Positions 1 to 32,000 are shown, counted from the first letter of the stretch. The stretch: DNA of 32,000 nt from Promethearchaeota archaeon (GCA_016933055.1 JAFGBS010000009.1:150001-182000); one strand, 5' to 3'. Numbers and translations: made by a program. The notes: generated from the letters alone by a model not told the origin.

Positions 1-262
1 GTTTTATGCATGGATTAAACGGAAAACTGGTAGCAGGGCTCTCTGGGTTCGATCAGTTGTCACCGATATCCCGAGCTTGGCTATTGATAGTTGTATTTTC
101 GTAACTCTTGCTTTTGGAGTGTTTACCACGACCCCGAATTGGGCTATGGTAGGTCCTACAATACTGGGACAATTAATTACAAAATGGATCTTAGGGATTG
201 TTGATACTCCATTTCTCTACTTAGATAGATGGATTGTAAATTACAAAAAAAAAGAAAAATAG
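1..262 (+). CDS. Queuosine/archaeosine precursor transporter (YhhQ/VUT, DUF165), C-terminal part; gene truncated by window start
   Basis: Frame 2 is open from position 2 (FYAWIKRKTGSRALWVRSVVTDIPSLAIDSCIFVTLAFG...KWILGIVDTPFLY). This matches the YhhQ C-terminal pattern W-x-R...D-S/T-x-x-F-x-x-x-AF and D-T-P-F-x-Y. Confidence 0.75.
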   Translation, partial: FYAWIKRKTGSRALWVRSVVTDIPSLAIDSCIFVTLAFGVFTTTPNWAMVGPTILGQLITKWILGIVDTPFLYLDRWIVNYKKKEK

Positions 263-293
263 CCCAAATTTCATAGTTAAATTGAAGTAGATT

Positions 294-941
294 TTATCTA
301 CTTCGTGCTTCTTTCCTATAAGCATCCATTTTACTTTGTTCAAAGATGTTACCCATTCCCCCCCCACTAACGGGTACCATTTTAAACAACCTTTGGAGGA
401 TCATGCTAACAGTAAACGAACAAAGGAAGTAAAATGCTGTATAATTTATCCATCCCCAAGCCCCCCATTCTCCGGCTGCTAGCATCATGTTATTCAAGAA
501 GTTTAATGGTATGGTTGATGGGTTCATGGGAGGTAATGCTATTGGAGGTTGGATCACCGATCCTCCGGTTCCAGAGACTCCAAAAAATCTTCGTATCAAA
601 GTAAATATCAAAATCATAGGAAGGAATGTAATACATGTAGGTTTCAATCTTTCTAGAGACATTTTTTGTTGCATCTTCTGGATACTTTTGTCCCTTCTTT
701 CCCATTTTACTACTTCTTTTTCATATTTTTTGGGACTCTCCTCCTGCAATTCATCCAACCGTTTTCTTTCTGCTTGATGATCTTTAATCCTTTGTTGCTT
801 AACCAACATCGCTTTGGGATCAAGAAGTAGTTTATTTAAGCCTATGCTAATCAATGTAACGCATATACTAATGAAAAGTATAAAAAACATTGCACCTGGT
901 GGTACTCTTAGCCATTCTATAAATTCATTCCATGTAACCAT
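294..941 (-). CDS. EMC3/TMCO1/Get1 family (DUF106, Oxa1 superfamily) membrane insertase
   Basis: N-terminal TM, cytoplasmic coiled coil (KQQRIKDHQAERKRL...IQKMQQKMS), KPTCITFLPMILIF helix and C-terminal FYFLCSF motif. Lies directly downstream of secY, the usual archaeal context. Confidence 0.85.
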   Translation of the reverse strand: MVTWNEFIEWLRVPPGAMFFILFISICVTLISIGLNKLLLDPKAMLVKQQRIKDHQAERKRLDELQEESPKKYEKEVVKWERRDKSIQKMQQKMSLERLKPTCITFLPMILIFTLIRRFFGVSGTGGSVIQPPIALPPMNPSTIPLNFLNNMMLAAGEWGAWGWINYTAFYFLCSFTVSMILQRLFKMVPVSGGGMGNIFEQSKMDAYRKEARSR

Positions 942-1018
942 TATATTGACCTATGATAAATTCAATGCTACTAGTTATTACACAATAAGAGAAAATAAAT
1001 AAAGTATAGGATCCTCAC

Positions 1019-2485
1019 CTATTTTCCAAGGAATCCGGAAAGCGTGGGGTATTGCTCTGACGCAGCTTCTTTAGCAATGGTTTCGGCGAAATTCTGCATA
1101 ATACCCACCATTAATAGTAATCCTGTACCAGAACCTAACGCCCCCAAGAAATCCGCGGCAAAGCTTAGTGCAGCAACTATTATTCCATTAATTACGGTTA
1201 AGGCGGGAATATATCGTTCCAAGATTTTCTCAATGACTTTTTCAGAGGATCTAAAGCCATCAATCTGCATTTTGCTACCCAGTATCTGACGCGCAATATC
1301 TCGAGGAGCTAAACCGGACACTTCTACCCAAATTTTCCCCAAAAGAATACACAATACCAGAAAGATTGCTAAATAGATGATCGAATGAAGCACTATAAAA
1401 TCTCCCGCTTCCCCGTACACGATCGAACTGATTCCTTGGGGTGGGGTAAGATAATAGGCTAATCCTCTTATGGGACGCAGTTGATTACTATCAGGCACTT
1501 CCACAAATACACCAATCAAATCCAGGAATGGATCGTTTCCATCACGGAACCTACTATTAGGTCCTGCAAGTAATTGTGCAAAAAATAAGACATTTGCATA
1601 CAATGCTTGCACCAAAATAACTGGAATGTTACTAACATACATCAATTTCATGGGATATTTTCCCTTGAAACCACTATACCCTTTGTAAGATAAAGGGATT
1701 TCAATCCGCATGGATTCGAAATATACGACGACTAAAAATATGATTATTGTGGTAAACACTCCCAGCATACTGGGGAGACTATTCTCTCGAATAAACACCT
1801 CCCCCATCGTGATATCTTTCCTGCCAAGTAATGCCTCAAAAAACGCGATGATTGCTCCTCGACTTGGTGGATTATCACCGGATTGATCGGGGAAGAATGA
1901 AAACGCATTCCATAAAATCTGCCCGGCAACATTCGCCCCGATAAAAAGACTGACACCAGAACCGATTCCCCAGCCTTTTTGCAGCATTTCATCCATCATC
2001 ATGATTATAATAGTAGCGAATAGTAACTGGAAAAATATTATGATCTGATTTGCCACTGGAATTCCCTCTCCGAACGCACCCCCGACTAAATATGCAATAG
2101 CTTGGGCAATAGTCAGCAATACGGCCATTACTTTTTGTACGCCAGAAAATAATCCTCTCTCTACCGGATCACTCATATCTACATTAATGATTTTACTCCC
2201 TACTAGCAATTGCATAACGAGACCGGCAGTAACTATTGGGCCTATTCCGAATTCAGTTAAACGTCCTCGTTGGGATGCTAGAATTACTCGCATCCAATAG
2301 AAATAATCTACTTGCTCTTCAATGTTAATCCCAAATAATGGTACATTAGACATTATCAGATAAATGACCAGAACAACTGCAGTCCAAATCAGTTTCTCTT
2401 TGAATGAAACTTCTCTATCTGGTGCTTTAGCTTCCGGCATGAGACGGGTTATAGGTCTAAAGAGTCGAAGAAACTTACTTGGCAT
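1019..2485 (-). CDS. secY: Preprotein translocase subunit SecY (Sec61alpha)
   Basis: 488 aa multi-pass protein with FKEKLIWT, GRLTEFGIGPIVTAG, MDEMLQKGWGIGSGVSLFI, YPMKLMYVSNIPVIL and GALGSGTGLLL motifs of archaeal SecY/Sec61alpha. Confidence 0.98.
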   Translation of the reverse strand: MPSKFLRLFRPITRLMPEAKAPDREVSFKEKLIWTAVVLVIYLIMSNVPLFGINIEEQVDYFYWMRVILASQRGRLTEFGIGPIVTAGLVMQLLVGSKIINVDMSDPVERGLFSGVQKVMAVLLTIAQAIAYLVGGAFGEGIPVANQIIIFFQLLFATIIIMMMDEMLQKGWGIGSGVSLFIGANVAGQILWNAFSFFPDQSGDNPPSRGAIIAFFEALLGRKDITMGEVFIRENSLPSMLGVFTTIIIFLVVVYFESMRIEIPLSYKGYSGFKGKYPMKLMYVSNIPVILVQALYANVLFFAQLLAGPNSRFRDGNDPFLDLIGVFVEVPDSNQLRPIRGLAYYLTPPQGISSIVYGEAGDFIVLHSIIYLAIFLVLCILLGKIWVEVSGLAPRDIARQILGSKMQIDGFRSSEKVIEKILERYIPALTVINGIIVAALSFAADFLGALGSGTGLLLMVGIMQNFAETIAKEAASEQYPTLSGFLGK

Positions 2486-2669
2486 GCTGTATTTTACCTA
2501 CTAGTTAATTTTCTTTTTAAGTTGACTTCCACATAACGGTCTAGATCAAATAGTCGTGTGGTGTGTTCAATTTATTTTTTTCGCTTAGCATATCTGGTGC
2601 AATTCTTTACTTTTTTCCAAAAATTTGAAATTTCTCCGATAAATTACATCTAACATTGGACATAATTAA

Positions 2670-2775
2670 GGATCCGTTGCCCAGCCAGGAATCTAGTTTT
2701 TTCAAGAAAATTAGAATGGAATAAGGCACTGCCCTCCTAAGGCAGTGATCGCAGGTTCAAATCCTGCCGGATCCG
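2670..2775 (+). tRNA. tRNA-Arg(CCT) with a ~31-nt non-canonical intron in the D-loop (position 20/20a; intron about 2691-2721)
   Basis: Acceptor stem GGATCCG (2670-2676)/CGGATCC (2768-2774); anticodon arm CTGCC-CT[CCT]AA-GGCAG (2729-2745); T-arm GCAGG-TTCAAAT-CCTGC. The D-loop AGCCAGGA..TA is interrupted by a hairpin TCTAGTTTT/AAAATTAGA. Confidence 0.9.
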
Positions 2776-2871
2776 CTAAATTATCTGAATCTATTCACAA
2801 TGATGCCAGATCTGTCTTGATTTCTCTCCTTGTCCAAAAAAAACCAATACTATGGTCAACGGACACAAAAG

Positions 2872-3501
2872 CTATTTGAGTTCATCTAACCGGGACTTTA
2901 ATTCTAACAAGTCCTTCCATAATTTATAAAATAGAACACTACTAGATATATTTGAATGTGCGGAGGTGGGTTGGTGCAGGTAAGTTCCTTCCAATTCTCG
3001 CTCTTTTTCCCATCGATCTCGTAGTTTCTTAAACTCTTCTTCTTCTGATTCATCTATAATTGTCTTTTCTTTTATGAAGATTTTGTATAATTTTATCTTA
3101 TCACTAATATCCTCAAGAAGTTTTGAATGTCTTCTCATTTGAGTGACAGTATCTGCGGGTGATTTGTTTTTAGTGAGCTGATGTAAAAGCCATTCCTGCT
3201 GAGTATCTTTTACATTATCTTTCTCATCTAATAATCCAAATTCCTTATATCGTGCGATTTTCTCCTCTCTTGAAGTATCAGTTGAAATGGTAAACATTCC
3301 TTTCGGAGCGTTTATAATAACTTTTGTAACCAACCGAATGTTCTGACCACAAGAGGGACAAGCAAAATGGTATCGTTTCCCATCTAAGAAATCTTGTGTT
3401 AGTGCAGGGTCCATCCATGATGTAATGGATGCATAATATACCACAGAAAATGATTCATCACATTTAGGACAACTTATCGTTCGTTTTTGCAACTGTGTCA
3501 T
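2872..3501 (-). CDS. CpXC-domain (zinc-ribbon) protein with C-terminal helical region
   Basis: CPKC...SITSWMDPALTQDFLDG..YHFACPSCG is the two-knuckle CpXC signature. The C-terminus is charged and helical. Confidence 0.75.
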   Translation of the reverse strand: MTQLQKRTISCPKCDESFSVVYYASITSWMDPALTQDFLDGKRYHFACPSCGQNIRLVTKVIINAPKGMFTISTDTSREEKIARYKEFGLLDEKDNVKDTQQEWLLHQLTKNKSPADTVTQMRRHSKLLEDISDKIKLYKIFIKEKTIIDESEEEEFKKLRDRWEKERELEGTYLHQPTSAHSNISSSVLFYKLWKDLLELKSRLDELK

Positions 3502-3543
3502 ATGGTAGAAAAACGGAAATTCGAGATAATAAAAATTATGTAT

Positions 3544-4281
3544 TTAATCGTCCTTTATGAATTCCGATTTATCCTTAAGTAATTCATCCTCAGCTGCAGT
3601 AAAGGATTTATCTATTCGCTTCATCAGCCAGTCTTTGATTTGAAGGAAGTTTTTTGTAAGCCCTTTAGCCTTTTCTATCGGAAAAGGTGCATCTTGATTC
3701 TCTTTAAAGGCCGTATTCATCCATTTCATTACGGCAAGCTCTACCACATTTGCGTTCTCAGCACTCCGAATTAATGGAATTAACGCACCTCGTTCACGAA
3801 CTTCCCCGATACCGCCATAGACATTTCTAGCTAAATCTTTGTCCATAGCAAGATGGATCACCCTATCAATTTTTCGTTCTACTAAGATGGTTTTGGTTAT
3901 CTGATTTTGGAGGTTTGCTGATCGTTTTTTGAAATCTTGACTGATTGTCTTCATTTTCTGTTCTATATCGTGAATCGCATTGAGTTTACTTTCTTCCTCC
4001 GCATATAATGTAATCTCAACATTTCTTTCTGTTCCTACTATGTCAATAAAGACTTTTTCTGTAGGCGAATAGAATATGGCTTCATTCCCAACCTCTTCAT
4101 CACCAGGTTGTATATGCACATAAACATTTCGGGTTGGTACGTTATTTGCGGCATGATAGGATAGTTCAAAAAGCGATTTTTTAGAAATAGAATCGTAAGG
4201 AATATGAATCGATTTATTTGCCCATTCTGTCTTGATCTTCTGAAAACGCTCTAACAACACGATAACATCAACTTTTTTCAA
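3544..4281 (-). CDS. Hypothetical protein (alpha/beta N-terminal half, helical C-terminal half)
   Basis: 245-aa ORF with TTG start and soluble composition, co-oriented with SepSecS and the CpXC gene. No family recognised. Confidence 0.7.
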   Translation of the reverse strand: MKKVDVIVLLERFQKIKTEWANKSIHIPYDSISKKSLFELSYHAANNVPTRNVYVHIQPGDEEVGNEAIFYSPTEKVFIDIVGTERNVEITLYAEEESKLNAIHDIEQKMKTISQDFKKRSANLQNQITKTILVERKIDRVIHLAMDKDLARNVYGGIGEVRERGALIPLIRSAENANVVELAVMKWMNTAFKENQDAPFPIEKAKGLTKNFLQIKDWLMKRIDKSFTAAEDELLKDKSEFIKDD

Positions 4282-4376
4282 TAATACCCTTAGAGTAGAT
4301 AACGTAATTCTTTCCTTAATGAATTGCTTTGTATTTTATCCTTTTATATTTGTCTTTTACCCTTCTTGATTCCTCG

Positions 4377-5825
4377 CTAAGAGAATTTTTGTTGCACTTG
4401 AAGGTATGCTTTTTTAAGATTGGAAATCGCACCTATTATATCCTCTCGACGGCTGCCAATTGCTGCATTCATGACGATATAAGGGTGAGGGTAGGATTGC
4501 GTTGACGGTCCGAAATCTTTAGTTTTTGGATTAACCACACGAGGTCCAGTAACTCGAAGATTATATAAGAACCCTCCTAGGGCTTCTATTTGGGGGTAGG
4601 TTAGATTTTTTAATGACATCATGCATGCAATGGGATTATGGACATCTAATACCATTTCGTTCAATTGTATTGCAAGATTATTAAGTTCTAATTCTAATAA
4701 ACTCCGGTTTTCTTCTTGTGCCTGTAATGCTTGTTGAAATCCATTTAAACCCAAGGAGAGCATGGAGACTACAAAATGGAGTATGGGTGCTGCATTTGCT
4801 CGGCCTGCATAAGCTTCGGATATTTTTCTTATGGTTTCTTTATTTGGACTGGCAATGATTGCTCCACCCACGGGAGTGAGGAAATTTTTATCCGTACTTT
4901 GCACGATAGCATCCACTCGCCCTCCCCTCATCGCTTGCTCTATCATTTTCATAAAAGTGGTCGATTGTACTCCGTATCCGTTATTGATAATGTGCGCGAT
5001 ATTGTGTTCCTTTGCGAGTTTTGCAATTTCTATGATATTATCTGGTGCACGGGGAGGGAAAAATGATGTGGTAGATAACACTCCAAAGGTCTTTTTCGTA
5101 ATTCGATCTCTAATTACCTGGATTGGAATATAAACAGCATCAGTGCCATGAGTTTCAATGAATTTAATATAATCCTCAATATACTTATTTTTTTTAAGAG
5201 TTCGATAATTATCAAGTAAACTTTTTCCGTATATACTCTCTATTGTAACATTTTCTAATCCTGTTAATTCAATTGCTTTTCTAGGGGAGTTATGATCCAT
5301 CCGAGGAAATATAAGTTGAGTTTTATTGGTGAGCTCGCTGAATTGGTGCAATATTCCTTTAATTGCTAACATTAGCGTCATCCCCGTTCCCATTGGAACT
5401 GTCATTGCACCTTGAAGGGATTTTAATCCGTGCTTTTTCAGGATATTTAGGGCAAAAGAATCTGATAAGGAATTTAGGATTGAGCCTCCAACTGCTTTTG
5501 GTTGAGCAGCTTTAAGATTTCCGCTCCTGCCAATCCCATGAATGAATCCTGCGGTGAGATCGTATAAAATTGGTGTAGATACTCTTGCCTCCCTTTCTCC
5601 GATTCTCATAGCTTGAGGATCATTATTCGAGTCAAGGTTCGCCAAAAACTCTAAAAAGAAACGGATTTGGGTATCTGACCACCCCTTTTCCGGAATAGTA
5701 CGCTGAGTCAATACAATTTCCATAGGTTTTATAAAAGATTGAAGACCGACCATACCTCTTTGAACCATATTTGAGGCAATGGGGAAAGTTTCTAGCATTT
5801 CAAGAATTTTTTTACGATCCAGCAT
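4377..5825 (-). CDS. spcS: O-phosphoseryl-tRNA(Sec) selenium transferase (SepSecS)
   Basis: IGEREARV, HGIGRSGNLKAAQPKAVGGS, HIINNGYGVQ and PLP-lysine motif VQSTDKNFLTPVGGAII. Confidence 0.95.
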   Translation of the reverse strand: MLDRKKILEMLETFPIASNMVQRGMVGLQSFIKPMEIVLTQRTIPEKGWSDTQIRFFLEFLANLDSNNDPQAMRIGEREARVSTPILYDLTAGFIHGIGRSGNLKAAQPKAVGGSILNSLSDSFALNILKKHGLKSLQGAMTVPMGTGMTLMLAIKGILHQFSELTNKTQLIFPRMDHNSPRKAIELTGLENVTIESIYGKSLLDNYRTLKKNKYIEDYIKFIETHGTDAVYIPIQVIRDRITKKTFGVLSTTSFFPPRAPDNIIEIAKLAKEHNIAHIINNGYGVQSTTFMKMIEQAMRGGRVDAIVQSTDKNFLTPVGGAIIASPNKETIRKISEAYAGRANAAPILHFVVSMLSLGLNGFQQALQAQEENRSLLELELNNLAIQLNEMVLDVHNPIACMMSLKNLTYPQIEALGGFLYNLRVTGPRVVNPKTKDFGPSTQSYPHPYIVMNAAIGSRREDIIGAISNLKKAYLQVQQKFS

Positions 5826-5876
5826 ATATTACTGTAAAAAGTGCGAAGAAATAAAAAATCAGTACATCAATTGAAA

Positions 5877-6707
5877 TTACGGACGTAACACAATTTGCTG
5901 TCCCGAATGAGTTTGTAAAAACTTAGCCGCAGAATCTTGTTTCATGCAAATCTCTAAGAATCCTGAGGATCCTCGTACTAATCCTAGTTTATCGTCCTCT
6001 ATATCCTCAAATTTATTGTATATCTTCAATTCATGCTCTTTATAATTCACGGAGGAGATTTTTTTTAGTGCATTCACGGGAAGGTTGGTCACAATATTAC
6101 CAAATGTATCAATCCAAAGGGCGACACAAACGATTTTTTGATAGTTTCCCCCTGCATGTTGAATATTAGGTGTTGCAAAAGCTTGGTTTACTAAAACATC
6201 CTCCATACGTATTTGTGGACCAATCTGGCTGGAATTTATTCCTTTAGCGAGGTTTGCAGCAACTGCACTCATTATATTTCTACCATGAAATGTATCAGAG
6301 ATAAAACGATGAGTTTTCTCAGGTTCATAATAATATAATTTTGGATTATCTACCGTGTAAATTTCTCCGTTAGATATAGGATGAACGGTAATCGGTAAGC
6401 TGAAAATTCCATTATTTGGACCCACAACAACATGTCCATTTTCAAAGACCACTGCAATAATATCTCGTTCGGTTCCGACACCTGGGTCCACAACTACCAC
6501 TATAATGGAGGGTTCTATCATGGTGTGTAATGCGTAAGAGACCATGAACGTGGCTTCCGCAATTGAATAAGGTGTTAAATCATGAGAAATGTCTATAATT
6601 CTGCTTTTTGGAGATATGGTGTGAATCACCGATTTCATTGCAGCAATATAATGACTCCCCTTCTTTGTACCAAAATCAGTTATTAAAGCAACTGCTGAAT
6701 TAGCCAT
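5877..6707 (-). CDS. SAM hydroxide adenosyltransferase (DUF62, chlorinase/fluorinase family)
   Basis: ALITDFG, IIDISHDL, VVVVDPGVGTER, GPNNGIF, SDTFHGRNIM, IDTFGNIVTN and GSSGFLEI motifs. Start placed at ATG 6707 (MANSAVALITDFG) rather than 6761. Confidence 0.93.
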   Translation of the reverse strand: MANSAVALITDFGTKKGSHYIAAMKSVIHTISPKSRIIDISHDLTPYSIAEATFMVSYALHTMIEPSIIVVVVDPGVGTERDIIAVVFENGHVVVGPNNGIFSLPITVHPISNGEIYTVDNPKLYYYEPEKTHRFISDTFHGRNIMSAVAANLAKGINSSQIGPQIRMEDVLVNQAFATPNIQHAGGNYQKIVCVALWIDTFGNIVTNLPVNALKKISSVNYKEHELKIYNKFEDIEDDKLGLVRGSSGFLEICMKQDSAAKFLQTHSGQQIVLRP

Positions 6708-6819
6708 ATAACTAAGAAAGGAAAAGAATGGTATATGTTTTAGGATCAATTGGATCCCCACAGATTTCTTAGAAGATTCTGCTAGATCTTTTTATAACAC
6801 TTAAACTAAATTCTCAATC

Positions 6820-7740
6820 ATGACGTATTCTAATTTTACACTTACCGATCATATTGGTTTAGCAATAGTTGTGCATAAGTGGATTCCCGATTCGGGATCT
6901 CCTAAAGCAATGATATATGTGGGACATGGAATGGCAGAACATGCTCTTCGTTATGCATTTTTTGCTGAAGCTCTAAATAATGCGGGATATGTGGTGTACG
7001 CCGATGATCATCGAGGTCATGGAAAAACGATGGAGGAAGGAAAAGCTGGAGTGCTATATAAGGATGGATGGATAGGAGTTGTCAAAGATATAAAACATGT
7101 GACGGATCAAATGAAAAAAGATTATCCCAATTTACCCTTGTTCCTTTTTGGCCATAGTTGGGGTAGCTTTTTAATTCAAGAATATATGCAGCTATTTCCA
7201 AATGAGGTAAATGGGATCATATTAAGTGGAACTGCAGGACATCAGGACATGTTAGGCATTTTGATTATAATAGGTAAAATTGTAACAAAACTAAAGGGAA
7301 AAGAATCCGAAGCAGGATTAATCTATAAATTAGGAATAGAACCGTTAAATAAACCCTATATAGCAGAAGGTTCCCCGAATGCTTGGATTTCCAGTATTAA
7401 AGAAGAAGTTGCAAAATATGATGCCGATCCTCTCTGTGGATTTAAACCGACAAACGGATATTTTATGGAGATGGGTTTAGCATTTAAGAGAATATGGAAT
7501 AAAAATGCTGAATCCAGAATAAATGTGGATACACCGGTACTCATCATAAATGGATCGGATGATATGGTCTCGCAGCGTTGTAAAAATTTATATCCATTGA
7601 TCAATCGATATCAGGAACTGGGTATAAAAGATCTTAGTTATAAGATATATGAGGACGCACGACACGAAGTTTTGAACGATAAATGTCGGAATAAGGCTGT
7701 CACTGATTGTATTTCTTGGCTAGACTCCCATATGAACTAA
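6820..7740 (+). CDS. Alpha/beta hydrolase, lysophospholipase/monoacylglycerol lipase family
   Basis: HGMAEHALRY, DHRGHGKT, nucleophile elbow GHSWG, GSDDMV (acid) and ARHEVLND (His). Confidence 0.92.
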   Translation: MTYSNFTLTDHIGLAIVVHKWIPDSGSPKAMIYVGHGMAEHALRYAFFAEALNNAGYVVYADDHRGHGKTMEEGKAGVLYKDGWIGVVKDIKHVTDQMKKDYPNLPLFLFGHSWGSFLIQEYMQLFPNEVNGIILSGTAGHQDMLGILIIIGKIVTKLKGKESEAGLIYKLGIEPLNKPYIAEGSPNAWISSIKEEVAKYDADPLCGFKPTNGYFMEMGLAFKRIWNKNAESRINVDTPVLIINGSDDMVSQRCKNLYPLINRYQELGIKDLSYKIYEDARHEVLNDKCRNKAVTDCISWLDSHMN

Positions 7741-7763
7741 AATTTCATTAAAACACAATTCTA

Positions 7764-7862
7764 CTTTCTTTTTTATGCATAAGCTATATATATCAAAAAT
7801 AAAAAAAAAGGATTTAATCTACATTTGTTGAACCTAATCGCATTTTTTTTCGTTTTTTTTTA
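7764..7862 (+). terminator. Probable oligo(T) terminator region in the gap between convergent genes
   Basis: Several T7-T9 tracts on the + strand downstream of the hydrolase stop. A-tracts (7795-7809, 7995-8036) would be T-tracts for the opposite gene. Archaeal intrinsic terminators are oligo(T). Confidence 0.35.
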
Positions 7863-8048
7863 ATACGACAGTTGTATAAAGGGGTAACTATAGTGTGCGA
7901 TAGACGTTTAGTTAGGATTTTTGATGATTGCATGGAAAAATCGTATTATGGATGGATTCTTGGGGAAAGGGGAGATGACCGCACAGTACAACGGAAAAAA
8001 AGGAAAAATTTTACCGATTAGCTTCGGTAAAAAAAGAGTAGATTATTA

Positions 8049-9980
8049 TTACTTATCTTTCTTAATAACGTATTTAACGATAAATCGTTCGTTTGGGGGT
8101 ATCTTTTCAGCAGTCCAGACAAGCTCTTGAGGTCCTTTGATGCGCTCACGTCGTTTCTTACTGATCTCCTCAGTTACGTCTTCTTCATCTGCGACGGCAA
8201 CTTGATCCACAACTTCTTCAAGATCAATTTCCTCAGGTACTCCTTGATATTCACCAAGCCGTTGAACAACTTCACTGATGATGGTAGAACCTTCTTTTAA
8301 TTCATCATGAAGTTCATAGTTGAGCATTTCGAAATTACCCGTATTCTGGATCCACAATGTAACGAGATATTTTCCAGATTGGGACATTGCTTCAACATCC
8401 TTACCCGTAATGAACCTCTTACGCACATGGATAACAGGAATGACTAACCCTTCAGGTTTTAAAATAATCTCTATAGGTTGACCAGCAGGTAATGTGTTAC
8501 CAGTAACTAATGCATCCGGTTGATATTCCACATCCATAGCGGGTCGATCCGCAGTGATGGGGTAAGTTATATCCAATGAATCTCCTGGTTTGAAAGATTC
8601 TATGGATGTATCCACCAATTCTTTTAGTTCTACTAATACTTCATGCTCTCGGGAACTACCCTCATCATCGGGACTGATTTGAACTGAATAAATACTGCTA
8701 TCCAGTTCCGTTCCGTTATATTTCACTACGACATCTTCGGCAAGGGGGGCTTTAAAATTACTTTGAATAATTTCTCGATAAGAAACTTCATTCAAATCCG
8801 CTCCACCGGTATTAGATACGGTCGCAATGGCATTAAATACAGTTTCTCGATAAGAAGCCAATTCGGTAGCATCATATTTCAAATCTGCTTCAAGTGCTGC
8901 CACTGCAAGTTCAAAATCCTCGATATCTACAGTAGTAAGGGTTTCGGTTTTAACCTCCGCTAAAGTAGTAAAGTCTACCCGTTTGATAAATTGAGGATCC
9001 GTTCCCTCCTTAACATCGAATTTCCATGATTCTGAAGACCATTTTGCATTTTCCGATAATTTTGTATCTGAGTCTACCTTTACAAAATTTTTACCAGGTG
9101 TATCAACATCATGCACATCGATATCGAGCAATTTTACCACGAACTCGGAAGTGTTTTCGAATACAAACTTGCATTCGAACCGGTTTGGAGTTTCATCTAA
9201 CTCATCTGCAGATAAATACATATTGTTATTGGTGTAAGAGTGCCATTTTTCGGGATTTAATTTTACTCCACTCATCAGATATGGAGCTGAATATTTGGTT
9301 ACAATTTTACCAGAACGAACCTTGGTTTCGATGTCTTCCACGGTAATAAAAAATTTCAAGCTAAGTGTTTCATCTCTTCCAGCTGGTAATTCATCAATCA
9401 CCCATTTCACAGCGCGCTCTCCATCGATCATATCTACTTCAGCAGAACCCTCCGATTTACGAGTAATATCTACGTCTTCAAACTCGGATGGAACAAATTT
9501 GTGAACTTCTATATTCTTAAGGTCCTCATCAGATTCATTTTCGATGGTCAATTTTACGTAGATTTCATTTCTCCTTCCCATAATTAATGAATAACTTGCA
9601 GTATCCTCATCCAAAGCGCTTATGAATTCCCTAACGCTAAGAACATTTTTTGGCTCTTGAGTGACTTTGTATTCAATTTCTTCGGTATCTTCAGGATTAA
9701 TTTCTCGAATTTCAATGGTATCATCTAAATCAGTGCTCCCTGTGTCGTCCAATTCTATAGCAATATCCCAAATTCTATCTTTTTTGCTGATGTTTTCAAT
9801 GCTGAACTTTCCTGTAGTTTCAGGTTTATTGTCTGCATATTCCCCATCATGATTCAAAAAAAGACCGACAGATTCGCTAAATGTAACGGGCACAAGTTTG
9901 AGATCGACATCTCTGCGCTTTTTTCTTGGAGATTCCTCTTCTTCCGAAGATCTTCGTTCATCTCTTCGTCTTTTACTCAT
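8049..9980 (-). CDS. Acidic cytosolic multi-beta-sandwich protein; N-terminal region resembles the mu-homology domain (mu-adaptin/delta-COP C-terminus), followed by Ig/DUF11-like domains
   Basis: No signal peptide or TM. Repeated strand patterns (YVKLTIENES, FVFENTSE, ATVSNTGG, LWIQNTGN; KWVIDELPAG, VWTAEKIPPN). MHD-like motifs PVTFSESVGLFLNHDG..TGKFSI and KYSAPYLMSGVKL. The ORF is certain; the domain call is inference. Confidence 0.55.
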   Translation of the reverse strand: MSKRRRDERRSSEEEESPRKKRRDVDLKLVPVTFSESVGLFLNHDGEYADNKPETTGKFSIENISKKDRIWDIAIELDDTGSTDLDDTIEIREINPEDTEEIEYKVTQEPKNVLSVREFISALDEDTASYSLIMGRRNEIYVKLTIENESDEDLKNIEVHKFVPSEFEDVDITRKSEGSAEVDMIDGERAVKWVIDELPAGRDETLSLKFFITVEDIETKVRSGKIVTKYSAPYLMSGVKLNPEKWHSYTNNNMYLSADELDETPNRFECKFVFENTSEFVVKLLDIDVHDVDTPGKNFVKVDSDTKLSENAKWSSESWKFDVKEGTDPQFIKRVDFTTLAEVKTETLTTVDIEDFELAVAALEADLKYDATELASYRETVFNAIATVSNTGGADLNEVSYREIIQSNFKAPLAEDVVVKYNGTELDSSIYSVQISPDDEGSSREHEVLVELKELVDTSIESFKPGDSLDITYPITADRPAMDVEYQPDALVTGNTLPAGQPIEIILKPEGLVIPVIHVRKRFITGKDVEAMSQSGKYLVTLWIQNTGNFEMLNYELHDELKEGSTIISEVVQRLGEYQGVPEEIDLEEVVDQVAVADEEDVTEEISKKRRERIKGPQELVWTAEKIPPNERFIVKYVIKKDK

Positions 9981-10347
9981 TGTATCACGACTTTTATTTT
10001 TTTATTTTAATATTTGCGATTTCTAATCGACGTGTTAATAATTCAACTTTAGTTTATAAAAAGAAGATCTTCATGCATTATAAAATACCTAAACAATTAT
10101 TGAAAGTATAGAAGTATATCTAAACAAAGAATCATTTGTACAATCTATACTTTCTTCATTTATACTTAAAATAATAATCATGAGTTTGAACCTACATAAT
10201 CGGTAGGGTGAAATTTAAATCCAAACAATTAAAACAATAGATTAAGAAGAAGGCAATAGTCTCTATACATATTAAACACGATATTGGGCTTTCTACTTTA
10301 TTGAAACGCAATTTAGGTTCCATATTTATCGAAATGATGTAAAAAGA

Positions 10348-11226
10348 TTAGTTCTTCTTGTGGAATTTCTCATGTACTTCGTGGAACTTCGCTAGGGCAT
10401 CTGATTTAAGCTCAAATTCTTCTGCAGCAAGGGAATCATATAATTTTCTAGAAACGGATGCTGCTTCCCTATATAATTTATAAGCTTCATCTAACTTGTC
10501 ATTTCTTAATGCATTTCGTGCTTTATCTACGATCTTATCTCGTTGTTGGCGTAAAACTGGGACTGAACTCATCCGTTTTGCTTTATCGAAAAATTCCTTT
10601 GCTAAATCATTTTCCTGCAACTGTTCAGCGAATTTCATAGCTCGAATATACTCCCGTTCGGCACGATCATACGATTCTGCCTTCATGGCCCGTTCTGCAT
10701 TTCGGTTTGCTTGGTATAATTTTCTGGGAACTTTTTTTACGATCTCTAATAACTTCTTTGCTTCATCAAATTTCATTTTTTTATTGAGATCTTTTACTCT
10801 TTTCGCTAACCTAGCTTCCAATTCCCTTTTATTCAGTGCTATTGTCGGAATTTCAAAATAATCGTAATACACATCACTTAATTTGTTCTCAAGTTCAGCT
10901 TTAGACATATCAGGGTCTTGTGTGAAAATATCTGATACTAATTTTACACCTTCTCGAAAATTTTCTGGAGAATCGCTTGATTTAAGCACAGCGGTGGTAA
11001 TTAGTTTATATCGTTTGCGATCTTTCATATAGTTTTCAATGTATGAGACTAAATGGTATTCTGATTTAGTTAACACAAACAATTTTTTATCCATAAGACC
11101 CATTTGCAATTGTAAAATTAGACTATCATCAATCTCGATGGACTCATCTTCATTATCGAAATAGGACCCAATGAGGGATGATGATCCTTTGGGGTCGATC
11201 TCAATTAAAAAACATCCAGATGGCAT
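10348..11226 (-). CDS. Longin-like N-terminal domain plus C-terminal helical (TPR/MIT-like) repeats
   Basis: N-terminus MPSGCFLIEIDPKGSSSLIGSY resembles the beta-hairpin start of Asgard longin-like domains. The C-terminus has repeated helical units (AERAMKAESYDRAEREYIRAMKFAEQL; ARNALRNDKLDEAYKLYREAASVSRKL). Confidence 0.55.
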   Translation of the reverse strand: MPSGCFLIEIDPKGSSSLIGSYFDNEDESIEIDDSLILQLQMGLMDKKLFVLTKSEYHLVSYIENYMKDRKRYKLITTAVLKSSDSPENFREGVKLVSDIFTQDPDMSKAELENKLSDVYYDYFEIPTIALNKRELEARLAKRVKDLNKKMKFDEAKKLLEIVKKVPRKLYQANRNAERAMKAESYDRAEREYIRAMKFAEQLQENDLAKEFFDKAKRMSSVPVLRQQRDKIVDKARNALRNDKLDEAYKLYREAASVSRKLYDSLAAEEFELKSDALAKFHEVHEKFHKKN

Positions 11227-11324
11227 TTTTCAAAACCTCTCTAAAGCAAGTTGGCAATTATTAATATATTTAGATAGAAAATACATCCTAATAGCATTTT
11301 GCACAGAAAAAGAATTGAAGTATT

Positions 11325-12380
11325 GTGAATAGCACTGAGAACCAATCAAATCCCCAATTAGCATGCTTCAAACTTGATGATTACAAGTTTTTTCATACAG
11401 GGGAATTTTCAAATCATGTGGTCCCAGAAAATCATATAGAAATGGATATTCAGAATTATTGTCATATCCGGTTTCATATGTTTGTTAAAATTCAAGGGCA
11501 AGAATTGTATCTATTACAACGTACACCTTCGGAAAATGACCTTGACTTGTCAAGTTCATTTACTTGTTTAATAGAATTCACCAAATCGTTTTCCTATGAA
11601 TACATGGAATCGTATGTGAAAAAAAAGTTCGCGAACACATATGGAGGCCCTATAGAAAATGTACGATTTTATAAAATGGAATTAAGAAAAAGGCAAAAAA
11701 AACCAAATGAATTAGTTTATTCGCTTCTTGGGACCGTTCGACCTCCGGTGAATGAAATTTCGCAAAATTTCTTTTCTCTGGCAACTAAAAAAGAGATTAT
11801 TACGCAATCGAATCAAATTTATTCTCAATGGAGAAAAATCTTTGGTTCGTCAATTAAATTTCCCCCCATCCATGAAGAACTGCCTCAAAACTCGATTATA
11901 GGACTTATTATTGGACGATTTCAACCCGTACATTTGGGACATGTATACTTATTTCAAAAAGCACTTGAAACCGTAGATTTTTTGAAAATAGGTGTAGGTT
12001 CTTCCCAGAGAAAAAACGAACCAAACAATCCATTTTCTTTTAAAAATCGTAAGAGATTTATTGAACATGCTTGTAAAGAAGTGAATATTCCCCCTTCATC
12101 TTATGAAATATATCCGATTCCCGATCAATATGATTTTGAAAAATGGAAGGCAAGTATTTTTGAAATCGTGCAGGATTTTGATGTCATCATATCGAATAAT
12201 TTATGGATTGGACGTTTAATCGAACAACAAGGAAAAATTCTCATTTTTGGGTTGAAACATAATTTTACCACTTATAATGGGAGCAATATACGAGAATTAT
12301 TAAGAAAAAATAATCCAGAATGGAAAAATCTTGTTCCCAAATCAATCATTCCTTATATTGAAGTCTGGATGCAAAAGTAA
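11325..12380 (+). CDS. nadM: Nicotinamide-nucleotide adenylyltransferase (NadM) with ~185-aa N-terminal extension (degenerate Nudix-like)
   Basis: IIGRFQPVHLGH (HxGH), GVGSSQ..NEPNNPFS, IYPIPD and YNGSNIRE motifs in the C-terminal half. The exact start is uncertain (GTG 11325). Confidence 0.88.
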   Translation: MNSTENQSNPQLACFKLDDYKFFHTGEFSNHVVPENHIEMDIQNYCHIRFHMFVKIQGQELYLLQRTPSENDLDLSSSFTCLIEFTKSFSYEYMESYVKKKFANTYGGPIENVRFYKMELRKRQKKPNELVYSLLGTVRPPVNEISQNFFSLATKKEIITQSNQIYSQWRKIFGSSIKFPPIHEELPQNSIIGLIIGRFQPVHLGHVYLFQKALETVDFLKIGVGSSQRKNEPNNPFSFKNRKRFIEHACKEVNIPPSSYEIYPIPDQYDFEKWKASIFEIVQDFDVIISNNLWIGRLIEQQGKILIFGLKHNFTTYNGSNIRELLRKNNPEWKNLVPKSIIPYIEVWMQK

Positions 12381-12459
12381 AACCTTCATTTTTTTTAATT
12401 TTCGTAGAGAACTGATAAAAACCTTATATACTATTTGACCTTTTTCGATTTAGGTAACA

Positions 12460-12939
12460 ATGGAAGAATTAAAAGCCTTGGCTTATGAAGTAGTCGAATC
12501 TTTAAAAGCTGCAAATTTACGACTAGGTTTAGCGGAATCAATGACGGGGGGATTAATTGGGCATCTCATCACAAACATTGATGGAGCAAGCCGAGTATTC
12601 TTAGGTGGACATATAGTATATTCAGCAGAAGCGAAATGCGTCATGTTGAATATACCAATGGAAGATATCCATTCCCTTGGTACAGTGTCAAAGGAATTAA
12701 CTCAGATGATGCTGAATCAGATGACAGAACTTCCCACTGATATTAATTTAGCGATAACAGGGATTGCAGGACAACCCATAGAGGGGCTTCCTCGCGGAAC
12801 TGTGTTTATTGGAACAAATTGCTGTGGAAATGTGATTATCAATAAATATCAATATAAAGGAACTCGTGAAGAAATTAAACAACAAGCTGCAATTCAAGCT
12901 TTGAATCTAATTTTGGACTATCTTCAAACCATTCGGTAA
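12460..12939 (+). CDS. pncC: Nicotinamide-mononucleotide deamidase PncC (CinA C-terminal domain)
   Basis: LAESMTGG (catalytic Ser), VYSAEAK (catalytic Lys), GTVS, AITGIAG, GTVFIG and REEIKQQAA. Confidence 0.9.
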   Translation: MEELKALAYEVVESLKAANLRLGLAESMTGGLIGHLITNIDGASRVFLGGHIVYSAEAKCVMLNIPMEDIHSLGTVSKELTQMMLNQMTELPTDINLAITGIAGQPIEGLPRGTVFIGTNCCGNVIINKYQYKGTREEIKQQAAIQALNLILDYLQTIR

Positions 12940-12995
12940 ATAGAGCCCTATTATCGGTACATGTACTTTAATAACTTCTTCTCTTTTTCATTTAT

Positions 12996-14072
12996 ATGGA
13001 ATATTTAGAAATCGACGGAACGATGGGTGAGGGGGGCGGGAGTATCCTTCGTCTTGCTGCAGGATTTTCCGTATTATTCAATACCCCGATCCATATATCT
13101 AACATTCGAGCGAATCGTAATCCTCCAGGACTACGACTACAGCATCAATTAGGTTTAGAAAGTCTTCAAAAATTATCCAATGGTCAACTCAGCCCTGTTC
13201 AAATAGGCACTACCGAATTTACGTTTACACCTGGTGAGAAAACTACCACCAATCTTGAGGTTCCCGTTCGAACTGCAGGTTCCATCGCATTACTCAGTCA
13301 AACTATTCAGACGGCATTTATTCAAACTACATTAGCAAATCCACTTTCAATAAAATATATTGGCGGAGGCACATTTGGAACAGGTGCTCCCGATCCTTAT
13401 TATCTTAATAACGTAATTTATCAGTTTTTTTCGAAAATGGGATTCAAATGCAATATATTAGTTCATCGCAATGGATTCTATCCAAAAGGGGGAACATCCG
13501 CAACTCTTAATATATACCCCGTAAAGGAACTTTCTCAAATCACATCCTTGGATTTGGAACAAAAGGGGGATTTACTGGAAGTTGGTGGGTGTATCATATC
13601 TTCAGAAAATTTGAAACAAGCTCATGTTGCAGAACGGATTAGGGAGAGTATCGTCGATAATTTGAGGAAGAATTCCCATTTCTCTCATCTTTCGGACGAA
13701 AGATATCAAATTGAGATAAATTACGATCGCACTTTAAATCCTGGAGTGGGGTTAAGTATTTGGGCTAATTATGAGAAAACCATAATTGGGAGTGGAACAA
13801 TACTGGGTAAACGAGGTGTCCCTTCCGAGACTGTTGGGAAACAAGCTGCATCCAAACTCGTCCAGGAGACCTCTACTAGAGCTACTGTAGATACATTTGC
13901 AGCAGATCAGATAATTCCTTTACTTGTTCTCTGTCCCGAGAAATCCGTGATTAAGATTAGAGATATTACATCTCATTTAAAAACCAACATCGATTTACTG
14001 CAAAAATTCCACCAGAGAAACTATTTACTGGAGAAAATAGGTGATGTGTGGAGATTAGAGTATAAAGAATAA
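12996..14072 (+). CDS. rtcA: RNA 3'-terminal phosphate cyclase
   Basis: IDGTMGEGGGSILR, IRANRNPPGLRLQH, TAGSIALL, GFYPKGG, ADQIIP and SHLKTN (catalytic His retained, so RtcA rather than Rcl1). Confidence 0.95.
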   Translation: MEYLEIDGTMGEGGGSILRLAAGFSVLFNTPIHISNIRANRNPPGLRLQHQLGLESLQKLSNGQLSPVQIGTTEFTFTPGEKTTTNLEVPVRTAGSIALLSQTIQTAFIQTTLANPLSIKYIGGGTFGTGAPDPYYLNNVIYQFFSKMGFKCNILVHRNGFYPKGGTSATLNIYPVKELSQITSLDLEQKGDLLEVGGCIISSENLKQAHVAERIRESIVDNLRKNSHFSHLSDERYQIEINYDRTLNPGVGLSIWANYEKTIIGSGTILGKRGVPSETVGKQAASKLVQETSTRATVDTFAADQIIPLLVLCPEKSVIKIRDITSHLKTNIDLLQKFHQRNYLLEKIGDVWRLEYKE

Positions 14073-14307
14073 AATAGATAAGAAATTTTTTAGGACTGCG
14101 CCCCGAATATAACTTAATTAATTCGTAATATGAAAATTGTTTTGAAAAGAAGGATACTCGAAAAGAACGATTGAAAAGTAACGAATGGTAACTGTGAGAT
14201 CCTATCATGGATATATGAAATACGATAGAATACCTGAATAAAATTTTTCGGATGGAAAATTTGCTGTAATAAGAAACAACCTAAAATAAATATAAGGGAA
14301 TCATCAA

Positions 14308-15231
14308 ATGAGATGCGTCAAATGCGGAAATGAGGTAAATAAGGAAGATTTCGTATGTATTTATTGTAATGCTCGATTACGAGAGGAAAAAATAGAAAAA
14401 ATCCCTTACTTTCGTCGAGTAACCGATGAAAAATGGACCAGTCCTATCAAAGGCTGGAATAGATTCTATCTTGTCTTACGAAATCCTTCTCGCGCTTTTT
14501 GGGATATCGTTCATTATCGGGAGAATATTGGTAGCTGGTTCAAAGTATATTTTCTGTCAGCAGTTATATACGGATTGTTTGGATTAGCCCTTTTTGTGCA
14601 TGTTCGTACAGGATTTACAATTTATTCCCGTATATTGAATGGATTGAGTGCATATATGCTGTTCTTCTTATTCGGTTTGGTGTATTTCTTTTTATTTTAT
14701 ATGATATCTATTCAATTATTCTCTATAGGTGCAAATTACTCTATCAATCTCAAGTCACAGCTAAAATTGCGATATGGGGAACGGAAATCAAAAAAAGAGG
14801 ATGAGGAAAAAACTACCACGATGTTAGAAGCTGAAGGGATTTATCCCACAGCGTTACCTTCTCATCTCACAGCCCAAAAATCAAAAAAAATATCTATCAT
14901 GTTATGGGGTTTTACGCCGTTTTTAATTGCACTTGCACTTTCTGCTATTGTTCTAATCATTAGTGGAGGTTTATCTTCGCAAACTATCAATTCAGCGGGA
15001 GAACTTCCCGCCGTGCTTGCTTCCTTTGCTCAATCTATTGTTTGGGGTATAACAGATTGGATTCAAGTCATCGTCCTTATCGGAGCAGTCCCGATTACCA
15101 TGTCAATAGCACTTCGAGAGTTGGTAAATGCAAGTACATTTCGAGTATACGTATCTTGTTTGATCGTATCCTTATTACTCGGGTTAGTATTATACTTCTT
15201 CCGTCCCTCTTTCCTATTCAATATGATCTAG
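14308..15231 (+). CDS. Zinc-ribbon plus Yip1-like multi-pass membrane protein
   Basis: N-terminal CVKC..CIYC ribbon, then LRNPSRAFWDI (P-x-x-a-F pre-TM motif typical of Yip1 domains) and about five hydrophobic helices including WGFTP. Confidence 0.65.
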   Translation: MRCVKCGNEVNKEDFVCIYCNARLREEKIEKIPYFRRVTDEKWTSPIKGWNRFYLVLRNPSRAFWDIVHYRENIGSWFKVYFLSAVIYGLFGLALFVHVRTGFTIYSRILNGLSAYMLFFLFGLVYFFLFYMISIQLFSIGANYSINLKSQLKLRYGERKSKKEDEEKTTTMLEAEGIYPTALPSHLTAQKSKKISIMLWGFTPFLIALALSAIVLIISGGLSSQTINSAGELPAVLASFAQSIVWGITDWIQVIVLIGAVPITMSIALRELVNASTFRVYVSCLIVSLLLGLVLYFFRPSFLFNMI

Positions 15232-15243
15232 CTGTTGCATACA

Positions 15244-15933
15244 ATGTCCGTTCCCAGTCGCCTTGATTTAGAATCCAAACTATTTGGAATTTTTAAAACC
15301 TTAAAAATGGTCCATGAGGAGGTGAAAACTGAGAGGATAGTATATAGTGCTTATTGTGATATAATTCGTCAGAAAATCCATGAACTTATGGTGGTGGACT
15401 TAACACTTGAAGCTAAGGGATTAAAAATGGATTCGATAATGCAGAAAATGAGGATTTCGGACGATTTTTTTAAACTCATCCCTCAAATTCAAAATCACAT
15501 TAGCTTGAAAGAACAAAAAAATAATTGGCCTCTTTCTCCCCTCATCCCTCAAACTGAATCAGAGAAACATTTAGATCAGATAAGCTCTCGGTTGCAGAAA
15601 GTAGCATCATTTGGGAAATATACTCTCAATCCTCTTGTTCTGGCGAATCTTGCTTCAGAAATCACTGCAAATTTCATCACAATTTTCGATTTTTTTACAT
15701 TAGAAATGAAAGATTCCCACTTATTGGAAGAAAATTTTAATCGAATTCAGAAGGCCCTTAAAGAATTTCCTGGCATGGATGAGATTTATCTTGATTTTAA
15801 AACCATAATTCGAAAATCAAATAAGATATTCAGTTCTGATAAAGAACGCGATTTAATCTATCATTCCCTCGAAAACCTTTATCACCGGTTTCTTGCAATT
15901 TTAAAAAGTCCCAACAACCTCCATATTAAATAA
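15244..15933 (+). CDS. Vps28-like protein (ESCRT-I subunit homologue)
   Basis: N-terminal LESKLFGIFKTLKMV...YSAYCDIIRQKI parallels Vps28 (LFAVVKT...EY). C-terminal SEITANFITIFD...LENLYHRFLAIL parallels the Vps28 C-terminal four-helix bundle (FIT.MD...LESAYNAF). ATG at 15244 preferred over TTG 15235. Confidence 0.8.
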   Translation: MSVPSRLDLESKLFGIFKTLKMVHEEVKTERIVYSAYCDIIRQKIHELMVVDLTLEAKGLKMDSIMQKMRISDDFFKLIPQIQNHISLKEQKNNWPLSPLIPQTESEKHLDQISSRLQKVASFGKYTLNPLVLANLASEITANFITIFDFFTLEMKDSHLLEENFNRIQKALKEFPGMDEIYLDFKTIIRKSNKIFSSDKERDLIYHSLENLYHRFLAILKSPNNLHIK

Positions 15934-15954
15934 CAATGGATTGTAGTAAATTTT

Positions 15955-17301
15955 ATGAGACAAATGCACGCAGACTTGCATATACACAGCCCCCATTCCA
16001 TTGCAGTCTCTAAAAATATGACTCTGGAAAATATCATCCATACATGCAGATTAAAAGGATTAGACATCTTAGGTACTGGAGATATAACACAACCAGATTG
16101 GAGATCCTACCTAGAATCAAATTTAGAATATAAAAATGGTGTGTATACTTATCGTGGTATGTATTTTATCGTACAAACGGAACTTGAGGATCAAGAATCC
16201 ATCCATCATGTAATATTACTTCCTACTATAGAAGCAGGAGAACTCTTGCAACTACAAATAATGGATAAAGCAAAAGGTGTCACAGGGCAATATGGAGGAC
16301 GTCCTCATGTAAATGTTTCACCTCCCGAAATAGTGGAGATGGTAAATGATGTGGGAGGAGTTTGTGGTCCTGCTCACGCATTCACCCCTTTTAAAGCAAT
16401 ATTTCGTTCTAATAAATATGCATCCTTAGAGGAATGCTATGGTAGTATGACTAAATATGTATATTTTCTTGAGTTAGGGCTATCTGCGGATACTAATTTA
16501 GCAGATCGAATGGCTTGTTTGGAGACCTTGACTTTTTTGAGCAACAGTGATGCCCACTCTGAGGGACCACAGAGTCTGGGTCGTGAATTTAACCGTTTTT
16601 ATATTGAAGAACCCAGTTTTGATGAGATTGTAAAAGCGTTAAGACGTCAACAAGGAAGAAAGATCACTCTTAATGTGGGCCTGGAACCTCGTTTAGGAAA
16701 ATATCCCATGATGTTCTGTAAAACTTGCAGAATAAGATATAAACTTTTAACCAAAGATGAAGTAACACCTCACTTCCAATCTCTTCCTCTGCATAAGACC
16801 TTATTTGAATCCTACATAATTGATGGAGACGATTTTGTTTATTACATCTTTAATTCCGAGGAGCAGTTGCAAGATTTCAGGAATCGAGTTGGAAAAAAAG
16901 AGGTGCAATGCGTAAAATGCGCCTTAGAGAATAAAAAATCTGTTATATCACTCGGTGTTTTTGACCGTATAGACCAAATTGCTGATTATTCTCAACCAAA
17001 ACATCCAGATCATCGTCCTCCTTATTTGGGGATAATCCCTTTAGTAGAAATGATACGTGTCCTTAAACGTGTGAGATCTGTAAAAGCGAAATCCGTCTTA
17101 AAAACTTACAATGAACTTATTAAGAAATTCGGTACGGAATTTAGTATTCTTACTGATAAAACTGTTTTGACAAAATTAAGAATGGATGGCACTGATTATG
17201 AGCCGCTAGTAAATTTGATTGAAGCTTTCCATGAAAAAAAGATTGAATTTATCCCTGGAGGGGGAGGGAAATATGGGGAGATCGCATTAGAAGAAATCTA
17301 G
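15955..17301 (+). CDS. Endonuclease Q family (TIGR00375-type) PHP-domain protein
   Basis: ADLHIHSPHS, KGLDILGTGD, PAHAFTP, ELGLSADT, SNSDAHS, LGREFN, PRLGKY, two CxxC pairs, GVFDRI and PGGGGKYG. Confidence 0.9.
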   Translation: MRQMHADLHIHSPHSIAVSKNMTLENIIHTCRLKGLDILGTGDITQPDWRSYLESNLEYKNGVYTYRGMYFIVQTELEDQESIHHVILLPTIEAGELLQLQIMDKAKGVTGQYGGRPHVNVSPPEIVEMVNDVGGVCGPAHAFTPFKAIFRSNKYASLEECYGSMTKYVYFLELGLSADTNLADRMACLETLTFLSNSDAHSEGPQSLGREFNRFYIEEPSFDEIVKALRRQQGRKITLNVGLEPRLGKYPMMFCKTCRIRYKLLTKDEVTPHFQSLPLHKTLFESYIIDGDDFVYYIFNSEEQLQDFRNRVGKKEVQCVKCALENKKSVISLGVFDRIDQIADYSQPKHPDHRPPYLGIIPLVEMIRVLKRVRSVKAKSVLKTYNELIKKFGTEFSILTDKTVLTKLRMDGTDYEPLVNLIEAFHEKKIEFIPGGGGKYGEIALEEI

Positions 17302-17739
17302 AGTTTTTCTCATCCCGATATGACTATGTCCTGAGAGATAATATTTCTCTAATTCGCAAAATTTCTCATACCCGAGTTTTTCATAAAATCCAGGTGCTTG
17401 ATATCCCGCTGTCCATGTCCAAATTCGTTGAATTCCCAATGATTTTAATTTAGTTTCTAAGGTCAATAATAAATCTCTTCCGTATCCTTTTCCTCGAAAC
17501 CTCTTGGTAATGAATACATCTGTCAGATGAAACCAGCCAGAATATTTATCTCCATACTTGTAGGCAAGTCCACTGGAGCTTCCGATGAATTTATTTCCAT
17601 CAACGACAACAAAACTTATTCGTTCTGAGGTTTGGTGGACATCAGTGTGTTCAAATTCATTTTCTCTAAACCCTTCTACCAGTTCAGCGAATTCTTCATT
17701 TGTCATTTTTCGTTCTATGATTTTAATATTACTCATCAT
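17287..17739 (-). CDS. GNAT family N-acetyltransferase
   Basis: LTDVFITKRFRGKGYGRDLL (acetyl-CoA motif A) and APGFYEKLGY (motif B). Confidence 0.92.
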   Translation of the reverse strand: MMSNIKIIERKMTNEEFAELVEGFRENEFEHTDVHQTSERISFVVVDGNKFIGSSSGLAYKYGDKYSGWFHLTDVFITKRFRGKGYGRDLLLTLETKLKSLGIQRIWTWTAGYQAPGFYEKLGYEKFCELEKYYLSGHSHIGMRKTLDFF

Positions 17740-17829
17740 AACATACTTCCGATAAGGTGTGTATAAGAATAATGCGTAAAAATTTATTTCGAAATTTTAT
17801 ACATAACTTACAGCAAAGTGATTTCATCC

Positions 17830-18075
17830 ATGGGAACAAATACCGATTATAATTCTGAGCAATCTAAAATACTCTCGTTAATAAAACAAGGAGAGGATAT
17901 TATCTCCGCTCGGATTACACTTGAATGTCCTTATTGCTCGTATAAGCGTATATTCAAAAATCAATTCAGTCCGAGCAAGATCGAGCTTATTACAGTGACA
18001 TTTAAAATAATTGATTGGTTGACATGTGAGCGATGCGATCATCAGCTTAATTTTACGTTAGACCTATTTATTTGA
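17830..18075 (+). CDS. Small zinc-binding hypothetical protein (CPYC...CERC)
   Basis: Two CxxC knuckles, located in the gap between two minus-strand genes with its own AT-rich upstream region. The 3' end overlaps the convergent gene by 34 nt. ATG at 17830 preferred. Confidence 0.55.
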   Translation: MGTNTDYNSEQSKILSLIKQGEDIISARITLECPYCSYKRIFKNQFSPSKIELITVTFKIIDWLTCERCDHQLNFTLDLFI

Positions 18076-19190
18076 ATCATTTTGTCATTCGGATCAGTCC
18101 CAAGCACCACTCTATATCGAATTTCATTTAGAGAATTTATTTTTTCTTGTTCTAATTTACCATTGACCAACACCTTATCTCCTTTGCGAGCTTGTTCCAA
18201 AAATCTCCCCCGAAAGGTGAAAATTTCTATTTCTTCTATAGGAATTGGGTGAATGCTTTTTTGAATTGAATTAATTTGTAATTTGTAACTACCCGGAGTG
18301 AAGATCGATTTAGAATCATTCACAATTTCTCCTCGAAGAATGACTCGATCTAGACCTTTATAAGAGAAATCGTTAAAATCTGGCAGATTTATATCATTTC
18401 GACATATTTCAATGTAACGAAGAAATACATCCCTTCCATCTATCAAGAATTGGTGAGTTTTCTGAAGTTCCATGCGTTTAAAGTCACGAAATGGCACATG
18501 AAATCCAGCACCTCGGTTCTTGAAATGGGTTCGCATTAATCTTCCGGTATACGTCTTAATCAAGGATGAACCGTATTGAAATGACTTAGAATGGGAGAAC
18601 CTATCCTCTAAAAAGGCATGAACCTTATGTGACTCTACTTCTCCATAAATAATAAGATCATAATCTGATTTAGGTTGGTTCAATCCTACCATATATGAAC
18701 CCGACAATCCTATGTGGGAAACAGGGATATCAGATCCTTCGTGAATAAACATTACTAAATTCTTTAACGACTCTTCAGGTTCAGATTCTAATTTCTCCTG
18801 TAAATACACTTCAGGAACATGAATAGTTTTTATATCTCGTATAGGAACTGCTTGCAGAGGGAAATCAAATAATTCTGATCGAAATATATATTCGGGTTTG
18901 AATTGAGATAAAATTCGGAATCTTGACTCAATATCATATATTTTGATGAAATTTTTGTGTGCAAATCGTACATCTGCTATATCCACAGAATATTTCTTTT
19001 CAATTTCCTTTTGAATGCGGAATTTTTTTGTTTTTGGAGCATTTGCATAATTCCTGTTAAAAAAGTCAACGGGCATATATCTTAAATATGCAATTTTATA
19101 CATTTCGGGTTGAATTATTCCTTTAACATCAAAAATTAACCCCTCTTTCGTCTCGAGAAAATCTCCTTCAAACGTTCGGTAATCCATCAT
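18042..19190 (-). CDS. Archaeal predicted nucleotidyltransferase (COG1665-like) with C-terminal OB-like domain
   Basis: EGDFLETKEGLIFDVKG, IAYLRY and GLSGSYMVGL...SDYDLIIYG (Pol-beta GS..DxD motif). C-terminal GDKVLVNGKLE is OB-like. Its start overlaps the mptA stop (ATGA, 19187-19190). Confidence 0.8.
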   Translation of the reverse strand: MMDYRTFEGDFLETKEGLIFDVKGIIQPEMYKIAYLRYMPVDFFNRNYANAPKTKKFRIQKEIEKKYSVDIADVRFAHKNFIKIYDIESRFRILSQFKPEYIFRSELFDFPLQAVPIRDIKTIHVPEVYLQEKLESEPEESLKNLVMFIHEGSDIPVSHIGLSGSYMVGLNQPKSDYDLIIYGEVESHKVHAFLEDRFSHSKSFQYGSSLIKTYTGRLMRTHFKNRGAGFHVPFRDFKRMELQKTHQFLIDGRDVFLRYIEICRNDINLPDFNDFSYKGLDRVILRGEIVNDSKSIFTPGSYKLQINSIQKSIHPIPIEEIEIFTFRGRFLEQARKGDKVLVNGKLEQEKINSLNEIRYRVVLGTDPNDKMIQINRSNVKLS

Positions 19191-20131
19191 GCAAACTGGT
19201 CCCGAATTTCCTTCAAAGTTGTGTTTAATTCAGCATATGCGTTATGGTGATGAATACTTTCTTGAGTATCTGCATTGATGGATACTGAACAATCGTCGGG
19301 TAAATACGCGAATTTAGGACTAGCTAATGCTTTTGCGGCTTCTCTGACTACATCTTCTACGAAACGTGGATTTAAATGTGCAATTCGTACTAGCTCGGCT
19401 TCATCAGGTCGTTTTAACACAGATTGTATTTTCGCACTCATGGATCCTTCAATAATTTCCACTAATTCTAATACATCAACCAGTTGTTCAGAGCCATTTT
19501 GTGTTCCAATAATTATTTTACCAGTAGCACGTTGATTGTGAGATGCGATCGGAATCACATTGAGTAGTTCATCGATATCTGCATCACTTAATTTATTGGT
19601 GCGGGATTTAATTAATTCTTTCGAGTATTCTACAGACATTTCTTTAGCGCATGGACATGCGGTAATTCCCTCTGCTTGTACTCCCACGTATACCTTTCGG
19701 GTGATGTTACCCTTATTATTGCGATCCCCGATTACTTTGGAATACACATCATATGATTTTTGCATTTGATCTCGATCGGTGGTTTTTCTTTTTACAAATA
19801 GCACTCCATTCACTTCGACTTCTGCATGAGTGGTATATTCATGTTCTTGGAGTAGTAAATCTATAATGCGTATACAAAACTGCTCGAAAGTGGTTGCAGG
19901 TTTGAAAGCAGCGTTATTTATGACCTCCTCAATGGATTCTGCAGTTCTACTCATGTGTATTCCTCTTTGTGTTCCTGGTAGTGAAATATATGCTTGAATA
20001 TTAGCATTAATCGAACACTTAAAATTATCACGAACGATATCCACGGTTCTAATTACATTCCGGATTCCTACTTTTTCAATGGGTATCGAAGCAACTGGCT
20101 GTTCCGATTGAATATCTCTTTTAAATGGCAT
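19187..20131 (-). CDS. mptA: GTP cyclohydrolase MptA/FolE2 (type IB/IV)
   Basis: DIQ..P, IEKVGI, QRGIHMSR, GITACPCA, SHNQRA, NPRFVEDVVRE and ESIHHHNAYA motifs. Likely start ATG 20131 (MPFKRDIQ); alternative 20167. Confidence 0.93.
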   Translation of the reverse strand: MPFKRDIQSEQPVASIPIEKVGIRNVIRTVDIVRDNFKCSINANIQAYISLPGTQRGIHMSRTAESIEEVINNAAFKPATTFEQFCIRIIDLLLQEHEYTTHAEVEVNGVLFVKRKTTDRDQMQKSYDVYSKVIGDRNNKGNITRKVYVGVQAEGITACPCAKEMSVEYSKELIKSRTNKLSDADIDELLNVIPIASHNQRATGKIIIGTQNGSEQLVDVLELVEIIEGSMSAKIQSVLKRPDEAELVRIAHLNPRFVEDVVREAAKALASPKFAYLPDDCSVSINADTQESIHHHNAYAELNTTLKEIRDQFA

Positions 20132-20261
20132 GGGGTATTTTTCTCCTCCGAATCGTACCAATTTCAAATAGTATGAGGGGAAGTTTCACTTCTTATGAAA
20201 CAATTCTTCGGCGGTATTCTTGAAGAAAACATTATTTATCAGTTTTTCATTGATCATTTTT

Positions 20262-20825
20262 ATGATAATTGCAATTTCTGGATTGCATGGGACTGGAAAA
20301 TCAGTTGTAGGAAAAAAAATAGCAGAAAAACTTGGATTAGCGTATTACTCCACGGGAGACTTATTTCGCGCTATTGCACAGGAAAAAGGATTATCATTAG
20401 AAGATCTGTCTAACCTCGCAGAAAAGGACAAAACTATAGATTATACCATCGATTATCGCATAAAACAACTTGCACTGAAAGGAAATTGCGTATTGGATAA
20501 TCAACTTAGTTCGTATCTTCTTAAAGATTTAGTTGATTATAGTGTTTTGTTGGCATGTGATGAGGAAATTAGGATTAAAAGAATGAAAGAGAGAGACAAG
20601 GAGGAACTGGGTGCCAAAATTCAAGAAACTCAAGTACGTGAGCGTTCGGAGAGAAAACGATTCTTAGAATTTTATGGTATTGACATCCATGATCCAGACA
20701 AAATCAAGGAAACCTTTGACTTGATTTTGGATACTACTCATTTATCTATTGAAGAAGTGACGTCGAAAATATTAACAGCTATTCAAGAACAAGAGGGATT
20801 TTCACTTAAGGATCCGAAAAATTAA
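20262..20825 (+). CDS. cmk: Cytidylate kinase (archaeal type)
   Basis: MIIAISGLHGTGKS (P-loop), YSTGDLFRAIA, IDYTID and FYGIDI; upstream of rpl14e. ATG at 20262. Confidence 0.93.
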   Translation: MIIAISGLHGTGKSVVGKKIAEKLGLAYYSTGDLFRAIAQEKGLSLEDLSNLAEKDKTIDYTIDYRIKQLALKGNCVLDNQLSSYLLKDLVDYSVLLACDEEIRIKRMKERDKEELGAKIQETQVRERSERKRFLEFYGIDIHDPDKIKETFDLILDTTHLSIEEVTSKILTAIQEQEGFSLKDPKN

Positions 20826-20921
20826 TATTTTTTCCACAACAGAAGAGGTTACACCTTGGTCTATCTTTCACCCTACATGGGAGATAAGATATACTGAGCA
20901 AAATTACAATTGGTGACAATA

Positions 20922-21197
20922 ATGGGTGTCTATGACATAGGACAAGTATGCGTAAAATTACTCGGTCGAGAAGCTGGGTATCTTTGCACTATCGTGGAAG
21001 TAATCGATAAAAACTTTGCATTAGTAGAAGGCTTGAAAGTAAAGCGGAGGAGATGTAACTTCAAACATTTATCTCCTACGAAACATATGATTGAAATCAA
21101 GAAGGGTGCTAATAAAAAGGCAATTGAAGAAGCAATTGAGAAAGCAAAATTAAAGGAAAAATTCGAAACAAAAAATGTTCCGAAATTGCAACTTTAA
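20922..21197 (+). CDS. rpl14e: 50S ribosomal protein L14e
   Basis: IGQVCVKLLGREAG..CTIVEVIDKNFALVEG..VKRRRCNFKHL is the archaeal L14e signature. Confidence 0.97.
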   Translation: MGVYDIGQVCVKLLGREAGYLCTIVEVIDKNFALVEGLKVKRRRCNFKHLSPTKHMIEIKKGANKKAIEEAIEKAKLKEKFETKNVPKLQL

Positions 21198-21227
21198 CCA
21201 ATCTATTTATTTTTTATTTTTAAAAAA

Positions 21228-21340
21228 GCAGGTGTAATCAAGTGGTTACGATGCTAGCCTGGAATGAACGGAATAATTCCGTAAAATCCCGGTTAGCTAG
21301 TGGGTGAAAGCCCGCATGGGTTCGAATCCCATCGCCTGCG
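21228..21340 (+). tRNA. tRNA-Ser(GGA) with 30-nt canonical 37/38 intron (21265-21294)
   Basis: Acceptor GCAGGTG/CGCCTGC; anticodon stem CTAGC/GCTAG with CT[GGA]A; long variable arm GGGTGAAAGCCC; T-arm ATGGG-TTCGAAT-CCCAT. BHB motif CTGG/CCGG with bulges AAT and TTA, and intron hairpin ACGGAA/TTCCGT. Confidence 0.95.
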
Positions 21341-21358
21341 CTCTTAAAAACAATAAAA

Positions 21359-22732
21359 TTAAGATGGATTACGAATTATTTCCAGTATTTTATCCCGTTT
21401 CTTCAAAGATTCAGTAGCCGATAGTTCAATTTTACGTTCCATTTCCTCCTTTTTCTCTGGATCTTCTTCTCCGATTACCTTTTTAATGGGAGTGTAGGCG
21501 GACTCCCGAAACCGGGGAAGAATAATAGATTCTCCTGAGGGGTTTTTGAAAATTACATGATTTGAATCCGTAACTTGACCAATTTCCATGATTTTCACTC
21601 CCGCTTTTTTAACAAGTTGAATAATTTTCTCAGACATACTTGGGGCTACAAATAACAATAAAGCATCTAATGATACTCCAAGATAATCTACACCCGTTTT
21701 TTTTAGCAAATCTAATACTAAGGGATCCACCAGTTGTTCCACCTTTGATATTGAAATCTCAACTCCAGTTTTTGATTCGTAGATAATTTCGTATAAATCT
21801 CCTCGCAGACCTCCGTTGGTAACATCACACATGGTCCGAATATGAGGAATAAACTCAGAATTCAAAATGGTTTTTGCTGCAGTTAAAAATTTGATGTTCA
21901 AGGTGGCTTTCAATGCATCATGATTTCCTGAATAAATCGCAGTGGTAGATATAGTCCCCCCTCCTGCGCCTTCCGTCATTAATATTTTATCCCCGACTAT
22001 AATGTCTCTACGTGCAAGTAAATTGTGTGTAATTCCAATCACTGCAATACCACCTGTAATTCGGGTTCCGATAACCATATCTCCCCCAATTCTAAGTGTA
22101 GAGCCCGCGGTTATCGGAACTTCCGTCAGTTCAGCAACAGCAGAAACTCCTGCCATAAAATCGAATAATTTTCCTACATCTGCATCATCTCCCAAATGAA
22201 TATCTACCATTATTGAAATAGGCACAGCTCCCTTTACATAGATGTCTCGTAATCCGGCGCGAGTAACATGAAATCCCGCCAAAAACGGATAATCACTCAA
22301 TCGACTATGCATTCCCTCCATTTTGGATATGATTAGTAAATCTTTGGAACCTTCCACTGTATCAGAAAGTTTTACCGCTCCTGCATCATCTAAAGATTTT
22401 GGAGATAAATAAGCTTCAATGGAGGTACTAGATACTTCTCCAATGAGTTTGTGCACAAAAAAATCTCCTATCCCCCGACATCCAACTCCTTGTTCTCCCA
22501 CTGTAATATTGGATTCGGGAATTTTCAGGATTTCCCTAACTACTAAATCCTCGCCCGAGTATTCGGATTTTACACACTCTTCCCAGATTGCAAGAGCCAG
22601 TTTACTAGCATCTTTTCTACTGATTTCCTTATAGACTAAGTACTCGTCTACCAATTTTTCCAGAATCTCGTTTTTTTTCCATTTTTTAGTAATTAAACTA
22701 CGAGTAGTACCTTCCAGATCAGTCATAAGCAT
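21359..22732 (-). CDS. AIR synthase-related protein (PurM/HypE/ThiL/SelD superfamily), archaeal family of unknown function
   Basis: DLEG N-terminus, GVGCRGIGDFFVH, DDAG, EGMHSRLSDYPFLAGFHVTRA.LRD, GDKILMTEGAGGG and CDVTNGGLRGD (PurM-fold ATP/Mg motifs). Confidence 0.85.
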   Translation of the reverse strand: MLMTDLEGTTRSLITKKWKKNEILEKLVDEYLVYKEISRKDASKLALAIWEECVKSEYSGEDLVVREILKIPESNITVGEQGVGCRGIGDFFVHKLIGEVSSTSIEAYLSPKSLDDAGAVKLSDTVEGSKDLLIISKMEGMHSRLSDYPFLAGFHVTRAGLRDIYVKGAVPISIMVDIHLGDDADVGKLFDFMAGVSAVAELTEVPITAGSTLRIGGDMVIGTRITGGIAVIGITHNLLARRDIIVGDKILMTEGAGGGTISTTAIYSGNHDALKATLNIKFLTAAKTILNSEFIPHIRTMCDVTNGGLRGDLYEIIYESKTGVEISISKVEQLVDPLVLDLLKKTGVDYLGVSLDALLLFVAPSMSEKIIQLVKKAGVKIMEIGQVTDSNHVIFKNPSGESIILPRFRESAYTPIKKVIGEEDPEKKEEMERKIELSATESLKKRDKILEIIRNPS

Positions 22733-22819
22733 AATGGATTTGTGAATGGTTCCTCTAAATTCTTCTCAACATTGAGAAAAAATTAAAAAAGAATAAACCA
22801 CGCGGTATCTTGAAAAAAA

Positions 22820-23941
22820 TTGCGAGTGTACATAAAAACACCATGCCGATTACATTTTAGCTTAATTGATATGAATGGTTCGCTAAATCGAGTCGATGGA
22901 GGAATAGGTCTTACCCTGAAACAACCTAATTTTACCTTAGAAGTCCTTGATCGTGAATCTCTTATTCATCGAGGAGTAGGGAAGTTTGCTTGGGAACTTT
23001 TACCGGAAAAGCAAATAGTCCTTGAAACAGATTTAGGTCAAGTCGTTTTTTCAATAGAATGTTCAGATTGCCCCAATCCCGATGAATTGTTAGATACCGT
23101 ATCAGATATCACAGAAAAATTTATCCACCAGCTCACTGATAAATTCTCGCTCGCTAAATCTGATAAATTCCCTTTGAAATTTACGATATGGGATTTTCTG
23201 TTTTCCCATATGGGTCTTGGTTCCAAAACTCAAATGGCACTTGCAATTGCATCCTCCATCATAAAGATTCTCGGATTAGATGTACACATAGATGTTGAAA
23301 CACTTACTCAAATGGTGGGGAGAGGAGGGACTTCGGGAATTGGATTTCGCTCTTTTGAAAATGGAGGTTTCATTTTGGATTGCGGTCATCGATTTGGGAA
23401 AAATCTGGAGAAAGAAAGTTTCTTACCTTCGTCAGCTTCTCATGCTAAACCTGCACGTACAATTTTACGCTATGATTTTCCAGAGGAATGGTACGTGCTT
23501 GTTGTAATCCTAAACGTTCCAGCGGGTGCATCGAATATGGAGGAAATTAATATCTTCCAAAATCACTGTCCTATCCCAATAGAAGAAGTCCAGCAAGTGA
23601 CTCATCATATTTTGATGCAACTACTTCCCGGAATTATCGAGAAGGATTTGGTCAATTTTGGCGAAGCGGTGAATTCCATCCGAAAAATTGGATTTAAAAA
23701 AATCGAAATCGATCTACAACACGATCACATAAAGGAATTAATTAAATTCTTAGAACAAAAATCCTCAAAATGTGTGGGGATGAGTTCATTCGGTCCCACG
23801 GTATTTTCCATATTTGAATCAAAGCCACTAGCATTGGAGATGCTGGATCATATCAAGAAAAAATTCTCATCGGTTGGATTTACTTCGTATATCACTACTG
23901 CTAATAATACAGGAGCCGATATTGAGGTAACTCCTCAGTAA
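22820..23941 (+). CDS. mptG: Beta-ribofuranosylaminobenzene 5'-phosphate (RFAP) synthase, GHMP-kinase fold
   Basis: TPCRLHFSLIDMNG...RVDGGIG, HMGLGSKTQ, GRGGTSGIG..SFENGGFILDCGH and GMSSFGPTV. Confidence 0.9.
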   Translation: MRVYIKTPCRLHFSLIDMNGSLNRVDGGIGLTLKQPNFTLEVLDRESLIHRGVGKFAWELLPEKQIVLETDLGQVVFSIECSDCPNPDELLDTVSDITEKFIHQLTDKFSLAKSDKFPLKFTIWDFLFSHMGLGSKTQMALAIASSIIKILGLDVHIDVETLTQMVGRGGTSGIGFRSFENGGFILDCGHRFGKNLEKESFLPSSASHAKPARTILRYDFPEEWYVLVVILNVPAGASNMEEINIFQNHCPIPIEEVQQVTHHILMQLLPGIIEKDLVNFGEAVNSIRKIGFKKIEIDLQHDHIKELIKFLEQKSSKCVGMSSFGPTVFSIFESKPLALEMLDHIKKKFSSVGFTSYITTANNTGADIEVTPQ

Positions 23942-23983
23942 ATGAATTAAAAGGAAAAAGAATAGAGAAAATTCGATTACTAA

Positions 23984-25447
23984 TTAAAATTGATCTAATT
24001 TTTTGGATTGGATCCAAATGTCCTCTAAAACGGGGGCAAACATTTTGATATGTTCATCCAATACTGAGCCCATCCCCGCTACTTGTAGTTCTCCATCTCC
24101 TTTGGAGACAACACAGACAATCATTTCCTCAAAATCTTTATTGAGAGCCCAAACCGTGCCGCGGGGGAAATATCGCAAGTCAACATTGGTCATTTCCTTT
24201 AATGTGTCCACTTTTCCTTTATCAGCAGAACTATTCAAATCAAAATCGGTAGAGATACGAACATTGATACGGGACTTTACTTTTGAGAGTGCTGTAAAAT
24301 CAATATCTTTGATCGTGGGACAAATTACATATAACCGCATCTTAACCATGGAAAATGCCTCGTTTATCTGCGCTTTCATAGCTTCTGGTGATCTTATGAA
24401 CCATACATCCTTAAAAGTCATCATAGAGGCTGCTTTAGAACGTTCCCAAAATTCCTGCATAGTTTTTTCTGCCAGATCCAATTGTCGGACAACTGACATC
24501 ATGGTATCTTCATCCAGTGTTTCCATTACTTCCTTTTGGAATTGCCCTTTTAATTCATTAATTCCTTTTTGAATAGAATTATTCACTTCAGTGACGCGTT
24601 TTTCTAAATCTCCTAATGTCTCTTCTAATCCTGCTTCGATATTGGTGAAAGAATCTCCTATTCCTGAACTTATCTCTCCAGCTGTATCCGTAATACTTCC
24701 TAATTGCTCAATAACTTGATCTAAGGTGTCTTGTGTAGTTTGGATTACCTTATCTCGGAAGTACCCTGCCATTTCTTCAAATTGGTCCTTAATAATACGT
24801 GAAACTATCTTTTCTGCAAAACTTGACAAGGCTCCCACTCGGAATTGCTTCTCGAATGCTTGCGAGATTTCAGATTTTATCGTTTCCAATCGAGATTGCA
24901 TTCGTCCGAATTCCATTTCAATATCTGGGGGAACTACTTCCTTAAGATTCAAAATAAATAATTTTAAATCATGGAATTTTTGAACCCCTTTCATTTGATT
25001 TTCAAATTTTGAGAGCTGGTCTTTCATTTTCACGGGGAGGGTTTCCTTCATTTCACGAATAAATTCCACATATTCTTGAAATTTGTCTAAGGATGCAATA
25101 GATTTCTCCATCCCGATGAACCTTCCCTCTAAAGCCGTAGGAGCTGCACTCTTCAATCCAGTAATAGATTCCTTAAATTGATGTATTTGTTTCATTAATG
25201 CAGCATATGGGGGTAATGCGGAATAATGGATAGTTTTTCCTGGTACTTCTCTTACCAATCCTTTTTCTACCAAATCTTTCGCGATTTCTTGCGCCCGTAC
25301 ATCATCTACTCCACCTAAAAGTCCCATTTCACCGGCACTAACTGGTCCTCTTCCAGTGATCCGAAAATAAACCTCTATTTCGTCTGGAGCTAATCCGATT
25401 AATTCGAGGACTTCTTGAGTAGATTTAAACTCTTGTTCACTTGACAT
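23984..25447 (-). CDS. TrmB-family winged-HTH regulator with long central coiled-coil/helical region and C-terminal TrmB effector (PLD-like) domain
   Basis: GLAPDEIEVYFRI...EIAKDLVEKGLVREVPGKTIHYSALPP (TrmB HTH), about 270 aa of amphipathic helices, then a C-terminal alpha/beta domain (RLYVICP, VRIST, WALNKDFEEMIV) lacking HxK. Confidence 0.75.
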   Translation of the reverse strand: MSSEQEFKSTQEVLELIGLAPDEIEVYFRITGRGPVSAGEMGLLGGVDDVRAQEIAKDLVEKGLVREVPGKTIHYSALPPYAALMKQIHQFKESITGLKSAAPTALEGRFIGMEKSIASLDKFQEYVEFIREMKETLPVKMKDQLSKFENQMKGVQKFHDLKLFILNLKEVVPPDIEMEFGRMQSRLETIKSEISQAFEKQFRVGALSSFAEKIVSRIIKDQFEEMAGYFRDKVIQTTQDTLDQVIEQLGSITDTAGEISSGIGDSFTNIEAGLEETLGDLEKRVTEVNNSIQKGINELKGQFQKEVMETLDEDTMMSVVRQLDLAEKTMQEFWERSKAASMMTFKDVWFIRSPEAMKAQINEAFSMVKMRLYVICPTIKDIDFTALSKVKSRINVRISTDFDLNSSADKGKVDTLKEMTNVDLRYFPRGTVWALNKDFEEMIVCVVSKGDGELQVAGMGSVLDEHIKMFAPVLEDIWIQSKKLDQF

Positions 25448-25455
25448 GTTTTATT

Positions 25456-26604
25456 TCACTTCCCTTTTTTTTCGTGAAAATCATAATATACTTTTTCTAG
25501 ATAATCCAAATGTTTGATCGCAGTCTCTTTTTTAATGATTCCCTCTTCTTGATCCTTACGGATATTCTCTAACATATATTCAGGGTAAAATGGTCGAACT
25601 GCAACATCCGTGAGTAAAAATACCCACTCGACATTTTTGTTATCTTTAATTATTTTTAAAATATTGTCTTTCTCCATTACCGATAGCAAATGAGCAACAT
25701 CTAAGGCACCTTCATCTGTTCCTTTGGGAATCTTATTCAACGGGTAAGGTCTATCTCGGAATAGTGCTAAATAATCAAATTTATCTGGATTAGTCAAATT
25801 GCGAGCAAGAACCAGATTATCTTCTTCTGTTGGCTTATAGTCTGCGAAAAATTTCTTCACTTCTGAAAGATATTTTTCGGCGAGATTTGGGTTTGGTAAG
25901 TTATTTTTAGCGTTATCGATGAGATCAAACGCTGGAGCTCGAAATATTGTAAAATCTGAGATGAGGAAAAGAAAAACTTCCGCTACTCCTTCAATCCAAT
26001 CTTGTTTTACTAAACCACTTTTTACAAATGGATCTAGTGTGATATCAAGATTGGTAATGATTTTCTTTAATGACTCTTCCAGCAATGCTTGGAGTTGTTT
26101 CTTCGAGTAGGCACGTTCCCTAAGTAATTCTAGGATTTTTCTCCCTTTTTGACTATAATAAATCTGAGCTAGTAATTGCTCCTTCGTCAAATATTTCAAT
26201 CTTTCCAATAAGAACAGTGCATTTTTCAGATACTGTTTAAGTTTCTTCACTACTTCATAATTTGCACTGATACTTGTACCGAGTTGGCGGAGGTATTTCA
26301 AGATCGCTTCATTTATATCTTTAATTACAGCCTCTCCGAACATATCTGGATCCTCACCCAATTCCAATATGAGATTAATCATAAAGGGGGTAGGGGAATC
26401 CATGCCTGTGAAGTAGGATGCAACGTTGGACTGAACTTTTTCTAGACGGACCAAGACATTTCCCGCTTCTGCAACACCAGTAATATGAGCATAAAATACT
26501 CGCATCATATCATCTAGATCCACTTTCAATTCTTCGGGATAATTCAACTGCACAATTAAACCATCAGTATCGGTCCATTTTGTAACTACAAATCCTTTAG
26601 GCAT
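25456..26604 (-). CDS. Longin-like domain plus two winged-helix domains
   Basis: N-terminal MPKGFVVTKWTDTDGLIVQLNYP...SYFTG...FMINLIL is the Asgard longin/uDENN-like pattern. Two internally similar WH-like segments end in LVKQ..FLFLISD and ILKI..VFLLTD. Confidence 0.65.
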   Translation of the reverse strand: MPKGFVVTKWTDTDGLIVQLNYPEELKVDLDDMMRVFYAHITGVAEAGNVLVRLEKVQSNVASYFTGMDSPTPFMINLILELGEDPDMFGEAVIKDINEAILKYLRQLGTSISANYEVVKKLKQYLKNALFLLERLKYLTKEQLLAQIYYSQKGRKILELLRERAYSKKQLQALLEESLKKIITNLDITLDPFVKSGLVKQDWIEGVAEVFLFLISDFTIFRAPAFDLIDNAKNNLPNPNLAEKYLSEVKKFFADYKPTEEDNLVLARNLTNPDKFDYLALFRDRPYPLNKIPKGTDEGALDVAHLLSVMEKDNILKIIKDNKNVEWVFLLTDVAVRPFYPEYMLENIRKDQEEGIIKKETAIKHLDYLEKVYYDFHEKKGK

Positions 26605-26605
26605 T

Positions 26606-28222
26606 TTATTTGCTCCCTTCTATTTTCTTTTCTGGTATAGTTTTTTCTTCTGGGGGTGACATATCTTCATAACCCGACATGTCTTTTTTTGGAGCAGCTT
26701 TCTCTGAAGGCTGCGATGGTGCTTTTCTACTAGACTTATCTAGTAGACGTTTTTCTTCTTCAAAAATATTTCTTCCAATTGTGTTGGAGTCTTTTGTTTG
26801 CAATGGCTTGGTAGCCCTTCCATGTCGGATTTTTCGTCGTAGTGACTTTACAGTTCTAACTTGTGCGGGGAATTTAAAAATACCTTCATACAATCCGATT
26901 CCTGTAGCTAAGGCAGCAAGCAATCCTGCAGAACTATAAATATAAGGTTGCAAGTTCGTTGGAGGTGGGTCTGGCAATATAACTATATATGTTAGTTTGA
27001 GCACTACGTTATCTATGTAAATTCCAATCGGAGAATCTAATTCAAAATTATCCCCAATATACATTTGAATAGATACGGTAATATTTTCATCCAAACTAAT
27101 TAGTGATGTAACATTGTATCCATCAGGATTAGCAACTTGGTAAATATCTGTGGCGGCACTGATTTTGACCGTTTCATAGAGTTTCTTATTACTGACAAAC
27201 AATCGAAATTCCGAGTTTGGAGAAGCATCTGTTGGCCATGGGGTATCAATTTTGTACGAAAATTCAAAGGACGCGTCTCGAATCAAAACATTCGTGCTAT
27301 TAAGTGAATTCCCGATTCCATCCCAAGAAGCTGTTGTTAATTGGTTCATTTTCTTTTGATACGTGAACGATAAACTCACATTTTTGATATATATGTCATC
27401 AAAAAAGTCTTGATCGCTATTTCTATTATCCTCACAAAATATTCTGATCCCCACGGTTATTGTAAAGTTAAAATCATCCGTATTTAACACTGAAGTAAGA
27501 AAGAATTTCAGATTTTCTTCGGTGACAGTTGTTATTAATGTATCCTCCATTTGGTCGAATGTCCCCGCACTATCTTTACCGAGATCAGAAGTTTGATTAT
27601 ATGCAATTTCATACACTTTTTGCTTTGGTAAATCTGAAATTAGTAAATAATACCTAATGTAATCGTAATCTGCCGCTTGATGGACAGCATCTCCAGGAAC
27701 TTCAATTCCTCCAAAATCAGGATTGTTTGCATGAACGGTTGCATTGATTACAGCACTTACGGATGCAGAAGTGATTGTATAATCACTCATATTATTCGGC
27801 ATGCTAACATTATAATCAAAATGAACAGAAGGTGATTGGTCTGAACGCTGACCATAAGTGTCTCCCCAGTAATGAGAAACATAAAATCCTTCTGAAGTCA
27901 CATCATAATCATCTGGCAAATCTGGATAGGCTATATTGTTTACTGCTGTCCATGTATCAGAATTCAAAGGTGCATTTAGCTCCCATTCCAATTCCTCTCC
28001 AAGTAAATTATAAAGTGCCTCTCCTGAACTCGAACTAGTAGTAATATCAGATTCATCTCCTGCTATAGAAGTTGACCATTGAGAACTGATAGGATCATCA
28101 AAACCACTTATCCAAACTACATCTTCATAAAGTATTTCCCGAGCAGAAACTAAAGGAATTGTGCTTAAAAGACTAATCACACATAAAATGCCTATGCTGG
28201 TAATTAATAGGGATCTTTTCAT
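26606..28222 (-). CDS. Secreted, C-terminally membrane-anchored beta-rich surface protein (paralog 2)
   Basis: Signal peptide MKRSLLITSIGILCVISLLSTIPLVSA; S/T/D/N-rich beta ectodomain; PDPPP linker; TM helix; KFPAQVR..LRRKIRHG motif; charged cytoplasmic tail. Confidence 0.85.
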   Translation of the reverse strand: MKRSLLITSIGILCVISLLSTIPLVSAREILYEDVVWISGFDDPISSQWSTSIAGDESDITTSSSSGEALYNLLGEELEWELNAPLNSDTWTAVNNIAYPDLPDDYDVTSEGFYVSHYWGDTYGQRSDQSPSVHFDYNVSMPNNMSDYTITSASVSAVINATVHANNPDFGGIEVPGDAVHQAADYDYIRYYLLISDLPKQKVYEIAYNQTSDLGKDSAGTFDQMEDTLITTVTEENLKFFLTSVLNTDDFNFTITVGIRIFCEDNRNSDQDFFDDIYIKNVSLSFTYQKKMNQLTTASWDGIGNSLNSTNVLIRDASFEFSYKIDTPWPTDASPNSEFRLFVSNKKLYETVKISAATDIYQVANPDGYNVTSLISLDENITVSIQMYIGDNFELDSPIGIYIDNVVLKLTYIVILPDPPPTNLQPYIYSSAGLLAALATGIGLYEGIFKFPAQVRTVKSLRRKIRHGRATKPLQTKDSNTIGRNIFEEEKRLLDKSSRKAPSQPSEKAAPKKDMSGYEDMSPPEEKTIPEKKIEGSK

Positions 28223-29985
28223 TGGTTTCCTTCCCCCTTTGAGGTAATATCAAGATTAGTATCGGTTTTTGACGTATCAATAGATTTAGGTGGTTTGGGT
28301 TCGTTAATTTTATCTGCTTCAACATAGGACTTTGAGGAAGCTTCTTTACTTGCAGCGGTACTTTTTGTAGAAGATGTTTTCAGTTTTTTCTGAAGTTGTG
28401 TTTTTTCTGAAGCGTGTATCTCATTACTAATTGAGCTAGCATCCTTTTTTGTTAAGGGTTTCGTGCCTCGCCCCGTCCGTATTCTTCTCTTTAAATTACG
28501 TATGTGACGAACTTGAGCTGGATATTTGAAATGGCCCTCATAAGCACCAAATCCTACCCCTAATAATACCACTCCTCCCATTAACCCGTAAAGATATGGC
28601 CAATTACTCTCAGGTGGAGGAGCTGGAGGTTCAATTAATACATAGGCTACCCACAATTGTACATTTGTTATAGAAACTGTAATATTATCTGCAAGCGCAA
28701 ATTCATCTGCCAGATATAATTCAATTGAAAGTGTAATATTCACTTCCTTTTGAAGTAATTTCGTTACATTAAACCCTTCAGCCTTTGATTCTTGAAATGA
28801 AAAAGTTCCAGAACTTAATTTAATGGTTTCGTTATGCATATTTCCATTAATTCGAATCCGTAACTCCGAATTTGGGGAGGACAGCTCCCAAGGTGTGTCG
28901 ATCTTGAAATCGTATTTAACAATTCCATTTGTGATTTGTGCATTATCCTCAACGATGGAATTTCCTACTTGGCTCCAAGAAGCAGATGCGTCACGATTGA
29001 TTATTTTTTCATAACTGAATGTTAAATTATAAGATTTAATTAGTAAATCATCCCATGAATCATCATCGTTTAAAAAATTATCTTCGCACCATATTTTCAT
29101 TCCCATGGTAAAGTTAAAATTTCGATTATCCGTGGAAAGAACATCAGAAAGAAAAAATATTAAACTCTCTTCTGGAACAGTGAACAAATAAGTATCTGTT
29201 AAGCTATCATATGTTGTTGTCAAATATTCAGCATCCGAGGTATATACATCTTGTCCGAGAGGATAAGTATATTGTCCTGTTTGATACTGGGCGATTTCAT
29301 ATGATTTTGTATTGGTAAGATCAGAAACTAATGAATAAAATCTTACATAATCGTAAGTCGAGAATTGAGGTGTTGTCGCCTGTGATGGTGGAACATCCGC
29401 CACGTTAGTATAATCCCCATAAGCTTCAACTCCACCATTTCCATTACCGTAACCGTTATTGGCTTTAACAGTAGCGTTCACAATTACAGAGACATTTGCT
29501 GATGTAATTCTATAATCCGACATGTCAACAGGCATAGATATATTTCTAGTCCAATGAACTGAGGTTAATTGACCTGCTTCGGCTTCCGTCCAGAAATGTG
29601 TAACATACATACCTTCAGATGTGATATCATAATCGTCAGGGAATGTAGTTAATTCTGGATTTTGTACTACCGTCCAATTATCAGTATGTGGTGGATCTTC
29701 TGCGATCGAGAATGTGCGATAATCTCCCACTACCTTGAAATCAGCTTGCCCCGAAGTCGGGCTTTCTGCTATCAAATCAGTCAAATCTCCATTAACCGAA
29801 CTTATCCATTCGGGATCAATCGGAGCAATAAAACCGGGATTAACCATCCATTCCTTATCGGTTCCATCTTGAGCATTTAGTAAAGAGATATGGGAAAAAA
29901 ACGCAATAACGATAAAGAAAACTATTAATCGATAATATTTCTTTTTTATTGTAAACCCCTCTGTAGGTTTTGTTATCTTAATCAC
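28219..29985 (-). CDS. Secreted, C-terminally membrane-anchored beta-rich surface protein (paralog 1)
   Basis: N-terminal basic region plus hydrophobic signal. Collinear similarity to 26606..28222 (PDDYD.TSEG.YV.H.W, SMP..MSDY.ITSA.VS..NATV.ANN, YDY.R.Y.L.SDL, SPNSE.R). PPAPPP linker, TM, KYPAQVR..LKRRIRTG. Confidence 0.85.
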   Translation of the reverse strand: MIKITKPTEGFTIKKKYYRLIVFFIVIAFFSHISLLNAQDGTDKEWMVNPGFIAPIDPEWISSVNGDLTDLIAESPTSGQADFKVVGDYRTFSIAEDPPHTDNWTVVQNPELTTFPDDYDITSEGMYVTHFWTEAEAGQLTSVHWTRNISMPVDMSDYRITSANVSVIVNATVKANNGYGNGNGGVEAYGDYTNVADVPPSQATTPQFSTYDYVRFYSLVSDLTNTKSYEIAQYQTGQYTYPLGQDVYTSDAEYLTTTYDSLTDTYLFTVPEESLIFFLSDVLSTDNRNFNFTMGMKIWCEDNFLNDDDSWDDLLIKSYNLTFSYEKIINRDASASWSQVGNSIVEDNAQITNGIVKYDFKIDTPWELSSPNSELRIRINGNMHNETIKLSSGTFSFQESKAEGFNVTKLLQKEVNITLSIELYLADEFALADNITVSITNVQLWVAYVLIEPPAPPPESNWPYLYGLMGGVVLLGVGFGAYEGHFKYPAQVRHIRNLKRRIRTGRGTKPLTKKDASSISNEIHASEKTQLQKKLKTSSTKSTAASKEASSKSYVEADKINEPKPPKSIDTSKTDTNLDITSKGEGNQ

Positions 29986-30145
29986 ATTATCTTTGTTTTA
30001 AATTAATTTAAATTTTCGTTAGAGAACTCATAACTCTTCAAAAGAGATCGGGAATTATTTGAAATAATCACTCTATATTAAGATATTATCAAAAATGATC
30101 ATAAAAGAAATAAGTCGACCTTTAAAATTAAGGTATGAATAACTT

Positions 30146-31483
30146 TTACTCTACAGTGTTATGTTCCTTGTTCCGTGGATTGTACAAAATTTTTGCCGTG
30201 TTCAATCGATCAGATTTATGTTCTCTAAATACCCCTCCGATCCTTACTGATAAATCTTCAAAACTATACTTGAATTTAATTAACTCCCACAATTTCAAAG
30301 CTACGAACCAGAATCCGACTACGATCATTAAATACGAAATGTTCATGATGACATTGCCCATTACCGCATCAAATTCTCCACTTAACTCCCCAAAGCGTGA
30401 GTGAAAGATGTTACTCCACAAAATATTCCATAAAGCTTCTAAACAATAAATCGTCAACGAAAGCATTCCGAAGCGACGTATAAAGATACTTCTTTTTACC
30501 GTTTTCTCACCAGATTCAAAATCAAATTTTCTGAAAAACCACGGGATCCACAATAACATCAGCCCGAGATTTATAAATGAGAGATCTGGGGGTATGTTCT
30601 TGTATCTAAATAAGTAAGTAATAATATCTGTAGAAATAGTAAATAGGTGATATCCTACTAGTAATAATCCAACAATGAGGAAAATCAATCCCAGTTTTCT
30701 GCAATAGCGCTTAACGGCTTTATAAGGACGATCTTCCGCTAAAAAAATACCGATCACAATTCCAATAAGTGCATATCCTGCATAAGGCAGTACACAGTGA
30801 AGGGATCCTGCTATAAAAGAGAGGAAAAATGCTGGTACATAATACAATCTACCCATTTCCAAATAAGATAAAAATAAGGGATTTAACCATTCCCATAGTG
30901 CCTTAGAAATGGTTAACCACACAATAGCAAATATTGTGAGATTACGTATATTTATGTTTTTTGATTCCTCAAACCGATCTTTCCGCCACATGAATAATAA
31001 AGTAAAACAGGAAATTAATCCTGAACTTGCAATCATAGATAACGCATCGGCTTTAAAGAAGATTTCAATCTCCGGCAGACTAAATGCTCTTTTCTGAATT
31101 GAACCAGTGAAAAGGGAGTACAATTGATGATCACCCGTTAGAGCAGGAGTTGCCATAACAAATAATCCCATGTAGACAAAATGAAAAAGCAAGATCAATA
31201 AATTATTTATGATAGATGGTCTCACACTTCTCCAGATAGAATTACCTGCATCTTTTCGGTGGTAAACGATATAAGAATTTGCAATACCAGTAATTAATGC
31301 GAATAATCCTGCCCAAGTGCCTAAATAAAGCATTGGGGCAAATATGACTAGGGGTGAACGTGGAAGATATTCTACTGCATTTCCTTCACCGAGAAAAATT
31401 CCGAACACGATACCATGTGCAAAAACGACCCCAAAAATAGCTAAGCCTCGAATAAAATCGATACTTAACAGTCGTTTAGACAT
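30146..31483 (-). CDS. Multi-pass membrane protein of the DUF1624/HGSNAT-like (transmembrane acyltransferase) clan
   Basis: N-terminal RLLSIDFIRGLAIFGVVFAH, about 10 hydrophobic helices and C-terminal G.LSLTIYCL motif. Confidence 0.65.
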   Translation of the reverse strand: MSKRLLSIDFIRGLAIFGVVFAHGIVFGIFLGEGNAVEYLPRSPLVIFAPMLYLGTWAGLFALITGIANSYIVYHRKDAGNSIWRSVRPSIINNLLILLFHFVYMGLFVMATPALTGDHQLYSLFTGSIQKRAFSLPEIEIFFKADALSMIASSGLISCFTLLFMWRKDRFEESKNINIRNLTIFAIVWLTISKALWEWLNPLFLSYLEMGRLYYVPAFFLSFIAGSLHCVLPYAGYALIGIVIGIFLAEDRPYKAVKRYCRKLGLIFLIVGLLLVGYHLFTISTDIITYLFRYKNIPPDLSFINLGLMLLWIPWFFRKFDFESGEKTVKRSIFIRRFGMLSLTIYCLEALWNILWSNIFHSRFGELSGEFDAVMGNVIMNISYLMIVVGFWFVALKLWELIKFKYSFEDLSVRIGGVFREHKSDRLNTAKILYNPRNKEHNTVE

Positions 31484-31562
31484 TGATCAGATCAATGATT
31501 ATTCTAATAAATATCTATTTGAAATATTTTGTTTTGAAGAAAAAATTAGTAAAGAAAAGGAA

Positions 31563-32000
31563 TTAAAGCGTTTTTGTGGATTTCACGTTAAGCTCGTCTA
31601 TATTTAGTCTCATTTTAGTTAACATATTCACTTGATCTGCTCGTGAGGGGATATTTAGTTTCTTTATTCTTGCACCTCTTCGGATTTTTCTTCTTATGCT
31701 ACGTATTTTTCTCACATGGACAGGAAATTTAAGAATTCCTTGATACAAGCTAAATACAATAAAAAGTACTGCTATTCCTCCAGCAAGGCCTGCTGTCAAG
31801 GGTAAATAATTGGGTGGTGGTTCTGGAATCGGATCAGGGGTGAATATCATATAAGAGATCTTAAAATAGATGTTATCGATGAATATTGTGTAATTAAGCG
31901 TATTCTCAAATTCATCCGCAATATATAATTGGAATGAAACTGCCACGCTCAAGTTTGGAGTCAATAAATCCTTTAAAGCTCTTCCACTAAATTCAATTGT
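31563..32000 (-). CDS. C-terminal part of a third membrane-anchored surface protein of the same family (runs off window end)
   Basis: The frame is open to position 32000. VSFQLYIADEFE...IFIDNIYFKISY, PDPIPEPPP, TM and KFPVHVRKIRSIRRKIRRG match the two paralogs. Confidence 0.85.
   Translation of the reverse strand, partial: TIEFSGRALKDLLTPNLSVAVSFQLYIADEFENTLNYTIFIDNIYFKISYMIFTPDPIPEPPPNYLPLTAGLAGGIAVLFIVFSLYQGILKFPVHVRKIRSIRRKIRRGARIKKLNIPSRADQVNMLTKMRLNIDELNVKSTKTL

Follow-up and report, generated by a model that had tools for sequence, protein, structure and literature searches.

Asgard genomes are rich in longin, Roadblock and small-GTPase proteins of eukaryote-like type, very few of which have an assigned partner or role. 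In a 32,000-nucleotide stretch of DNA from a Promethearchaeota archaeon (GCA_016933055.1 JAFGBS010000009.1:150001-182000, hereafter the window), the gene of one longin protein, P0003, lies between the genes of two surface proteins, surfA and surfB, and that of a TrmB-like protein, P0004. This raises the question of whether the four genes encode one system that connects the cell surface with the cytoplasm, and by which route such a system may work.

Layout and conservation of the four-gene cassette

Reading the window for ORFs gave four genes on the minus strand (Table 1), and the junctions of -4, 1 and 8 nt claimed by the initial annotation were borne out by direct reading of the sequence. The TGA stop codon of surfA and the ATG of surfB share the bases ATGA (28219-28222), a single base (26605) lies between the TAA of surfB and the ATG of P0003, and the ATG of P0004 is preceded by an 8-base spacer after P0003 (25448-25455). 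A purine-rich, SD-like stretch stands ahead of every internal start (GGGGGAAGG, GAAGGGAG and GGGAAGTGA). Upstream of the GTG start of surfA, a TTTAAATTAATTTAAAA stretch is found at approximately 25-40 nt within the AT-rich intergenic region, which is likely, from its sequence, to be the archaeal promoter of the four-gene unit. A scan for sigma-70 promoters and intrinsic terminators, models that are inapplicable to archaea, found sites no more often than in shuffled sequence. Two metatranscriptome runs yielded one 151-nt contig, located within surfB, and none spanning a junction.

Table 1. Coordinates of the cassette and its upstream neighbours, numbered from the first base of the window
Feature	Position	Strand	Basis or remark
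P0004, 487 aa	23984..25447	-	ORF reading
P0004 C-terminal alpha/beta domain, aa 343-487	23987..24421	-	low-confidence model
P0004 helical region, five long helices, aa 81-342	24422..25207	-	strong conservation
P0004 TrmB-type wHTH, aa 8-80	25208..25426	-	PF01978
P0003, 382 aa	25456..26604	-	ORF reading
P0003 2x winged-helix (WH) and C-terminal helix, aa 141-382	25459..26184	-	predicted tail clamp
P0003 longin domain, aa 1-138	26191..26604	-	FLCN/FNIP/NPRL2/C9orf72 type
surfB, 538 aa, paralogue of surfA	26606..28222	-	ORF, 40% identity
surfB juxtamembrane tail, aa 445-506	26705..26890	-	predicted adaptor-docking segment
surfA, type-I surface protein, 588 aa	28219..29985	-	ORF, sequence features
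surfA tail motif region	28357..28542	-	sequence motif
AT-rich intergenic region, 160 nt	29986..30145	-	upstream of surfA; sequence inspection
Multi-pass membrane protein, acyltransferase-3-like	30146..31483	-	weak Acyl_transf_3 match
Third paralogous type-I surface protein, C-terminal part	31563..32000	-	gene continues past window end

The proposal that these genes form a single coupled unit is supported in the sense of a conserved functional unit, with the gene order kept across orthologous loci. Homologues of P0003 and of P0004 number in the hundreds each (50-65% identity, in Lokiarchaeial/Promethearchaeota MAGs), and P0004 occurs once per genome in nearly the whole sister family, with orthologues in 40 of the 41 genomes sampled. 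Conservation of gene order across Asgard genomes, by which the initial annotation proposed to check the unit, was found for the longin-TrmB adjacency in every testable locus: a P0003 orthologue lies directly upstream of the P0004 orthologue in 25 of the 25 loci having upstream DNA. A tail-motif gene lies directly upstream of the P0003 orthologue in at least 11 loci according to a regular expression, and in more according to tblastn. Similarly, paralogous TrmB-like genes (34% identity) sit downstream of paralogous longin-2WH genes, and, judging from these sequences, the P0003-P0004 gene pair has been co-duplicated. Elsewhere in the genome, four P0003 paralogues stand immediately after genes of membrane proteins whose tails are related. 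In addition, the surface and longin-2WH pair is found without a TrmB-like gene at three or four other loci here, as well as in fused forms, and another Asgard family has TrmB-like homologues on their own; P0004 is therefore regarded as an optional arm rather than as part of the core.

Each link of the cassette is backed by natural gene fusions. Nine distinct, independently fused proteins, mutually less than 50% identical, combine ectodomain, TM helix, tail, longin domain and 2WH in one chain; one of them was confirmed on an 80.7-kb contig, where its 2090 codons form an unbroken ORF. In Odinarchaeia, 461-aa proteins unite the longin domain, the TrmB wHTH, the helical region and the C-terminal domain (pairwise E values of 2e-9 to P0003 and of 2e-24 and 1e-40 to P0004), a layout of input domain plus wHTH as in one-component regulators. 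No surface-protein gene was found beside this fusion, whose neighbours are housekeeping and aminoacyl-tRNA synthetase genes, so that the pair has a role for which no surface protein is needed. Together with the strict adjacency, these sequences support a functional link between P0003 and P0004. That the four genes stand together only by chance or for co-regulation, packed into a compact genome and sharing no function, is extremely improbable in view of the 25 of 25 adjacencies, the co-duplication, the two independent kinds of fusion, the recurrence of tail and adaptor at four other loci and a complex prediction far above its controls; on this evidence, the unit is not a chance adjacency.

The initial annotation placed two more genes upstream on the same strand. 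Both the third surface paralogue and the multi-pass membrane gene are present, but the latter does not hold as a conserved part of the cassette. Its Acyl_transf_3 match in Pfam is weak (E 0.21), yet covers the whole profile; its family has more than 25 paralogues in the genome, and because it is missing from the orthologous cassettes, it is considered a lineage-specific insertion and not core. The complete third surface gene encodes 522 aa (contig C17:181563-183131) with 34-38% identity to surfA and surfB, and has the same stalk, TM helix and tail motif (tail at 31566-31745). As claimed, no kinase or two-component domain was found in the four genes with Pfam and NCBIfam. PADLOC defence-system models gave no match for P0001-P0003 or P0005 and only weak coiled-coil-type matches for P0004 (E 1e-4 to 6e-4); none of these proteins was assigned to a known anti-phage defence system.

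Surface tails and their predicted docking on P0003

The product of surfA has a signal/anchor segment and an acidic ectodomain with 10 N-x-S/T sequons, followed by a Pro-rich stalk, a TM helix and a tail of basic character. surfB has a signal peptide ending in VSA, followed by RE, nine sequons, a TM helix and a tail with a net charge of +9. Both share the signal peptide, the Pro-rich stalk, the single C-terminal TM helix and the basic tail motif Y-E-G-x-F-K-[FY]-P-A-Q-V-R, and they are 40% identical across 561 aa (E 2e-113), in agreement with the earlier description of two paralogous single-pass proteins with conserved cytoplasmic motifs. The surfB tail from residue 445 to residue 506 contains an amphipathic basic helix, P-x-x-V-R-x-V-K-x-L-R-R-K-I, and a hydrophobic patch, I-G-R-N-I-F. 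No family was found in Pfam or NCBIfam for surfA, surfB or P0003, and an atlas search with the ectodomain returned only its own clusters plus weak viral/MAM leads below 0.9.

Across cassettes, one to three surface genes occur and their ectodomains range from 552 to 1520 aa, while the tails are constant. This pattern also speaks for a purely structural reading, in which P0003 and P0004 act beneath the membrane as a scaffold or sorting adaptor and do not affect transcription. P0003 would bind the tails, and the two proteins together would form a structural layer that anchors, clusters or sorts the surface glycoproteins, with a possible link to the cytoskeleton or to membrane protrusions; we hold this to be rather unlikely. 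The tail motif is kept even in the tail-adaptor fusions and may therefore have a further role, such as lying on the membrane.

The fold model of P0003 (pLDDT 87) shows a longin domain (1-138), two WH domains (141-223 and 260-339) and a C-terminal helix, consistent with its annotation as a cytosolic longin-like/WH protein. When P0003 was predicted together with the surfB tail, as the initial annotation had suggested for the tails and the longin protein, binding was supported, with an ipSAE of 0.81 in three agreeing runs against a best value of 0.00 for three controls, but the longin domain was not the predicted site. Of 80 solved complexes, 58 reached the mark used for ipSAE, as did 2 of 110 mismatched pairs, and the partner pLDDT was at least 77. 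The score is not model memory, because no sequence relative has a solved structure. The predicted docking site of the tail is the 2xWH/C-terminal-helix module, where residues 217-230, 250-258, 335-353 and 359-377 form the interface. It includes the family-conserved D217, P224, F253, P341, Y343, L366 and L369 and is enriched for conserved positions (seven of the top 30 compared to 2.7 expected, p ~0.013). In addition, the tails are basic (+9/+11) and P0003 (-6) and P0004 (-18) are acidic, so that their charges complement one another. Based on the nine natural fusions and this complex prediction, a physical link between the surfA/surfB tails and P0003 is supported. WH domains serve as protein-interaction modules in GATOR1, ESCRT-II and cullins. 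The WH domains of P0003 are all acidic, and the predicted ligand of one WH pair is a peptide and not DNA, which would again suit a scaffold.

Foldseek aligned P0003 with NPRL2/NPRL3 chains over 420 columns (E 2.6e-4) at a TM-score of 0.25, but generic WH folds of the ArsR/HxlR type are just as good a match for its WH domains. At E <= 1, P0003 had no hit in Pfam or NCBIfam, NPR2/NPR3 included, and its family profile matched no PDB sequence at E < 0.3. A G-P motif before longin strand 2 marks the GAP-type longins FLCN, NPRL2, SMCR8 and C9orf72 (PMC12290439). At this site P0003 and its orthologues have G-L, with G15 conserved and the Pro absent, within a degenerate W-T-x3-G-L, where the paralogues P0128 and P0130 carry G-P; that of P0130, W-D-x3-G-P, has the position and spacing of C9orf72 W33-D34/G38-P39. 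Family conservation revealed no family-wide conserved Arg in the longin domain.

FLCN-FNIP, NPRL2-NPRL3 and C9orf72-SMCR8 act on GTPases at lysosomal membranes. The tail-held longin domain of P0003 could accordingly be a GAP, GEF or dock for an Arf/Rag-like GTPase, with P0004 as an accessory dimeriser, an arrangement compatible with either of the other readings but in our judgement improbable. The G-P paralogues P0128 and P0130 argue for it, as do the fused form P0257, which has three flanking genes for Arf/Ras-like GTPases within 4 kb, one orthologous cassette with Arf/RagA and Roadblock genes nearby, and P0130 itself, whose gene follows that of a 571-aa Arf/Roc-like GTPase in the same direction at a distance of approximately 2.6 kb, two other genes lying between them. 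On the other hand, the closest of 47 Arf-like GTPase matches lies 37 kb from the cassette; an Arf-like gene occurs within 10 kb at three of seven family loci, which is not significant against the approximately 25% expected by chance; the P0003 orthogroup lacks both G-P and a prominent conserved Arg; and longin folds of non-GAP families score only 1-3 Z units lower.

P0004 as a possible regulator or structural partner

Of the designation of P0004 as a DNA-binding regulator with a ligand-type domain, the TrmB wHTH is borne out (29 bits compared to the Pfam cut-off of 25.6 for PF01978, E 1e-6); DNA binding is putative, and the ligand-type domain is a lead only. The P0004 profile matches TrmB (3QPH) and TrmBL2 with E values of 1.5e-4 to 7e-4, and the alignment extends as far as the beginning of the dimerisation helix. 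Its recognition helix has the sequence V-D-D-V-R-A-Q-E-I-A-K-D-L, and of the S-R-(I/V)-Y-D recognition motif found in the best TrmB matches of the genome, P0004 retains the Arg only. With a net charge of -4, its wHTH is the second most acidic among 13 TrmB-type wHTH matches in the genome. The AF2 model is poor (pLDDT 55, pTM 0.29), showing five long helices and an alpha/beta C-terminus of low confidence. The helical region of 260 aa has a net charge of -11 and only weak apolipoprotein/SF-assemblin/coiled-coil-type matches; it is conserved to the same degree as the globular domains, with many invariant residues. The C-terminal domain is the best-conserved part of the family, with 35-39% identity even to the Odinarchaeial fusion. 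PF11495 is absent from P0004 and from the whole genome; the language-model neighbours of residues 340-487 include the Regulator_TrmB, FilR1_middle and PLDc_2 clusters, at 0.84-0.87, so that a TrmB_C/FilR1/PLD-like identity of this domain is a lead only. In most orthologues the C-terminus is extended by a Pro-rich linker and another helical domain; no Pfam family was found for this extension, and it is not separately encoded in the genome at a convincing E-value.

In the scaffold reading, P0004 would be an acidic, helix-rich dimer whose wHTH serves as a protein-interaction module. The acidic wHTH with its degenerate motif points in this direction, as does the single-copy presence in nearly all sister-family genomes, which is expected for a structural part, and the conserved helical region, the linker and the extra domain are no less compatible with a scaffold than with a transcription factor. 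However, to our knowledge all characterised TrmB-family proteins bind DNA, and the P0004 family conserves R51 of the recognition helix and K71 of the wing. The Odinarchaeial longin-TrmB fusion without a nearby surface-protein gene is likewise at odds with a scaffold. Moreover, other members of the P0003 family carry SIR2_2+TPR or TIR_2 effector domains instead of a separate partner, which points to signalling rather than structure. Fusions of Asgard NPRL2-like longins to two-component signalling domains have been described (Liu et al., bioRxiv 10.1101/2020.10.19.343400).

Proposed mechanism and relation to known systems

The initial annotation envisaged a relay from the surface through a longin adaptor to transcription; the unit and both of its links, tail to P0003 and P0003 to P0004, are supported; the step to transcription is conjectural, and the wHTH is acidic and has lost most of the canonical TrmB recognition-helix motif. 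We propose that the four genes encode one membrane-anchored complex of receptor tails, adaptor and effector. As their sequences show, one to three fast-evolving, glycoprotein-like type-I surface proteins end in the same basic juxtamembrane tail. The fusions and the complex prediction suggest that the 2xWH and helix of P0003 clamp this tail beneath the membrane and leave the longin domain free. The strict synteny, co-duplication and Odinarchaeial fusion suggest that the longin domain works with, and probably binds, P0004. In the weakest step, the adaptor might relay the state or clustering of the surface proteins to P0004, most likely by controlling its location and its activity as a dimeric wHTH DNA-binding protein. 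The whole would then resemble a one-component regulator divided over three polypeptides, with a logic similar to that of a membrane-held transcription factor. The complex as such is quite probable; with the signalling steps included, the case is evenly balanced, and a transcriptional output of the cassette is somewhat doubtful. A wider pathway may also be imagined around the NPRL2/folliculin-type protein, in which a longin regulator is recruited to variable glycoprotein tails and relays to interchangeable effectors (TrmB-type, TIR, SIR2 and Arf-like GTPases), a reading we consider speculative and on balance unlikely.

P0003 has the N-terminal longin domain of NPRL2/NPRL3 (yeast Npr2/Npr3; GATOR1/SEACIT) in common, but has no sequence-level relation to them, as is evident from the Pfam and PDB searches and the low global TM-score; its orthogroup lacks G-P, and its locus has neither a DEPDC5-like partner nor a nearby Rag GTPase gene. 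The predicted function of its WH module, to grip the cytoplasmic tail of a type-I membrane protein, is not known for NPRL2/3. Compared to FLCN-FNIP (Lst7-Lst4) and C9orf72-SMCR8, P0003 has two WH domains and not DENN after its longin domain, its motif is degenerate, and no GTPase gene lies within 37 kb here. P0004 resembles TrmB/TrmBL2 (3QPH, 5BPD, 5BOX) in its homologous wHTH and start of the dimerisation helix, and in an alpha/beta C-terminal domain in the same order; it differs in the conserved helical insertion of approximately 260 residues, the acidic wHTH, the lack of a detectable PF11495, the pairing with a longin protein (fused in Odinarchaeia) and the absence of sugar-transport genes nearby.

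Membrane sequestration of transcription factors is known from E. coli Mlc, held by PtsG, and from anti-sigma/ECF sigma pairs. The proposed relay to P0004 would similarly have a co-encoded membrane protein hold a DNA-binding protein, but the parts are wholly different, an adaptor of eukaryote-like fold is added, and the likeness is an analogy only, DNA binding here being proposed. The small and medium subunits of clathrin adaptors (AP sigma and the mu N-terminal domain) read sorting motifs in cargo tails; in P0003, however, the tail is predicted on the WH/helix module and not on or beside the longin fold, and the locus has no large adaptin subunits or coat proteins. The 'FLCN/SMCR8-type' Asgard longins have been described with neither a surface-tail nor a TrmB-like link (PMC12290439). 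Searches of the literature on Asgard, TrmB and longin, and on cytoplasmic tails of Lokiarchaeal surface proteins, found no description of the cassette, in line with its initial annotation as undescribed; Asgard NPRL2-like longins are known in general, and for the cassette itself no paper was found.

In general, the Lokiarchaeial cassette is predicted to be a conserved, undescribed link between the cell surface and the cytoplasm. It gives a widespread NPRL2/folliculin-like family testable partners, namely a surface tail motif, a predicted groove and a dedicated TrmB-derived effector, and it suggests a general adaptor role for the longin-2WH module, which evolution would have coupled to more than one effector (TrmB, TIR and SIR2-TPR). 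The cassette also points to candidates for what anchors the still unexplained structures on the surface of Lokiarchaeia. If the proposed complex is correct, it would be the first archaeal case of a eukaryote-type longin read out at the cytoplasmic tail of a type-I membrane protein, and the closest relatives of eukaryotes would couple surface to cytoplasm without kinases or two-component systems. If the wider pathway is real, the cassette would represent a prokaryotic forerunner of the receptor-tail recruitment of longin-GTPase regulators in eukaryotic nutrient and trafficking signalling.

Gene layout and surface proteins

The four minus-strand open reading frames lie exactly where the initial annotation had placed them, and the tight junctions it described were borne out when the sequence was read base by base: surfA ends and surfB begins within one shared ATGA, a spacer of one base separates surfB from the adaptor gene (P0003), and eight bases separate the latter from the gene of the TrmB-like protein (P0004). 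An SD-like purine-rich stretch is located 5' of every internal start, and upstream of surfA there is an AT-rich, 160-nt gap with a TATA-like run. The source MAG (G000) is a 3.76-Mb, 91%-complete assembly, and the nearest relatives of the window's proteins are Promethearchaeota/Lokiarchaeia MAG proteins. In a 2017 metagenome from a hot spring (run X2), 57% of the sampled words of 23900-30150 were present at no less than 99% identity, and thus a near-identical strain occurs outside the probable source sediment of the MAG.

Positions of the cassette genes, neighbouring loci and adaptor regions
Feature	Positions	Strand	Basis or remark
surfA	28219-29985	minus	window
surfB	26606-28222	minus	window
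Adaptor gene (P0003)	25456-26604	minus	window
TrmB-like gene (P0004)	23984-25447	minus	window
Acyltransferase-3-like gene	30146-31483		window
Orthologous cassette, GCA_008080755.1	L009:1146-5708		
P0130 locus (L060)	C2:262150-267143		G000
937-aa protein gene	C22:66384-69197 (L063:6385-9198)		G000
P0003 longin domain	1-138		AF2 model
P0003 winged helices	141-223, 260-339		AF2 model; long C-terminal helix follows
P0003 predicted tail interface	217-230, 250-258, 335-353, 359-377		complex prediction; outside longin domain
Family-conserved interface residues	D217, P224, F253, P341, Y343, L366, L369		P0003

The proteins of surfA (588 aa) and surfB (538 aa) share 40% identity (E 2e-113), and the third surface paralogue reported initially is indeed present, a protein of 522 aa that extends beyond the window and is 34-38% identical to the other two. 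All three carry a signal peptide, a Pro-rich stalk, a single TM helix and a basic tail. Their ectodomains are acidic, contain 9-10 N-x-S/T sequons each and matched no family in Pfam or NCBIfam. The tail consensus is Y-E/Q-G-x-F/L-K-F/Y-P-x-x-V-R-x-I/V-K/R-x-L-K/R-K/R-K, followed by a short second hydrophobic motif. At the orthologous loci of other Lokiarchaeia, one to three homologous surface genes encode proteins of 552 to 1520 aa, and the tail is constant. The 1520-aa gene, from the cassette of GCA_008080755.1, resembles two tail-bearing surface proteins fused in frame: an internal TM and tail (aa ~638-741) precede another complete ectodomain, which has its own TM and tail. It is either a true two-pass fusion or the product of a lost stop codon.

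Between the third paralogue and surfA sits an acyltransferase-3-like gene encoding a multi-pass membrane protein. Because this gene is missing from the orthologous cassette loci in other Lokiarchaeia and belongs to a strongly expanded family (more than 25 copies in G000; tblastn matches on 11 contigs, several in tandem on contigs C11, C15 and C31), it is not a core part of the cassette.

The adaptor and its predicted contact with the tail

The AF2 model of P0003, based on a 14-sequence alignment (pLDDT 87, pTM 0.81), contains a longin domain and two winged helices (2xWH). The top full-length Foldseek matches are GATOR1 NPRL2/NPRL3 chains (E 2.6e-4) and FNIP2/FLCN, and no sequence-level match was found among solved structures or in Pfam. 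A G-P motif has been tied to GAP-type longins (PMC12290439), whereas P0003 has G-L at the same site; two P0003 paralogues of G000 keep the motif, one of them (P0130) with a C9orf72-like W-D-x3-G-P spacing. Asgard NPRL2-like longin families are noted in general terms by Liu et al. (bioRxiv 10.1101/2020.10.19.343400), and the searched literature yielded no description of the gene context of the P0003 family or of the cassette itself. Among 1.8 billion representatives, a search with the family profile identified 536 members. The 2xWH part is also found without the longin domain, fused behind N-terminal HHH_5/Cdd1 helix-hairpin-helix repeats in proteins of 625-720 aa (P0325, P0330). At locus L060, the P0130 gene is co-directional with and downstream of a gene for a 571-aa Arf/Roc-like GTPase with N- and C-terminal extensions, and genes for a 330-aa orphan protein and a 367-aa HEAT/coiled-coil protein also lie upstream of P0130. 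This locus is a candidate longin-GTPase operon, separate from the surface-protein cassettes.

Six P0003 paralogues are encoded in G000; three sit directly after 1300-1600-aa type-I proteins and one after a 134-aa membrane protein, and a related basic tail is found in each of these membrane proteins. In addition, 9 of the 536 family members are natural fusions, in which a huge ectodomain, a TM helix, a tail of ~100 aa with the motif and a complete longin-2WH part form a single chain; one of them, on a contig of 80.7 kb, was checked and is an uninterrupted ORF of 2090 codons. The complex prediction of tail and longin protein suggested at the outset gave a clear result: P0003 with the surfB tail (445-506) reached an ipSAE of 0.81, a mark that 58 of 80 solved complexes but just 2 of 110 mismatched pairs attain, counts that are approximate with custom alignments. 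Over three runs, the ipSAE was 0.80-0.82, at least 90% of the contacts were shared and the partner pLDDT was 77 or higher; for the controls, the best of three was 0.00. The two tail motifs are predicted to dock on the final strands of both winged helices and alongside the C-terminal helix, and the interface includes 7 of the top-30 conserved residues versus 2.7 expected (p ~0.013). The proposed link between surface protein and longin adaptor is thus supported by docking predicted with controls, but its predicted site is the 2xWH/helix module and not the longin domain. Tail and adaptor are likely to form one unit, and the docking score expresses model confidence and is not a measured value.

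The TrmB-like protein and its tie to the adaptor

The TrmB wHTH of P0004 exceeds the Pfam cut-off, and the protein aligns with TrmB and TrmBL2 as far as the start of the dimerisation helix. After the wHTH there are ~260 residues of helices and then an alpha/beta domain, with many invariant residues along the whole length; the AF2 model is not confident (pLDDT 55). Most orthologues (630-700 aa) also possess a Pro-rich linker plus a ~90-aa helical domain, which are absent from the window copy and a minority of the others. This extra domain (e.g., aa 520-646 of P0185) is conserved and ends in F-W-x-x-K-L, and neither a Pfam match nor a separate gene in G000 was found for it.

In a survey of 201 Asgard genomes, P0004 orthologues (49-59% identity) were present in 40 of 41 sister-family genomes, and distant homologues were present in several other families. 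The order of this gene pair is conserved, a check proposed at the outset: a P0003 orthologue lies directly upstream on the same strand at all 25 orthologous P0004 loci with upstream DNA. The pattern recurs among paralogues: TrmB-like genes with 28-34% identity (730-785 aa) have paralogous longin-2WH genes in front of them, one such module having type-I membrane genes in divergent orientation. The adaptor/TrmB pair has been duplicated as a unit. The similarity of a 937-aa protein encoded on contig C22 to P0004 is confined to the helical and C-terminal part (20% identity, E 5e-7), and this protein has no longin neighbour; it may be remotely related to the TrmB-like family and wired in another way.

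Odinarchaeial proteins of 461 aa combine a longin domain with a TrmB wHTH, a helical region and the C-terminal domain in one chain (pairwise E 2e-9 against P0003; 2e-24 and 1e-40 against P0004). This fusion is devoid of the 2xWH module, its neighbours are aminoacyl-tRNA synthetase genes, and no surface-protein gene was found near it. Taken together, the docking result and this fusion imply a division of labour between the P0003 modules, in which the 2xWH and helix module would read the tail and the longin domain would work with the TrmB-like protein.

Possible outputs of the proposed complex

We consider a complex of surface tail, adaptor and effector, as such, to be probable. Transcriptional control may be its output, a reading proposed tentatively, for which the TrmB family membership of P0004, the one-component layout of the Odinarchaeial fusion, the Asgard longin domains fused to signalling domains reported by Liu et al. 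(bioRxiv 10.1101/2020.10.19.343400) and the TIR_2 or SIR2_2 and TPR domains of other adaptor-family members all count. On the other hand, the wHTH of P0004, with a net charge of -4, ranks second in acidity among 13 TrmB-type wHTH matches in G000, its recognition motif is reduced to Arg alone, the helical region is conserved like a structural protein, and a surface and adaptor pair without a TrmB-like gene occurs elsewhere in G000, all of which count against a transcriptional relay. That the complex acts in scaffolding or sorting is rather doubtful. The fold class of P0003 suggests a GTPase platform or control, possibly alongside another output, and GTPase genes adjoin related loci, the fused form having three of them at a distance of 4 kb or less; in the window's genome, however, none of 47 Arf-like matches lies closer to the cassette than 37 kb, the genome-wide nearness of Arf-like genes to P0003-family loci is not above chance, and such a role seems improbable.

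SIR2_2 and TIR_2 are effector domains of the NADase type, characteristic of immune and signalling proteins in prokaryotes. Metagenomic relatives in the P0003 family (P0298, P0318, P0306) carry either C-terminal SIR2_2 with TPR (E 3e-12, 1.5e-4) or TIR_2 (E 4.5e-13), and the longin-2WH module therefore resembles a signalling adaptor with exchangeable effectors.
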